From Pseudomonas sp. UBA2684 (lineage in GTDB: Bacteria; Pseudomonadota; Gammaproteobacteria; Pseudomonadales; Pseudomonadaceae), in assembly GCF_002354655.1 (NCBI RefSeq), contig NZ_DELY01000050.1, positions 15,885 to 79,884 on the forward strand: a DNA stretch of 64,000 nucleotides. Direction: 5' to 3'. The notes below the pieces were generated by a model. That model was given only the letters and a program-made list of their open reading frames with translations, was not told the origin of the DNA and did not search any database. Each line of letters starts with the position of its first letter. Positions within the stretch are counted from its first letter, which is position 1. Position numbers and translations under genes: made by a program. Of the stretch, positions 1 through 64,000 are shown one piece after another.

Positions 1-423
1 CTTGCCAAAGCTCATCGGCCCGCCTTTACCGCCAGCACCGCCCTGCATCTGACGCATGAAGAACATGAATACCGCGATGATCACCAGAATCGGGAAGCTG
101 GCCACCAGCAACTGCGTCCAAATGCTCTGCTGCTCAGGCTGCTTGCCGACGATTTCGACGTTGTTGTCGATCAGGTCCTTGATCAGACCGTTGTCCTGGA
201 TAGCCGGACGCACGGTTTCGAAGGACGAGCCGTCTGCGCGCAAGCCGCTGATGATGAAACCGTCAACGGTAACCCGCTTAACGCCGCCATCTTGAACCTG
301 CTGAATGAATTCCGAGTAATTGAGTTTGTTCGACTCGCTCGGGCTGGAGAAATTGTTCATCACCGTCACCAAAACAGCAGCGATGATCAGCCACAGGATC
401 AGATTCTTTGCCATGTCGTTCAA
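1..423 (-). CDS. ftsH: ATP-dependent zinc metalloprotease FtsH, N-terminal part (runs off window start)
   Basis: My manual translation of the minus strand from TTG at 423: MNDMAKNLILWLIIAAVLVTVMNNF...QLLVASFPILVIIAVFMFFMRQMQGGAGGKGGPMSFGK; lies downstream of rlmE as usual. Not in the ORF track because it is open at the edge. Confidence 0.93.
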   Translation of the reverse strand, partial: MNDMAKNLILWLIIAAVLVTVMNNFSSPSESNKLNYSEFIQQVQDGGVKRVTVDGFIISGLRADGSSFETVRPAIQDNGLIKDLIDNNVEIVGKQPEQQSIWTQLLVASFPILVIIAVFMFFMRQMQGGAGGKGGPMSFGK

Positions 424-612
424 TTAGCTACCCTCTGAAGCAGGCCTCGTGCCGAAGCGTGCCTCGCATGACGACCAGTTATGTACCGATCTAACTTACT
501 ACACAACGCCCACCCCTGGCAGACGCTGTCTGTAACCCTTTATTAGGCAGCAACCCGAGCAGATTGTTCACGCCCCGTCGGACCGCCAAACCCGCCGCAG
601 ATTGCACATCGC

Positions 613-1236
613 TCAAACGCCGCGAAAACCACGCGCGAGTAGATACTGCTCGCGCGAACGGTCGCGTGACGACAACGGTTTGCGCATCTGCACCTTGTCG
701 AACATTTCGCGCACTTGCTTGTGGTACAGGTCGAAACCTTCGCCCTGGAAAATCTTGATCAGGAAATCTCCGCCCGGACGCAACACGCGACCGGAGAGAT
801 CCAGCGCCAATTCGCAGAGATACATGGCCCGCGCCTGATCGGCAGTTCTTACCCCACTCATATTGGGGGCCATATCGGAAATCACAAGGTCTACCGGACG
901 ATCGCCAATAGCTTCCAATATCTGTGCGAACACTGCATCTTCGGTGAAGTCGCCCTGGATGAAGGTGACATCGGGGATACTGTCCATTTCCAGAATATCA
1001 GACGCGATCAGCGTGCCCTTGTCACCGATTACCCGACTGGTGACCTGCGACCAACCACCTGGCGCCGCACCCAAATCGACCACGGTTATGCCTGGCCGCA
1101 GGATGCGATCCTTTTCCTGGATCTCCAACAGCTTATAACTCGCACGCGAGCGGTAGCCGTCCTTTTGCGCCATTTTGACGTAAGGATCGTCGAAGTGTTC
1201 TTTCAGCCAACGCTGGCTGGTTTTGGAACGGGCCAC
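613..1236 (-). CDS. rlmE: 23S rRNA Um2552 methyltransferase RlmE (FtsJ)
   Basis: [25 protein letters not shown] motif, [17 protein letters not shown]. Confidence 0.97.
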
Positions 1237-1338
1237 GCAATACCTCGATTGTGCAAAGTGTGAATATCTGGGCGGCCCCGAAGGCGCTCGGGTAAACTAA
1301 TCGCCGTTTTTTACCAGATCAGACGCAGGGGTCGGATT

Positions 1339-1650
1339 ATGCCGCTCACTCAAGAGCAGAAGAAACAATTCAAATCTATCGGCCACCATCTGAAACCCGT
1401 ATTGATCGTGGCGGACAATGGTTTGACCGAAGGTGTGCTAGCCGAACTGGAGCGCGCACTGGGCGATCACGAACTGATTAAAGTGCAATTACGCATCATC
1501 GAACGCGAAGATCGCCTGGCCGCCATCAATCAACTGTGCAAAGCCGGCAATGCCGATCTGGTACAGGTAATTGGCAAGATGGCACTGATTTACCGCAAGA
1601 ACCCGAAAGTGAACAAGAACCTGTCCAACGTTCACCGCCATCACGGCTGA
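1339..1650 (+). CDS. yhbY: YhbY/CRM-domain RNA-binding protein
   Basis: GHHLKPV...GLTEGVLAELERALGDHELIKV; divergent from rlmE. Confidence 0.92.
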   Translation: MPLTQEQKKQFKSIGHHLKPVLIVADNGLTEGVLAELERALGDHELIKVQLRIIEREDRLAAINQLCKAGNADLVQVIGKMALIYRKNPKVNKNLSNVHRHHG

Positions 1651-1706
1651 GCCACACATCATTGCGAGGCGCAACCAGCGCCTTCGCAAGGATCTGGCCC
1701 GCCGCT

Positions 1707-2120
1707 TTAGAGCCTGCGCCTGAACCGCTCCGGTACGGGCTGCAACACCAGTAGCAGACCGCAAAACGCCATGACCAGGTAACTGAACATCAACCACAGT
1801 TCAGCCTCGGGCAGCAGCAGCGGTACCGCGAAGTAACTCCCCGCCATCACCACAACCACCAACAGCAGCTGCCCGCGCATGTCGCGCCACAGGCTCGCCA
1901 GTCGCTCGGCTCGCACCAGCACCAAGGCCTGCAAGCCGGCACAGAATGCCGCCAAGCCCACCAGCAGCGGGCGCAGGGTATTGCCAAGCTCTTCGACCAG
2001 CAAAGCCGCCAGCCCGGTTTTGGCTATCGCCGGCAACACCAGAAAATGCAGCAGCCAGAGGCCGCCAACCCACAGAGTCTGGGCCAGCAACCAACTGATG
2101 GTGCCCGCATCGCGCAGACC
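1707..2120 (-). CDS. DUF4149-like membrane protein; start uncertain
   Basis: Hydrophobic ORF (TLWVGGLWLLHFLVLPA...) directly downstream of greA; the 5' part of the 1707..2192 track ORF overlaps greA and is probably not coding. Confidence 0.65.
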   Translation of the reverse strand, partial: GLRDAGTISWLLAQTLWVGGLWLLHFLVLPAIAKTGLAALLVEELGNTLRPLLVGLAAFCAGLQALVLVRAERLASLWRDMRGQLLLVVVVMAGSYFAVPLLLPEAELWLMFSYLVMAFCGLLLVLQPVPERFRRRL

Positions 2121-2124
2121 TGGC

Positions 2125-2597
2125 TTAGATATGGCGAACCTCGACAATCTCATACTCGACCGCGCCGCTTGGCGTTTTGACCAGCACCACATCCCCCTCT
2201 TCCTTGCCGATCAAGGCGCGGGCAATCGGTGAGCCGACCGACAATTTGGACTGCTTGATATCCGCCTCGTCTTCGCCAACGATCTGATAGGTCACGCTTT
2301 CATCGGTCTCGACGTTGGCGATCTCGACGGTCGTGCCGAAAATCACCTTGCCGGTGTGCTCGATGTTGGTGACATCGATGACCACCGCATTCTGCAGGCG
2401 GCCTTCGATATCGCGGATACGCGCCTCGACCATGCCCTGCTGCTCGCGCGCGGCATGGTATTCGGCGTTTTCCTTGAGGTCACCGAGCTCGCGCGCGGTG
2501 CCAATGTCCTGGCTGAGCTTGGGACGCACCACCTTGGTCAGGTGCGCCAGCTCTTCCTCCAGGGCGCGAGCGCCCTGGACCGTCATCGGGTATTTGG

Positions 2598-2601
<4 letters not shown>
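2125..2601 (-). CDS. greA: Transcription elongation factor GreA
   Basis: [28 protein letters not shown]. Confidence 0.97.
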
Positions 2602-5819
<3,218 letters not shown>

Positions 5820-5848
5820 GTTCTCTCTCGAATCCTTGGGCAGTCGGC

Positions 5849-5988
5849 GAGTCATCTTGAGAGCTACTGCGCGCGGCCTGGGCTGCGTTGCGCGGTACTC
5901 ACTTCCTCACCGTACTGCATGTACTGTCTCGTCGTTGCGTTCCGGGCGCCTTGCCCAGACAGCGCTCGCTACACTCTCCAGACGACTC
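5849..5988. repeat. 140-bp MITE-like element between carA and carB
   Basis: Imperfect terminal inverted repeat GAGTCATCTTGAGAG (5849-5863) / CTCTCCAGACGACTC (5974-5988), 13/15; 110-bp core resembles 58611-58720. Confidence 0.6.
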
Positions 5989-5990
5989 GT

Positions 5991-7139
5991 CTATTGCCGC
6001 TTGGCCATGGCTTCGATAAAACGGTCGAACAGCGGCGCCACATCGGCGGGGCCTGGGCTCGCTTCGGGGTGACCCTGGAAGCTGAAAGCGTCCTTATCGG
6101 TCCGCTCGATACCTTGCAGAGAGCCGTCGAACAGCGACTTGTGGATCGCCCGCACATTACTCGGCAGGCTGGCTTCATCCACCGCAAAACCATGGTTCTG
6201 GCTGGTGATCATCACCACGCCGCTGTCCAGGTCCTGCACCGGGTGGTTGGCGCCATGGTGGCCATGGCCCATTTTCAGGGTCTTGGCGCCGGAGGCCAGG
6301 GCCAGCAACTGGTGGCCGAGGCAGATGCCGAATAGCGGGATTTCGGTGTCCAGTACGTCCTTGATCGCCTGGATCGCGTAGTCGCATGGCTCGGGGTCAC
6401 CCGGGCCGTTGGACAGGAACACGCCATCGGGATTCAGCGCCAGCACGTCGCTCGCCGGGGTTTGCGCCGGCACCACGGTCAGGCGGCAGCCGCGCTCGAC
6501 CAGCATGCGCAGGATGTTCCATTTAACGCCGTAATCGTAGGCCACCACGTGGTACTTCAGCTCACTGGCCGGGCGCTCCGGGTGGCTGTCGTCTTGCAGA
6601 CGCCACACGCTGGAGCGCCACTCGTAAGGCTCGGTGCAACTGACCACCTTGGCCAGGTCCATGCCTTTGAGGCCAGGAAAGCTGCGCGCCAACTCCAGCG
6701 CCTTCTCTTCGGTGGCGTCGTCGCCGACCAGGATGCAGCCATTTTGCGAGCCTTTCTCACGCAGAATGCGGGTCAGGCGACGGGTATCGATGCCGGCGAT
6801 GGCAACAGTGCCGTTTTCCTTCAGGTATTCATCCAGCGGCTGCTTGCTGCGCCAGTTGCTGGCAATCAACGGCAGGTCACGAATGATCAGGCCGGCTGCC
6901 CACACACGGTTCGACTCAGCATCTTCCGGGGTGATGCCGGTGTTGCCGATATGCGGATAGGTCAGGGTGACGATTTGTTGGGCATAGGAAGGATCGGTAA
7001 GGATTTCCTGATAGCCGGTCATGGCGGTGTTGAAAACCACCTCTCCAATAGTTTGGCCATCGGCACCGATGGCCTCGCCGCGAAAAATACTGCCATCAGC
7101 AAGAGCCAGGATGGCAGGTTTAAGGGCTGGCTTACTCAA
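5991..7139 (-). CDS. carA: Carbamoyl-phosphate synthase small subunit
   Basis: [41 protein letters not shown]; TTG start. Confidence 0.98.
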
Positions 7140-7233
7140 GAAAACCTCCGAAAATCAAAGCTTGAAGCAAACGCAGATTGTAAAAAAGCGGGATGACGTA
7201 TCGACCGTCACCCCGCTTTTTTATCTGATTCAT
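7132..7233 (-). CDS. 33-aa carA leader peptide ([33 protein letters not shown])
   Basis: Manually translated; spans the leader terminator hairpin and its TAA overlaps the carA TTG; a leader ORF is known for Pseudomonas carAB. Confidence 0.65.
7182..7222 (-). terminator. carA leader attenuator/terminator hairpin
   Basis: AAAAAAGCGGG-A-TGACG / CGTCA-C-CCCGCTTTTTT with a U-tract in the carA direction, downstream of a putative promoter (TGGACC-17-TAAGCT, -10 at 7269-7274). Confidence 0.75.
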
Positions 7234-7348
7234 TCTGCGTAACTTTTAGTGGACACACTAAAGCGGGAAGCTTACAGGAAAGTGCCTTTTTGGTCCACCG
7301 CAAGATGCAATCAAGCCCAGAGCAAACGTCTTCTTTCTGACAAGATGC

Positions 7349-8167
<819 letters not shown>

Positions 8168-8226
8168 CTACTAGCCGCAAACCGGCGACAGCGCTACACA
8201 CCTGCCGCCGACCTGCCGCCGATTAC

Positions 8227-9357
8227 TTACAAATCGCCAAAGAAGCGCTTCACGCCTTCAAACCAGCCATTGGCCTTCGGCGAATGCGAGCTGTCGCCAG
8301 CCAACGACTGGCGGAATTCTTCGAGCAATTCACGCTGACGCTTATCCAGGTGCACCGGTGTTTCCACTGCTACCCGGCACATCAGGTCGCCAGCACCGCC
8401 GCCCCGCACGGGCGCCACGCCCTTGCCGCGCAGGCGGAACAGCTTGCCGGTCTGCGTGCCCTCGGGAATCTTCAACTTGACCCGACCATCCAGAGTCGGC
8501 ACCTCCAGCTCGCCACCGAGCGCGGCATCGGCGAAGCTGATCGGCACCTCGCAATACAGGTGCTTGCCGTCGCGCTGGAAGATCGAGTGCTCGCGCACAT
8601 TGACCACCACGTACAGGTCACCCGCCGGACCACCGTGAGCCCCCGCCTCGCCTTCGCCCGACAGGCGAATGCGGTCGCCGGTATCGACGCCAGCTGGCAC
8701 TTTCACCGACAGGGTTTTGTGCTCTTCGACACGGCCGTGACCGTGGCAGGAGCCACAAGGATCGGTGATCATCTTGCCGCTGCCGTGGCAGCGCGGGCAG
8801 GTCTGCTGCACCGAGAAGAAGCCTTGCTGCATGCGCACCTGGCCGATACCACCACAAGTGGTACAGGTCACCGGCGTGGTGCCTTTCTTCGCACCGGAGC
8901 CATCGCACGGCTTGCAATTGACCAGGGTCGGCACACGGATGGTCACCGTGGTGCCACGCACCGCCTCTTCCAGGTCCAACTCCAGGGTGTAACGCAAGTC
9001 ACTGCCACGCTGGGCACCGCCACGCTGACCACCACGCGCCCCACCGAAGAAATCACTGAACACATCGCCGAAAATATCGGAGAAGTTCGCCCCACCGAAG
9101 CCAGCACCACCGGCGCCGCCACCCATCTGCGGGTCGACACCGGCATGTCCGTACTGATCGTAGGCCGCACGCTTGCTGGTGTCGGACAACACTTCGTAGG
9201 CCTCATTGGCCTCTTTGAACATGTCTTCCGACGCTTTATCGTCGGGATTGCGGTCCGGGTGATGCTTCATCGCCAGGCGCCGGTAAGCCTTTTTCAGCTC
9301 CGCTTCGCTGGCACCGCGCTCGACACCCAGCACCTCGTAATAATCACGTTTAGCCAT
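8227..9357 (-). CDS. dnaJ: Chaperone DnaJ
   Basis: J domain with HPD, G/F region, four CxxCxGxG repeats. Confidence 0.98.
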
Positions 9358-9398
9358 AAGTCTTCAACACCCTTAAATCGTCGCCTCCAGACACGCCA

Positions 9399-9420
9399 AC
9401 GCGGGAGCAAGCTCCCGCGT
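9399..9420. repeat. REP-like palindrome in dnaK-dnaJ spacer
   Basis: Perfect ACGCGGGAGC-AA-GCTCCCGCGT, similar to Pseudomonas GGAGCAAGCT-type REPs. Confidence 0.55.
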
Positions 9421-9478
9421 GGCGGATCGTGCCGGCCGCGACTCGCGCCACAACCGGTTGGTACGCATAAGCTCGCGC

Positions 9479-11395
9479 TTACTTGTTTTCCTTGACCTCT
9501 TCGAACTCAGCGTCGACCGCGTCATCGGCGGAGCCTTTTGCCTCGCCTGCATCTTGCGGCGCAGCACCCGGCTGCGGCTGTTCGGCGTACATCTTTTGCG
9601 CCAACGGCGTGGTGGCCTCGGACAGTGCGCTCATCTTCGCCTCGATGGCCGCTTTGTCGTCGCCCTTCACCGCGACTTCCAGCTCACCCAGGGCTTTTTC
9701 GATGGCGGCTTTCTCGTCGGCAGTTGCCTTGTCGCCGGCTTCGGCGATCATTTTGCGGGTGGCGTGCACCAGTTGATCGCCCTGGTTGCGGGCGGTCGCC
9801 AGCTCTTCGAACTTGCGGTCTTCTTCGGCGTTGACCTCGGCATCGCGAACCATCTGCTGAATTTCTTCCTCAGACAGACCGGAGTTGGCCTTGATCACGA
9901 TCGACTGCTGCTTGCCAGTCGCCTTGTCTTTCGCGCCGACGTGCAGGATGCCGTTGGCATCGATATCGAAGGTTACTTCGATCTGCGGTACGCCACGCGG
10001 AGCCGGTGGAATCTCGGCCAGGTCGAATTTGCCCAAGGACTTGTTACCGCTGGCTTGCTTGCGCTCGCCCTGCAGCACGTGAATGGTCACGGCGCCCTGG
10101 TTGTCGTCGGCAGTCGAGAACACTTGCGACTTCTTGGTCGGAATGGTGGTGTTCTTCTCGATCAGCGCGGTCATCACGCCGCCCATGGTTTCGATACCCA
10201 GGGTCAGCGGGCTGACGTCGAGCAGCAACACATCTTTCACATCGCCCGCCAGAACCGCGCCCTGGATAGCCGCGCCCATGGCCACGGCTTCGTCCGGGTT
10301 GACGTCTTTACGCGCTTCTTTGCCGAAGAACTCGGTCACCAGCTTCTGCACCAGCGGCATGCGGGTCTGGCCGCCGACCAGGATCACGTCGTTGATCGCG
10401 CCCACGTCGATACCGGCGTCTTTCAACGCGATACGGCACGGCTCGATGGTGCGCTGCACCAGGTCTTCGACCAGCGACTCCAGCTTGGCGCGGGAGATTT
10501 TCACGTTCAGGTGCTTGGGACCGGTGGCATCTGCGGTGATGTACGGCAGGTTGACGTCGGTCTGCTGGCTCGAGGACAGCTCGATCTTGGCTTTTTCAGC
10601 GGCTTCTTTCAGGCGCTGCATGGCCAGCGGGTCACCCTTGAGGTTCATGCCGCTTTCTTTCTTGAATTCGTCAACCAGGTAGTCGATCAGACGAATATCG
10701 AAGTCTTCACCGCCGAGGAACGTGTCGCCGTTGGTCGCCAACACTTCGAACTGGTGCTCGCCATCGACTTCGGCGATCTCGATCACCGACACGTCGAAGG
10801 TACCGCCACCCAGGTCATAGACGATCACGGTGTGGTCGCCCTTGGCCTTGTCCATACCGTAAGCCAGCGCGGCTGCGGTCGGCTCGTTGATGATGCGCTT
10901 GACGTCCAGACCGGCGATGCGACCGGCGTCCTTGGTGGCCTGACGCTGGCTGTCGTTGAAATACGCAGGAACCGTGATCACTGCTTCGGTCACTGGCTCG
11001 CCGAGGTAGTCTTCGGCGGTTTTCTTCATTTTTTTCAGGATTTCAGCGGAAATCTGCGGCGGCGCCATCTTCTGGCCGTTCACTTCGACCCAGGCATCGC
11101 CGTTGTCGGCTTTGACGATCTTGTACGGCACCATCTGGATGTCTTTCTGCACGACTTCTTCGTCGAAACGACGACCGATCAACCGCTTCACCGCGTACAG
11201 GGTGTTGTGCGGATTGGTCACAGCCTGACGCTTGGCCGACTGGCCAACCAGAATTTCACCGTCATTGGCATACGCGATGATCGACGGCGTGGTGCGCGCG
11301 CCTTCGGCGTTCTCGATGACCTTGACGTTGCCGTTTTCCAGAATGGAGACGCACGAGTTGGTGGTCCCCAGGTCGATACCGATAATCTTGCCCAT
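9479..11395 (-). CDS. dnaK: Chaperone DnaK (Hsp70)
   Basis: [25 protein letters not shown]. Confidence 0.99.
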
Positions 11396-11472
11396 CTTTA
11401 CTCTCCCAAAACTTGGATATTCCCGCCGCTGTGATTTGTCAGCGGCGGTAGCACTAAAACGCTTGACTCATA

Positions 11473-11499
11473 AGTTGGGGCTGATCGCCGAATTTCAAG
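11473..11499 (-). promoter_or_regulatory. Sigma-32 promoter of dnaK
   Basis: Minus strand CTTGAA-N13-CCCCAACT. Confidence 0.75.
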
Positions 11500-12064
11500 C
11501 CTGCTCATCGATGGATGGCGGTACTTCGCTTGGCGCCTTGCTGACCACCACCATTGCCGGACGCAACAAGCGACCGTTGAGCAGATAGCCCTTCTGGAAC
11601 ACCTTGAGCACGCTATTGGGCTCGACATGGGTGCTTTCCTGCAGGGCCATGGCTTGATGGTGCTCCGGGTTGAACGGCGCGCCATGCGGGTCGACGGCCT
11701 CCAACTGATAACGCTTGAGGGTGTCGTGGAACAACTTGAGGGTCAGCTCCATGCCCTCGCGTACCGCCCTGATCGCCTCGTCGTCCGGGCTCGATAGCTC
11801 CAGACCGCGCTCCAGGCTGTCGATGATCGGCAGCAGATCGCCAGCGAACTTCTCCAAGGCGAACTTGTGCGCCTTTTCAACATCCTGCTCGGCGCGACGA
11901 CGCACGTTCTGCAAATCAGCCGCCACGCGCAAGGCCTGATCCTGAGCGGCAGCCAACTCTTCCTCGAGCACGTGGATGCGAGCGTCCACCTGATCGCTCG
12001 ACTCCATTTCGGCACCAGGGGCCACATCGGGAAGCTGGTTATCGTGGGTCTGTTCGTCAGCCAT
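11495..12064 (-). CDS. grpE: Nucleotide exchange factor GrpE
   Basis: [34 protein letters not shown]. Confidence 0.97.
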
Positions 12065-12117
12065 GCGTTTCTCCTCTAAATATTCGACGCGAGCCTCAAC
12101 TCACGTGTCTGCCGCCT

Positions 12118-12145
12118 ATATGGGGACAAATTCTCGCGCTTCAAG
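12118..12145 (-). promoter_or_regulatory. Sigma-32 promoter of grpE
   Basis: Minus strand CTTGAA-N14-CCCCATAT, near-consensus. Confidence 0.8.
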
Positions 12146-12244
12146 GGTTACATGGCGAACAACCCAGCCGCCGCGGGATGCGCAGCCGAACCGACGGCAG
12201 AGCGAATTGGCCATAACCGAGGATTGTCAGCCCACAAATAAACA

Positions 12245-12260
12245 CTGTATAAATAACCAG
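12245..12260 (+). promoter_or_regulatory. LexA (SOS) box upstream of recN
   Basis: CTGTATAAATAACCAG (CTG-N10-CAG), 24 bp before the recN ATG. Confidence 0.9.
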
Positions 12261-12284
12261 ACTTCAGGCTTGGGAGGCCGCGCC

Positions 12285-13970
12285 ATGCTGGTACACCTGT
12301 CCGTACACAACTACGCCATCGTTGAACACCTCGACCTTGAACTGGATGGCGGCATGAGCGTCATCAGCGGCGAAACCGGCGCCGGCAAATCGATCATGCT
12401 CGACGCGCTTGGCCTGACCCTCGGCGACCGCGCCGACAGCGGCGTGGTGCGCCCAGGCGCCGACAAGGCGGACATCCTCGCCAGCTTCGACCTCCGCGAC
12501 ATCCCGGAAGCCCGCGCCTGGCTGGCCGAACGCGATCTGGGCCATAACCAGGATCAGGACGGCCCGTGCATCCTGCGCCGGGTGATCACCGCCGAAGGCC
12601 GCTCGCGCGGCTACATCAACGGCTCGCCGTGCCCCCAGGGTGACCTCAAGGCCCTCGGCGAGCTGCTGATCGATATCCACAGCCAGCACGAACACCAATC
12701 GCTACTGAAAGCCGAGACCCACCGCCGCCTACTCGACGAATACGCCGGCAGCCAGGAGCTTGCACGCCAAGTGCAACTGGCGGCGCAGCGCTGGAAGCAA
12801 ACCAAGAGCGAACTGCAGCGCCTGTCGAGCATCGGCGACGAGCAACGTGCCCGCCATCAACTGCTCAGTTACCAGCTGGAGGAACTGGATAACCTGGCCC
12901 TCGGCGAAAACGAACTGGCGCAATTGGAGCAGGAGCACAAGAACCTGACCAACGCCGAAAGCCTGCTCAGCGCCTGCCGCCTGGTCATCGAACAATGCAG
13001 CGAGAATGATGCCGGCAACGTACTGTCCGCACTGACCGGCAGCCTCAACCGCCTGGGCGCCTTTCAGGGACAACCGGGCGCCTTGAACGAGGCGATCAAC
13101 CTGCTGGCCAGCGCGCAGATCCAGGTGGAAGAAGCCGTCGGCGAGCTGAACCGCTTTCTCGACCACTTCGATGCCGACCCAGAGCGCTTGCAGCAGATGG
13201 AAGAACGCCTGGACGCGATCTATACCCTGGCACGCAAACACCGCAGCCAGCCCAGCGAACTGACCGCCTTGCAGCAGCAGCTGTTCGAAGAACTGGAAAG
13301 CCTGAATGCCGACGACCAGGCCACCGAGCGCCTGGGCGAAGAACTGGCGGCCTACGCACGGCACTATCAGGAAAAAGCCGCCGAGCTGAGCGCCCTGCGC
13401 CATGGCGCCGCCAGTGCGCTGGCGAGCGCCGTCGAGCAGGAAATGCAACACCTGGGCATGCCAGGCGGCCGCTTCACCATCAAGCTCAGCACTAACCACA
13501 GTGCCGAACCGCACCCCAATGGCCTGGAGCAGTTGGAGTTCCTGGTCAGCGCCAACCCCGGACAACCGCTGAAAGCCCTGGCCAAGGTCGCTTCCGGCGG
13601 CGAACTCTCACGGATCAGCCTGGCCATCCAGGTCATCACCGCACAAACCTCGCGCGTGCCGACCCTGGTGTTCGACGAAGTCGACGTCGGCATTGGCGGC
13701 CCAACGGCCGAAGTGGTCGGTCAGCTGCTGCGCCGCCTGGGAGAACGCGGCCAGGTGCTGACCGTCACCCACCTGCCGCAAGTCGCCGCCCAGGGCCATC
13801 AGCACCTGTTCGTGCACAAGGTGCGCGACAGCGACGCCACGCGCACCGCGGTGAGCAAACTGGACAACGCACAGCGCGTCGAGGAAATCGCCCGCATGCT
13901 CGGCGGCGTCGATCTCACCGAGGAATCCCTGGCCCATGCGCGGCAGATGGTCAGCAGCGCTCAAGCGTAG
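12285..13970 (+). CDS. recN: DNA repair protein RecN
   Basis: MLVHLSVHNY, Walker A GETGAGKS, ASGGELSR, FDEVD; ATG at 12285 with GGAGG RBS. Confidence 0.97.
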   Translation: MLVHLSVHNYAIVEHLDLELDGGMSVISGETGAGKSIMLDALGLTLGDRADSGVVRPGADKADILASFDLRDIPEARAWLAERDLGHNQDQDGPCILRRVITAEGRSRGYINGSPCPQGDLKALGELLIDIHSQHEHQSLLKAETHRRLLDEYAGSQELARQVQLAAQRWKQTKSELQRLSSIGDEQRARHQLLSYQLEELDNLALGENELAQLEQEHKNLTNAESLLSACRLVIEQCSENDAGNVLSALTGSLNRLGAFQGQPGALNEAINLLASAQIQVEEAVGELNRFLDHFDADPERLQQMEERLDAIYTLARKHRSQPSELTALQQQLFEELESLNADDQATERLGEELAAYARHYQEKAAELSALRHGAASALASAVEQEMQHLGMPGGRFTIKLSTNHSAEPHPNGLEQLEFLVSANPGQPLKALAKVASGGELSRISLAIQVITAQTSRVPTLVFDEVDVGIGGPTAEVVGQLLRRLGERGQVLTVTHLPQVAAQGHQHLFVHKVRDSDATRTAVSKLDNAQRVEEIARMLGGVDLTEESLAHARQMVSSAQA

Positions 13971-13992
13971 GGCCGGCGGGCCGCCACACAGC

Positions 13993-14020
13993 AAAAAGGC
14001 GACCCGAAGGTCGCCTTTTT
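13993..14020. terminator. Bidirectional terminator between recN and fur
   Basis: AAAAAGGCGACC-CGAA-GGTCGCCTTTTT. Confidence 0.85.
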
Positions 14021-14036
14021 CATACACACGGGCTGC

Positions 14037-14441
14037 TTATTTCTTCTTGCGCACGTACAACACCAGGTTGTGATCGACCATCTCGAAACCGTGCTCGCGG
14101 ACGATCTCTTTCTGACGTTTTTCGATCTCAGCATCGAAGAACTCGATCACCTCGCCCGAGTCGACACAAACCATATGGTCGTGGTGGCCGCCATCGGCTA
14201 ATTCGAACACCGCATGACCGCCATCGAAATTGTGACGCACCACCAGGCCGGCGGCTTCGAACTGGGTCAGTACGCGGTACACCGTGGCCAGACCGACATC
14301 CTCGCCCGCCTCCATCAGTGCCTTGTAAACATCTTCTGCACTCATGTGACGCTGCTCGGCTGAGTCGAGCATCTGCAGAATTTTGACCCGTGGCAGGGTC
14401 ACTTTCAGGCCAGCTTTGCGTAGTTCGCTATTTTCAACCAT
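14037..14441 (-). CDS. fur: Ferric uptake regulator Fur (134 aa)
   Basis: MVENSELRKAGLKVTLPRVKIL, GLATVYRVL, HHDHMVC; ATG at 14441. Confidence 0.98.
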   Translation of the reverse strand: MVENSELRKAGLKVTLPRVKILQMLDSAEQRHMSAEDVYKALMEAGEDVGLATVYRVLTQFEAAGLVVRHNFDGGHAVFELADGGHHDHMVCVDSGEVIEFFDAEIEKRQKEIVREHGFEMVDHNLVLYVRKKK

Positions 14442-14538
14442 GGTCTGCTTTCTCGCGGAAGCGGCTTCGCAGCTTCCTTTATTGCGGGTATGATCCGGGT
14501 TTACGTTGCCCAGCCAAGATAGTGGAAGTCGCCCACCG

Positions 14539-15054
14539 ATGCAAAAAACCAAACTCCTGCTGACCAGCCTCACCTTTATGGGGCTCATCGCACTCGCCGG
14601 TTGTTCATTCCCCGGGGTTTATAAAATCGACATTCAACAGGGCAATGTCGTCACGCAAGACATGATAGACCAGTTGCGTCCAGGAATGACCCGCAGCCAA
14701 GTGCGGTTTATCATGGGCAATCCGCTGCTGACCGACACCTTCCACGCTAACCGCTGGGACTACCTGTACAGCATCCAGCCGGGCGGCGGGCAACGCCTGC
14801 AAGAACGCGTCAGCGTGGTGTTCGACGGCAATGATCAACTGGCAGGTCTGGCCGGCGACTTCATGCCAGGCGTCAGCCGCGACCAGGAAATCCTCGGCGA
14901 AGACGGTGTCTCCGCACCGCAAACCCAGCAGCCACAAGCTGAAGACGAGCCACCGGCACCAGGCTCGCTGCTGGAGCAGATCCAACGCGAAGTGGATAAC
15001 GTCGAAACCGTACCGGTACCGACGCCAGAACCACTGGAAACCACCCCGCAGTAA
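14539..15054 (+). CDS. bamE: Outer membrane assembly lipoprotein BamE (OmlA)
   Basis: Lipobox [30 protein letters not shown]; divergent from fur. Confidence 0.95.
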
Positions 15055-15078
15055 CCTGTCGCAACACATACAGGTACA

Positions 15079-15106
15079 AAAAAGCCCGGATCGCTCCGGG
15101 CTTTTT
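15079..15106. terminator. Bidirectional terminator between bamE and ratB
   Basis: AAAAAGCCCGGA-TCGC-TCCGGGCTTTTT. Confidence 0.85.
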
Positions 15107-15126
15107 CATGTGTGCGCATAAGCCGA

Positions 15127-15447
15127 TCAAGCGTCGCCCTGATCGGCTTTGGCTTGCGCGGCTTTGGCCGCACGCTGTTTGCGCACCTCTTTCGGATCGG
15201 CAATCAGCGGCCGGTAGATTTCCACCCGCTCACCCTCTTCCAGCACCCGCTCTTCTGGCTTGGCCACGGCCTTGCCAAATATCCCCAGCGGACTCGTCGC
15301 CAGATCCAGGCCGGGGAAATGTGCGGCCATGCCCGATTGCTCGGCAGCCTGACGCACCGTCGTGCCATAGGGCAGGCTCAGACGCAGCAGCTTCTGCTTG
15401 TCCGCCAGGGCATAGGCCACCTCGACCACAATCGTTGGGTTATCCAT
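15127..15447 (-). CDS. ratB: RnfH/RatB ubiquitin-like protein
   Basis: VEVAYA, GIFGK, RVEIYRPLIADPKEVRKQRA. Confidence 0.9.
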   Translation of the reverse strand: MDNPTIVVEVAYALADKQKLLRLSLPYGTTVRQAAEQSGMAAHFPGLDLATSPLGIFGKAVAKPEERVLEEGERVEIYRPLIADPKEVRKQRAAKAAQAKADQGDA

Positions 15448-15874
15448 GCAGTTGCTTCGCCCTTTGACAGAAGGCGTCCACCAAGGTGTTCGCCGCCTGA
15501 TTGAACAGCGGCCCGAGCGTGGCCCGCACCAATGGTCCAGCGTAGTCGAAGGTCAGGTCCAGGCTGATCTTGCAGGCTTTTTCGCCCAGCGCCTTGAACA
15601 CCCAACGGCCATGTAACTGGCTGAACGGTCCCTCCTCCAGATTCAACTCGATCGACTCCCCCGCCACCAGGGTATTGCGGGTGACGAAGCGCTGGCTCAG
15701 CCCGCCCTTGGCCACCGCCAGACTGGCGCGCATGTGCGTCTCGCTGGCCTCCAGCACTTCACTCGACGAGCACCAGGGCAGGAACTCCGGGTAGCGCGCG
15801 ACATCGTTGACCAAGTCGAACAGCGCATGCGCCGGGTACGGCAACAGGGCCGAACGCTGGATATGGGTACTCAT
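15440..15874 (-). CDS. ratA: RatA / START-domain (Coq10-like) protein
   Basis: LVNDVARYPEFLPWC, GPFSQLHGRW, AFCQRA; ATG at 15874. Confidence 0.9.
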   Translation of the reverse strand: MSTHIQRSALLPYPAHALFDLVNDVARYPEFLPWCSSSEVLEASETHMRASLAVAKGGLSQRFVTRNTLVAGESIELNLEEGPFSQLHGRWVFKALGEKACKISLDLTFDYAGPLVRATLGPLFNQAANTLVDAFCQRAKQLHG

Positions 15875-15908
15875 AAGGCAGCAACTTCGCACAAAAGGTG
15901 GAGGGCAC

Positions 15909-17312
15909 TCATTTCATCAGCTCTGCGACAAACACAATCAATACACCAATCGGCGCAACCACGCGGATCAACCAATACACCACCCCGAACAACAGCGGGC
16001 TCTTCAGCGCCAACTCGTCGCGAACCGCCTCACGCTTGAGCACCCAGCCAGCGAATACGGCGAAAGCCAAGCCACCCAACGGTAGAAGAATCCGACTGGT
16101 GAGGTAGTCGATGCTGTCGAAGAAATTCCGGCCACCTTCGGCACCCCACTGGAACAGATGGAAACCGTCGTCGGCAAACACGAAGAACTTGGCCTCGGCA
16201 GCGATATTGAAGGACAACACCGTGCCCATGCCGACGATCCAGCACAGCAGCGCCAGTACGCTGGTGACCACGACACGGCTGCGCCGGGTGCGCTCGACCA
16301 GATACGCCACCGCCGGTTCGAGCATGGAGATCGACGAGGTCCAGGCGGCAATCAGCACCAGGATAAAGAACACCGTGCCCATGATCTGGCCGAAGGCGAT
16401 ATTGCCGAAGGCCACCGGCAAGGTGACAAACATCAACCCCGGCCCTGCGCCTGGCTCCATGCCGCCGGCAAAGACGATGGGAAATAACGCCAAACCAGCG
16501 GTCAACGCCACCAGCGTATCGAGAATACCGACGGTGAGAATGGTCCCGCCAATCGAGGCATTTTTCGGCATGTACGCGCCGTAGACCATGATCGAACCGA
16601 CGCCGACGCTCAAGGTAAAGAAGGCATGGCCCATGGCGGCAAGCACGCCGTCGAGCAGCTTGTCCGGCTGAAAATCGAAAAGAAAATGAAAGCCCTGCAT
16701 GAAATACCCGGTGGTCATGCTGTAGCCGAGCAGAATCAGCAACAACACGAACAGCAACGGCATCATGATGCGCAAACTACGCTCCAGGCCGGCAACCACG
16801 CCGCGGGCGATGACAAAACCGGTCAGCAGCATGAACAGCGTGTGCCACAGCGTCAGCCGCCACGGGTCGGCAGTCAATGCGCCGAACGCCGCACCGGCAC
16901 CGTCGGCAGTCACGCCGCTGAACTGCCCGCGCCCCATGCCCAGGATGTAGTCCAGCGACCAGCCGGCCACCACGCTGTAGAACGACAGAATCAGCAGCGC
17001 GGCAATCATCCCCATCAGCGCCGCCCACGACCACTTCGGCGAGGCGCCGGACTCGATCGCCAGGGTCTTCAAAGTATTCACCGGGCTCTGCCGGCCACGG
17101 CGACCGATCAGGGTTTCGGCGAGCATGATCGGCAAACCGACCAGAAAGATGCACACCAGGTACATCATGACGAAGGCCCCGCCGCCGTACATGCCGGTCA
17201 TGTAGGGAAACTTCCAGATGTTGCCGAGACCGACCGCCGAACCGGTGGCCGCCAGGATAAAGACCCAACGACTGGCCCATGCACCGTGGATGGAAACCTT
17301 GTCACTCGCCAT
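15909..17312 (-). CDS. Sodium-dependent transporter, NSS/SNF family
   Basis: GSAVGLGNIWKFPY signature, GPGLMFVTLP; about 12 TM segments. Confidence 0.92.
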   Translation of the reverse strand: MASDKVSIHGAWASRWVFILAATGSAVGLGNIWKFPYMTGMYGGGAFVMMYLVCIFLVGLPIMLAETLIGRRGRQSPVNTLKTLAIESGASPKWSWAALMGMIAALLILSFYSVVAGWSLDYILGMGRGQFSGVTADGAGAAFGALTADPWRLTLWHTLFMLLTGFVIARGVVAGLERSLRIMMPLLFVLLLILLGYSMTTGYFMQGFHFLFDFQPDKLLDGVLAAMGHAFFTLSVGVGSIMVYGAYMPKNASIGGTILTVGILDTLVALTAGLALFPIVFAGGMEPGAGPGLMFVTLPVAFGNIAFGQIMGTVFFILVLIAAWTSSISMLEPAVAYLVERTRRSRVVVTSVLALLCWIVGMGTVLSFNIAAEAKFFVFADDGFHLFQWGAEGGRNFFDSIDYLTSRILLPLGGLAFAVFAGWVLKREAVRDELALKSPLLFGVVYWLIRVVAPIGVLIVFVAELMK

Positions 17313-17422
17313 GAATACGCCCGAGATGCGTGCAAAAGAGCGCGCATTGTCCGGGATTAGCCTAACGCTCTCAAGATCAGGCTGTCGCCAGCAGGCCGCC
17401 GACTCCCTATAATGCGCGCCCT

Positions 17423-17905
17423 ATGGCTAAACAAAAGAAACACCCACAAGGCAGCATCGCCCAGAACAAAAAGGCGATGCACGACTATTTCGTCGAACAC
17501 AAGTTCGAGGCGGGCCTGGTGCTGTCTGGCTGGGAAGTGAAGAGCCTGCGCGCCGGCAAGGCCCAGTTGGTCGACAGCTATGTACTGCTGAAGGACGACG
17601 AAGCCTGGCTGATGGGCTGTCACATCACGCCCCTGAAAACCGCCAGCACCCATGTGATCGCCGATCCGATCCGCACCCGCAAGCTGCTGCTGAACAAGCG
17701 CGAGCTGGAAAAACTGTTCGGCTCCGTGCAGCAGAAAGGCTACACCTGCGTAGCCCTGTCGATTTACTGGAAGCAGCATCTGGTCAAATGCGAAATCGCC
17801 TTGGCCAAGGGCAAGAAGGACTTCGACAAGCGCCACACCGAGAAAGAGCGCGATGCCGACCGCGAAGTGCAGCGCGCCATGCGCAGCAAAGGCAAAGACG
17901 ACTGA
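17423..17905 (+). CDS. smpB: SsrA-binding protein SmpB
   Basis: [32 protein letters not shown]. Confidence 0.98.
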
Positions 17906-18010
17906 GCCCGTGGCGCGGGGATTAACAACGCCGCGTAAACCGCCACCGCGCCTGCACCCATAAAGCCATGATGAACCGCGCCGATATGCGGCGCGCTCAA
18001 CCCAACGCAC

Positions 18011-18787
18011 TCAAGACTTGGCCACGCCACCACGGCGTTGCGCGCGCGCCATGCGCCGGGTCTCCTGCTGCACTTCGGCGAGCACTTCCTGCACGTAATC
18101 GATATGCCGGTTGGACAGCTCCCGCGCCTCTTCCGCCCGCCCTTCGATAATCGCCGCGTAGAGCGCGCGGTGCTGGTCGATCAGCATGTCGCGGGTCTCG
18201 CTGCGCTGGGCGTACATGCCACCGATATTGGTCACCACGTTGCGCTTGAGCAGGTCGAACAAGCCGCGAATGGTGTGCAGCAACACGGCGTTATGACTGG
18301 CTTCGGCGATAGCCAGGTGAAAACGGGCGTCGGCGGCCCCTTCTTCCAGGCGGGTGACCGTGCCGCTGCGGCCGTAACAGTCGAGCAACTCGCTGAAGGC
18401 TTCGCCCAGTCGCTGGCGATCGAGTTCGGTGGCACGCAGCGCAGCGTAATAGGCGCAGGAACCCTCCAGGGTGTGGCGGAATTCGAGCAGATCGCGCTGC
18501 GCCTCGGGGTTGCTTTCCAGCAAGTGCAACAGCGGATCGCTGAAGGTCGAGCCCAGCGATTCGGCGACATAGTTGCCGCCGCCCTGACGACTGACCAGCA
18601 ACCCTTTGGCCGCCAACTTCTGGATTGCCTCACGCAGCGACGGCCGCGATACGCCAAAACGTTCGGCCAACAGCCGCTCGGCCGGCAAGCGCTCGCCGGC
18701 CTTCAGCGTGCCCTCGAGGATCATGGTTTCCAGCTGCGCGACGATATCGTCCGACAAACGGCGCTGGCGCACCTGACCTACTTCCAT
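18011..18787 (-). CDS. lldR: GntR/FadR-family lactate regulator LldR
   Basis: wHTH (LPAERLLAERFGVSRPSLREA) plus FCD; divergent from the lactate operon. Confidence 0.88.
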   Translation of the reverse strand: MEVGQVRQRRLSDDIVAQLETMILEGTLKAGERLPAERLLAERFGVSRPSLREAIQKLAAKGLLVSRQGGGNYVAESLGSTFSDPLLHLLESNPEAQRDLLEFRHTLEGSCAYYAALRATELDRQRLGEAFSELLDCYGRSGTVTRLEEGAADARFHLAIAEASHNAVLLHTIRGLFDLLKRNVVTNIGGMYAQRSETRDMLIDQHRALYAAIIEGRAEEARELSNRHIDYVQEVLAEVQQETRRMARAQRRGGVAKS

Positions 18788-18957
18788 ATCCCGCTCTCCA
18801 CTGGTTTTACCACCTGCTCAGGCCCTTGCAGGCCCGTATCCGGCAAGCCTATAGCGGCCCTCCAAGGCACACAAGTCGGCTCCATGCGACCAAAGTCGTA
18901 GACCGCTCAATTGACAGCGACGCGAGCGCGCTTTTAACCTGAGCAGACTATTTTGTA

Positions 18958-18974
18958 AATTGGTAATACCAATT
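18958..18974. promoter_or_regulatory. LldR operator
   Basis: AATTGG-TAATA-CCAATT, matching the LldR/PdhR consensus AATTGG-N5-CCAATT. Confidence 0.85.
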
Positions 18975-19108
18975 TAACGAGTTCCATAACAACAAGTCCA
19001 AACGCTCAACCGAGGTTTCCCCATGCTGGTTATGCCTGTCACGCTCGCTGCGCCGTTGTTTCTGCCCTGCACTTCGCGCCCTGCGCGCTGCTGAACGGAG
19101 TCGCCATC

Positions 19109-20803
19109 ATGTCCTCCGGTCTGCTCGCCCTACTCGCCTTTTCGCCCATCCTGCTCGCCGCCATTCTGCTGATCGGCCTGCGCTGGCCGGCCAAACGTGC
19201 CATGCCTCTGGTCTACCTGCTCACCGCAGGGATCGGCCTGTACGCCTGGGACATGAGCCTCAACCGCGTCCTCGCCTCCACCGTACAAGGCCTGGTGATT
19301 ACCGCCGGCGTGCTGTGGATCATCTTCGGCGCCATCCTGCTGCTGAACACCCTCAAGCACTCCGGCGGCATCACCGCGATCCGCGCCGGCTTCGCCACCA
19401 TCAGCCCGGATCGGCGGATTCAGGCGATCATCATTGCCTGGCTGTTTGGCTGCTTTATCGAGGGCGCTTCCGGCTTCGGTACGCCAGCGGCCATCGCCGC
19501 GCCACTGCTGGTCGCCATCGGCTTCCCGGCGCTCGCCGCGGTGATGCTCGGCATGCTGGTGCAAAGCACGCCGGTGTCTTTCGGCGCGGTGGGCACGCCG
19601 ATCATCATCGGCATCAACAGCGGCCTGGACACCGCCACGCTCGGCGCCCAACTGACCGCGCAAGGCTCCAGCTGGGAGATTTTCCTGCAGTTGATCACCA
19701 GCAATGTGGCGATCATCCATGCCCTCGTGGGCACGGCGATGCCGCTGATCATGGTGCTGATGTTGACGCGCTTCTTCGGTCGGGAAAAAAGCTGGAAAGC
19801 CGGCTTCGAAGTACTGCCGTTCGCGATCTTTTCCGGCCTGGCTTTCACCGTGCCCTACATGGCCACGGGGATTTTCCTCGGTCCGGAATTCCCCTCGCTG
19901 GCCGGTGGTTTGATCGGCCTGGCGATAGTCACCAGCGCTGCGCGCCTGGGCTTTCTGATACCCAAAACCACCTGGGACTTCGCCCCGGCCAAAGACTGGC
20001 CGAGCGAGTGGATCGGCAGCATCGAGATGAAGCTCGACGAACTCACGGCCAAGCCGATGAGCAGCCTGCGCGCCTGGTTGCCGTACGTGCTGGTCGGCGC
20101 CCTGCTGGTGATCAGCCGGGTCTTTCCGGAGGTCGGCAGCGCACTGAAATCGGTGGTGCTGGTATTCCCGGACATCCTTGGCGAAGCCGGGATCAAGGCC
20201 GACTTCATGCCGCTCTACTTGCCTGGCGGCATCCTGGTTGCCGTGGTGCTGGCGACCTTCTTCCTGCACGGCATGAAAGTGCGTGAGCTGGGCGCCGCAC
20301 TGGGCGAGTCGACCAAGGTCTTGCTGGGCGCGGGCTTCGTCTTGCTGTTCACTGTGCCGATGGTACGTATTCTGATCAACTCGGGCGTCAACGCCGCCGA
20401 CCTGCCCAGCATGCCGATCGCCATGGCGCGCTACGTGGCCGACAGCGTCGGTGGCGTCTACCCGCTGCTGGCCCCGAGCGTGGGTGCGCTGGGCGCCTTT
20501 ATCGCCGGCTCGAACACCGTCAGCAACATGATGCTCAGCCAATTCCAGTACGGCGTGGCGCACAGCCTGGGGATTTCCGGCGCGTTGATCGTCGCCGTGC
20601 AGGCCATTGGTGCCGCCGCCGGCAACATGGTGGCGATTCACAACGTGGTGGCGGCATCAGCCACCGTGGGCCTGCTCGGCCGCGAGGGCACCACCCTGCG
20701 CAAAACCGTATGGCCTACCCTCTACTACGTGCTCTTTACGGGATTGATTGCCCTGGTAGCAATCTACGTACTGGGCGTCAGCGATCCGCTGGTGGTGCAC
20801 TGA
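19109..20803 (+). CDS. lldP: L-lactate permease
   Basis: [23 protein letters not shown]; highly hydrophobic. Confidence 0.93.
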
Positions 20804-20951
20804 CAGACACCGCGCCACGCACCCGCAGCATCGGGCGCGTGGAGCGCGAAGCAGCAAGCGTTCACGTTCATTACAACTAGAAGAAGCCGGAACACTGGGC
20901 GAGAACAGCCGCTCACTTGGCTCCCATTTTTCCTGAACCAGGATAAATCCA

Positions 20952-22097
20952 ATGATCATTTCCTCTTCCACCGACTACCGCGCCGCCGCACAACGCAAGC
21001 TACCGCCATTTTTGTTTCACTATGCCGATGGCGGCGCCTATGCCGAGCACACGCTGCGGCGCAACGTCGAGGACCTGGCCGAGATCGCCCTGCGTCAGCG
21101 CGTCCTGAAGAACATGTCCGACCTGAGCCTGGAAACCCGCCTGTTCAACGAAACCCTGGCGATGCCGGTAGCCCTGGCACCCGTCGGCCTAACCGGCATG
21201 TTCGCGCGCCGCGGTGAAGTGCAGGCGGCCAAGGCGGCAGCGGCCAAAGGCATCCCCTTCACCCTGTCGACCGTATCGGTATGCCCGATCGAGGAAGTGG
21301 CCCCGGCCATCGACCGCCCGATGTGGTTTCAGCTCTACGTACTCAAAGATCGCGGCTTCATGAAGAACGCCCTGGAGCGTGCCAAGGCCGCCGGCGTGAC
21401 CACCCTGGTGTTCACCGTGGACATGCCGGTGCCGGGCGCCCGCTACCGCGATGCCCACTCCGGCATGAGCGGCCCGAATGCCGCCGCGCGGCGCATGCTC
21501 CAGGCCGTGACCCACCCGGCCTGGGCCTTGGATGTCGGCCTGCTCGGCCGCCCGCACGACCTGGGCAATATCTCCGCCTACCGCGGTAACCCCACCGGAC
21601 TGGCCGACTATATCGGTTGGCTGGGGACGAACTTCGACCCGTCGATCTCGTGGAAGGACCTGGAGTGGATTCGCGACTTCTGGCAGGGGCCGATGGTGAT
21701 CAAGGGCATCCTCGACCCAGAGGATGCCAAGGACGCGGTGACGTTCGGCGCCGATGGCATCGTCGTTTCCAACCACGGCGGCCGCCAGCTCGACGGCGTG
21801 CTGTCCAGTGCACGGGCAATGCCGGCCATCGCCGATGCGGTCAAGGGCGACCTGGCGATCCTCGCGGACTCGGGCATTCGCTCCGGTCTCGACGTGGTGC
21901 GCATGCTCGCCCTCGGCGCCGACACGGTGATGCTCGGACGCGCCTTCATCTACGCCCTGGCCGCTGCCGGTGGCGCTGGCGTGAGCAACCTGCTGGAGCT
22001 GATCGAAAAAGAAATGCGCGTGGCCATGGTGTTGACGGGCGCCAAGTCCGTGCACGACATCAGCGCCGACTCGCTGGTCCGCGAACTGGGCCGCTGA
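20952..22097 (+). CDS. lldD: FMN-dependent L-lactate dehydrogenase
   Basis: [30 protein letters not shown]. Confidence 0.96.
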
Positions 22098-22219
22098 GCC
22101 CGGCGCCACCGCCACGTGAGGTCGGCTTGCGCGACACATATCGCAGATCAAGCCGCGCCCCCAACACGCCGAGCAGGCCGCTCAAACGGCCCCCGTAACC
22201 GATGCACTCTGGAGCACGC

Positions 22220-25030
<2,811 letters not shown>

Positions 25031-25201
25031 CCTTTGGTCTGTGCAACCCGCCAGAGCCCAAGGCTACCTCGGCAAACCCCTGGCGCTTGAGGCGCAAGGC
25101 GAGAGTGACTGAGCAACCATGCCTCAGCCGCTCATCGCCTTTTCACCTTTTTAGAGCAACTCTCCTACAGTAAAAGCTCACCCCTAAGATGGAGAGACAC
25201 C

Positions 25202-25447
25202 ATGCGCCGCCTTGTCGTTTTCCTGACCGCCGCGCTACTCAGCACATCGCTCTGGGCCATGCATTGCCCGGCCGACATGGCAAAAATCGACGCCCTGTTG
25301 AAAAGCGATCCACCCAGCGACCCCGCCGTACTGGCGCAAGTGCAAAAACTCCGCGCCGAAGGCGAGGAGCTGCATAAGGCCGGCAGCCACAGCGAGTCCG
25401 TGCAAGTGCTGGGCGAAGCCCTGCAACTGCTCGAAGCCAGCGAATAA
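25202..25447 (+). CDS. Small exported hypothetical protein (81 aa)
   Basis: GGAGA RBS; signal peptide ...SLWA-MHCPADM. Confidence 0.75.
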   Translation: MRRLVVFLTAALLSTSLWAMHCPADMAKIDALLKSDPPSDPAVLAQVQKLRAEGEELHKAGSHSESVQVLGEALQLLEASE

Positions 25448-25466
25448 ATCCGCGCGCCCGTGCGGC

Positions 25467-28385
25467 CTAAAGGCCCTGACCCAACAAGGTCAGGGCCAAC
25501 CGCCGTACCTGAGCCAGATCAATGGGTTTGGCCAAACAGGCTTGCGCACCGCGACGGCGGGCCTCGGTAAACACCACCTCATCGGCCGCCGCGCTGATCA
25601 CCAACACCGGCACCGCGCGCAAGCGCGAATCGCTACGCATGGCATCCAGCACCTGCAAACCGTCACCGTCCGGCAAGTCCAGGTCGAGCAACAACAAGGT
25701 CGGCGTGCAATTGGCCAGTTCCGCGAGGGCGCGCTGCACCGAGCCGACGCCGCGCACGTGGGCAAACTCGCGTAACGCCTCCTGCACCACTTTCAAACAA
25801 GCCGGATGATCTTCGACGCATAACACATCGGCTAGCTGCTTGGGCTCCGCCACCTCGACCAAGGGCGCACTGCTCGCGCTCGACTCAGGCGGCGCGGCGC
25901 TCGGCAAATCGATCCAGAAGCGGCTACCGCTGCCCGCGACACTGCGAAAGCCCATCTCACCGCCCATCAAACTGGCTAGCTCGCGGCACAGCACCAGACC
26001 GATGCCCGTGCCGGGGATGCTGGAGTTCTCGCGCCCCAGACGCTGGAACGGCTGGAACAGCTGGCTCTGCTGCTCGCTGGTCAACCCCGGACCATTGTCC
26101 TCGACCCACAGCCGTACACAATCCGAGCGCACCTCATAGCCAATGCTGATCAGGCCCTGTGGGCTGTTGTACTTGATCGCATTGGACAGCAGGTTGAGCA
26201 TCACCTGGCGCAACCGGCGCGCGTCCGCCTGTACATACAGCGCCGCATCGGCCGCCGCCATTACCTGCAACTGCAAGCGCCGCTGCTGCACTTCCGGCTG
26301 GACCAGCTCGGCGCAGCCATTGAGCAACGCGCTGATCTCCACCGCCTGCAATTGCAACTGCTGACGCCGGCTTTCGATGCTCGATAAATCGAGAATGTCA
26401 TCGACCAAAGACGTCAGGTGGCGGCTGGCATTAACGATCTCACGCGCGTAGTCGGCTTCCTGCTGGGCATCGGCTTTCTCTTGCGCCTCCATCTCGATCA
26501 ACTGACCAAACCCATAAATCGCATTCAGCGGCGTGCGCAGTTCATGGCTCATGCTCGACAGGAATCGGCTCTTGGCCTGGCTGGCGGCCTGGGCTTCGAG
26601 GCTCGCGCTGCGCAACTCTTCCTGCACCCGCTTGAGCCGGGTGATGTCGACATGGGTGCCGGCAATACGTAAGGCACGGCCTTCACTGTCGCGTTCCAGC
26701 ACCTTGCCGCGGCTGAGCAACCAAGCGTACTCACCACGCGCATCGGCGTAGCGGTATTCACCCTCGAACTGATCCTCGCCACTGCTGGCGAACAGCTGGC
26801 GCAGGTGACGGATACGCTCCAGATCGTTGGGGTGCACGCGCAGGTTGAACTCGCTAAAACTCATGCGCTCGGAGGTCAGCCCGAAACGTTTGACGAAGCG
26901 CCCACTGAGCTTGATGGTCATGCTCGGCGTATCCACTTCCCAGAGGCTTTCGGTGGTGCTTTCCAGTACCAGTTGCAGGATGCGCTGCGCTTCGTGGCGC
27001 TCGATCTCGCTGGCTTGCAACTGCTCGCCCGTCTGCTGCACCGCTTGCGCCATGAACGTCAGTTCCTCGATCTGACTCGGCGGCGCGCTGGGGTGGAAAT
27101 CGCCCTGGCCAAGCCGGCGCATCATCCCGACAATCCCAGCAATCGGCTGTGCCAACTGATCGCTCAAGCGCCGCGAACGCACCCACATCCAGGCGAAAAA
27201 CAGCAGGTAGAACAGTACCAGGCCAGCAATCAACAGATAGCCGATCTGCAAATAGCGCTCGGCCAGGCGATTGGTTTCGCGGAAGACATTGTTCTCGTCC
27301 ACCACCAGCAGCAGGCGCCAACCGGTTTGCGGAATCTCACTCCAGGCCACCAGTTGCTTGCGCCCGCCGAGCAACACCTCCTGCACATTGCCTTGCCCGG
27401 ACGACATCGCCGCCAACAGCGGCTGCATATCGGCGCGCTTGCTCAAGCTGAAGTCTTCCGGCTTGAGTACCTCACGGCGCACCGCCTCGGCATAGGAATA
27501 TTCAGTCAACTCGCGCAGGCCAAAGTCCTGTTCGCCGGCCTGTGGCAACGCCATGATGTTTTGATCGCGGCTGACCAGCAGCGCATAGCCCTGCCAAGGC
27601 ACATCCAGCTCACCGATTTCACTGAGTATCTGCCCGACGGTGATGTCCTGGCCGACCACCCCCTCAAGGAAGTCTCCACGGTACACCGGGGCCACCGCCG
27701 ACATCATCCAACCCTGGCCCGCCGGGTCAAGGTAGACATCGGTCCACACCACCTTGCGCGTGGGATTGTGCTTGGCGTCGGCGAGGTAATAGAAGTTGTA
27801 ATCGGGTATCACCATGTCATGGGGATACTGCTCGGGCGTCATGAAAAACGGGTAAATACGGTTGTAACTGTCCCAACTGTTGAAATACAGCGCCGCCACC
27901 AAGGGATTGGCGGCGCTGATCGAGCGCATCAGCGGATCGAGTTGCGACAGGCGCAAGGCCTTCGCATGATCCTGCTGGGCAGGCGGCGTACTGTTGGCGT
28001 AGAACGACGCCGCGCGACCGTCGTCGCTGCGGCTGTAAAACACCCCATCCGCGCTCATGACATGCCGCTGCCGCTCCAGATCGTCCGGCTGAAAGCCCGT
28101 ATTGCTCAAGGCCCGACCCGCCTCATCACGGAAGATCTGCACCTGCGCTTCGACCGAACGCAGGCGACTGTCGATCACCTGCCCTTCGCGCGCCACCGCC
28201 GCGGACAAATCCGCCAGCGCGCTTTGCTGCAAATGGCCGATCTGCGCATCGCGAATCGCCGCATTGCTCAGCAGATACACCGTGATCAGCACCGACTCCA
28301 CCAGAATCAGCGGAATCAAGGCACTCTGTACGAAGGCGCGCCAGATCCACTGACGCAAGGGGTAACGTGACGCGCGCGGCGGCAT
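25467..28385 (-). CDS. Hybrid sensor histidine kinase (Cache-HAMP-PAS-HisKA-HATPase-REC)
   Basis: Two TM segments, SHELRTPL H-box, NLLSNAIKY, GTGIGL, REC domain LLLLDLDLPDGDG; start uncertain (ORF open to 28526). Confidence 0.88.
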   Translation of the reverse strand: MPPRASRYPLRQWIWRAFVQSALIPLILVESVLITVYLLSNAAIRDAQIGHLQQSALADLSAAVAREGQVIDSRLRSVEAQVQIFRDEAGRALSNTGFQPDDLERQRHVMSADGVFYSRSDDGRAASFYANSTPPAQQDHAKALRLSQLDPLMRSISAANPLVAALYFNSWDSYNRIYPFFMTPEQYPHDMVIPDYNFYYLADAKHNPTRKVVWTDVYLDPAGQGWMMSAVAPVYRGDFLEGVVGQDITVGQILSEIGELDVPWQGYALLVSRDQNIMALPQAGEQDFGLRELTEYSYAEAVRREVLKPEDFSLSKRADMQPLLAAMSSGQGNVQEVLLGGRKQLVAWSEIPQTGWRLLLVVDENNVFRETNRLAERYLQIGYLLIAGLVLFYLLFFAWMWVRSRRLSDQLAQPIAGIVGMMRRLGQGDFHPSAPPSQIEELTFMAQAVQQTGEQLQASEIERHEAQRILQLVLESTTESLWEVDTPSMTIKLSGRFVKRFGLTSERMSFSEFNLRVHPNDLERIRHLRQLFASSGEDQFEGEYRYADARGEYAWLLSRGKVLERDSEGRALRIAGTHVDITRLKRVQEELRSASLEAQAASQAKSRFLSSMSHELRTPLNAIYGFGQLIEMEAQEKADAQQEADYAREIVNASRHLTSLVDDILDLSSIESRRQQLQLQAVEISALLNGCAELVQPEVQQRRLQLQVMAAADAALYVQADARRLRQVMLNLLSNAIKYNSPQGLISIGYEVRSDCVRLWVEDNGPGLTSEQQSQLFQPFQRLGRENSSIPGTGIGLVLCRELASLMGGEMGFRSVAGSGSRFWIDLPSAAPPESSASSAPLVEVAEPKQLADVLCVEDHPACLKVVQEALREFAHVRGVGSVQRALAELANCTPTLLLLDLDLPDGDGLQVLDAMRSDSRLRAVPVLVISAAADEVVFTEARRRGAQACLAKPIDLAQVRRLALTLLGQGL

Positions 28386-28533
28386 AGATAAGGTCTCATC
28401 CCAAAGACATAACAGCCCAGACTCGCAATCATAGCTGCACTCAGCCCGCAGCGTCCGCTCAGAGATTGCCGGGTCGACGCTGTGGAACCTTTGCCGTACA
28501 CTTCGCATCGAAGCTACACGCAACAAAAGTTTT

Positions 28534-28921
28534 GGGGCCGATTAGGATTCGACGCCGGTAGCAAAACTCGAGGGGCATGCCGAGTTGGTAACAGAACTCG
28601 TAAATAAACTGTTGCAAAACTCTATAATTGCCAATGATGACAATTACGGTGCCCAACTAGCTGCGTAAGCAGCCTAGTCGCACTTCTGGTAGCTTCGGCT
28701 CCAGCAATCATTAGGGGATGTCTGTAAACCCGAAATGATTGTCATATAGAACAGAATCGTCGCCTAGTACGTTGTGGACGAAGCGACTAAAACTTACACA
28801 ACTCGCCCAAAGCACCCTGCCCGTCGGGCGGCCAAGGGTTAACTCAGTAGACACGGCTAAGCATGTAGAACCAACAGCGGAGAACTGGCGGACGGGGGTT
28901 CAAATCCCCCCGGCTCCACCA
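28534..28921 (+). ncRNA. ssrA: tmRNA; tag peptide (A)NDDNYGAQLAA at 28630-28668
   Basis: 5' GGGGCCGATTAGGATTCGAC, 3' GGGGGTTCAAATCCCCCCGGCTCCACCA, internal tag ORF ending LAA-stop. Confidence 0.97.
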
Positions 28922-29060
28922 AATAAGCCCCTGATTTTCCTAGAGAAAGTCAGGGGTTTTTCTTTGGGTGTCGATAAATAGTCGATACCGCTTCCCGTAG
29001 AAGCATCCGATCAAGCTATGCTGGCACTTCAATAGCCAATCCAGATCGGAGCAGATAATC

Positions 29061-29288
29061 ATGGAACGATATAAAGACCTAGATGGGGATTCGGGCGTTG
29101 TCGCGTTCGAAATCGGTGAAGGGTCAATCACCGTTCAGTTCAGCACCGGCATGAAGTACCTGTACACAGTAAAGAGCGCAGGGGCTGCAGCCATAGCAGA
29201 TATGCAGCGTCTAGCCCAAATTGGTGATGGGCTGAACAGCTACATAAAACGGTTAGCCAACAAAGCCTATGAGTCAAAATGGCGTTGA
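29061..29288 (+). CDS. Small hypothetical protein, possibly KTSC-like
   Basis: 75 aa with GGAG RBS; pattern ITVQFSTG.KYLY...GLNSYI resembles KTSC; convergent with the integrase. Confidence 0.65.
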   Translation: MERYKDLDGDSGVVAFEIGEGSITVQFSTGMKYLYTVKSAGAAAIADMQRLAQIGDGLNSYIKRLANKAYESKWR

Positions 29289-29294
29289 GGATTA

Positions 29295-30284
29295 TTAATC
29301 AATAAAACTGAGAGGGCCTAGCCTCACAGCATCCTGCAGATGATCCGGAGCCAAGTGCGCATAGCGCATGGTCATAGCCAGGCTGGAGTGACCCAGGATC
29401 TTCTGCAGGGTCAGGATGTTGCCGCCGTTCTGGATGAAGTGGCTTGCGAAGGTGTGTCGCAGCGAGTGAGCCGCCTGCCCTTTCGGTAACTGGATAGTCG
29501 TCTTGGCCAATGCACGGCGGAATGAGGTTATAGCCACGTTGGGCTGGCCATGCTGTTTCCAGTGTTGGCGGATCTTGGCTTCTAGCTCTGAAGTGATCGG
29601 CACAGAACGTACCTTGCCGCTCTTGGTTCCGCTGAAGGTGATCACCCCATTACGGAGCCCGGTCGGTTTGAGCTTTTCAGCTTCTGACCATCGAGCGCCG
29701 GTAGCCAGACAAATAAGCGTGATGATCTCAACGTGTGGGTTATCACAGCGATCACGGATGACCTCTAACAGCTCGCGGAGCTGGTCAGTGGTCAGCCAGG
29801 ACAATTCACGTTCCTGGATCTTCAATGGCTTCACCAGGGCCAACGGGTTGGCGTAGGTGATGACACCCAGTCCGCGCAGTTCGTTGTAGACCGAACGCAG
29901 ATACCCCAGCTCGTTGTTTAGGGTTTTGGGTGACGTGCCCTCCTCCAGCCTGATACGTCGATCATGGGCGTATATCTGCGGATCTAGCTTGGCTCCAAGC
30001 GGATTACCCAGGCGCTTTGCGACCAGATCCAGCTTGGAGCGGCGGCGTACACCGTCCCTTAGCGAATGTCCGTGCAGATCAAACCATGAACCAATCAGAG
30101 CCGTAAGCCGGCGCGCATCGGTGGGCTTGGGTGACCAGCTCGGGTTATCAACGACCTTGGCCCGGCACGTTGCCTCAAACCGTTGGGCCTCGCCCTTGGT
30201 CTTGAAGGTCTTGCGAAAGCGCTTGCCCTTGATCGGCTCAACATCGACCTTCCAGCGCCCGTCCGGCTGTTGCTCAATAGACAT
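29295..30284 (-). CDS. Tyrosine integrase, Pf filamentous-phage type
   Basis: MSIEQQPDGRWKVDVEPIKGKRFRKTFKTKGEA N-terminus like Pf4 PA0728; catalytic GARWSE, KSGK, HSLRH, LGH, RYAH intact; ATG at 30284. Confidence 0.9.
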   Translation of the reverse strand: MSIEQQPDGRWKVDVEPIKGKRFRKTFKTKGEAQRFEATCRAKVVDNPSWSPKPTDARRLTALIGSWFDLHGHSLRDGVRRRSKLDLVAKRLGNPLGAKLDPQIYAHDRRIRLEEGTSPKTLNNELGYLRSVYNELRGLGVITYANPLALVKPLKIQERELSWLTTDQLRELLEVIRDRCDNPHVEIITLICLATGARWSEAEKLKPTGLRNGVITFSGTKSGKVRSVPITSELEAKIRQHWKQHGQPNVAITSFRRALAKTTIQLPKGQAAHSLRHTFASHFIQNGGNILTLQKILGHSSLAMTMRYAHLAPDHLQDAVRLGPLSFID

Positions 30285-30445
30285 TAAACGGCACGCCCCC
30301 ACCTGACGTTGCGCTCTTCCAGCAGGTTTTTGATGTGCTTGTAGATGTCGTGCTCGCTCATGTCCTTGGCGGCGTAGTGATCACGAATGACCGGCCAACA
30401 TTCCCAGGTTTGCAGACGGTCAAGCACATGGAAAGCGCCGGCATG
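30284..30445 (-). pseudogene. 3' stump of a Pf-type replication initiation (rep) gene
   Basis: Manual translation AGAFHVLDRLQTWECWPVIRDHYAAKDMSEHDIYKHIKNLLEERNVRWGRAV*, with a TAATG overlap into the integrase, as in Pf rep-int; no upstream part present. Confidence 0.7.
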
Positions 30446-31291
30446 CGCAGTAAAGCCGGGCAGGAACTGCGCCTACTGGATGTGCCAGCCTATCGCCGTT
30501 ATGGCGCTTACGATGAGTTGCACGGCCTGGGGCTGGCACACAACGCCAGCAGCGAGGATGGGCGCAAGGGAGCCGGTCGCGCCTTCGCCGATACTCTCAA
30601 GCGCGCTACGGCCAAGCATTACGGTCAGCTAGCCGACATGCGCTTTACCGACTTCATCAAGACCAAAATCAAGCCTAAGGGCGCACGCTTGCGCCCCGTC
30701 GATTGTGAGCGCCTGCTGGGACACTGGGCCGCGCGCTACCGTCACGAAACCACGGCTGTAGCCCTGGCCGTGTTGATGCTGACTCACAGCACACGCATCA
30801 GCGAGACCCGGCAAGCCAAGTGGCGGTACTTCGATTTGGTCGGCAAAACCTGGCATATCCCTGCCGTCGACACCAAGACCAAGAAAGCCCACACGCTACC
30901 GCTTACCGCCCAGGTGTGCGCATTTCTGACCCGCTACCGCGCCAGCCAGTCCGCCAAGGGCTATGACGGAGCTTACCTATTTCCCGGGCTCCACGGACAA
31001 CCGTTAAACAGAACGGTCGCACAACTCGCCTTTTCCGCATTGGCGGGCGGGGAATGGACAAGCCATGACCTCAGGAAAGCCGCACGCACGGCCTGGACCG
31101 ATTTGGGTGTCGATTACCTTATTGGCGAGCTGCTGCTAAACCATGCCCTGAAAGCCTTGGACGTAACCTATATCCATACCTCTGCGGAGGTGCAAAAACG
31201 GCAGGCCCTGGAGCGCTGGCATGCCTGGCTCGATGAGCGTGGCTTTGCGGCCTTGCACAGCCCGGCGGACATTGCCTACGCCAGGACATAG
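30443..31291 (+). pseudogene. N-terminally truncated second tyrosine integrase
   Basis: TRISE, KTK, HDLRK, LLNH, TYIH catalytic motifs; no arm-binding N-terminus; abuts the rep stump. Confidence 0.72.
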
Positions 31292-31516
31292 CCAAGACCC
31301 ACCAAACCCAGCTAGCGCGCCCAGTCCCGCAGGCGGCGTGGGCTGGGCATCACCTTAGGAATTGATTACAGGGGAGTAGGTATTAGCGATGTAAACGGCC
31401 TTGCTTCAAGCAGCGTAGTTTCTGCATAGTGGCGACAAGCTTTGATAGCAGCTAAGAACCTGCTCACCACTCTGTCGTAGCTACTGCCGTGACAGCTCTA
31501 CTTATAAGGATTTAGG

Positions 31517-31753
31517 ATGGGCGGAAAACCAAGACCTAAACCGTCGATAGTTGACAATTTCGAAGTTGCTTTTGTCGAGGGACATAGAAAGTACTACTTC
31601 GATCCGGCTGAACAACGATACTACTCATGGGACTCTTTGCACGGAGAGTTTGAAGTTTTCAACCGGCGGGGCTTTCACCTTGGATCAGTCTGCCCGACTA
31701 CAGGCTCACTGCTTAAACCGGCGGTACGCGGCCGCAGAATTAATCCAAATTAG
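31517..31753 (+). CDS. Stand-alone colicin E3-like ribonuclease toxin domain (78 aa)
   Basis: YSWDSLHGEFEVFNRRGFHLGSVCPTTG aligns by eye with ColE3 YEWDSQHGELEGYRASDGQHLGSFDPKTG; AGGA RBS. Confidence 0.8.
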   Translation: MGGKPRPKPSIVDNFEVAFVEGHRKYYFDPAEQRYYSWDSLHGEFEVFNRRGFHLGSVCPTTGSLLKPAVRGRRINPN

Positions 31754-31762
31754 GAGACGCAA

Positions 31763-32074
31763 ATGAGCTTTATAAAACTTTGCCTGTCCGGTGATGTGCT
31801 AGCCGAAGAAATAGATAAATGTGTCGAAGATTGGCATGAAGGGCGTGCAGGTGGTGATCAAGAGCTACATGATTTCCTAGGAATGAACTGGGATGAGTAT
31901 GCCATCTGGGCTACAAACCCATCTATTCTTCCTTTCATTTTGGCCGCCCATTACAAGGGCATATCTCTAGATGAAGAGATCAATAGAGAGCGGTATGCCT
32001 TAGCTGCACGCGCACGCTCAGCTATTGAAGCCAAGCAAATCGAAAAATGGTTGCGTGTCATGGGTAAAATTTAA
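31763..32074 (+). CDS. Hypothetical 103-aa protein, putative antitoxin/immunity protein
   Basis: AGGAG RBS overlaps the toxin stop; its TAA overlaps the next ATG; acidic N-terminal half. Function inferred from position only. Confidence 0.7.
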   Translation: MSFIKLCLSGDVLAEEIDKCVEDWHEGRAGGDQELHDFLGMNWDEYAIWATNPSILPFILAAHYKGISLDEEINRERYALAARARSAIEAKQIEKWLRVMGKI

Positions 32075-33003
32075 TGACGCGAGAGGAAAAAATGGCCAGG
32101 CGTGTATTGGCTATGCGTAACTTACTCCCTCCGTTCGACCTAGTGGGTTTGGCCTCGGAATATGGTGATGTTGAATTCTTGCAGCTTCCGCACGGGGCTG
32201 ACGGAATAACAATTGGTATTGGTGGGCTAGAAAAACCCAAGATACTGATCAACTCTACCGCGCCCGAAACGCGCATGAAGTTCACACTGGCGCATGAAAT
32301 GGGTCATGTTGTTATCCCCTGGCACACTGGCACCATTGTTTCACACTTAGACCCTGGAGAAGAGGATTTCGAATACCTGCAAATGGAGTCCGAGGCGAAT
32401 CGTTTTGCAGCTGAGCTTCTAATGCCAAGCGATTGGTTATCTGGCGAATTCGAAGAGGCTAAATCAATAGAGGGCTACTTTCACGGCGTCCTCAAAAAAT
32501 CTGGCGCATCAAAAGACGCCGCCTTCATTAAGATATTTAAAGCCCTTGCGGCTCCAATCATTTGCGCCTATGTCGACCCAAACTTCCGTCTAATTCAACT
32601 TACAAGATCAAGTACAGCTCCCTATTTTTCGCCGGCAAGACAAACGAAAATAGACAAAACAATGTTCGGTTCCGATAATGAGTTTGAGCAGTTTGAGATT
32701 GACGACAGGATTTATTTTAGCTGGCGATTTACTGGGAAAAACATTACTGAGATAGACCCCAGGAACTGGCGGGAAATTTTAGCTGTTGTCCTCTCTGACA
32801 CTAATTCTGCGGAAAAGCTACAAAGCACAAATGCAACTATGGCCGCCGCTTTCCAGAAGTCTAAAGCACTCAGTGAGCCAGAAATCTGCGGGGCAATAAT
32901 TAGAACCTTCATGACAAAAGACAACTTGTCTTATATTGCGAGCCACCCTCTTTTCGAACAATACGTATTAAAACGAGTTAAAGAACTATCAGTACGAAAA
33001 TAA
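32074..33003 (+). CDS. ImmA/IrrE-family (DUF955) zinc metallopeptidase
   Basis: KFTLAHEMGH (HExxH) and ESEANRFAAELLMP motifs; no N-terminal XRE HTH. Confidence 0.88.
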   Translation: MTREEKMARRVLAMRNLLPPFDLVGLASEYGDVEFLQLPHGADGITIGIGGLEKPKILINSTAPETRMKFTLAHEMGHVVIPWHTGTIVSHLDPGEEDFEYLQMESEANRFAAELLMPSDWLSGEFEEAKSIEGYFHGVLKKSGASKDAAFIKIFKALAAPIICAYVDPNFRLIQLTRSSTAPYFSPARQTKIDKTMFGSDNEFEQFEIDDRIYFSWRFTGKNITEIDPRNWREILAVVLSDTNSAEKLQSTNATMAAAFQKSKALSEPEICGAIIRTFMTKDNLSYIASHPLFEQYVLKRVKELSVRK

Positions 33004-33408
33004 CCTTCAGATAGCCTAATTCGTGAGCCCAGCCTCCTTTTTGGGAAGCGGGTCCCTCCAGAAGACTGCATTCTTTATACGGTCGTCAGGCACGCACGAT
33101 TCACGAATTTTTCAACGCGGCGAAATCATTGCCCTTTGCCCACCATTATTGGCTAATAAACAGCCAAGTCATGCGCCTAACATGTTGATTTACCTAACTT
33201 GTGCCACCTTAAAAAAGGTGGCAAGGTGGACATGGCGGGCGCGCTAACCTCAACCAAATACGCGATAAATACCGATTTTTTGGTTTCATCACCATGATGG
33301 AGAGGCGATCAAACCTCTTCACCTTTAGAGCCTCGTTACCGAACGCCCGCGCCCTTCAACGTATCCATGAAATAAAAAAACCTCAGCCAGGCTGTCTAGC
33401 AGACGCGC

Positions 33409-33436
33409 TTGACTGCCCACCCCTTATGCATACAAT
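33409..33436 (+). promoter_or_regulatory. Sigma-70 promoter of the retron
   Basis: TTGACT-N16-TACAAT immediately before the a1 repeat. Confidence 0.65.
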
Positions 33437-33609
33437 GAAGGTCTCTTTACGCGTTTTTGGAGCGCAAGCTCTAGTCCGGTGTATAGCCAGACTCTAATTT
33501 ATTGATCGGCTTTAGTTGCGACGAAGGCTCGTGTGGGCTTCAGTCGTCGTTCCTCCTCCTAAAGCCCACACGAGCCTTCGTCGCTATATCTTTGGTAAAG
33601 AGAACCTTC
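33437..33609 (+). ncRNA. Retron msr-msd RNA
   Basis: a1/a2 inverted repeats GAAGGTCTCTTTAC (33437-33450) / GTAAAGAGAACCTTC (33595-33609); G33451 next to the stem as candidate branching G; perfect 23-bp msd hairpin 33518-33540 / 33562-33584; upstream of effector and RT. Confidence 0.88.
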
Positions 33610-33650
33610 CTAAAACTGCTGAGTTGATGGCGTGGACTTGAGAGCTAACA

Positions 33651-34613
33651 GTGAAGTTCGATGACAAAAGGATTGAATCTCTAGCTCATGTCACTCTAAA
33701 GAACTCACGAATTGTTCTAACTCAGCCCATACTTTTCCTCTGTGGCGGCCAGATTGATATTAAGTCAGTCGAGCCACTTTCTGTGCGTGGTGCACTTGTT
33801 GATCATCTACACTCAGTTGGCTGCGATTTAGCTCAGGGCATAACACTTGCCGAAGAGTTCGCAGACTGGATTCACGACTCTAACTATCGTGATCTTTTGG
33901 TTTTTGAGAGCGATATAGCCCACATATCCTCGCTCATAGTTATTATTCTTGAGAGCGCGGGGGCACTAACTGAGCTAGGGCTATTCGTAAAAAACAAGGC
34001 GCTTAGAAATAAAATTCTTGTTTTTGTTAGGCAGGATCATTACGAGCAAAACTCTTTTGTCAGGCTAGGCCCTTTGAGGCATTTGGAAGATATCAAGGAA
34101 ACAAGTGTGTGCGCCTATCCTTGGGATCAAGATAATATTAAGAAAAGCCTAGCGCCATCCCTTCAAGAAATGAGGGAGGATATTTTAGGAGCTGTCGCTA
34201 ATCAGGATAAAAGCGAGATTTTTAATGAGGAAAATGACGGGCATATATCTTTTGTAATATATGAGGTCATAAAGACATTCCGCGCACTAAAGCTATTAGA
34301 GATCGAGTCTTATCTGGCTATTTTAAAACTTGAAATTTCAAGGGAAAAATTAAGGCGACTCTTATTTCTTCTCGGTAAATTTAATTTAGTAGGCTGCTCC
34401 AAACGTGGCCACGTTTATTATTACTATGCTGCAACAGAAATTTTGAAAGTGGAATTTGCTGGAAAGTTTGACCAAACAACAGCAAAAATTGCAGCAATGC
34501 AGTTCTATATAAACAACGATGGCGAGTCCAAAAGGGTGAATGTCATTCAGGCTGCTTACAAGCAGTCTGTTTCGGGACCAGCTGCGACCTCATCAAATGG
34601 AACGGGGTCATGA
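33651..34613 (+). CDS. Retron effector, St85/Sen2 RcaT-like (NDT-like domain plus C-terminal wHTH-like region)
   Basis: LFLCGG, DLLVFESDIA, IILESAGALTELGLF motifs; 320 aa; lies between the ncRNA and RT; TGA overlaps the RT ATG. Confidence 0.8.
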   Translation: MKFDDKRIESLAHVTLKNSRIVLTQPILFLCGGQIDIKSVEPLSVRGALVDHLHSVGCDLAQGITLAEEFADWIHDSNYRDLLVFESDIAHISSLIVIILESAGALTELGLFVKNKALRNKILVFVRQDHYEQNSFVRLGPLRHLEDIKETSVCAYPWDQDNIKKSLAPSLQEMREDILGAVANQDKSEIFNEENDGHISFVIYEVIKTFRALKLLEIESYLAILKLEISREKLRRLLFLLGKFNLVGCSKRGHVYYYYAATEILKVEFAGKFDQTTAKIAAMQFYINNDGESKRVNVIQAAYKQSVSGPAATSSNGTGS

Positions 34614-35548
34614 CTATACTGACCGAGCTATCTCAAAAGCTTTTGATTAGCTCAGAAGAGCTAAAAGAATTTATCAATACCGCTCCCTATAGGTACAAGG
34701 TTTACCCAATCCCAAAGCGAAACGGTCGCGGGGTTCGAGTAATTGCGCAACCCACAGAAGTACTGAAAGCAATGCAGCGCATGGTACTTGACGACTTCCT
34801 CGCAGGGCTCCCTGTCCATGCCTGCGCAATGGCCTATAGAGATGGCTTAGGGATAAAGGATAACGCAAGTTTACATGTAAAAAACCAGTACCTTTTAAAA
34901 ATGGACTTTTCTGATTTCTTTCCTTCTATAGGCCCCGACGATCTTATTTCCCACATAAGAAGACATAGAGAAGGAATTGGGCGGGAGGATGCTTATGCAG
35001 TTAAAAAACTGTTTTTTTGGGCCAGGAAAAAAGACCCCACTCATAGATTGAGCATTGGTGCCCCGTCCTCTCCGTTCATCTCAAATACATTGTTGTATGA
35101 TTTTGATTGCAGAGTTAATGATGAGTGCACTCGCCTCGGTATTATTTATACTAGATATGCAGATGATCTTACCTTCACTACAAACAATAAAGGCGTGCTT
35201 TTCGGCATCCCAGATTTCATCACGCATATTTGCAAATTAGTTGACTACCCAACCCTCAAAGTAAATCATGAAAAAACGGTATTTTCTTCCAAAAAAAATA
35301 ATCGCCACGTAACCGGTTTGGTCTTAACAAATGACAACAAGATTTCTTTAGGTCACGATAAAAAAAGACACATTAGATCACTGATATACAAGTACTCTCT
35401 TGGGGGTATCCCCAGCGAGGAAATTTTGGCGTTGAAGGGTATGCTCGCATTTGCCAAACATATTGAACCTGTATTTTATCAAGCTGTCATGCGCAAGTAT
35501 GGGTTTCACGTCTTAGACTCAATCATGAGTTTTCAACCTAAAGAATAA
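34610..35548 (+). CDS. Retron reverse transcriptase
   Basis: Retron region X NASLH, DFSDFFPSI, GAPSSP, RYADDLTF, region 7 VTG. Confidence 0.95.
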   Translation: MTILTELSQKLLISSEELKEFINTAPYRYKVYPIPKRNGRGVRVIAQPTEVLKAMQRMVLDDFLAGLPVHACAMAYRDGLGIKDNASLHVKNQYLLKMDFSDFFPSIGPDDLISHIRRHREGIGREDAYAVKKLFFWARKKDPTHRLSIGAPSSPFISNTLLYDFDCRVNDECTRLGIIYTRYADDLTFTTNNKGVLFGIPDFITHICKLVDYPTLKVNHEKTVFSSKKNNRHVTGLVLTNDNKISLGHDKKRHIRSLIYKYSLGGIPSEEILALKGMLAFAKHIEPVFYQAVMRKYGFHVLDSIMSFQPKE

Positions 35549-35838
35549 CCCCTCAGCATTTGTGCCGTTGGCTGGGCTCGCTTGATGGTGTCGTGTAAGG
35601 ACACGCCTCGACACGGTTCGCCTTAAAAGCTACGCCGATTGTGAATCTGAGACCAAGCACCTTACGAAGACCATGGCAACATCTTCTTAGTGGGGTTTAA
35701 GAGTTTTTGCCTGGGACAATGGATAGCAACTGGCACTGTGTATGCCCTCGTGTATGCCGAGGCAACATAAAACACAGAAAATGCTTAAATATCATGGGCT
35801 TTTAGAGCTTGTTCAAACGACCCCGGCCCACCAAACAT

Positions 35839-35885
35839 ACATCTAAGGGCGTCCACGGACGTCCTTTTTTGTGCCTGAAATCCAG
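35839..35885 (+). repeat. 47-bp direct repeat, copy 1 (contains terminator hairpin)
   Basis: ACATCTAAGGGCGTCCACGGACGTCCTTTTTTGTGCCTGAAATCCAG, identical to 37923-37969; preceded by a damaged ssrA 3' copy. Confidence 0.92.
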
Positions 35886-35975
35886 AAAATACGGGGCTTT
35901 CAGCTCCATATAAGTCCACCTATTGGATATCTGATTTTCGGTGGTGAGCGCTAAATTCAAGCAGCTACCTAACGT

Positions 35976-36242
35976 TCAGCGTGAGCTTCTTGGCACAATA
36001 CCAACCTGCATACCGAACGGATTAAACACGCTATTCAAGGTCTGAACGGTCGGGTTGCTTTCGTCATGTTCTAGCTGACGCAACGCACGTAGGGACAGCT
36101 TACACATCTGTGCGAACCTTGCCTGCTGCAACCCCGTCACGTCCTTGCGTAAACGCCTAACTGCCTCGCCGATAGTGATTTCGCCAGAAGCCAGCTGCTC
36201 CTGTAGCTCGGTGAGAATCCGATTTCGTTCGAGAATATCCAT
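35976..36242 (-). CDS. XRE-family HTH protein, putative HipB-like antitoxin
   Basis: AVRRLRKDVTGLQQARFAQMCKLSLRALRQLEHDESNPTVQTL; TAATG overlap with the upstream hipA stop. Confidence 0.85.
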   Translation of the reverse strand: MDILERNRILTELQEQLASGEITIGEAVRRLRKDVTGLQQARFAQMCKLSLRALRQLEHDESNPTVQTLNSVFNPFGMQVGIVPRSSR

Positions 36243-37567
36243 TAGATGAGCCCCCAGTTTTTGAGCCGCTGAGGCAGATCTCGCAACGCTATGCGCGGAT
36301 GATTCATTGTCGCCGCAGGCAGTCCATCTGCACTCAACAAGTCAGGCAAAGCCAGGAAAGCTTGAGCTGCGGCCCTGAGCCGCTGAAATAGCTCATCAAC
36401 CTCGACCCACTCAGCAGCTTCATCGCAGGCAGCTTTCCAGTCGACCTGACCAGCCATCTCAATCTGCTTTGGCCATTTTGTTGTACGCGTTACACCTTCA
36501 TCATCCATAACCATAGGGGCCAGATCATAGATTGGGGCCAGGCTCATGCCTTGCTCAGTCCGAAGGATTGAGGTGTTTCGACCATGGTTGTCTGAGTTGC
36601 CAAGAATCTGGTTCAGTAAATCACGCCGCATGTACTCGAATACCAAATCACCAACCTGTTCGGCCTGTCCAACGTTTTGCCATAACGCGACCAAATTTCG
36701 TAGCACATCCGAATGCGACATATAGCTGCCAGCTTCGGCTACGCCTGACAGTGAATACATCGACTCAACAGCGACACGATTAACGCCGGCAGGACCAACC
36801 CCACGATCAAAGCGATGCATCCACAGGCTGGGCTTCTTTCCTTCCTCCAAAGCCAATCCTTCGGCTGCTATGGTATCGAGCCCCAACTGCCGAACCGCTC
36901 GATAGAAGCAGTACTCGCTGCGGAGGATGTCCTGATCGGTCTGACTGGCTTTGTTGCGTGCGAATTTCACAAACCAGTGCTGGACAGCATCTGCATCGGG
37001 CAATACAGCGTCGGGATGCAATGCGCCATGGCGGTCTTCTGTTAACAGTAGCTTTGGCGCCTCACCGCCTGCTCCAGTAGCACCGCCAATTGCAGCTCCC
37101 TGCTCATAGGCATACTCCAAAAAGCGTGAGTCGCGGCTGACCACTTCGTCTCGCGTAAAACCCAACACAGGACTGCCTGCGACTGCGCCTGCCGACTCCT
37201 TGATACGCAAATTTCCAATAGGCGCAGGCGTACAGCGCCCCAACAGAAACAAATCCAGGCTCATGCCCTCCGGTCGCTCACCACTCAAACGCTTCAGCAA
37301 AAAGCGTCTAGCCGCTCCAGCAGGCAAGATATCGAAGAGAAAGGCCGGAGCCTTCTTACTCCGCCAAGAGTCCCAACCCAAAGGTAAAGTGGCACTGACC
37401 GCGCCATTCAGACGAGTGCTAATCGAGTCAAGGGAGCCCACTAGATAGCCCTGCTCGTACCCATACGTACAAGGACCATCCAACCCTAGGTCAGGCTGCT
37501 CGAAACCAATCCCCATGGCGTCCTGCCATTCACCACCCGCATAGATTTGTAGAGTGAGCTTGTACAT
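36242..37567 (-). CDS. hipA: HipA-family kinase toxin
   Basis: Gly loop GATGAGGEAPKLLL, GNSDNHGRN, LAPIYDL; likely ATG at 37567. Confidence 0.88.
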   Translation of the reverse strand: MYKLTLQIYAGGEWQDAMGIGFEQPDLGLDGPCTYGYEQGYLVGSLDSISTRLNGAVSATLPLGWDSWRSKKAPAFLFDILPAGAARRFLLKRLSGERPEGMSLDLFLLGRCTPAPIGNLRIKESAGAVAGSPVLGFTRDEVVSRDSRFLEYAYEQGAAIGGATGAGGEAPKLLLTEDRHGALHPDAVLPDADAVQHWFVKFARNKASQTDQDILRSEYCFYRAVRQLGLDTIAAEGLALEEGKKPSLWMHRFDRGVGPAGVNRVAVESMYSLSGVAEAGSYMSHSDVLRNLVALWQNVGQAEQVGDLVFEYMRRDLLNQILGNSDNHGRNTSILRTEQGMSLAPIYDLAPMVMDDEGVTRTTKWPKQIEMAGQVDWKAACDEAAEWVEVDELFQRLRAAAQAFLALPDLLSADGLPAATMNHPRIALRDLPQRLKNWGLI

Positions 37568-37894
37568 AGCGATAACCGGTAACTTAATGCCTAAAACCTT
37601 AGCCAAGTCACAGCAAAAAGGCAATTAACTGCCGAAAAACCCTCTATAACAATCAAAAATAGGCACTTTAATACCTGCAAAAACTCTATACTCAGTAGCT
37701 AGACGCCCCCGCACAGCGCGGGGTCAACTCAGTAATGAGGATTTGAACCAGCAATTTGGATTCGCTACGTGCCTCTTAACGAAGGGCTCAAGGTTTCTAT
37801 ACTCGGGGCCGTGACTGTATGAATTCCAACAAATCATTGGCGAAAGGCAACTGGCCTAGAACCGTTGATTTGAGCAGGGGTAAGACGTTTAGGA

Positions 37895-37969
37895 TTCAAA
37901 TCCCCCCGGCTCCACCAAATACACATCTAAGGGCGTCCACGGACGTCCTTTTTTGTGCCTGAAATCCAG
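37895..37969 (+). repeat. attR: displaced ssrA 3' end plus terminator (47-bp repeat copy 2)
   Basis: 27/27 identity to 28899-28925, followed by hairpin AGGGCGTCC-AC-GGACGTCCT and a T-tract. Confidence 0.92.
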
Positions 37970-38273
37970 TAACTCAGCGCCATCAGTGTCCAGAATTCGT
38001 TGACCACAACAAGCAGCACCGTGGGGGTTCAACTCCCTTCTTAAAGGCGTCGCCGCCCTTGCCGAAGAGCGTCAAGGGAAAGTTACTCTGCGCATGCACC
38101 AGGCCGATATCAAACAGCTCGGGCCTGCGACTGAATCGCCCCTTGGCAGTCATTTGGCTGCTAATTTCACACCTACCGATGATGGCCGTTGGCGAGGTCA
38201 CGCCGACGCGTCACGGACGCCCGACGGGGTGGGTTGTAAACCTTGCGCCGCGCGATTTCAGAGGAGACGCAGC

Positions 38274-38666
38274 ATGGACCGATTCACGGGCGGTTGCCTT
38301 TGCGGCAACGTCCGCATTGAGGCGGCGGGACGACCATACCGGGTTGGTCTTTGTCATTGCCTCGACTGCCGCAAGCATCACGGGGCGCTCTTTCACGCTG
38401 CCGCAATTTTCCCTCAGGATGCAGTGATGATCGTTGGCGAAACCCGCGACTACGCCGGGCGGTTTTTCTGTCCGCGCTGCGGCTCGTCCGTTTTCGCCCG
38501 TACCGCAGACGAGATCGAAGTGAATCTGGGCTCCCTGGATGCCCCTGACCAACTGATACCCACCTACGAACTCTGGACCGTGCGGCGCGAATCCTGGTTG
38601 CCGCCGTTTCCGCTCACGAGACGATACGCGCGCGATCGTGACGCCACGGGGCGCGTTGAGGAGTAG
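38274..38666 (+). CDS. GFA-family (glutathione-dependent formaldehyde-activating/CENP-V) protein
   Basis: GGCLCG, CHCLDCRK, FCPRCGS; GAGGAG RBS before ATG 38274. Confidence 0.9.
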   Translation: MDRFTGGCLCGNVRIEAAGRPYRVGLCHCLDCRKHHGALFHAAAIFPQDAVMIVGETRDYAGRFFCPRCGSSVFARTADEIEVNLGSLDAPDQLIPTYELWTVRRESWLPPFPLTRRYARDRDATGRVEE

Positions 38667-38742
38667 CCAGTCTGCCGTATCTGCACGGTGTAGGGATGGG
38701 CAGAGCCCCCTTGCGATGGCTCTGCCCACACCGTTACCGAGC

Positions 38743-39993
38743 CTAGAGAATCGACAGTGGGTAGTTGATGATCAGGCGGTTCTCGTGCAAGTCGACGCCC
38801 ACGTCGCGGCGCACGTCGGAGTTGCGCCAGCGCACGCTGAGGTTTTTCAGGGTGCCGTCCTGGATGGTGTAGGCCACTTCGGATTCACGGCCCCACTCCT
38901 CGGCGTCCTTGCGTCCGCCGGCATGGATGCTGTCGCCGCTGACGTAGCGGTTCATCAGGGTCAGGCCCGGGATGCCGACACCGGCGAAGTTGTAGTCGTG
39001 ACGCAACTGCCAGGAGCGCTCGTTGGGGTTGTCGTAGCTGTTGGTGAACCCGTCGTTGACCAACGTGCCGCCACTGGTGCCGTCGATGCGCATGAATTTG
39101 GTGTCGCCGTTGAGCTTCTGGTAGGCCACGGAGACGGTGTTGCTGCCGTGCTTGGCGGAGAACATGCCCTGGTACACCTGGTTGTCCAGGTCGCCGGCCT
39201 TGCTCGCCCCGTCGTCCTGGCCATCGACATAGCCCAGGTTGGCGCTCAGCACCCAATCGCCGACGGGCTGGCTGTGAGTCAGTTGCAGGTAGTTCTGCTG
39301 GTAGACATCGCTCAGTTCCGCGCGCCACAGGCCGACCAGGGTGCGGTTGTCGTTGAAGCGGAATTCACCGCCGGCGAAGTTGAAGTGATCGCCCTCGACC
39401 CCGCCGAACGACATATCCGGCATGCTCGCGTCGTTACGCTGGCTATTGCCGCGGAACTGGCCGCCGTAGAGGCTCAGACCGTCGATCTCGTTGACCGTGA
39501 CCTGTGCGCCGCGGAAGGTTTGCGGCAGCGAGCGGCCATCGTCGCCACGCAGAATCGGCAGCACCGCCATCCACTCACCGACCTTCAGCTCGCTCTTGGA
39601 GATCCGCGCCTTGGCGGCGACGGCGGTACGGCCGAAGTCGTCGGCGGCCCGCCCGTCGTCATGGATCGGCAGCAACTGGCTGCCCACAGTGCCCTTGCCG
39701 CCATCGAGCTTGAGCGAGTACAGGCCAAGAACATCGAGGCCGAAACCGACAGTCCCCTGGGTGAAGCCGGAACGGGCATCGAGGATGAAGCTCTGGGTCC
39801 ATTCAGCCGCTTGCCCCTGACCATTATTAGTCTGGTTGAGGAAGTTGCGGTTGAAGTAGTAGTTGCGCAGGTTCAGCGTGGCCGTGGCGTCTTCGACGAA
39901 ACCGGCAGCCTGGCTGGCCATGGGAAACGCAGCCAGCGCGGCGGCCAGGCTGCAGGGCAGGAAACACAGGTGTTGGCGGATGCTTTTTGTCAT
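38743..39993 (-). CDS. OprD-family porin
   Basis: LRNYYFNRNF, FILDARSGFTQGTVGFG, C-terminal RLIINYPLSIL. Confidence 0.93.
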   Translation of the reverse strand: MTKSIRQHLCFLPCSLAAALAAFPMASQAAGFVEDATATLNLRNYYFNRNFLNQTNNGQGQAAEWTQSFILDARSGFTQGTVGFGLDVLGLYSLKLDGGKGTVGSQLLPIHDDGRAADDFGRTAVAAKARISKSELKVGEWMAVLPILRGDDGRSLPQTFRGAQVTVNEIDGLSLYGGQFRGNSQRNDASMPDMSFGGVEGDHFNFAGGEFRFNDNRTLVGLWRAELSDVYQQNYLQLTHSQPVGDWVLSANLGYVDGQDDGASKAGDLDNQVYQGMFSAKHGSNTVSVAYQKLNGDTKFMRIDGTSGGTLVNDGFTNSYDNPNERSWQLRHDYNFAGVGIPGLTLMNRYVSGDSIHAGGRKDAEEWGRESEVAYTIQDGTLKNLSVRWRNSDVRRDVGVDLHENRLIINYPLSIL

Positions 39994-40143
39994 GTCTTTA
40001 TTCTTATCTTCGACAGGTTGGAGAAAGCGGCAGCGCAGTGCCTGAGCTGCCATCAATACCTGTGCCGAGGCCTCGGCCGGGCGCAGGCGATACACCGCCG
40101 CGCACGAGTGTGCGCAGCGCTGATGGGGTACCGGGCGGGGGGG

Positions 40144-41727
40144 TTAGTTGAGCGGGTCGCGGCTGTAGGCGCCGTCGACCAATCGCTGGATGCCCAGCGG
40201 GTTGGCGTCTTGCAGGGCTTCGGGCAGCACCTCGTCCGGGTAGTTCTGGTAGCACACCGGGCGCAGGAAGCGGTGGATCGCCAGGGTGCCGACCGAGGTG
40301 CCACGGGCATCCGAGGTCGCCGGGTATGGCCCGCCATGGACCATCGAGTCGCAGACCTCGACACCCGTTGGGTAACCGTTGAGCAGCACCCGGCCGGCTT
40401 TTTCTTCGAGCAGGCTGAGCAGGTCACGGTAGGCCAGCAGGTCATCGCGCTCGGCGATCAGGGTGGCGGTCAATTGCCCGTGCATGCTTTGCAACGCGCG
40501 GGTCAGTTCAGCCTTGTCGGCGACTTCGACGACGATGGTGGTAGGCCCGAATACTTCTTCCTGCAACAGGTGATCGCCGTCCAGCAGCATGCGCACGTCA
40601 GCCTTGAACAATTGCGGCACACCCTGTTTGCCGGTTTGCTCGGCACCGGCCAGATGACTGACCAAGGCATGTTCGTGCAGCTGCGCAACGCCAGCGGTAT
40701 AGCTTTTCAGGGTGCCGGCGTTGAGCATGGTCTGGGCCGGGTGTGTCGCGATGGCATCGCCCAGTTGCTCGATGAACGCGCTGAATGCAGCGGAACGGAT
40801 GCCCAGCACCAGGCCAGGATTGGTGCAGAACTGGCCGCACCCGAGCACCACCGACGCAGCCAGTTCCTTGGCCACGCTCGCCCCGCGCGCCTGCAATGCC
40901 CCAGGTAGCAGCACCAGCGGGTTGACGCTGGACATCTCGGCGAACACCGGGATCGGTTGCGGGCGTGCAGCCGCCAGATCGCACAGGGCGCGACCGCCCT
41001 TGAGCGAGCCGGTAAAGCCCACGGACTGGATAGCCGGATGCTTGACCAGCGCCTCGCCAACACCAGAACCGAAGATCATGTTGAACACGCCCGGCGGCAT
41101 GTCGGTTTTGTTCGCCGCGCGGATGATCGCATCGGCGACGCACTCCGCCGTGGCCATGTGCCCGCTGTGCGCCTTGAACACCACCGGACAACCGGCCGCC
41201 AGCGCGGAAGCGGTATCGCCGCCAGCGGTGGAAAACGCCAGCGGGAAGTTACTGGCACCGAATACGGCCACCGGGCCGACGCCGATCTGGTACTGGCGCA
41301 GATCCGGACGCGGCAGCGGCTGGCGCTCCGGCAACACACGGTCGATCCGTGCAGCGTAGAAATCGCCACGGCGCAGCACCTTGGCGAACAGGCGCATCTG
41401 GCCGCTGGTACGGCCACGTTCGCCCTGGATACGGGCAGCCGGCAATGCGGTTTCACGGGTGACCAGGGCCACGAAGTCATCGCCCAGGGCGTCGATTTCG
41501 TCGGCAATCGCGTCGAGGAATTCGGCGCGGCGTACGGCCGCCAGGTTGCGATAGCGCGGGTATGCGGCGGCCGCAGCGTTCGCGGCGGCATCGACTTCCT
41601 CAGGCGTGGCCTGAGTGAAGAGATAGGGCAGTGCTTCGCCGCTAGTGGCGTCGAGGCTCTTGTGCTGGATGCTGCCCGCGGCACGGCGCTCGCCGCCGAT
41701 GTAGTTGTGGCCAATCAGATTCAGCAT
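40144..41727 (-). CDS. Alpha-ketoglutaric semialdehyde dehydrogenase (NADP-type ALDH)
   Basis: FGASNFPLAFS, GFTGS, EMSSVNP, GQFCTNPG, HGGPYPAT. Confidence 0.85.
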   Translation of the reverse strand: MLNLIGHNYIGGERRAAGSIQHKSLDATSGEALPYLFTQATPEEVDAAANAAAAAYPRYRNLAAVRRAEFLDAIADEIDALGDDFVALVTRETALPAARIQGERGRTSGQMRLFAKVLRRGDFYAARIDRVLPERQPLPRPDLRQYQIGVGPVAVFGASNFPLAFSTAGGDTASALAAGCPVVFKAHSGHMATAECVADAIIRAANKTDMPPGVFNMIFGSGVGEALVKHPAIQSVGFTGSLKGGRALCDLAAARPQPIPVFAEMSSVNPLVLLPGALQARGASVAKELAASVVLGCGQFCTNPGLVLGIRSAAFSAFIEQLGDAIATHPAQTMLNAGTLKSYTAGVAQLHEHALVSHLAGAEQTGKQGVPQLFKADVRMLLDGDHLLQEEVFGPTTIVVEVADKAELTRALQSMHGQLTATLIAERDDLLAYRDLLSLLEEKAGRVLLNGYPTGVEVCDSMVHGGPYPATSDARGTSVGTLAIHRFLRPVCYQNYPDEVLPEALQDANPLGIQRLVDGAYSRDPLN

Positions 41728-41890
41728 GGCATTCTCCTGCCTGGGGTTGCGGCGGCATCATCGCCACCGACAACGGTTGAATAGGGATACCCCGGCCTTG
41801 TGGGCCAGGGGTGGTCGCCGGCTCAGCGACGACCGAGCAAGAATGAGAGAACACACCCGGCCCCTTGTGAGGGCGCGGGCCAAGCCCGCC

Positions 41891-42892
41891 TCAGAGAGGG
41901 CGTACGCCACCTACGGCAATACCGGGCTGATGCACGCGGATGCCGTTGCGCAGCGGCTCGCCCAGGGCTTCCAGGCTGACTTCGAAGGTGTCGCCGGGTT
42001 GCGCCTTGACGCCATCGGCGAACGACAAGGTGGCCGTGCCGAAGAAGTGCACATGCACATCGCCCGGACGCAGGAACTGGCGATACTTGAAGTGGTGGTA
42101 CTCGAGGTTCTCCAAGGTGTGGCACATGTTGTCCTCACCGGAGAGAAACTCCTTCTCCCACAGCACCTGGTCGCCACGGCGAATACGGCTGATACCGGAC
42201 AAATCACGCGGCAGCTCGCCGATCAGCATTTCCGGGCCGAAGGAGCAGAAACGCAGCTTGGAATGCGCCAGGTACAGGTAGTTCTTGCGCTCGGTGACGT
42301 GGTCGGAAAATTCGTTGCCCAGGGCGAAACCGACGCGGTGCGGCTGACCGTCATCGGCAATCACATACAGGCCCGTGAGTTCCGGTTCCTCGCCGAAATC
42401 CTCGGCGAAATCCGGCACCGGGAAATCGTCGCCCGGACGCACCACGATGCTGCCGTCACCCTTGTAGAACCACTCGGGCTGGGCACCCTCGGTGCCCGCA
42501 GCCGGACGCCCACCGGCCATGCCCCACTGGAACATCTGCATGGTGTCGGTGAGTTTGCCTTCGGCCTGCTGCGTCTCGACTTGCTGGTGCATTTTGTCGC
42601 GGGTTGCGGCGCTACCCAGGTGGGTCAGGCCGGTGCCGCTGACCAGGCAATGGGCCGGGTCGGTGTGGTCCAGCGGCGCCAGCACGCGGCGCTGTTCGAG
42701 CAGCTCGGCGTAGAGTGGGCCGCTCTCGACGCCCAGCGCTTCGATCTCGGCGATCAGGCCACGGCCGTTACGAATGGCCTGCAGGGCCAGTTCACGGGTG
42801 CTGTTGACCGCCTTGATAACGCTGATGTGCTCGCCGCTGACCACCCCGACCCGACGTTGGCCTTGCTCACTTTCGAATTGAATCAGCCGCAT
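41891..42892 (-). CDS. AraD1/GguC-family FAH-fold protein
   Basis: GTGLTHLGSA, QPEWFYKGDG, GNEFSDHVTE, YLYLAHSKLR. Confidence 0.82.
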   Translation of the reverse strand: MRLIQFESEQGQRRVGVVSGEHISVIKAVNSTRELALQAIRNGRGLIAEIEALGVESGPLYAELLEQRRVLAPLDHTDPAHCLVSGTGLTHLGSAATRDKMHQQVETQQAEGKLTDTMQMFQWGMAGGRPAAGTEGAQPEWFYKGDGSIVVRPGDDFPVPDFAEDFGEEPELTGLYVIADDGQPHRVGFALGNEFSDHVTERKNYLYLAHSKLRFCSFGPEMLIGELPRDLSGISRIRRGDQVLWEKEFLSGEDNMCHTLENLEYHHFKYRQFLRPGDVHVHFFGTATLSFADGVKAQPGDTFEVSLEALGEPLRNGIRVHQPGIAVGGVRPL

Positions 42893-43002
42893 TGCGGAGC
42901 TCCTTGTTATTGTTGACCGCGTTGGCGGCTCTCACTGGCTGGGCACTTTAAAAACTGCCAGGGGTGCTGCCTAATGAAAGCTTCTGATTAGGTGATAACT
43001 TT

Positions 43003-43962
43003 TTGTCATCCCCCATGATCCCGTCACTGACCTACATCGCCTCGCGCCTGCGCATTCGCCAGTTGCAGCTGCTGATCGCCCTCGACGAGCACGGCACGCT
43101 GCACCGCGCGGCCGAACGCGTGTCGATCAGCCAACCCGGCGCCACCAAGGCCTTGCACGAAATCGAAGCGACTTTCGGCATGCCGTTGTTCAGCCGCACT
43201 AGCCAGGGGCTACAGGCCAACGACCTGGGCCGCTGCGTGATCCGCTATGCGCGCCTGATCCACAGCGACCTGGCGCACCTGCGCGAAGAGATGCTCGGCA
43301 TTCTGCAAGGCCATGGCGGACACCTGGCGGTGGGCACCATCGCCGGCGCCGTGCCGCTGGTGCTGCGCGCACTCACCGACCTGCGGCAAATCCAGGCGGA
43401 TATCTCGGTACAGATCGTTGAAGACATCAGCCCGCGCCTGCTCAAGCTGCTGGACGAAGGCCGCCTCGACCTGGCCATCGCCCGCACCAGTGGCAGCCAG
43501 CATCCGGATGTCTATGCCTGCCTGAGCCTGCATCCGGAGCGCCTGGCGTTGGTGGCCAGCCCGCAGCATCCACAGCAGCAGAACCTGGCGCTAAACCTGA
43601 CGGACCTCAGCCAATACAGCTGGGTGGTGTACCCCACCGGCACGCCGATGCGCGCGGTACTGGAGCGCGAGTTCAGCGAGGCGGGATTGGAGTTTCCACG
43701 CTACCCGCTGGAAACCTCCTCGACCTTCACCATGCTCAGCCTGTTGCAGGAAGACCCCAACCTGGTGGCGGTGATGCCCAACTCGATCGCCAGCTCCAGC
43801 GAAGGTTTCGGCCTGCTGCGCCGCTTGCCGCTGGAGTTGCTGTCACGCAACGAGCCCTACGCAATCGTCCATCGCCGCAATGCCAGCCTTTCACCGCTGG
43901 CGCAACTGCTGCTGGAGCACCTGCGCAGCCAGCAGGAGCAAGAGGCGCGGCTAAGCGACTAG
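43003..43962 (+). CDS. LysR-family regulator
   Basis: LRIRQLQLL...AAERVSISQPGATK HTH. Confidence 0.92.
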   Translation: MSSPMIPSLTYIASRLRIRQLQLLIALDEHGTLHRAAERVSISQPGATKALHEIEATFGMPLFSRTSQGLQANDLGRCVIRYARLIHSDLAHLREEMLGILQGHGGHLAVGTIAGAVPLVLRALTDLRQIQADISVQIVEDISPRLLKLLDEGRLDLAIARTSGSQHPDVYACLSLHPERLALVASPQHPQQQNLALNLTDLSQYSWVVYPTGTPMRAVLEREFSEAGLEFPRYPLETSSTFTMLSLLQEDPNLVAVMPNSIASSSEGFGLLRRLPLELLSRNEPYAIVHRRNASLSPLAQLLLEHLRSQQEQEARLSD

Positions 43963-43973
43963 AGCCGGCGCGC

Positions 43974-45155
43974 TTACGCCAAGCGGCGCGCCGCCAGGTT
44001 CTCGATAAACGCCAGCAGGCCGAACTGCCAGGGCGCCAGCGCGTCGCTGTGCTGCACGCGGTTGTGCAGGCTGCCGAGTTGGCGGCTGTGAATGCTGACG
44101 TGGTCGCCGAGCTTGTGGGTAAAGCCGTTACCCGGCTGGTCGCGGTCTTCGGTGGGGGCGAACAGCGTCCCCAGGTAGAGCAGGAAGCCATCGGGGTACT
44201 GGTGGTTGGCGTTCAGCGTCTGGCCGACCAGGTCCAGCGGATCGCGGCTGATCTGGTTCATGCTGCTGCGCCCCGTGAGCACAAAACCGTCCTCCCCCTC
44301 GACCCGCAGATCCACCTCGCAGTGGCGTACATCGTCGATGCCGAAGCTGTCGTCGAACAGCCGGATGAACGGCCCGATGGCGCACGAGCCGTTGTTGTCC
44401 TTGGCCTTGCTCAGCAGCAGCGCGCTGCGGCCCTCGAAGTCGCGCAGATTGACATCGTTACCCAGCGTGGCGCCCAGCACCCGGCCGCGGCTGTTGACCA
44501 CCAGAACCACCTCCGGCTCCGGGTTGTTCCAGGCCGACTTGGGGTGAATACCGATGTCCATGCCGCTGCCCATGGCCGCCAGCACAGGCGCCTTGGTGAA
44601 CACCTCGGCATCCGGGCCGATGCCCACTTCAAGGTATTGCGACCACAGCCCTTTCTCCTGCAACAGGGCTTTCAGGCGCGCCGCGTTTTCCGAACCGGGA
44701 ACGATACTGCGCAGGTTGTCGCCGATCAGCTCACGCACCTGGCCACGGATGTCCTCGGCGCGCTGCGGATCACCGCCGGCACGCTCCTCGATCACCCGCT
44801 CGACCATGCTCGATGCGAAGGTCACGCCCGCCGCCTTGATCACTTGCAGGTCAGCGGGTGCCAACAGGCTCGGGCGGGTGGCATCGCGCTGACTGCCGCT
44901 GTTGGCGAGCAGCTCGGCCACGCTACAGACCCACTGCACACGGCTATCGTGCAAGCGCGTGGGAAGATCATCCAGTTCGCACAGGCCGGCCAACGTGGGC
45001 GCCACGGCGCTGAGGTCGAAAACCCCGTCCTTATGCAGCAGCACCGGCACAGGCCCTGAGACTGCGCCAGGCAGCCAGATGCGACCGATCAGGGTGCCGG
45101 TCAGGCCATCTTCCGGCAGCGTATTGTCAGGGGTCAAAATTACGGGACGGGCCAT
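43974..45155 (-). CDS. FAH-family protein, XylX-like 2-keto-3-deoxy-pentonate dehydratase candidate
   Basis: KAAGVTFASS, WNNPEPE, GNDVNLRDFEGRSALLL. Confidence 0.8.
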   Translation of the reverse strand: MARPVILTPDNTLPEDGLTGTLIGRIWLPGAVSGPVPVLLHKDGVFDLSAVAPTLAGLCELDDLPTRLHDSRVQWVCSVAELLANSGSQRDATRPSLLAPADLQVIKAAGVTFASSMVERVIEERAGGDPQRAEDIRGQVRELIGDNLRSIVPGSENAARLKALLQEKGLWSQYLEVGIGPDAEVFTKAPVLAAMGSGMDIGIHPKSAWNNPEPEVVLVVNSRGRVLGATLGNDVNLRDFEGRSALLLSKAKDNNGSCAIGPFIRLFDDSFGIDDVRHCEVDLRVEGEDGFVLTGRSSMNQISRDPLDLVGQTLNANHQYPDGFLLYLGTLFAPTEDRDQPGNGFTHKLGDHVSIHSRQLGSLHNRVQHSDALAPWQFGLLAFIENLAARRLA

Positions 45156-45320
45156 AGCAACGCTCTTTTATTGTCGTGGGGAGGCAGCCGAGCGACACAG
45201 ATCAATGGAGGCTACGGCCGATGCTGTGCGACCATAGCCAAGCACTTGCGCCGCCGACCAATGACGAATCGTCAAGGCCTGATGCACGTTGGTTATCGCC
45301 ACGAACTCCCTGGTAGGTCC

Positions 45321-46265
45321 ATGACAGTTAATCTGAGCAAGCTCCCCGCCCTGCACAACTGGCTGCGCTTGCGCCATCTACAGCTGATCGAAACCCTGGC
45401 CGACACCGCCAACATGCACGCCACCGCGCAGCAGATGGGGCTCAGCCAACCAGCCGTGAGCAAGATGCTGCGCGAGATCGAACAGTTGCTCGACTTCCCG
45501 CTGTTCGAGCGCCAGCCCCGCGAATTGGTCGCCACCGAGCTCGGCCAAGTGGTGATCGCCTTCGCCCGGCGCACACTGAATGATTGCCGGCATTTCTCCC
45601 AGGAATTGCAAACGCTTCGCCAAGGCGGGTACGGCCATCTGCGTATCGGCGCCATCTTTGCCGCAACCGCGCAGGTGGTGCCCGCCACCCTGTTGCAGCT
45701 GAAACAGCAACGCCCGCTGCTGACCCTCGAACTGCTCGAACACACCAGCGACCACCTGCTGCAGATGCTCCTGCACAAGCAGCTGGATCTGGTCATCGGG
45801 CGCTTTATAGAGCCGCATCAGCCGGAGAATTTCAGCTACGAGGAGTTGGCCAGCGAGCCCTTCCTGCTATGCGCCGACGCGGGCCATCCCCTGGCCCTGG
45901 AGGCCACGCCCAGCGCCAGCGACCTGGAGCAATGGCCCTGGGTGGTCTATCCGTCCCACACGCCGTTGCGGCGGATGATCGAACAGGCCTTTACCGATGC
46001 CGGCATTCGCTTCCCTGGCAACCGGGTGGAAACCGCCTCGGTGCAATCGACACTGCACCTGCTGCATCACAACCAATCCCTGGCGCTGCTCCCCGAATCC
46101 ATCGCCCTGCAACAGGTCGCCCTCGGTCAGTTGGTCGTGCTGCAACCACCGCTGCAAACCCCATCGCTCGGCTACGGCCTGATCCGCCGCCGCAACGAGC
46201 CATTGTCGGCGAATGCCGAGCAGTTCTGCGCGGCATTGCAGCAGGTCCTGGGCCGCCGCGAATAA
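45321..46265 (+). CDS. LysR-family regulator
   Basis: LRLRHLQLI...MGLSQPAVSK HTH; likely ATG at 45321. Confidence 0.9.
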   Translation: MTVNLSKLPALHNWLRLRHLQLIETLADTANMHATAQQMGLSQPAVSKMLREIEQLLDFPLFERQPRELVATELGQVVIAFARRTLNDCRHFSQELQTLRQGGYGHLRIGAIFAATAQVVPATLLQLKQQRPLLTLELLEHTSDHLLQMLLHKQLDLVIGRFIEPHQPENFSYEELASEPFLLCADAGHPLALEATPSASDLEQWPWVVYPSHTPLRRMIEQAFTDAGIRFPGNRVETASVQSTLHLLHHNQSLALLPESIALQQVALGQLVVLQPPLQTPSLGYGLIRRRNEPLSANAEQFCAALQQVLGRRE

Positions 46266-46422
46266 CTGTTCGTTATGGCTTGATTACAAAGCCTCATTAG
46301 ACAGCCACGCTTGTCAGACAATAGCGTGCAACCCATGCCCGGCTCTCCAGTACGGGCTATCGCGACCGCGCACCACGGTGCGTCGACGCGATCACTGACA
46401 ATAATTTCAACAGGTGACTGTC

Positions 46423-47412
46423 ATGCTTTCGTACCAGGCTGTGCGCGCCTCGCGCCGTACCTTGAAATCCCTTCTGCTCTGCGCACTCTTTGTCTCGCCC
46501 ATGGCCATGGCGGCCTACCCGGAAAAACCCATTCAACTGATCGTGCCCTGGGCCGCGGGTGGCGGTAGCGACGCCGCTGCACGGGGGATTGCCGCAGCAC
46601 TGGAAAGCGAACTCGGCGTCACCATCAACGTGGTCAACCGTGCCGGCGGCAACGGTGTCGTCGGCCATAGCGTGATGGCCGCGGCCAAGCCGGATGGCTA
46701 CACGCTGGGCTTCATCACCGGCGAGTTGAACATGATGCACTGGCAGGGTCTGACCAAGCTGACCTACAAGGATTACACGCCGATCGGCATGACCAACTAT
46801 GACTACCCGGGCGTGCAGGTAGCGGCGGATTCGCCGTACAACAGCGTCAGCGAATTGCTCGACGCCATCCGCAACGAGCCCAAGGGCACCATCATGGCCT
46901 CCGGCACCGGGCTCGGCGGCATCTGGCATGTGGCCTTCTCGGGTCTGCTGCTGGAGCAGGGTATCGCACCGGAGAAGATCACCTTCGTCCCAAGCCAGGG
47001 TGCAGCACCGGCGATGGTCGAACTGGCTGCCGGCAGTATCCAACTGGTGCCGACCTCGGTGCCCGAGGCTCGCTCGATGATCGAAGCCGGCAAGGCCAAG
47101 GGCCTGGCCATTCTCTCGCCGGAGCGCAACCCGGCCTTCCCGACCATTCCGACGCTCAAGGAAAGCATCGGCAGCGACTACTCACTGGGCGAGTGGCGCG
47201 GTGTGGCCGGGCCCAAGGGCCTGCCACCGGAAATCGTCAACACGCTCGAAGCCGCGCTGGAAAAAGCCTACAACTCGGAGCAATACCAGAGTTACATGCG
47301 CAAGCTCGGCTTCGGGGTGGAGTGGCATGACGCCGCGGGTTTCGCTGCCTTCCTCGAAGCGAACAACACTTACATGGGCGATATCATCGAAAAGATCGGC
47401 ATGAAGAAGTAA
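46423..47412 (+). CDS. Tripartite tricarboxylate transporter substrate-binding protein (TctC/Bug)
   Basis: Signal peptide, YPEKPIQLIVPWAAGGGSD, VNRAGGNG. Confidence 0.9.
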   Translation: MLSYQAVRASRRTLKSLLLCALFVSPMAMAAYPEKPIQLIVPWAAGGGSDAAARGIAAALESELGVTINVVNRAGGNGVVGHSVMAAAKPDGYTLGFITGELNMMHWQGLTKLTYKDYTPIGMTNYDYPGVQVAADSPYNSVSELLDAIRNEPKGTIMASGTGLGGIWHVAFSGLLLEQGIAPEKITFVPSQGAAPAMVELAAGSIQLVPTSVPEARSMIEAGKAKGLAILSPERNPAFPTIPTLKESIGSDYSLGEWRGVAGPKGLPPEIVNTLEAALEKAYNSEQYQSYMRKLGFGVEWHDAAGFAAFLEANNTYMGDIIEKIGMKK

Positions 47413-47480
47413 CCCGCCGAACCGTCGCGACGCCCTCAGGGGCGTCGTCTGTCTTTGCCCCGCTGTAAGAGAACACCGCT

Positions 47481-47936
47481 ATGAAAGACCTCGTATTCGG
47501 CATGACCTTCGTCGCGTTAGGTATCGCCGTCATCATCCTGGCGCAAGATTTCCCAGCAGTACCGGGTATGCAGTATGGCGCCGACCTGTTCCCCACCCTG
47601 ATTGCCATCGGCATGATCGGCGCGGGCAGCGTCCTCAGCTTCACCGCACTGGGCCAGATACGTCAAAGCAGCGTTGCCATCCGCCTGCCGAGCGGCTTCT
47701 TGCGCAGCACTCTGGGCGTGGCGCTGCCGTGCCTGATGGTGGTCGTCTACATCCTGTTCAACGAAACCCTCGGCGCGGCCTTGACGATGCTGTTGATCAT
47801 GCTGGTGCTGCTGGTCCAGCAAGGCGTTCGCATACTGCCCGCCGTGGCCATCAGCGTGGCCGCTACCGCCGTGATCAGCCTGTCCTTCGGCCACCTGCTC
47901 AAGGTTCCCCTTCCAGTCGGACCGCTGGGTTTCTGA
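47481..47936 (+). CDS. TctB-family small membrane subunit
   Basis: Four TM segments, GADLFP, C-terminal LKVPLPVG. Confidence 0.85.
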   Translation: MKDLVFGMTFVALGIAVIILAQDFPAVPGMQYGADLFPTLIAIGMIGAGSVLSFTALGQIRQSSVAIRLPSGFLRSTLGVALPCLMVVVYILFNETLGAALTMLLIMLVLLVQQGVRILPAVAISVAATAVISLSFGHLLKVPLPVGPLGF

Positions 47937-47946
47937 GGAGTCACGT

Positions 47947-49476
47947 ATGAACGAATTACTTGATGGAATGCTCCTCGTCTTCAACCTCCAGACGTTGCTG
48001 GTGATCCTCATCGCGGCAGTTTTCGGCGTCTTCGTCGGCGCCATCCCCGGCCTTTCGGCGACCATGGCGGTGGCCCTGCTGGTGCCGATCACCTTTGCCA
48101 TGGAACCCACGGCCGCGATTGCCGCAATCATCACCACCGCCGCCATGGCGATCTTCGCCGGCGACATTCCCGCCACCTACCTGAACATTCCCGGCACACC
48201 CGCCTCGGCGGCCTATGTCGCCGACTCTGCCGCCCTGGGCAGGCTAGGCCGCGCCCGCGAATGCCTGGGCGTCAACGTGACCTGCTCGATGATCGGTGGC
48301 CTGGCCGGCACGCTGGTGCTGGTGATGGTCGCCCCCTCACTGGCCGAATTCGCCCTCAACTTCAGCTCGTACGAATACTTCTGGCTGGCGCTGCTCGGCC
48401 TGGGCAGCGCGGTATTCATTTCCCCGGGCTCGGCCGTCAAGGGCTTCCTCTCGCTGATGGTCGGCCTGCTGCTGGCCACCGTGGGCCTGGACCTGGTCAC
48501 CGGCGCGCCGCGCTTCACCTTCGATGTGCCGGACCTGATGGGGGGCATTAACTTCATTCCGGTGATGATCGGCTTCTTCGCCATGTACGAGGTGATGAAG
48601 CTCTACGGCCAGCACAAGCTCACCGGCGGCCGCACCACACAGACCATCGCCCCGCAGCACGGCAGCGTGTTTGGCCAGGTGCCCACGCACCTCAAGCGCT
48701 ACTGGAAAAACGTCATTCGCGGCAGCACCCTGGGCGCCTTTATCGGTGCCCTGCCCGGTGCCGGCGCGGACATCGCGGCCTGGATCTCGTATGCGGTCAG
48801 CAAGAAGCGTTCGAAAACCCCCGAAGCGTATGGCACCGGCCATATCGAGGGGCTGGTCGATGCCAGCTCGGCGAACAACTCCGCGGTCGCGGGCGCCTGG
48901 GTGCCGGCACTGGTGTTCGGCATCCCCGGCGACTCGATCACCGCGATCGTGATTGGCGTGCTGTACATGAAAGGCATGAACCCCGGCCCGACCATCTTCA
49001 TGGACAACAGCGCCATGGCTTACGGCCTGTTCACCGCCTTCTTCGTCGCCAACCTGATCCTCCTGCCGATCGGTTACCTGGCGATTCGCAGCGCGCATGT
49101 CTTCGCCGTCACGCCGACCCGCGTGCTGATGCCGATCATCCTGTGCTTCTGCATCGTCGGTGCCTTCGCCATCAATAACAGCCTGACCGACGTGTGGATC
49201 ATGCTGGCCTGTGGCGTCGCCGCCTACCTGATCGCCACCGCCGACTTCCCCATCGCCCCGGCGATTCTCGGCCTGGTGCTGGGCAATATCCTGGAAAGCA
49301 ACTTCATGACTTCGATGATCAAGGCCAACGGCAACCTGCTGGCCTTTATCGAGCGCCCAATCAGCGCCTGCCTGGGCCTACTCGTCCTGCTGATCGCCCT
49401 GTTCCCGCTGATCGCCAAGCTCTGGCGCGCGCGCTATCCCGCCGCCCTGCCCCCGACCAAGGAAGCCATTGAATGA
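47947..49476 (+). CDS. TctA-family large membrane subunit
   Basis: GAIPGLSATM, NIPGTPAS, FGIPGD. Confidence 0.92.
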   Translation: MNELLDGMLLVFNLQTLLVILIAAVFGVFVGAIPGLSATMAVALLVPITFAMEPTAAIAAIITTAAMAIFAGDIPATYLNIPGTPASAAYVADSAALGRLGRARECLGVNVTCSMIGGLAGTLVLVMVAPSLAEFALNFSSYEYFWLALLGLGSAVFISPGSAVKGFLSLMVGLLLATVGLDLVTGAPRFTFDVPDLMGGINFIPVMIGFFAMYEVMKLYGQHKLTGGRTTQTIAPQHGSVFGQVPTHLKRYWKNVIRGSTLGAFIGALPGAGADIAAWISYAVSKKRSKTPEAYGTGHIEGLVDASSANNSAVAGAWVPALVFGIPGDSITAIVIGVLYMKGMNPGPTIFMDNSAMAYGLFTAFFVANLILLPIGYLAIRSAHVFAVTPTRVLMPIILCFCIVGAFAINNSLTDVWIMLACGVAAYLIATADFPIAPAILGLVLGNILESNFMTSMIKANGNLLAFIERPISACLGLLVLLIALFPLIAKLWRARYPAALPPTKEAIE

Positions 49477-50519
49477 GCCGTATCGCCCCGCAGCAACTCG
49501 AAAACTTCATCGAACAGCTGTTCCTCGACACCGACGTCAGCCCGGAAGTGGCCAGCGTGGTCAGCCGGGTGCTAGTAGAAGGCGACCTGCTCGGCCATCA
49601 CACCCACGGGGTAAAACTGGCCCAGGGTTACCTGAAAGACCTGCGCAATGGCCACGCCAAAGGCAACGCCGAGAGCCTGCGCATCGTCAAGCAGAGCCCG
49701 GCGGCGGTGCTCTACGACGCCGACTACCTGCTCGGCCCCTACTGCGTGGAGCGGGCGCTGGATTTCACCGCCCAGGCCGCGCGCACCTTCGGCATCGGCG
49801 TGGCCAGCATCCGCCGCTCGCACCACATCGCCTGCCTGGCCGCCTACCTGCAGCGTTACACCGACCAGGGTCTGATGCCCCTGGTGCTGACCTCGGACCC
49901 GGCCGTCGCCTCGGTGGCGCCGCATGGCGGGCTGGACCCGGTGTACACCCCCAACCCGCTGGGGATCGGCATCCCCACCGGCGCCAAGCCGATTCTCATC
50001 GACGTCAGTATGTCGACCATCACCAACGGCCTGGTCAACAAGACCCACCAGGCCGGTGGCCAGCTGGAGCACCCGGCCCTGATCGGCCAGGATGGCCAAC
50101 CGACCCGTGACACCGCCGCCTATTTCACCAGCCCGCCAGGCAGCATCCTGCCCCTGGGCAGCCTGGAGTTCGGCCACAAGGGCTTCGCCCTGGGCACCAT
50201 GGTGGAAGCGCTGACCGCCGGTCTGGGCGGCTTTGGCCGCAAGGATGGCGTCAAGCAATGGGGCGCGGCGGTCACGGTACTGACCTTCGACCCCGAGTTC
50301 TTCGGCGGTACCGAACCGTTCAAGGCGGAGATGGATCACTTCGTCGACGCCTGCCTGGCCAGCCGCCCGCGCCTGCCGCAAAGCCCGGTACGCATGCCCG
50401 GCCACGCCGGCATCGGCCGCCGGCAGAAGGCCTTCGAACAAGGGCTGGAACTGCCCGCAGACGTCCTCGCCGCACTGCGTGGGGCCGCGACCGAAGCAGG
50501 TTGTGCGTACCCGTTCTAA
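49473..50519 (+). CDS. Ldh_2-family (malate/L-lactate-type) NAD(P) oxidoreductase
   Basis: GHHTHG, YTPNPLGIGIP, GHKGFALG. Confidence 0.85.
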   Translation: MSRIAPQQLENFIEQLFLDTDVSPEVASVVSRVLVEGDLLGHHTHGVKLAQGYLKDLRNGHAKGNAESLRIVKQSPAAVLYDADYLLGPYCVERALDFTAQAARTFGIGVASIRRSHHIACLAAYLQRYTDQGLMPLVLTSDPAVASVAPHGGLDPVYTPNPLGIGIPTGAKPILIDVSMSTITNGLVNKTHQAGGQLEHPALIGQDGQPTRDTAAYFTSPPGSILPLGSLEFGHKGFALGTMVEALTAGLGGFGRKDGVKQWGAAVTVLTFDPEFFGGTEPFKAEMDHFVDACLASRPRLPQSPVRMPGHAGIGRRQKAFEQGLELPADVLAALRGAATEAGCAYPF

Positions 50520-50683
50520 GGGGCTGCCCCGCTCCCCCGGTCATTAATAGCGGCCAAGCATGCCCACCCTACCTCGCCTCGTACGAAGGCTTGTCCACCG
50601 GATGCGGTCTAAGCGCGCTCAACTCGCGGCCAAGGCCCCTCCTACCCAGCCAGCACGCAGGCGCCGGACTACGGGTAGTCCAT

Positions 50684-50717
50684 AAAAAAGGGGCGGTTAA
50701 ACCGCCCCTTCTTTTTT
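50684..50717. terminator. Bidirectional terminator between convergent operons
   Basis: AAAAAAGGGGCGGT-TAA-ACCGCCCCTT followed by a T-tract. Confidence 0.8.
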
Positions 50718-50726
50718 AGCCTGGAT

Positions 50727-51932
50727 TTACCGCCGTATGGCTTCAGCCAGCGCACGCCAGTGCGGCGCGTGAATCAAGTCTGGGGTCAGTTCCTCGAGGC
50801 TGGCGCAACCGAGTAGCCCAAGCGTACGGTCCAGTTCGCTGCGCAGGATCTCGATGGCATGCGCTGCGCCCGGCCCCTTGCCTGCCGCCAGGCCATAGAG
50901 CCCGGCGCGCCCAATCAGTACACCGCTGGCGCCCAGCAACAGCGCCTTGGCGATATCGCTGCCACGGCGGAAGCCGCCATCGAGAAACACCGCCATCCGC
51001 CCCTGACTGAGGCGCACCACCTCCGGCAGGGTTTCCAGCGCCGACACCGCGCCGTCGAGCTGACGCCCGCCATGGTTGGACAGCACCACGCCATCGACGC
51101 CGTACTGCAGCGCCAGCCGCGCATCGTCCGGGTGGATCATGCCCTTGACGATCAGCTTGCCCTGCCAGATATCGCGCAACCAGGCGATGTCGTCCCAACT
51201 CAGGGTCGGATCAAGCTCGGCGGCCAGGGCGCTGGCCGCGCCCTTGACCGAATCCTTGCCGGGCGGCAATAGATCGCCCAGGTTCTTGAAGCGCGGCACG
51301 CCGTCAGGCACCAGCACATCCCAGATCCAGTCGGGATGGCGGAGCACATCCAGGCGATTGCGCAGGTCGAGGTGCAGCGGTTTCGCGTAGTTGCGTTTGT
51401 CCCACTCGCGGTTCCCGAAAATGGCGCTATCGGTGGTCACCACAATGGCTTCGAGATTCAAGCGCTTGACCCGTTCGACCAGCTTGGCCACGTGGTCGCG
51501 GGTGCGATACAGGTAGATTTGCATCCAGGCGCGGACGCCCTCGACCGCGGCAATATCCTCGATCGACGTGGTCGAGGCATTGCTCAACACAAAGGGGATA
51601 CCGGCCTTGGCCGCCGCTCGCGCCAGGTGCAGATCGCCATCGCGCGTCAGCAGACCGTTGAAGCCGGTCGGGCCGATCATAAACGGCAACTCGGCGGTTT
51701 GGCCAAAGAAGCGGCGTTGCAGATCGCGCCCACCGACGTCCCGCAGCGTTCGCGGTTGCAACGTCACGCTCTCGAAAATCGAACGGTTGCGCTGCAAGGT
51801 GAACTCGTCATCGGCGCCCCCCTCGACGTACTCGAAAGAGAAGTTGGGCAGACGGCGCCGAGCCATTTCGCGCAGCTCGGCAATATTCTGTGCCCGACGA
51901 AAATCTCGCCCAGGATACAAGCGTCGTTGCAT
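50727..51932 (-). CDS. FMN-dependent alpha-hydroxy acid dehydrogenase/oxidase
   Basis: [28 protein letters not shown]. Confidence 0.9.
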   Translation of the reverse strand: MQRRLYPGRDFRRAQNIAELREMARRRLPNFSFEYVEGGADDEFTLQRNRSIFESVTLQPRTLRDVGGRDLQRRFFGQTAELPFMIGPTGFNGLLTRDGDLHLARAAAKAGIPFVLSNASTTSIEDIAAVEGVRAWMQIYLYRTRDHVAKLVERVKRLNLEAIVVTTDSAIFGNREWDKRNYAKPLHLDLRNRLDVLRHPDWIWDVLVPDGVPRFKNLGDLLPPGKDSVKGAASALAAELDPTLSWDDIAWLRDIWQGKLIVKGMIHPDDARLALQYGVDGVVLSNHGGRQLDGAVSALETLPEVVRLSQGRMAVFLDGGFRRGSDIAKALLLGASGVLIGRAGLYGLAAGKGPGAAHAIEILRSELDRTLGLLGCASLEELTPDLIHAPHWRALAEAIRR

Positions 51933-51989
51933 GTGCTAACCCCTAATACAAATGCCGGGGGCGCCTCGATGCTGCGACGCCCCGCTCGA

Positions 51990-52838
51990 TCAACCCGGCC
52001 AGGCGACAACGTCCTGGCACTGCTCGCCCAGACCGCTGATGCTCAGGCGCATGCGGTCGCCCGGCTTGAGGAACTGCGGCGGCTGCATGCCCGCGCCGAC
52101 GCCCGGTGGCGTCCCGGTGCAGATCACATCGCCGGGGTTGAGGGTCATGAACTGGCTGATGTAGCTGACGATTTCATCGATGGCGAAGATCATGGTGTGG
52201 GTGTTGCCCCGCTGGCGTAGCTCACCGTTCACGCTCAGGCGCAGGTCGAGGTCACGCAGGTCGGCAATCTCATCGGCCGTCACCAGCCAGGGGCCGATGG
52301 GCGCGAAGGTATCGCAGCCCTTGCCCTTGTCCCACGAGCCGCCTCGCTCGTGCTGGAAGGCGCGCTCGGAGACATCGTTGACGATGCAGTAACCGGCAAC
52401 ATGCTCCAGGGCTTTCTCGCGCTCGACATACTGCGCCTTGCGGCCGATAACGATGCCCAGCTCCACCTCCCAGTCGGTCTTTTGCGCGCCGCGCGGGATG
52501 ATCACCCGATCGTTCGGCCCGCAGATCGCGCTGGTCGCCTTCATGAACAGCACCGGTTCGCTGGGCACCGGCAGGTTCGATTCCTTGGCGTGGTCGGCAT
52601 AGTTCAGGCCGACACACACCAGCTTGCCGATGCTGGCGATGGGCGCCGCAATACGCACGCCCGCCTCGACCGTCGGCAGGCTGTCGAGATCCAGCGCGCG
52701 CAACTCCGCGAGCACCTGTGGATCGAGCGTGCGCGGGCTGATGTCCAGCACATGCGCAGACAGGTCGCGCAGGCTGCCGTCGGCAGCCACGATCGCCGGT
52801 TTTTCCTGGCCGGGCGGGCCATAACGCAACAGCTTCAT
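51990..52838 (-). CDS. Fumarylacetoacetate hydrolase family protein
   Basis: CVGLNYADH, DWEVELG, NDVSER, GDVICTGTPPGVG. Confidence 0.92.
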   Translation of the reverse strand: MKLLRYGPPGQEKPAIVAADGSLRDLSAHVLDISPRTLDPQVLAELRALDLDSLPTVEAGVRIAAPIASIGKLVCVGLNYADHAKESNLPVPSEPVLFMKATSAICGPNDRVIIPRGAQKTDWEVELGIVIGRKAQYVEREKALEHVAGYCIVNDVSERAFQHERGGSWDKGKGCDTFAPIGPWLVTADEIADLRDLDLRLSVNGELRQRGNTHTMIFAIDEIVSYISQFMTLNPGDVICTGTPPGVGAGMQPPQFLKPGDRMRLSISGLGEQCQDVVAWPG

Positions 52839-53752
52839 GCCTTGTTCTCCGCGCTGGCGCGCACGCGCACGCCATTGATTTCCCCCAATACATCAAACAG
52901 ACGCGGCACGTACTTGTCGCCGTGGCCGAGGGCCTTGGCCAACATGAAGGTCTGGTACACCGCATCGGCGACCATGGCGGTGGCGGGGGTCGATTTGGTC
53001 AGCTCGGTGTAATAGCGCATGTCCTTTTCGCAGTTGGCCAAGGCGAACTGCTGACCGGAGTCATCGCCGCTCAACACGTAGGGAATGATCCGTTCGAAGG
53101 TGCGGCTGTAGCCGCCACTCATGCTGCAAATTTCCGCGAAGGCGGCCAGGTCGATGTGGTTCTTCGCCGCCGTGCAGAAGGCCTCGGCGAGGATCGTCGC
53201 GTTGCCCTGGGAAATAAAGTTGTGGATCACCTTGGCCTTGTGCCCCGAACCCAGCGGCCCCAGGTGATGGATGGTCTCGGCGAAGCACGCCAGCACCGGG
53301 CGCACCTGGTCCAGCACCTCGGCATCGCCCCCCGCCAGGACGTTGAGACGCCCCAGCACGGCATCTTTGGGGGTGCGGTTGACCGGCGCATCGAGGTAAT
53401 GACCACCGCGTTCGCGCACTTGCGCGGCCAGCTCGGCGGTACGGTTGGGATCGCCTGTGCTGCAATCGACCACGATCTGCCCCGGACGCAAGCCGGCCAA
53501 CACACCCTGCTCGCCGGCCAGCGCCTTGCTCACCTCGGCCGTGCCCGGCAGGCACAGCAGCACCACGTCCATGGCGCGGGTCAGCGCTGCGGCGCTGGCA
53601 AACTCCCGAGCCCCCTTGCCGACCAGGTCGTCAACCGGCTGGCGATTACGGTGCGCCATCACACCGAGGGCAAAGCCCTTCTTCTGGATATTGGCGGCCA
53701 TGGCATGGCCCATCAGCCCGAGGCCGATAAACCCAACATTGATAGCTGTCAT
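52835..53752 (-). CDS. Beta-hydroxyacid dehydrogenase family NAD(P) oxidoreductase
   Basis: GFIGLGLMG, LDAPV, GSGHKAKVIHN. Confidence 0.88.
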   Translation of the reverse strand: MTAINVGFIGLGLMGHAMAANIQKKGFALGVMAHRNRQPVDDLVGKGAREFASAAALTRAMDVVLLCLPGTAEVSKALAGEQGVLAGLRPGQIVVDCSTGDPNRTAELAAQVRERGGHYLDAPVNRTPKDAVLGRLNVLAGGDAEVLDQVRPVLACFAETIHHLGPLGSGHKAKVIHNFISQGNATILAEAFCTAAKNHIDLAAFAEICSMSGGYSRTFERIIPYVLSGDDSGQQFALANCEKDMRYYTELTKSTPATAMVADAVYQTFMLAKALGHGDKYVPRLFDVLGEINGVRVRASAENKA

Positions 53753-53819
53753 TGCGATACCCACGTTGCGTGCAGATCCAAGATGCCGGCGCGGGCGCGC
53801 CGGCCATGTGGCTCAGGGG

Positions 53820-54839
53820 TTATTGCGTAGAGCGGACCTTGGCGATTTCGGCGTTCATGGCTGCCATCAGGTCAGGACCGTATTCGGCAATCAGCTTCTC
53901 GCTGGCCGGACGAACCACCTCACGCATGCGCTCGATTTCGGCCGGGGCCACTTCGTTGATGTGCATGCCCTGCTTGGCCAGCACATCACGCGAACTCACC
54001 GCCATTTCGCGGGAAACCTTGCGCTCGTAGGCTTGCGCTTCGAGGGACGCGGCACGCACCAACTGACGCTCGCTCTCGTTGAACTTGTCCCAGGTGCGCT
54101 TGCTGAAGATCGCCACCAGCGGGTCGTAGAAGTGGCCGGTCAGCGACAGGTATTTCTGCACTTCGTAGAACTTTGAGGTTTCGATGGCCGCCAGCGGGTT
54201 CTCCTGGCCATCAACCGTGTGGGTTTCCAGCGCGGTATAGAGCTCGGTGAACGACAGCGGCACCACGTTGGCGCCCAGGGCCTTGAAGGTTTCGATGGCC
54301 GTCGGGATCTGCTGCAGACGCAGTTTCAGGCCCTTGATGTCTTCCAGGTTGTTCACCGGGCGCTTGCTGTTGGTGACGTGGCGGAAGCCATGGTCCCAAT
54401 ACCCGAGGCCGACAATGCCGTGCGGCTCCAGGGTGCTCAGCAGGTTTTGTCCGGCGGGGCCATCGAGCACCGCATCGACCTCTTCCGCGTTCTGGAACAG
54501 GAACGGCAAGCCGTACAGACCAAAGCCTTTCTCGATACCGGTCAGCAGGCCTGGGGTAACCAGGGTCATGTCCACAGTGCCGCCCTGCACCGACGAAATC
54601 ACCTGGGCATCGCCACCCAGCGTGCCGCTGGCGAAGACCATGACCTTCATCTTGCCGGCGCTTTTCTCTTTGATGATTTCCGCGAACTTCTGTGCCCCCA
54701 GGCCATGCGGGTGATCCTTGGCCTGCACAAACGCGACTTTGAGGGTGTGCCGGTTGATTTCGTCCGCATGAGCGGCAGCAGACACCAACAGCGCGGAAGA
54801 GCAGAGCAGTGCAGTCAGTGCTTTAGGAATGAATTTCAT
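53820..54839 (-). CDS. TRAP transporter substrate-binding protein DctP
   Basis: Signal peptide, GLKLRL, FTELYTALET, VDGQENP. Confidence 0.92.
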   Translation of the reverse strand: MKFIPKALTALLCSSALLVSAAAHADEINRHTLKVAFVQAKDHPHGLGAQKFAEIIKEKSAGKMKVMVFASGTLGGDAQVISSVQGGTVDMTLVTPGLLTGIEKGFGLYGLPFLFQNAEEVDAVLDGPAGQNLLSTLEPHGIVGLGYWDHGFRHVTNSKRPVNNLEDIKGLKLRLQQIPTAIETFKALGANVVPLSFTELYTALETHTVDGQENPLAAIETSKFYEVQKYLSLTGHFYDPLVAIFSKRTWDKFNESERQLVRAASLEAQAYERKVSREMAVSSRDVLAKQGMHINEVAPAEIERMREVVRPASEKLIAEYGPDLMAAMNAEIAKVRSTQ

Positions 54840-54939
54840 GGCTACGTCCTCTTGTTTTTATTACTGCCGTTGTTGGCATGAAAGTGGGCATGCGCCCGTT
54901 CACATCCGCTACGCCCGGTAGCCGATGTGGGGTATCCGT

Positions 54940-56223
54940 TTAGAAAAACCATTGCGCCGGAACCAGCAGCAGCTGTGGGAAGGCCAACAGCAGGCCAATC
55001 ACCAGCAACTCCGCCAGCAGGAACGGCAACACGCCGCGGGCAGTGGCCAGGAAGTCGATCTTCGACACCCCGGCGACGACGTTGAGCACCAGCCCAACGG
55101 GTGGGGTAATCAGGCCGATGGCGCAGGTCATGACAAAGATCACGCCGAAGTAGATCGGGTCGATACCCGCCTCGACCGCCACCGGCATCATCACCGGCGC
55201 CAGGATCAGAATGATCGGCGACATATCCATCGCCATGCCGATGACTACGATGATCGCCACGATCAGCAGCATCAGCAGGCGCGGGCTGTCCATCAACGGC
55301 TCCAGCACCCCGACTACCGAACTCGGCAGGTCGGCCACGGTGATCATCCAGGCCGCCACCATCGCCGAGGCCACCAGGAACATCACCATCGCCGTGGTCA
55401 TGACCGAGGACAGCAGCACCTGGTACATGCTCTTCCAGGTCAGTTCCCGGTAGATCACCAGCGAGACGAACAGCGCATACACCGCAGCGACCACGCCCGC
55501 TTCGGTCGGCGTGAAGACCCCGGCGCGCAGGCCAACCAGAATGATCACCGGCAGCAGCAGCGCCCAGACCCCTTCATAGAAGGCCTTGAGTATTTCCTTG
55601 AGTGGCGCACGCGGCCGGGTGATCAGGGTTTCGCGGTTGGACACGAGGTACCAGGCGACGCACAGCGAGAGGCCCATCATCAGCCCCGGCGCGATCCCGG
55701 CCAGGAACAGCTTGGTAATCGAGACATTGGCCGCCACCCCGAACAGGATCAAACCAATCGACGGCGGCAGCACCGGCGCGATGATCCCGGATGCGGCCAC
55801 CAGACCCGCCGCGGTCGCCCGGTCATGCCCGACCTTAACCATCATCGGCACCAGCAAGGCCGCCAGGGCAGCAGCGTCGGCGGCGGCCGAACCGGAGAGG
55901 CTGGCCAGCACGCAGGCCGCGAGGATGGTCACATACCCCAGACCACCCTTGATATGCCCGACCAACGCGACCGCCATAGTGACGATGCGCTTGGAAAGGC
56001 CGCCCGCGTTCATCAACTCGCCGGCCAGCATGAAGAACGGCACAGCCATCAGCGGAAAGCTGTCCGCCCCATTGACCAGACCCTGGGCGACGATCTGCGC
56101 ATCGAACAGATCGAGGTGATACATCATGGCCAGCGCACAGAGAATCAGTGCGTAGGAAATCGGCACGCCGATCGCCATGGCACCCAGCAGGGAGAATACG
56201 AATATCGCGATGATGATCATCAC
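54940..56223 (-). CDS. TRAP transporter large permease DctM
   Basis: PFFMLAGELM, GSAAAD, PPSIGLILFG, GLITPPVG. Confidence 0.93.
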   Translation of the reverse strand: MMIIIAIFVFSLLGAMAIGVPISYALILCALAMMYHLDLFDAQIVAQGLVNGADSFPLMAVPFFMLAGELMNAGGLSKRIVTMAVALVGHIKGGLGYVTILAACVLASLSGSAAADAAALAALLVPMMVKVGHDRATAAGLVAASGIIAPVLPPSIGLILFGVAANVSITKLFLAGIAPGLMMGLSLCVAWYLVSNRETLITRPRAPLKEILKAFYEGVWALLLPVIILVGLRAGVFTPTEAGVVAAVYALFVSLVIYRELTWKSMYQVLLSSVMTTAMVMFLVASAMVAAWMITVADLPSSVVGVLEPLMDSPRLLMLLIVAIIVVIGMAMDMSPIILILAPVMMPVAVEAGIDPIYFGVIFVMTCAIGLITPPVGLVLNVVAGVSKIDFLATARGVLPFLLAELLVIGLLLAFPQLLLVPAQWFF

Positions 56224-56286
56224 ACCACTCCGGTTTTTATTATGTGGAGAGCGCCGCCAGCTGTCGGCGGCATGCCAGCGGGCGTA

Positions 56287-56790
56287 CTACGGATGCGCAT
56301 CGGCCAAGATGTCCGGGCGATGGATATCGCCGCCACGGGCCAGCCGCACGATTTCGTAAAGATGAATGGCGCAGGCCGACACCCCGAAGAACACCCCGGA
56401 GCCATAGAACAGGCCCATCGACCAGCCGGCGACCGGTGACGGTACGGTCCAGTTGATCTGCATCTGCTGCCAGCTGCCCCAGAAGAACAGGCCCGAGCAG
56501 AGCAGCATCAGCAACTGCGACGCGATCAGGCAGCCGCGCTCGCCCCAACCCGGCAATGCGCGCAGTGCCAGGTCCACGCTCATGTGACCGCGCTCGCGCA
56601 GCAGCACCACCGCGCCAATGAAGGTCAGCCAGACAAAGGCCCAACGGGAAATTTCTTCGGAAATCAGAATGCTCTCGTTGAACGCGTAGCGCAGAACCAC
56701 GTTGCCGAACACCAACACCACCATGGTGACCAGGCAGATGATCGCCAGCACCTTGAGCAGGGTGAAATAGCCTTCGATGAGCTTAAGCAT
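56287..56790 (-). CDS. TRAP transporter small permease DctQ
   Basis: NVVLRY, EEISR, GHMSVD. Confidence 0.9.
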   Translation of the reverse strand: MLKLIEGYFTLLKVLAIICLVTMVVLVFGNVVLRYAFNESILISEEISRWAFVWLTFIGAVVLLRERGHMSVDLALRALPGWGERGCLIASQLLMLLCSGLFFWGSWQQMQINWTVPSPVAGWSMGLFYGSGVFFGVSACAIHLYEIVRLARGGDIHRPDILADAHP

Positions 56791-56981
56791 GGCAACCACC
56801 CGTCAGATCAGGGCAGTTCGCCACTCGGCAGACAGGCGCCGCAAACGGGGCAGATTGCCGCTGCACGCCGACGCTGGGAGAACAGAAACGATGGGCAGCT
56901 AGAACCATCTGTAGAGCCTCACATTGTTGTTTTTGTATGCCGCTTGGCGGCTATGTGGCAGCGACCATAACACCCAAAAAT

Positions 56982-56995
56982 ATTGCATGCAATGT
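56982..56995. promoter_or_regulatory. Palindromic operator in the dctQ/uxaA divergent region
   Basis: Perfect ATTGCATGCAAT; a near copy lies at 59899-59911. Confidence 0.55.
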
Positions 56996-57048
56996 TCATT
57001 TTTGTCAGTATCGATGCCACTCAACAAAACAACAACGAGAAAAAGCCC

Positions 57049-58584
57049 ATGCAACTCATCACGCAGAATCAGTCCGTGGTCATCCTCAGCGACATCGACT
57101 CAGTCGCCGTTGCACGCAAGTCGCTGGCACAGGGAGTGCGCGTTGAAAGCCTTGGTCTAGACGCTGCGGAAGAAATTCCCAGTGGCCACAAAATCGCTCG
57201 ACGGGCCATCACCAAAGGCCAGCAGGTGCTCAAGTACGGCCAGGTCATCGGCATCGCCACCCAGGACATCGCGGCCGGCGCGCATGTCCACACCCACAAC
57301 GTGGCCATGCCCGACAGTCACACCAGCAAAGAGCTGCCAGCGGTCATCGAGCGCACCGCTGTGCTGCCGCCTGAGCAGCGCCGCCGCTTCATGGGCTACC
57401 GGCGCCCGGACGGGCGCGTGGGCACGCGGAACTATATCGGCATCCTCTCCACGGTGAACTGCTCGGCCACCGTTTCCCGTGCGGTAGCCGCACACTTCAA
57501 TGGCTCGGAATTGCTCAAGCAGTACAACATCGACGGCGTGGTCGCGCTGACCCATGGCAGCGGCTGCGCTATCAACACCGATTCGGAAGGTTTCAAGTTT
57601 CTCGAACGCAGCATCTGGGGCTATGCCTGCAACCCCAACATCGCCGGTGCGCTGATCATCGGCCTGGGTTGCGAGACCAACCAGATTTCCTCGCTGATGA
57701 AGCGCTACAACCTCAGTGAAGGGCCGAACTTCCGCGTGTTCAACATCCAGAATGCCGGCGGCACTCGGGCCAGCATCGCCAAGGCCATCGACCAGGTGAC
57801 CGACATGCTGGCGGCCATCGGGCGCCTGGAGCGCACCTCGGAGAGCGTGGAACACATCATGGTCGGCATGCAGTGCGGCGGCTCCGACGGTTACTCGGGG
57901 ATCACCGCCAACCCGGCGCTCGGCTACGCCGCCGACCTGCTGGTGCGCCACGGAGGCACGGCGATTCTCAGCGAAACCCCGGAAATCTACGGCGCCGAAC
58001 ACTTGCTGATCGCCCGCGCCACCAGCCACGACATCGCGCAAAAACTGCTTGATCGCCTGACCTGGTGGGAAAACTACACCCGCATCAACGGCGCAGAGTT
58101 GAACAACAACCCCTCCCCCGGCAACAAGGCCGGCGGCCTCACCACCATCCTGGAAAAGTCCCTCGGCGCCGCCGCCAAAGGCGGCTCCACCTCGCTCAAC
58201 GGCGTGTACGAATGGGGCGAACCCATCACCGAGCACGGCTTCGTGTTCATGGACAGCCCCGGCTATGACCCGGTGTCGGTGACCGGCCAGGTGGCCTCCG
58301 GCGCCAACATGATCTGCTTTACCACCGGACGCGGCTCGGTATCCGGCTTCAAGCCGGCGCCCTGCATCAAACTGGCGACCAACACCGACATGTACCGCCG
58401 CCTGGAAGAGGACATGGACATCAACTGCGGCGGCATCGTCGACGGTGAGCTGAGTGTTGCCGAGGCCGGCGAAAAGATCTTCGACATCCTGCTCGAAATC
58501 GCCTCGGGGACGCCGTCCAAGAGCGAGCAGTACAACTACGGGGACAACGAATTTGTTCCATGGCAGGTAGGCGCGGTCACCTAA
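57049..58584 (+). CDS. UxaA/GarD-family sugar-acid dehydratase (SAF plus catalytic domain)
   Basis: GHKIA SAF domain, GTRNYIG, CGGSDGYSG, NNPSPGN; likely ATG at 57049. Confidence 0.88.
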   Translation: MQLITQNQSVVILSDIDSVAVARKSLAQGVRVESLGLDAAEEIPSGHKIARRAITKGQQVLKYGQVIGIATQDIAAGAHVHTHNVAMPDSHTSKELPAVIERTAVLPPEQRRRFMGYRRPDGRVGTRNYIGILSTVNCSATVSRAVAAHFNGSELLKQYNIDGVVALTHGSGCAINTDSEGFKFLERSIWGYACNPNIAGALIIGLGCETNQISSLMKRYNLSEGPNFRVFNIQNAGGTRASIAKAIDQVTDMLAAIGRLERTSESVEHIMVGMQCGGSDGYSGITANPALGYAADLLVRHGGTAILSETPEIYGAEHLLIARATSHDIAQKLLDRLTWWENYTRINGAELNNNPSPGNKAGGLTTILEKSLGAAAKGGSTSLNGVYEWGEPITEHGFVFMDSPGYDPVSVTGQVASGANMICFTTGRGSVSGFKPAPCIKLATNTDMYRRLEEDMDINCGGIVDGELSVAEAGEKIFDILLEIASGTPSKSEQYNYGDNEFVPWQVGAVT

Positions 58585-58592
58585 CCACGCAG

Positions 58593-58738
58593 TAGCAGAC
58601 CGTTGAAAAACTACTGCGCTCGGCTATGCAGCGTTGAAATCAGTCTCAAAATGCTCATGTACAACTCGTACACTGCGCTTTTTCGCCTGATTTCGCCTTG
58701 CCTAGCCTTCGCTCGCTACATTTTTCAACGGCCTGCTA
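58593..58738. mobile_element. 146-bp MITE
   Basis: TIR TAGCAGACCGTTGAAAAA / TTTTTCAACGGCCTGCTA (17/18); non-coding; lies between convergent genes. Confidence 0.75.
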
Positions 58739-58780
58739 GCAGCTGTTTACGCTCGCATACCACCGAGCGTAAACAGCGGC

Positions 58781-59758
58781 TCAGGCAAGCCGCTCCAGAT
58801 ACGGCACCGCGGCGATGCGGTTGTGCTCGCGGAAATACGCCAGGCGCTGCTGAACCTTGCGCTCGGCGATGATCAGGTGCTCTTCCATACTGCGGGCCGC
58901 CAGGTCGGCACGGCCCGCCTGCAGGTTCTCGAAGATGTACAGGTGCTCGCGGAAGAAGGGTTCTTCGTCGGGGAAGTAGCTCTTGTCGAGCAGGATGTGT
59001 TTGCCCGACAAGAGCAACGCGTGAGTGCGCCGCAATATCTGCAACATCTGCCGGTTGGGGCAGTGGCCCAGCGTCTCGATGTGCAGGTCGCTCTCCAGCT
59101 CATCGAACTGGCGGCTGTCCATGTTCGGGTAGATGCTGATCGCGTGATGGAGCCGCTCGATATAACCGTCGAGCTGCTTCGGCTTGAGAAACTCCGCCGC
59201 GCGCATCAGCACGTATGGTTCCAGGCGGCGGCGCACCTCATACAGCTCACCCAGGCGCTCTTCATCCCACTGCGTCAACTGCCAGCGCGAGCGTTCATCG
59301 CGCTCCACCAGCCCCATCAGCGACAGGCGTGTCAGCACCTGACTGGAGACCGTGCGGCTGATCGAGTAATGCCGCGACAGCTCCAGCTCGTTGATATGGT
59401 AAGTGCCGAACAGCGACTGATGCAGCAGGTCGCGCTCAATCCGGTCGTAGACCGCCTTCCAGCTTTCGGTTTTCCGGGGGGTTTGCCCCTTGCCTTCGCT
59501 CAGCTTGAAATCACTGGGTTCCAGCTTGCGCTTGAGCACCTCGCCCGGCGCGGCCCCGACCAGATAACCGCGCCCGTCAAAGGTGCAGATCAGGCCTTTC
59601 TCATGCAGGTTGACGAGCGCCTGGCGCACCGGCGAGCGGCTCACCCCAAATAGCTCAGCCAGCGGCCCTTCGAGCAGCAAGGTGCCTTGCTTCAGCCTGC
59701 CCTTGTTGATGCTCGAGGCGATGAGGTCATACAGCTGATCGTTGAGGTGCTTTTTCAT
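58781..59758 (-). CDS. GntR-family regulator with two wHTH modules and an FCD domain
   Basis: HTH1 LAELFGVSRSPVRQAL; HTH2 LSRHYSISRTVSSQVL; FCD LYEVRRRLE. Confidence 0.85.
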   Translation of the reverse strand: MKKHLNDQLYDLIASSINKGRLKQGTLLLEGPLAELFGVSRSPVRQALVNLHEKGLICTFDGRGYLVGAAPGEVLKRKLEPSDFKLSEGKGQTPRKTESWKAVYDRIERDLLHQSLFGTYHINELELSRHYSISRTVSSQVLTRLSLMGLVERDERSRWQLTQWDEERLGELYEVRRRLEPYVLMRAAEFLKPKQLDGYIERLHHAISIYPNMDSRQFDELESDLHIETLGHCPNRQMLQILRRTHALLLSGKHILLDKSYFPDEEPFFREHLYIFENLQAGRADLAARSMEEHLIIAERKVQQRLAYFREHNRIAAVPYLERLA

Positions 59759-60091
59759 TCGTTATTGTTTTCACTGTCATTGGCTTGAGCGGGTCACCTG
59801 CACAACTGTAACAAGCCTGAACCACCCACTCATAAACTCGCGCAGCCGGGCAAATCGCTGTTCAACCAGCGGGTACGGGCGGGCCGGGCCTTGTCACTTT
59901 GCGTGCAATGTACTTTATTGCTTCCCCCCAGCAACCTCCATCACTTTTTGGCACGGGCCACACGATACCCCAAGCAGCCGCGCCAGAAGCGGTTGATGCT
60001 GCTGGACCACGGCATAAAGCATATCGCCCTAAACGCAAACACCCCGCGAACGCTGAGCGCTCGCAGGGTGTGGAAGCCAGGCAGTTGGCCC

Positions 60092-61474
60092 TTAGAGCAG
60101 GCCCAGCGCCTGCGCCGTGCGGTCCACCGCGCGTTTGGTTTTCTCGATCAGCTCATCGAGTTCGCCACGGCTGGCGACCAGCGCCGGGGCCATGATCATG
60201 CGGCCCTGGGTCGAGCGGATGATCACCCCTTCCTCGAAACCGTAGGTGCGGCACTGCCAGGTGATCTCGCCTTCGTTGTCGAAGCGTTTGCGGCTGGTTT
60301 TGTCCTCGGCGAACTGCAACGCGGCGACCATCCCGGCGCCCTGGATGTCTCCCACCAGCGGGTGCTCGGCGAATACCTGGCGCAGGCATTGCTGCCAGTA
60401 CGGACCGGTGTCGTTCTTCACCTGGGTGACCACCCCTTCGTCGCGCAGCGCCTTGATATTGGCCAGCGCCACCGCAGCGGCAACCGGGTGGCCGGAGTAG
60501 GTCAGGCCGTGGGCGAACACCCCGCCCTGCTCCACCAGCACCTCGGCGATGCGCTTGGACAGCACCAGGCCGCCCATAGGGATGTAACCGGAGGTCAGGC
60601 CCTTGGCGATCGACAGGGTATCGGGCTGGAAGCCGAAGTGCTGGTGGGCGAACCACTCGCCGGTGCGACCGAAGCCACCGATCACTTCATCGGCGCACAG
60701 CAGCACGTCGTACTGGCGGCAGATGCGCTGGATTTCCGGCCAGTAGCTTTCCGGCGGGAAGATCATCCCGCCGGCGCCCTGGAACGGCTCGGCGATAAAG
60801 CCGGCGACGTTCTCGGCGCCCAGTTCGAGGATTTTCTCCTCCAGTTGCAGGGCGCAGCGGCGACCGAATTCGGCCGGGGTCAGTTCGCCGCCGTGGGCGT
60901 ACCAGTAGGGCTCATCGATGTGCGCAATGTCCGGCAGCATGCCGCCCATCTCGTGCATGAACTTCATGCCGCCCAGCGCGGTGCTGGCCAGGGTCGAGCC
61001 GTGGTAGCCGTTCCAGCGGCCGATCATGATCTTCTTCTGCGGCTGGCCGAGAATCTGCCAGTAACGGCGTACCGTGCGGATCAGCACCTCGTTGGCTTCC
61101 GAGCCGGAGTTGGTGTAGATCGCGTGGCTGTAGTGGCCGGGCAACAGGCTGAACAGCAGCTCGGACAACTCCACCACCGCCGGGTGGGTGGTGTGGAAGA
61201 ACATGTTGTAGTACGGCAACTGTTCCAGCTGCCGCGTGGCGGCGGCGGTCAGGTCCTGGCGGCCATAGCCCAGGTTGGTGCACCACAGGCCGGACATGCC
61301 ATCCAGGTAACGGTTGCCGTCGTTATCCCAGAGGTACAGCCCCTGGCCTTTGACCATCACCCGTGGGCCTTCGGCGTTCAGCGCCTTCTGGTCGAGGAAG
61401 GCATGGATGTGGTGGGCGGCATCCAAGGCTTGGTAGTCACGGGTTTCACGCTTGGCCTTGATTTGGGCATTCAT
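60092..61474 (-). CDS. Class-III aminotransferase (SpuC-like amine transaminase)
   Basis: DGMSGLWC, GYHGST, ADEVIGGFGRTG, AKGLTSGY. Confidence 0.9.
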   Translation of the reverse strand: MNAQIKAKRETRDYQALDAAHHIHAFLDQKALNAEGPRVMVKGQGLYLWDNDGNRYLDGMSGLWCTNLGYGRQDLTAAATRQLEQLPYYNMFFHTTHPAVVELSELLFSLLPGHYSHAIYTNSGSEANEVLIRTVRRYWQILGQPQKKIMIGRWNGYHGSTLASTALGGMKFMHEMGGMLPDIAHIDEPYWYAHGGELTPAEFGRRCALQLEEKILELGAENVAGFIAEPFQGAGGMIFPPESYWPEIQRICRQYDVLLCADEVIGGFGRTGEWFAHQHFGFQPDTLSIAKGLTSGYIPMGGLVLSKRIAEVLVEQGGVFAHGLTYSGHPVAAAVALANIKALRDEGVVTQVKNDTGPYWQQCLRQVFAEHPLVGDIQGAGMVAALQFAEDKTSRKRFDNEGEITWQCRTYGFEEGVIIRSTQGRMIMAPALVASRGELDELIEKTKRAVDRTAQALGLL

Positions 61475-61528
61475 TACGACTCTCCTCTCGCCCTTTACGG
61501 GCATCGACGCTACGACCGCGAACGGTCT

Positions 61529-62947
61529 TCAGACTTGATCCGGGTTCAACGCGCGCTCGATCGGCTCCGGCGTGAACAGGGGTTTGCGCATCACCAACTT
61601 GATCCACAGCACGGCGATCAGCGAGACCAGCCCCAGCACCACACCGGCGCTGGTAAAAATCTGCACGGTCAGTTCCGGCGACGGCGAGGCATGCCACACG
61701 GCATACAACATTCCGCCGATACCGAACAGCTGCGGCAGCGGGTAAAACGGCGTGCGGTAGGGCCGCGCCAGGTGCGGGTAGCGCTTGCGCAGAACGATCA
61801 CATCGACGTGGGTGATGATGTAGGCCAGCAGCCAGGCCAGCGCGGCGGCGATCAGCATCAGATTGATCGAATCCTGGCCCATCAGCACGATCGGCAAGCC
61901 GGTGATCGCGGCGACGAACAGCACCGCGACCCAGGGCGAGCCGGTGCGCGCGCTCAGGCGCTTGAAGCAGGGAAACGCCTGACCGCGTTGCGCCATGCCG
62001 CGCAGCATCCGCGGGATCGCCGCCAGCGAGGTATTGAGCGTGCTGCACGTGGCCGTCACGGCGGCAGTGACCAGCAGCAACTGCCCGGTTTCGCCGAATA
62101 CCGCGGTGGCGAACAAGTAATGCGGTAGGCCGTTACTGGCCAGCTCCGCTTGCGGCACCACCAGCAAGGCGCCCAGGCAATACAGGGCGATGGTGCCGAA
62201 GATCACACTCAGGCCGATGATCATCGAGCGCGGAATATCGCGTTCCGGTTTGCGCGATTCCTCCACCAGCGGGCAGACGAACTCGGCGCCGACAAAGCCC
62301 CAGATGGCCAACGCGGTCAGCGCCAGCACCCCCATGCCCAGCGGGTTCCAGCCCTCTTGCGCGAGGCTGGCCAGCGGCACGGCGCTGTCGCTGGCCACGG
62401 CGTTCAGACCGATCAACAGCAGCACCACCACCATCACCACCGCCAGCAGCGATTGCAGGCGGGCGAAGATGTCGATGTTGCACAGGTTGAGCACGGTAAA
62501 CAGGCCGAGCACGCCGAAGGCCACGGTCATCGACGGCAAGGCGTGTGGGTAGACCTTCTCGATGATCATGTCGAGCAACAACAGCTCGGCCGAGAGGGCG
62601 AACATCGCCACCACGATATAGCCGGAGAAGGTTGCCAGGATCGCCGGAAACTGGCCGATGGCGACTTCCGTGTAGCTGCTCAAACTGCCGGCGCGGGGAA
62701 TCATCAGCGACAGTTCGGCGAAGGAAAAGGCGTAACTGAGCGCCAACAGGTATGCCAGGCCCAACGGCACGATAAAGCCCAGCCCGGCGATGCCCGCGCC
62801 TTGCAGCATCAACACCATCACGCCTTGCGAAACCACCAGGCCGATGGCCACGGCCAGCAGGGAACCGAGGCCGAGTACTTTGCGCAACCGGCCTGACCGG
62901 GCCTCGGTCGTTGCGGTTTGCAGCGGTACGCTTGCACCTTGAGTCAT
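61529..62947 (-). CDS. APC-family amino acid/polyamine permease
   Basis: About 12 TM segments, FAELSLMIPRAGS, FVGAEF; likely ATG at 62947. Confidence 0.88.
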   Translation of the reverse strand: MTQGASVPLQTATTEARSGRLRKVLGLGSLLAVAIGLVVSQGVMVLMLQGAGIAGLGFIVPLGLAYLLALSYAFSFAELSLMIPRAGSLSSYTEVAIGQFPAILATFSGYIVVAMFALSAELLLLDMIIEKVYPHALPSMTVAFGVLGLFTVLNLCNIDIFARLQSLLAVVMVVVLLLIGLNAVASDSAVPLASLAQEGWNPLGMGVLALTALAIWGFVGAEFVCPLVEESRKPERDIPRSMIIGLSVIFGTIALYCLGALLVVPQAELASNGLPHYLFATAVFGETGQLLLVTAAVTATCSTLNTSLAAIPRMLRGMAQRGQAFPCFKRLSARTGSPWVAVLFVAAITGLPIVLMGQDSINLMLIAAALAWLLAYIITHVDVIVLRKRYPHLARPYRTPFYPLPQLFGIGGMLYAVWHASPSPELTVQIFTSAGVVLGLVSLIAVLWIKLVMRKPLFTPEPIERALNPDQV

Positions 62948-62985
62948 TGTCTTGCCCTCTATTGTTGTTGTGGGGAACACACTCA

Positions 62986-64000
62986 CTAGCGCAACTGAAA
63001 CCAGGTGGTTTTCAGTTGGGTGTACTTGTCCAGGGAATGCAGCGACAGGTCGCGGCCAAAGCCCGACTGCTTGCCGCCGCCGAACGGCACGCTCACGTCG
63101 AGGGCGTCCACCGTATTCACCGACACGGTGCCGGCATTCAGCCGGCGGGCCACGCGATGGGCACGGTTGAGGTCGTCGCTCCACAGCGACGCAGCCAGGC
63201 CGTAGATGCTGTCGTTAGCCAGATGCACGGCTTCGTCCTCGTTGTCGAAGGCGCCGATCGCCAGCACCGGGCCGAATACTTCCTCGCGGGCCAGGCGCAT
63301 GTCGGCGCGCACCCCGGTGAACAGGGTGGGCTGCACGAAGTTGCTTGAGCCGTTGAAGCTCAGCCGCTCGCCGCCGCTGACCAGCTGGGCGCCGTCGCGC
63401 TGCGCGCCGGCAATGAAATCCATCACGCTGGCGGTCTGCCGGGCGTCGACCAGGGCACCGGCACGGCTGGCCGGATCGAGCGGATCGCCCGGCTGCCACT
63501 GCTGCGCCTTGGCGATCAGACGCTCGACGAACTCGTCGTGAATCGAGCGCTGCACCAGCAGGCGCGAGTTGGCCGAGCAGACTTCGCCCTGGTTGAAGAA
63601 AATCGCGAAGGCGGATTTTTCCGCCGCCAGGTCGAGGTCCTGGCAGTCGTCGAACACCAGGCTAGGGCTCTTGCCGCCGCACTCCAGCCAGACCTGCTTG
63701 AGGTTGGATTGCGCCGAATACTGCATGAAGTATTTGCCCACCTGGGTCGAGCCGGTGAACACCAGGCAGTCGACATCCGGGTGCAGGCCGAGGGCCTTGC
63801 CGGCGCTTTCGCCGAGGCCCGGCAGCACGTTCAGCACGCCTTCCGGCAGACCAGCCTCCAGCGCAAGCTCGGCCAGGCGCAACGCCGAGAACGGCGACTG
63901 CTCGGCTGGCTTGAGCACCACGCTGTTGCCTGCGGCCAGCGCCGGGGCGAGTTTCCAGGCGGCCATGTCCAGCGGGAAATTCCACGGCACCACCGCGGCG
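62986..64000 (-). CDS. Aldehyde dehydrogenase (PuuC-like), C-terminal part; runs off window end
   Basis: VPWNFP, FTGST, LECGGKSP, GEVCSANSR, EEVFGP. Confidence 0.9.
   Translation of the reverse strand, partial: AAVVPWNFPLDMAAWKLAPALAAGNSVVLKPAEQSPFSALRLAELALEAGLPEGVLNVLPGLGESAGKALGLHPDVDCLVFTGSTQVGKYFMQYSAQSNLKQVWLECGGKSPSLVFDDCQDLDLAAEKSAFAIFFNQGEVCSANSRLLVQRSIHDEFVERLIAKAQQWQPGDPLDPASRAGALVDARQTASVMDFIAGAQRDGAQLVSGGERLSFNGSSNFVQPTLFTGVRADMRLAREEVFGPVLAIGAFDNEDEAVHLANDSIYGLAASLWSDDLNRAHRVARRLNAGTVSVNTVDALDVSVPFGGGKQSGFGRDLSLHSLDKYTQLKTTWFQLR

Follow-up and report, generated by a model that had tools for sequence, protein, structure and literature searches.

A stand-alone colicin E3-type ribosomal RNase gene in the window (the whole 64,000-nucleotide stretch of DNA analysed here, from Pseudomonas sp. 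UBA2684) is the first gene of a three-gene, translationally coupled cassette at 31517-33003, which we identify from sequence comparison as the functional unit. We consider it probable that this is a toxin-antitoxin or abortive-infection cassette comprising a toxin, its antitoxin and a peptidase trigger, in which cleavage of the antitoxin tail would lead to release of the rRNase. The initial annotation viewed the toxin ORF alone; the identity it assigned to the toxin stands, but the unit extends over three genes. The features discussed below, all on the + strand, are as follows.

28534-28921, +: tmRNA gene, whose 3' end is the island integration site (ARAGORN; Rfam RF00023, 189 bits)
31506-31510, +: toxin ribosome-binding site AAGGA, 6 nt 5' of the ATG, read from the sequence
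31517-31753, +: gene of the predicted toxin, a stand-alone colicin E3-type rRNase domain, 78 aa (Pfam, PDB, AF2/Foldseek)
31763-32074, +: partner gene, predicted antitoxin, 103 aa (adjacency, AF2, phrog_14299)
32000-32011, +: L80-A81-A82-R83 of the partner, an [LMIVF]-A-A-R motif and predicted M78 cleavage site between A82 and R83 (conservation, co-occurrence)
32074-33003, +: M78 (ImmA/IrrE/CapP-like) zinc metallopeptidase gene, 309 aa (Pfam Peptidase_M78, E 1e-12)

Profile and structural comparisons confirm that 31517-31753 encodes a complete and, judged by its residues, catalytically intact ColE3-type rRNase domain. The Pfam Cytotoxic HMM search suggested as a check in the initial annotation matches PF09000 to the toxin with E 1.4e-11 and 45 bits (cut-off 22) over profile positions 27-79 of 80, and phmmer against the PDB aligns the toxin with ColE3 (1e44_B, E 4.9e-6) with WDSxHGExE and HLGSxxPxTG in register. 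The AF2 model (pLDDT 92.6, six strands) has the all-beta ColE3 cytotoxic fold, and its top Foldseek matches are solely ColE3 rRNase chains (1e44_B, 1jch_A, 2b5u_A and 4v5k_AY; TMq 0.71-0.77, probability 1.00, 31% identity over ~84 columns), the next match being at E ~1. The toxin motifs are W38-D39-S-L-H42-G-E44-F-E46, H54-L-G-S, P61-T-T-G64 and R73. Alignment places D39, H42, E46 and R73 at ColE3 D510, H513, E517 and R545, and H54 corresponds to the second conserved His of the ColE3 domain (Zhang et al. 2012). All five of these residues align with ColE3 and show at least 90% conservation across the family, with H42, E46, H54 and R73, like G52, being invariant in family alignment A1. These residues are the catalytic set that had been proposed by eye from WDSxHGExE, HLGSxPxTG and a late Arg.

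From its homology to ColE3, the toxin is expected to halt translation by cleaving 16S rRNA in the A-site, at A1493/G1494. In E. coli, intracellular expression of four distant PF09000 proteins is toxic, with 16S rRNA cleaved at the ColE3 position (PMC9304027); neither profile search nor cluster look-up of the stand-alone clade recognised E3L-1 to E3L-4 of that study. Among other families, the PADLOC profile NsnC (Menshen) matches the toxin weakly (E 9e-4, C-terminal 50 positions) and a Pfam OCRE match lies below threshold. A search of the genome for the PrfH/RtcB2 pair, which repairs ColE3 damage, gave no PrfH match above cut-off.

The toxin gene is self-contained. The 90 nt preceding the ATG contain four in-frame stop codons, the closest only three codons away, which excludes that the ORF is the tail of a longer frame. 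The polar, basic, proline-rich N-terminus leads us to judge, on composition only, that the protein has no signal peptide. Neither the ORF list nor Pfam revealed Im3-type immunity, receptor, translocation, RHS/CdiA or lysis genes at the toxin locus, and 31290-31520 contains no match to the LexA box CTGT-N8-ACAG with up to one mismatch. These results agree with the initial annotation, which had described a 78-aa ORF with its own ribosome-binding site and had noted the lack of a signal peptide, of delivery domains, stalk or lysis gene and of a LexA box. We found no conserved operator upstream of the toxin, where the DNA is unalignable among Pseudomonas loci, and a promoter consensus scan yielded a weak -35/-10 at 31489-31518 that is no better than in shuffled sequence. 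The operator search also turned up two 17-nt direct repeats.

The second gene, whose ribosome-binding site (AGGAG, 31752-31756) overlaps the toxin stop codon, encodes the 103-aa partner. AF2 predicts a five-helix N-domain (residues 1-70, pLDDT >90) followed by a tail consisting of helix 69-83, a break (pLDDT <50 at residues 83-85) and helix 87-99. The partner matches phrog_14299 and has no match in Pfam, NCBIfam or PADLOC, in which no HTH or other DNA-binding family was detected either; Im3, Imm45 and the other Imm families of Pfam likewise gave no match. Foldseek of the model against the PDB returned nothing at E <1 and no CapH, DdrO or XRE fold match, and against BFVD returned weak matches only, to uncharacterised Gordonia and Streptomyces phage proteins. 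On the model, the N-domain is a new all-helical fold without a Pfam family or solved relative.

The start codon of the third gene overlaps the partner stop codon (TAATG). Its product has HEMGH at residues 74-78 and no HTH domain; H74, E75, H78 and E105, together with the EANRFAAELLMP block, are invariant across 21 members of the peptidase family. By profile comparison the peptidase is closest to CapP (PADLOC capP, E 3.4e-25, versus ~1e-10 for RmrA, whose profiles cover the catalytic core only), and it also matches IrrE (3dte, E 1.4e-4) and the NCBIfam spr1629 repressor/antitoxin family (E 5e-9).

In the wider family, 79 of 80 sampled loci have a partner homologue as the next gene after the toxin, often with an overlap of 4-11 nt, and the M78 peptidase is the third gene in ~50 of the 80, as it is here. 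Another ~25 loci have toxin and partner without a peptidase and lie beside housekeeping genes, the next genes encoding a TrpRS/TyrRS-type synthetase, a CN hydrolase or an Fe-S protein; partners of 73-82 aa that lack the tail are likewise invariably found with the toxin in such settings. The genes flanking the cassette differ between P. fragi, Achromobacter and this window. Small, adjacent, co-oriented and coupled genes in varied contexts are what is expected genetically of type II toxin-antitoxin systems, and we infer that the two-gene versions behave as ordinary type II pairs. Because the partner is invariably adjacent to the toxin, with or without the third gene, it is likely to be the cognate antitoxin.

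What the peptidase adds is suggested by a short motif in the partner tail. R83 is invariant among partners and A81 and A82 are at least 90% conserved, while positions P3, P2, P1 and P1' are fixed in all 51 distinct peptidase-linked partners. The sequence [AV]AR occurs in 49/49 loci with a peptidase versus 4/26 without (Fisher 3e-15); in most peptidase-less loci the motif is absent or decayed, a few retaining it (L075, L089). On the tree, the motif tracks the peptidase in ~5 of 6 independent contrasts and never runs the opposite way, an underpowered sign test giving p 0.06. AF2 places a low-confidence hinge at residues 83-85. CapP cuts CapH between F82 and R83, and CapH R83A is uncleavable; DdrO is cut between L106 and R107, and its cleavage is stimulated by ssDNA. 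The conserved Arg of the partner, in a C-terminal helix, corresponds in position to the CapH cut site. Given the co-occurrence of motif and peptidase and the P1' Arg of the CapH and DdrO sites, we predict cleavage just before R83. Peptidase specificity by itself might account for the fixed P3-P1 residues. ClpXP accepts as substrate an RseA fragment with VAA at its C-terminus, VAA being better than GAA or AAA, and three short partners of two-gene loci end natively in LAA or VAA (L034, L053 and L030).

In the mechanism that we consider probable, the toxin would act as a cytoplasmic ColE3-type rRNase, halting translation by cutting at A1493/G1494, and the five-helix N-domain of the partner would neutralise it. 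The CapP/IrrE-like peptidase would be an add-on trigger that cuts the partner tail just before R83 in response to stress or to a phage; the signal may be single-stranded DNA, as it is for CapP and IrrE. Since the N-domain alone suffices in two-gene loci, it is not obvious why losing the C-terminal helix should free the toxin, and for this reason we add a speculative degron step: the N-terminal fragment would end in [LMIVF]-A-A-COOH, here YALAA, and because this exposed C-terminus resembles the ssrA, LexA and RseA degrons of ClpXP, the antitoxin might be degraded and the rRNase freed. The complete immune relay built on such a latent degron, in which an ssDNA-sensing peptidase clips [LMIVF]-A-A-R before the Arg, ClpXP removes the antitoxin and the rRNase shuts down ribosomes, is possible but, in our estimation, doubtful.

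Other readings of the locus have to be weighed against toxin release. That it is an orphan toxin tip with the immunity cassette of a polymorphic toxin or bacteriocin, kept for recombination or as a relic, strikes us as very improbable, even though PF09000 is otherwise found in colicins, pyocin S6, CdiA-CT and Rhs/LXG toxins with Imm-Cloacin or Imm45 and NCBI names the protein 'colicin E3/pyocin S6 family cytotoxin'. Pyocin-type PF09000 copies occur in 39 of 151 genomes of the genus, a further point for such an origin, but they are only 36-45% identical to the toxin and lie in frames of ~400 aa; the toxin is the sole PF09000 copy in its genome, which hence holds no parent toxin. Stand-alone homologues of a uniform 75-80 aa, sharing their own conserved N-terminus P-x-P-x-P-x-F-L-D, form at least 681 protein clusters and occupy at least 298 loci among 185,579 species genomes. 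They range from Proteobacteria to Firmicutes, cyanobacteria and one actinophage, with hosts that include Pseudomonas, Achromobacter, Acinetobacter, Klebsiella and Rhodopseudomonas as well as cyanobacteria, Verrucomicrobia, Planctomycetota, Firmicutes (among them Bacillus) and Bacteroidota. On the domain tree they separate from the C-terminal domains of long toxins, the stand-alone label requiring 6 changes where shuffled labels require 41, and a tree that places them all in one clade is not rejected (p-AU 0.68), so the data are compatible with a single clade. Together with the gene's own ribosome-binding site and start, the upstream stops, a partner unrelated to Im3 or Imm45, linkage to a cytoplasmic peptidase and a spread over Gram-positives, cyanobacteria and a phage, this distribution argues against an orphan tip. 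A pyocin or colicin fragment was likewise rejected, on the upstream stops, the absence of a parent gene and the distinct clade. The proposal in the initial annotation that a warhead had been repurposed as an intracellular self-toxin, which would have been undermined had the copy been a fragment or its homologues always the C-termini of longer toxins, is instead supported by the stop-closed ORF, by stand-alone homologues in many phyla with an N-terminus of their own and by their separate clustering; the dedicated downstream partner, the frequent cytoplasmic M78 peptidase and the divergence of the pyocin copies in the genus lend it further weight.

The remaining alternatives concern what partner and peptidase do. 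In a CapH/CapP-type transcription switch the partner would be an operon repressor dimerising through its tail, cleavage would only de-repress, and the toxin would be limited by its expression or by another factor. Such a switch would suit a peptidase nearest to CapP and a CapH-sized partner with its conserved Arg at the position of the CapH cut site in the C-terminal helix, and one partner homologue (L049) is fused to a ROS/MucR DNA-binding domain. We nevertheless regard it as unlikely: the partner has no detectable HTH or DNA-binding family and no CapH, DdrO or XRE fold match, no conserved operator precedes the toxin, and the genes lie co-directionally downstream of the toxin whereas capH and capP are divergent. 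The ROS/MucR fusion itself suggests that the partner domain does not bind DNA, and tail-less partners persist with the toxin, as would be expected if a free rRNase needs a neutraliser. We consider it decidedly unlikely that the locus works like Rosmer, with the M78 peptidase itself serving as antitoxin in the manner of RmrA and the 103-aa protein as an adaptor or chaperone. ImmA-type proteases are a known antitoxin hub serving many toxins (NetFlax D25/RosmerTA), and the peptidase does match RmrA and spr1629 profiles, but it lacks the HTH of RmrA and the RmrA matches are limited to the catalytic core; moreover, ~25 of 80 loci keep toxin and partner without a peptidase, whereas the partner is missing just once. 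The most reasonable explanation of the locus remains release of the rRNase from a dedicated antitoxin by the peptidase.

The genomic setting is consistent with a role in defence. A 30-nt direct repeat at 28896-28925 and 37892-37921 bounds an island that contains the cassette and has a GC content of 41-52% versus 60-65% outside. The island also contains a HipAB-like pair and a retron St85/II-A, and from these genes and the sequence features we judge it to be a 9-kb phage-defence island integrated at the tmRNA gene. A related cassette is found beside the integrase of Gordonia phage LitninMcQueen (PP208924.1), where the ColE3-domain protein gp47 (PF09000, E 5e-13), gp46, whose N-terminus matches the partner N-domain (hhalign probability 98.9%, 41% identity), and the IrrE-like M78 protein gp45 follow one another in the same order as toxin, partner and peptidase here. 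The phage proteins differ in that gp47 has an extra 112-aa N-terminus, gp46 is 284 aa long with another C-terminal domain and no AAR tail, and gp45 is just 140 aa. Annotation of gp47 and gp46 as HicAB (HicA-like, HicB-like) was rejected, as domain matches give it no support.

Colicin E3-type rRNases are textbook interbacterial weapons. Here a large family, which databases name only by its colicin and pyocin relatives, can be read as an intracellular toxin with its own antitoxin domain, and defence islands are seen recycling bacteriocin warheads. The strict link between the ΦAA-R motif and a CapP-like peptidase yields a precise, testable hypothesis of how a stress-sensing protease arms a toxin, a question shared with RosmerTA and related systems. 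If the latent-degron relay were true, it would be a new coupling of a universal stress sensor to a toxin-antitoxin effector, through a new antitoxin fold common to bacteria of many phyla and temperate phages. In the literature that we searched in full text, ColE3-type rRNases figure solely as parts of bacteriocins and polymorphic toxins (Zhang et al. 2012; 2023 review PMC9990079), and we found no description of one as the toxin of a toxin-antitoxin system; the cassette is widespread and apparently undescribed.

Compared with known systems, the toxin has the fold and catalytic residues of the colicin E3, cloacin DF13 and pyocin S6 rRNases (PF09000; 1E44, 1JCH, 4V5K), but the cassette lacks their receptor and translocation domains, Im3 (Cloacin_immun), SOS box and lysis gene. 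With 21 residues, among them the clade-specific P-x-P-x-P-x-F-L-D, its N-terminal portion is shorter than theirs (~37), and the toxin is made, and presumably acts, inside the producer cell. The cassette resembles CapH/CapP and DdrO in its CapP-closest M78 peptidase with an intact HExxH and in a ~100-aa partner with invariant Arg83 in a C-terminal helix. However, the CapH/CapP substrate is an XRE-type HTH repressor, whereas no HTH is detectable in the partner and its fold matches no solved structure; the CapH/CapP pair lies upstream of, and divergent from, the operon that it regulates, whereas partner and peptidase follow the toxin gene in the same orientation and are coupled to it; and cleavage is predicted to release a toxin, not (only) to lift repression. 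With RosmerTA (RmrT/RmrA) and NetFlax D25 it has in common an ImmA/IrrE-type peptidase module, a toxin gene that comes first and an occurrence in defence islands and phages; RosmerTA, however, has two genes and an HTH-peptidase fusion as antitoxin, whereas the present cassette has three, its peptidase carries no HTH, its predicted antitoxin is a dedicated protein of its own that is found also in loci lacking a peptidase, and its toxin is an rRNase and not of the Rosmer type. As regards latent ClpXP degrons that site-specific cleavage exposes (LexA VAA, RseA VAA, ssrA LAA), the predicted C-terminus YALAA would be the same as that of the E. coli ssrA tag, but here an M78 peptidase would make the cut, and it would do so in an antitoxin. 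What is new, as far as sequence comparison indicates, is thus a variant of known protease-linked toxin-antitoxin and defence systems with an antitoxin domain of its own.

The cassette consists of three genes on the forward strand.

31517–31753, forward strand: toxin, 78 residues, with an AAGGA ribosome-binding site 6 nt before its ATG.
31763–32074, forward strand: partner, 103 aa, whose AGGAG ribosome-binding site overlaps the toxin stop codon.
32074–33003, forward strand: M78 peptidase, 309 aa, whose ATG overlaps the TAA of the partner gene.

The toxin gene has the ribosome-binding site of its own that the initial annotation had assigned it, and four in-frame stops within the 90 nt upstream of its ATG (the nearest three codons away) rule out a longer frame that would end in this ORF. 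The Pfam Cytotoxic HMM (PF09000, colicin E3 C-terminal rRNase), the check that had been proposed, matches the toxin (E 1.4e-11; 45 bits, gathering score 22), and colicin E3 chains are its sole phmmer matches among PDB sequences (1e44_B, E 4.9e-6). In the phmmer alignment WDSLHGEFE falls on ColE3 WDSQHGELE and HLGSVCPTTG on HLGSFDPKTG, so both motifs picked out by eye are retained in register. An AlphaFold2 model built from 20 family members (mean pLDDT 92.6, six strands) has ColE3 rRNase chains as its only significant Foldseek matches in the PDB (TMq 0.71–0.77, probability 1.00, 31% identity over ~84 columns; next match E ~1). H42, E46, G52, H54 and R73 (toxin numbering) are invariant in the family alignment and W38, D39 and E44 reach 90% conservation or more; these include the counterparts of the published ColE3 residues D510, H513, E517 and R545 that had been proposed, as well as the second histidine conserved across Tox-ColE3 (Zhang et al. 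2012, PMC3482391). Two reported absences also stand: no CTGT-N8-ACAG (LexA-type) site was found upstream of the toxin at up to one mismatch, and Pfam together with an ORF survey found no lysis gene with it. Nor did they find an Im3-type gene. The initial annotation's observation is confirmed.

Upstream of the toxin, 17-nt direct repeats (AGCAGC-N7-CTGC, 31409–31425 and 31447–31463, 71% alike, 38 nt apart) sit just 5' of a weak promoter-like site preceding the gene; they could be an operator, and are not conserved in the other Pseudomonas loci. Separately, toxin residues 24–74 weakly match (E 9e-4) the last 50 positions of the PADLOC profile PDLC03890, NsnC of the Menshen defence system, hinting that this known protein may end in a ColE3-like domain.

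A rival reading takes the toxin for a stranded piece of a bacteriocin, and long proteins with related ends do exist: proteins of 150–1,764 aa (Rhs-like and others) align by their C-termini to toxin residues 30–76 only, and 39 of 151 species genomes of the genus carry a 36–45%-identical domain ending pyocin-like frames of ~400 aa, against 2 of 151 with the full-length stand-alone form. No further PF09000 copy was found in the window's own genome. Homologues are not, however, always the C-termini of longer toxins. Searched exhaustively with HMMER, 1.84 billion representatives yielded 663 matches, and those aligned across residues 1–76 are 74–100 aa long, down to ~40% identity; near homologues of 78–79 aa, named merely 'colicin E3/pyocin S6 family cytotoxin' by NCBI, occur in several Pseudomonas species and Achromobacter. 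Scanning one genome per species by pattern plus tblastn gave 298 loci, and the best 80 of these are nearly all short ORFs, from Pseudomonadota, cyanobacteria, Verrucomicrobiota, Planctomycetota, Acidobacteriota, Actinomycetota, Nitrospira, Lachnospiraceae and Lysinibacillus. A profile search of a 5.8-billion-protein collection returned at least 681 clusters with E no higher than 1e-8; nearly all measure 75–80 aa, and those listed include Bacillus velezensis, Pedobacter and Thalassoporum. Further members, from cluster look-ups, belong to Acinetobacter baumannii, A. junii, Klebsiella variicola, Erwinia, Serratia and Rhodopseudomonas palustris. When 125 catalytic cores were placed on a tree and labelled 'stand-alone' or 'C-terminus of long protein', 6 label changes were required, versus 41 in shuffles, and the best topology keeping all stand-alone proteins in one group was not rejected (p-AU 0.68). 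The stand-alone family is therefore coherent and old, and does not consist of scattered bacteriocin fragments. Together with the upstream stops this supports the earlier proposal of a warhead repurposed as an intracellular toxin rather than an orphan tip, its toxicity being presumed. Elsewhere, on large plasmids of the Bacillus cereus group (hits H7–H21), 'SAR2788 family putative toxin' proteins match toxin residues 35–75 at ~49% identity and, by sequence, would be another ColE3-core set under an uninformative name.

P. fragi and A. xylosoxidans carry the same three genes, set in quite different neighbourhoods. When all ORFs of the best 80 of the 298 loci were compared by phmmer, a partner homologue lay directly 3' of the toxin in 79 of the 80, mostly with a 4–11 nt overlap or a gap of at most 14 nt, and a same-family M78 peptidase came third in ~50. 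In loci without the peptidase a gene for a class I TrpRS/TyrRS-type synthetase, CN hydrolase, Fe-S protein or WD40 protein comes next, all of them ordinary housekeeping genes; the minimal unit is therefore toxin plus partner. This toxin-first arrangement has the apparent signature of a type II toxin-antitoxin pair, and it is thus likely the partner, not the peptidase, that would neutralise the toxin, presumably by binding.

The partner has no match in Pfam, NCBIfam or PADLOC and matches only PHROGs of unknown function. Its AF2 model (45 sequences, pLDDT 82.8) has a confident five-helix domain (residues 1–70) followed by a tail of helix 69–83, a break at 83–85 (pLDDT <50) and helix 87–99. Foldseek gave nothing at E <1 in the PDB and, in BFVD, only weak matches to uncharacterised actinophage proteins; judged from the model, the partner has no solved relative and no detectable HTH character. 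The domain is modular. In two-gene loci it often stands alone at 73–82 aa, the tail being absent, and in a Syntrophobacteraceae MAG (L049, 4218–5066) it is joined to a zinc-finger DNA-binding domain of the ROS/MucR kind (E 1e-31), which would be the classic antitoxin architecture of a neutralising and a DNA-binding part.

The third protein belongs to the ImmA/IrrE zinc peptidase class: it matches Pfam Peptidase_M78 (E 1e-12), PADLOC capP at E 3.4e-25, far more strongly than the RmrA profiles (~1e-10), and IrrE 3dte (E 1.4e-4). Its HExxH, E105 and EANRFAAELLMP block are invariant in 21 relatives, and no HTH domain was detected in it. When aligned, the peptidase-linked partners all share W24, G40 and R83, and nearly all share A81, A82, W96 and L97. 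Across 51 distinct peptidase-linked partners the positions around the predicted cut, A82|R83, read as follows.

Residues around the predicted cut in peptidase-linked partners
P3: L, M, I, V or F, 51/51
P2: A, 50/51
P1: A, 51/51
P1': R, 51/51
P2': A, S, G or T, 51/51

Of the loci scored as having the peptidase, 49/49 contain the motif [AV]AR[ASTPG], versus 4/26 of those scored as lacking it (Fisher 3e-15), and one of those four (L045) does carry the peptidase. Long partners in peptidase-less loci have mostly let the motif decay, to LAP, VAAD, PAAK, LIAK or PAGR. On a tree of the toxin and partner N-domain, from which the partner tail was left out, the peptidase switches between present and absent at least 6 and at most 16 times. 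Among six independent contrasts with good support, the motif tracks the peptidase in ~5 and runs opposite in none (sign test p 0.06, as low as so few pairs allow). CapP cuts CapH (~100 aa) at F82|R83, a site within helix one of the CapH C-terminal domain, and CapH R83A is uncleavable (Lau et al., bioRxiv 10.1101/2022.04.27.489752); DdrO is cut at L106|R107 by IrrE homologues, stimulated by ssDNA (PMC12828697). The site at R83 fits this biochemistry, and we therefore infer that the M78 peptidase cuts the partner at A82|R83, presumably upon some trigger.

Since the N-domain alone appears sufficient in two-gene systems, losing the C-terminal helix needs a consequence. Cleavage would leave an N-fragment ending [LMIVF]-A-A-COOH, here ...E-R-Y-A-L-A-A, and the exposed LAA/VAA-type end would be a latent degron of the antitoxin. 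A C-terminal LAA or VAA is the ClpX C-motif-1, which cleavage unmasks in LexA and RseA. The ssrA tag of the window's genome ends ...Q-L-A-A. ClpXP degrades the RseA fragment ending in VAA within seconds, VAA serving better than GAA or AAA (bioRxiv 10.1101/491043). Three tail-less two-gene partners natively end in ssrA-like residues (L034 ...GGLAA, L053 ...RVVAA, L030 ...RRVAA), as would be expected of constitutively labile antitoxins. The fixed P3–P1 residues could be just the recognition site of the peptidase; the latent degron is attractive, and we infer that step in its entirety.

A 9-kb island, integrated at the tmRNA 3' end, houses the cassette together with these neighbours.

28534–28921: tmRNA gene.
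33651–35548, forward strand: retron of the St85/type II-A kind, effector and RT genes overlapping by 4 nt.
35976–37624, reverse strand: HipA-like kinase (HipA_C, E 3e-30), then an 88-aa HTH_3 protein.

The tmRNA 3' end is directly repeated (28896–28925 and 37892–37921, 30 nt, 97%), GC is 41–52% within the island versus 60–65% outside, and Pfam finds two integrases in the island. A 68-nt block with a terminator-like hairpin recurs at 35821–35888 and 37905–37972 (91%), which suggests two successive insertions at ssrA. The retron effector (320 aa) matches NF038232 (E 7e-72) and PADLOC NDT_II-A, and its RT (312 aa) NF038233 (E 2.5e-106); a promoter-like site lies nearby at 33409–33436, and an Rfam scan for an upstream msr-msd RNA gave no match. 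The HipA/HTH pair occupies the outer segment and is probably a toxin-antitoxin of the HipBA type, and by its gene content the whole is a defence island. In three other Pseudomonas (L011, L015, L018; ~3774–3990) the cassette begins within ~200 nt of a tRNA gene 3' end and its terminator, and it seems to tend to sit at the very edge of tRNA-/tmRNA-integrated islands.

An rRNase, the partner domain and an M78 peptidase also recur as a triad at very large evolutionary distance, on a temperate phage. A tblastn search of phage genomes matched Gordonia phages, Phabuloso and Kamaru sharing the match of LitninMcQueen (PP208924.1). There (1638–3463), beside an integrase and HTH regulators, gp47 (168 aa, 'HicA-like toxin') carries a C-terminal PF09000 domain (E 5e-13), gp46 (284 aa, 'HicB-like antitoxin') has the partner domain as its N-terminus (hhalign probability 98.9%, E 1e-17, 41% identity over 64 columns), and the 'IrrE-like protein' gp45 matches Peptidase_M78 (E 3e-4). 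On these matches the HicA/HicB-like annotation looks wrong. The triad's recurrence, temperate phage included, supports a role in phage-phage or phage-host conflict, in which the cassette may act against phage.

In the full-text literature we found neither this cassette nor any ColE3-type domain described as the toxin of a toxin-antitoxin system; such a description may exist outside the literature searched. Tox-ColE3 has been placed in polymorphic toxins only, with Imm-Cloacin or Imm45 (Zhang et al. 2012, PMC3482391), PF09000 in bacteriocins and CdiA only (2023 review, PMC9990079), and TASmania does not mention a ColE3-type toxin. The functional evidence that comes closest concerns four ColE3-distant PF09000 proteins, possibly from outside the stand-alone clade: all were toxic when expressed inside E. 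coli, and all cleaved 16S rRNA where ColE3 does (Tian et al. 2022, PMC9304027). In NetFlax (PMC10440598) the antitoxin hub of ImmA-protease type, RosmerTA, has the protease protein itself as antitoxin. The fuller picture here is of a ColE3-type rRNase toxin, a predicted antitoxin of new fold and an optional CapP/IrrE-like peptidase tied to a strictly conserved ΦAA-R site in the antitoxin's tail ([LMIVF]-A-A-R, partner residues 80–83), which places the cassette among the known protease-associated toxin-antitoxin and defence systems as a variant new to them.

Follow-up and report, generated by a model that had tools for sequence, protein, structure and literature searches.

An intact retron of the St85/Sen2 family in a tmRNA-linked island of a Pseudomonas genome

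Introduction

Does the AT-rich DNA beside the tmRNA gene of Pseudomonas sp. UBA2684 hold a complete retron, and if so, of which family, by what route was it gained and what would it respond to? The window analysed here is a stretch of 64 000 nucleotides, and all positions refer to it. The whole retron (promoter, template RNA, toxin-like effector and reverse transcriptase, RT) is intact and belongs to the St85/Sen2 family known from Salmonella. A probability of about 0.86 is given to the reading that the locus is a functional retron of type II-A1 (St85/Sen2 family), which would act against phages as a three-part toxin–antitoxin system and was gained horizontally in a tmRNA-linked island. The present analysis established how the locus is built, to which family it belongs, and that its catalytic residues, RNA structure and gene order are conserved among relatives.

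Organization of the locus

The features of the locus and of the island edges are as follows.

28896–28925, + strand: 3′ end of the tmRNA gene, left attachment site (att) and island boundary
33409–33436, + strand: σ70-like promoter of the retron operon (TTGACT, 16-nt spacer, TACAAT; 10 of 12 consensus positions)
33442–33510, + strand: msr, comprising a1, the candidate branching G, one variable and one conserved hairpin (the latter AGUCCGG...CCAGACU), and a conserved UUAUUGA
33442–33450, + strand: a1 arm (TCTCTTTAC), 100% complementary to 33595–33603
33451, + strand: candidate branching guanosine (priming 2′-OH), the first unpaired base 3′ of a1
33511–33594, − strand: predicted msd, between the end of msr and a2; the RNA is the template and the msDNA (about 80–88 nt) would be its complement; 3′ limit approximate
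33518–33584, + strand: long msd stem-loop (26-bp stem, 15-nt loop), without GATC
33595–33603, + strand: a2 arm (GTAAAGAGA), partner of a1
33651–34613, + strand: effector (RcaT-type), 320 aa, GTG start; N-terminal NDT-like and C-terminal winged-helix domains, candidate triad F29/E86/E108
34610–35548, + strand: retron RT, 312 aa, ATG start overlapping the effector TGA; NASLH85, YADD183, VTG234
35821–35888, + strand: inner degenerate att with terminator, right edge of the retron segment; family D1, 91% identical to 37905–37972
35845–35866, + strand: terminator-like hairpin and T-run, the first 3′ of the RT, within the degenerate att copy
37892–37972, + strand: outer right att (tmRNA 3′ end, 37892–37921) with terminator; D1 and D2

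A preliminary description of this DNA had read a promoter, an msr-msd, an effector and an RT here, all intact, in AT-rich surroundings and with the two genes translationally coupled, and each of these elements was recovered. The cassette runs on the + strand in the order ncRNA, effector, RT, which is the order of Retron-Sen2. The effector and RT frames are both open and are joined by an ATGA overlap (GTCATGACT), in which the RT start codon shares bases with the effector stop codon. The related loci used for comparison were gathered by an alignment-based search (a single-effector locus search of genome contigs returned none), and in 76 of the 80 the RT lies directly 3′ of the effector and in the same orientation. 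A fourth gene was looked for, but the + strand has no open reading frame of at least 50 aa from the RT stop to the degenerate att. GC content is 37–48% across 33000–35999 versus 61–66% outside the island.

The predicted transcript start coincides roughly with the first base of a1. The promoter scan as a whole gave no enrichment over shuffled sequences; of the 14 relatives listed, most (eight counted) have a TTGAC(A/T) box upstream of a1 at a similar distance. The hairpin at 35845–35866, which presumably terminates the retron operon, duplicates sequence at 37929–37950.

The effector

Family membership of the effector was determined with profile models. It scores 242 bits against NF038232, an equivalog model named after STM3845 with an NCBIfam cut-off of 100, and the best PADLOC effector model is NDT_II-A (272 bits), in keeping with the NDT-like motifs first noted in this 320-residue protein. 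The local Pfam search gave no match for the effector; PF28093 is assigned to all of its homologues in precomputed tables and is apparently newer than the local Pfam copy. In the AlphaFold model (pLDDT 86) the best PDB fold match is the effector of Retron-Eco1 (E = 3e-11 over 314 columns), and the C-terminal part resembles winged helices of the ArsR/SmtB type. By sequence, the match to the solved Eco1 effector is confined to the N-terminal half (E = 4e-8, 36 bits).

Residues of Sen2 RcaT were mapped through a Lelliottia orthologue, which shares the Sen2 numbering. This stand-in is 81% identical to a partial 'hypothetical protein' of Salmonella enterica (cluster of 2,592 members), which we take to be Sen2 RcaT itself. 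All 26 homologues compared keep F29, E86 and E108, which align with F28, E85 and E107, the catalytic triad of Sen2 RcaT (Spatharas et al., bioRxiv 10.64898/2026.10.13.758329). The protein therefore has what is expected of an effector of the type II-A1/St85 (Sen2) family.

Toxin–antitoxin behaviour should nevertheless not be assumed for this locus, because the effector is only 33–34% identical to Sen2-type RcaT and some RcaT clades are non-toxic on their own (Spatharas et al.). The effector might instead belong to the dimer-only RcaT class (Eco1-, Eco3- and Vch3-like) and be harmless alone. Defence would then need no classical toxin–antitoxin pair; an RT–msDNA–effector assembly might, for example, hydrolyse NAD+ after a phage has altered the msDNA. 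The residues of the Sen2 tetramer interface are partly conserved here. S253 aligns with a natural glycine that is nearly invariant in the present clade, and S253G in Sen2 RcaT abolishes tetramer-dependent toxicity (Spatharas et al.); D169 aligns with P169, and non-toxic clades do exist within the family. Against this, D173 is matched by the likewise acidic E173, and interface conservation is low even among tetramer-forming clades (Spatharas et al.), so that single residues are poor predictors. Moreover, Sen2-type RcaT is much the closer match of the two (134 bits, 34% identity over 287 residues); the Eco1 effector gives the 36 bits noted above. We consider the dimer-only assignment unlikely, and the tripartite toxin–antitoxin reading is retained.

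The tmRNA island and the origin of the retron

The retron lies in an island bounded by the tmRNA gene (ssrA, 28534–28921) and by a repeat of its 3′ end at 37892–37921, where Rfam also reports a partial tmRNA match (37805–37917); the placement in an ssrA island suggested at the outset is borne out. The island has no contents other than the retron, two integrases, a ColE3-type toxin cassette that includes a peptidase, and HipBA. It can be described as a small defence island made up of the last two and the retron. A link between the retron and the neighbouring ColE3/peptidase cassette was considered and rejected, the cassette being present in none of the 80 related loci.

The general remark of the preliminary description that retrons can travel in Pf prophages is documented (PMC11878078): PfAC04 and PfAC01 bear an annotated St85-family effector and RT at one end. 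The present retron could have been brought in by a filamentous Pf-like prophage that afterwards lost its core, a proposal that concerns its origin only. The integrase at 29295–30302 (− strand) is 56–58% identical to Pf phage integrases, and in the related loci L006 and L041 the C-terminal part of a Pf-type integrase lies 3′ of an St85-type retron in the same orientation. Here, however, the Pf-type integrase is on the strand opposite to the retron, whereas the two share a strand in PfAC04, and the second integrase and the toxin cassette stand between them. Pf core genes are absent from the island; of the genes looked for as marks of Pf (Inoviridae) cargo, neither coat, Zot-like, ssDNA-binding nor replication initiator genes were found in it. 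The Pf-borne effector is 33% identical to the present one, and the closest relatives (L001–L003) have no Pf-type integrase match within about 5 kb of flank on each side, L002 adjoining tRNA-Thr. A simple Pf-cargo origin is not supported, and an origin with later loss of the phage core is doubtful.

The island is a mosaic: one att is degenerate, the second integrase is short at its N terminus, and the Pf-type integrase is unaccompanied by phage core genes. This might also suggest that the cassette only looks intact and is a silent or decaying relic that makes no msDNA and gives no defence. Such a relic is very improbable: neither the effector nor the RT is truncated or lacks a catalytic or family-invariant residue, the four RNA helices are intact, and the promoter and translational coupling are kept.

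The noncoding RNA and the reverse transcriptase

The msr-msd gene spans 33442–33603. The Rfam msr model (RF00170) matches 33442–33510 over its full length (1–69) with 42 bits and E = 9e-5, which is below the gathering score of 52. The RNA has the parts required of a retron ncRNA, namely the a1/a2 repeat, a conserved G directly 3′ of a1 and an msd hairpin, next to an RT operon. The guanosine at 33451 is invariant in 27 of 27 aligned loci (alignment G14), and its branching role would follow from retron biology. The ends of the predicted msd were placed by likeness to msDNA-St85 and should be read as approximate. The arms of the msd hairpin (33518–33543 and 33559–33584) are 26 nt each and 96% complementary.

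The fold energy of the ncRNA is −74.7 kcal/mol (z = −7.9 versus shuffles), and all four helices are intact in the present sequence. Across 27 loci 93% of cells are paired versus 35–42% in slid controls, and compensatory changes occur in 27 of 35 pairs, a level reached by none of 500 shuffles. Helix 1 (a1/a2) is 98% paired, with compensatory changes in five of eight pairs; helix 2 (msr) is 95.8% paired in the 27 relatives; helices 3 and 4, which form the msd stem, show compensatory changes in 19 of 20 pairs. The ncRNA is nearly identical in L001–L003.

The RT carries the YxDD, NAxxH and VTG motifs of retron RTs, in agreement with the preliminary description, and also has a Pfam RVT_1 match. Its strongest PADLOC matches are all retron RT models, with RT_II-A best (413 bits) and RT_I-A at 384 bits. 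Compared with solved retron RTs in the PDB it gives E values of about 1e-76 to 5e-65; the scores are 223–259 bits for I-A-type RTs and 119 bits for the Eco1 RT. The protein is thus of the clade-1 kind (St85-type, common with type I-A). A grouping of the RT outside the retrons had been named beforehand as fatal to the retron reading; by profile score it falls within them (NF038233, retron_St85_RT, 355 bits against an NCBIfam cut-off of 235). That it is a non-retron prokaryotic RT (group II intron, DRT/UG or Abi) lying beside a fortuitous hairpin, as weak matches to group II, Drt2–5 and AbiA models could hint, is refuted by the PADLOC and NCBIfam scores (17–36 bits for the non-retron models versus cut-offs of 200–550), by the retron-specific NAxxH and VTG and by the RNA covariation across 27 loci, and its probability is practically nil.

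Distribution and significance

Dozens of effector homologues in Pseudomonas already bear the name 'retron St85 family effector protein'. The present effector is 53–70% identical to these and up to 75% identical to unnamed homologues, the nearest of all. St85 retrons of P. protegens, P. gessardii, P. chlororaphis, P. paraglycinae, P. oryzihabitans and others belong to the same clade and have the same effector length. Their context differs: L002 adjoins tRNA-Thr, as noted above, and L006 tRNA-Met, while no tRNA or tmRNA gene was found beside L001 or L003 within the flanks examined. The present genome has a single retron copy. A homologue was found in only one of 47 other same-genus species genomes sampled, and it is distant (34% identity); with the single copy, this marks the cassette as accessory and patchily distributed. 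An NF038232 search of 14 control genomes found no copy.

The locus is real but ordinary; this Pseudomonas clade of St85-type retrons has already been annotated automatically in many genomes. The likeness to Sen2/St85 that was proposed at first holds for both proteins, which lie above the NCBIfam St85 cut-offs, and for the gene order. The further suggestion of a new Pseudomonas variant stands for the sequence, which is at most 75% identical to anything in the collections compared, and fails for the clade. Beyond correct annotation the importance is slight: this is one more intact type II-A1 retron in a family that the NCBI pipeline already names. It may be of modest use in comparisons of trigger with Sen2, being native to Pseudomonas and having no Dam site in its predicted msDNA, and possibly as an editing scaffold.

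Proposed mechanism and trigger

Synthesis of msDNA, sequestration of the effector, toxicity and defence would be expected by analogy with work on Sen2 and Eco1. As in Sen2, one promoter would give a transcript that covers the msr-msd RNA together with both protein genes, and the RNA would fold through the a1/a2 duplex. The RT would prime at the 2′-OH of G33451 and copy the msd into a hairpin msDNA of about 80–88 nt. The RT–msDNA complex would then hold the NDT-like/winged-helix effector (an RcaT homologue) inactive by binding it. In an infected cell the effector would be released when a phage protein modified, bound or degraded the msDNA. Its F29/E86/E108 site may then act on NAD+ or a nucleotide, the chemistry being of the ADP-ribosyl or N-glycosidase kind, and growth of the cell would be arrested.

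The trigger was considered separately. In Sen2 it involves a palindromic GATC in the msd stem that is read by the β8–β9 hairpin of RcaT, a feature of Sen2 itself and not of the family. A scan of the msd stem found no GATC here; the sole GATC of the ncRNA (33504–33507) lies outside the stem and is missing in L001, L002, L004 and L005. In the hairpin, Y252-S253-S254-x-K256 of Sen2 aligns with R252-G253-H254-V255-Y256 of the present effector. Because the stem has no GATC and the GATC-reading hairpin is altered, the trigger probably differs from the Dam methylation of Sen2. More tentatively, and at rather less than even odds, the Pseudomonas St85 clade, with no Dam site and a conserved R-G-H-V-Y hairpin, may be a natural specificity variant that senses a different phage activity and may become active by oligomerising through a different interface. 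If so, the activity sensed might be that of a nuclease/recombinase, of an ssDNA-binding protein or of some other enzyme that modifies DNA.

Comparison with known systems

The retrons of the P. aeruginosa Pf phages PfAC01 and PfAC04 (PMC11878078) come from the same genus and have an effector and RT with the same ATGA-type overlap. They sit in complete Pf genomes, whereas the present locus has a Pf-type integrase only, on the opposite strand.

The RT and ncRNA module is closely akin to that of type I-A retrons (Ec78/Eco7 and Ec83), which fits the module shared by types IA and IIA1 in Mestre et al. (PMC7736814). The effectors of type I-A are a PtuA-like ATPase and an HNH nuclease, unlike the NDT-like protein found here.

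Retron-Eco1 (Ec86, type II-A3; PDB entries 7V9X, 7XJG and 8QBK) provides the only solved effector of the present fold, with the same two domains and an aligned catalytic Glu in 'TELG'. It is distant, the effector match being limited to 36 bits in the N-terminal half and the RT match to 119 bits versus 250–259 bits for clade-1 RTs, and its assembly architecture differs from that of Sen2 (Spatharas et al.).

The nearest characterized system is Retron-Sen2 (msDNA-St85 of Salmonella Typhimurium; msrmsd-rcaT-rrtT, type II-A1; Mestre et al., 2020, PMC7736814; Bobonis et al., bioRxiv 10.1101/2020.06.22.160168; Spatharas et al., bioRxiv 10.64898/2026.10.13.758329). The present locus differs from it in host (Pseudomonas) and site (a tmRNA island), and in identity to the enterobacterial Sen2-type proteins, which is 33–34% for the effector (Salmonella, Lelliottia) and 47% for the RT (Lelliottia). 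Its msd stem is without the GATC that is present in the Sen2-type msd of Lelliottia, its β8–β9 hairpin reads RGHVY versus YSSxK, and a proline replaces Sen2 D169. The two share the ncRNA–effector–RT order and the plan of the ncRNA (a1/a2, a G 3′ of a1, a conserved msr hairpin and a long msd hairpin). Both present proteins pass NCBIfam models built on Sen2, the catalytic triad is kept, and so is the N-terminal Leu-Leu pair of the RT, which in Sen2 docks on RcaT.

Retron operon and its putative promoter

The retron occupies positions 33409–35548 of the window and is made up of the following features.

33409–33436: promoter-like site TTGACT-16-TACAAT upstream of a1, from a promoter scan
33442–33450 with 33595–33603: 9-nt inverted repeat a1/a2, the arms of the ncRNA end duplex, enclosing the msd hairpin
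33518–33543 with 33559–33584: 26-bp hairpin (msd stem) inside a1/a2
33651–34613, + strand: effector ORF, 320 aa, GTG start
34404–34418, + strand: effector residues 252–256, the hairpin aligned to Sen2 β8–β9
34610–35548, + strand: reverse transcriptase (RT) ORF, 312 aa

The effector and RT frames overlap via ATGA, and the RT carries NASLH at residue 85, YADD at residue 183 and VTG at residue 234. The GC content is 0.37–0.48 in the retron region versus 0.61–0.66 in the flanks. The preliminary description, which had claimed a promoter, an msr-msd and two apparently translationally coupled genes in AT-rich DNA of an ssrA island, is therefore correct in content and coordinates: the ORFs, motifs, promoter-like site and repeats are present as described, and a tmRNA gene lies at 28534–28921. 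The promoter scan as a whole gave no enrichment; the call at 33409–33436 is nevertheless backed by a TTGAC(A/T) box that most of the listed relatives carry about equally far upstream of a1.

Noncoding RNA

The Rfam msr model matched at full length at 33442–33510 with 42 bits (E = 9e-5), below its gathering score of 52, and the 166-nt stretch has a fold energy of −74.7 kcal/mol (z = −7.9). Comparative evidence is stronger than either. Related loci (80) were fetched by effector alignment, and in most of the first 45 an a1/a2 repeat, its arms approximately 150 nt apart, precedes the effector. Aligning 27 of these ncRNAs yielded a consensus of four helices (a1/a2, a conserved msr hairpin and two msd-stem segments), with 93% of cells paired versus 35–42% with the partners slid and compensatory changes in 27 of 35 pairs versus 10–16; the observed values were matched in none of 500 shuffles. 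G33451, directly after a1, is invariant in the alignment and is the natural candidate for the branching G.

The a2 arm ends 47 nt before the effector start in the window and only 6–38 nt before it in six related St85-type loci (L019, L025, L028, L032, L033 and L045), a largely betaproteobacterial group, where RNA folding or priming could influence effector translation.

Reverse transcriptase and effector families

The RT matches Pfam RVT_1, the PADLOC models RT_II-A (413 bits) and then RT_I-A (384 bits), and NCBIfam retron_St85_RT (355 bits; curated cut-off 235). The closest solved structures are Ec78/Ec83-type retron RTs (E = 4e-76 to 5e-65), with the Ec86 RT a far weaker match (E = 2e-33). 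This pattern is consistent with clade 1 of Mestre et al., whose types I-A and II-A1 have a single ncRNA–RT module in common (PMC7736814).

The effector was matched by PADLOC NDT_II-A (272 bits) and by the NCBIfam equivalog NF038232 (STM3845_fam, 'retron St85 family effector protein'; 242 bits, cut-off 100). In searches with its AlphaFold model (26 homologues, pLDDT 86), the three best folds were the Retron-Eco1 effector, aligned over the whole length (E = 3e-11), and the C-terminal third of the predicted structure resembles ArsR/SmtB-type winged helices.

Distribution of relatives

Searching with the effector gave 74 homologues. The closest (72–75% identity) are unnamed; among named proteins the nearest (≤70%) are annotated 'retron St85 family effector protein' and come from many species of Pseudomonas. 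Annotation pipelines already recognise the family. In 76 of the 80 related loci the RT gene comes after the effector gene in the same orientation; the other four gave no RT match, and three of these end within approximately 1 kb of the aligned effector. The retron occurs once in the genome, only one of 47 other sampled same-genus species genomes has a homologue, a distant one, and close relatives occupy other genomic contexts, so that the cassette is a patchy, mobile accessory module.

The tmRNA island and the Pf-type integrase

28534–28921: tmRNA gene
28896–28925: tmRNA 3′ end (left att), repeated at 37892–37921
29295–30302, − strand: Pf-type tyrosine integrase, inner segment, opposite strand to the retron
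30284–30427, − strand: possible replication-initiator stump accompanying the Pf-type integrase
30335–31291, + strand: second tyrosine integrase
31517–33003, + strand: toxin cassette
35821–35888: degenerate att copy carrying the same terminator, here the first one after the retron RT
35976–37624, − strand: HipBA, a HipB-like HTH gene (88 aa) overlapping a HipA-like kinase gene (460 aa)

The tmRNA 3′ end and terminator hairpin are duplicated at 35821–35888 and 37905–37972 (91% identity), pointing to two integration events at ssrA, one after the other. The three att copies delimit an inner segment of approximately 6.9 kb containing the retron, both integrases and the toxin cassette, and a second of approximately 2 kb in which HipBA stands alone, between the degenerate att and the outer att (37892–37972). 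The second integrase matches PRK09692 only at positions 237–390 of 413 and seems to have lost its N-terminal part, perhaps through the adjacent Pf-type insertion. The toxin cassette encodes a free-standing 'Cytotoxic' domain of colicin-E3 type (78 aa), a protein of 103 aa that matched no family and an M78/IrrE-type peptidase that also matches the PADLOC CapP model (E = 3e-25); this ColE3-type/peptidase cassette was found in none of the 80 related retron loci.

Carriage of retrons by Pf phages, noted in the preliminary description, holds for PfAC01 and PfAC04, which bear St85-family retrons (PMC11878078). The integrase at 29295–30302 shares 56–58% identity with filamentous Pf phage integrases and 67.5% with that of phage vB_PaeS-D14B. 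A simple Pf-cargo origin of the window retron is unsupported, because the integrase and retron lie on opposite strands and the island lacks Pf core genes. Two related loci, L006 (Stutzerimonas azotifigens) and L041 (Pseudomonas sp. PA27), have a C-terminal Pf-type integrase fragment on the same strand approximately 0.6–0.9 kb downstream of the RT (7421–7732 and 7743–7919, respectively), followed in L006 by a tRNA-Met gene. They may be Pf prophages that lost the core and kept the retron, possibly a recurrent pattern.

Comparison with Sen2

The comparison set consisted of a partial Salmonella enterica protein (cluster of 2,592 members), presumably the RcaT of Sen2 although its source gives no such name, and its Lelliottia orthologue, which shares the Sen2 residue numbering and served as a bridge. 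Identity to the enterobacterial Sen2-type proteins is 33–34% for the effector and 47% for the RT. Effector residues F29, E86 and E108, invariant across the family alignment, align with F28/E85/E107, the reported catalytic triad of Sen2 RcaT (bioRxiv 10.64898/2026.10.13.758329).

The trigger probably differs. The Lelliottia Sen2-type msd has GATC within its stem, whereas the window stem has none; the sole GATC of the ncRNA (33504–33507) falls outside it and is unconserved within the clade. The β8–β9 hairpin that reads the GATC site in Sen2 (bioRxiv 10.64898/2026.10.13.758329) is Y252-S253-S254-x-K256 there and R252-G253-H254-V255-Y256 here. Given this stem and altered hairpin, a Dam-methylation trigger appears unlikely. 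Sen2 D169 and D173 correspond to proline and glutamate, respectively.

G253 is nearly invariant in the Pseudomonas-centred clade and aligns with Sen2 S253; in Sen2, S253G abolished toxicity. RcaT proteins of tetramer-forming clades are toxic alone and those of dimer-only clades are not (both bioRxiv 10.64898/2026.10.13.758329); by sequence this effector may belong to either class, the Sen2 study itself reporting low interface conservation.

We infer all functional steps from homologues. As in Sen2, the effector would be sequestered by an RT–msDNA complex and released on phage perturbation of the msDNA, after which it would act through its NDT-like active site, which in Sen2 and Eco1 has NAD+-dependent ADP-ribosyl activity (bioRxiv 10.64898/2026.10.13.758329).
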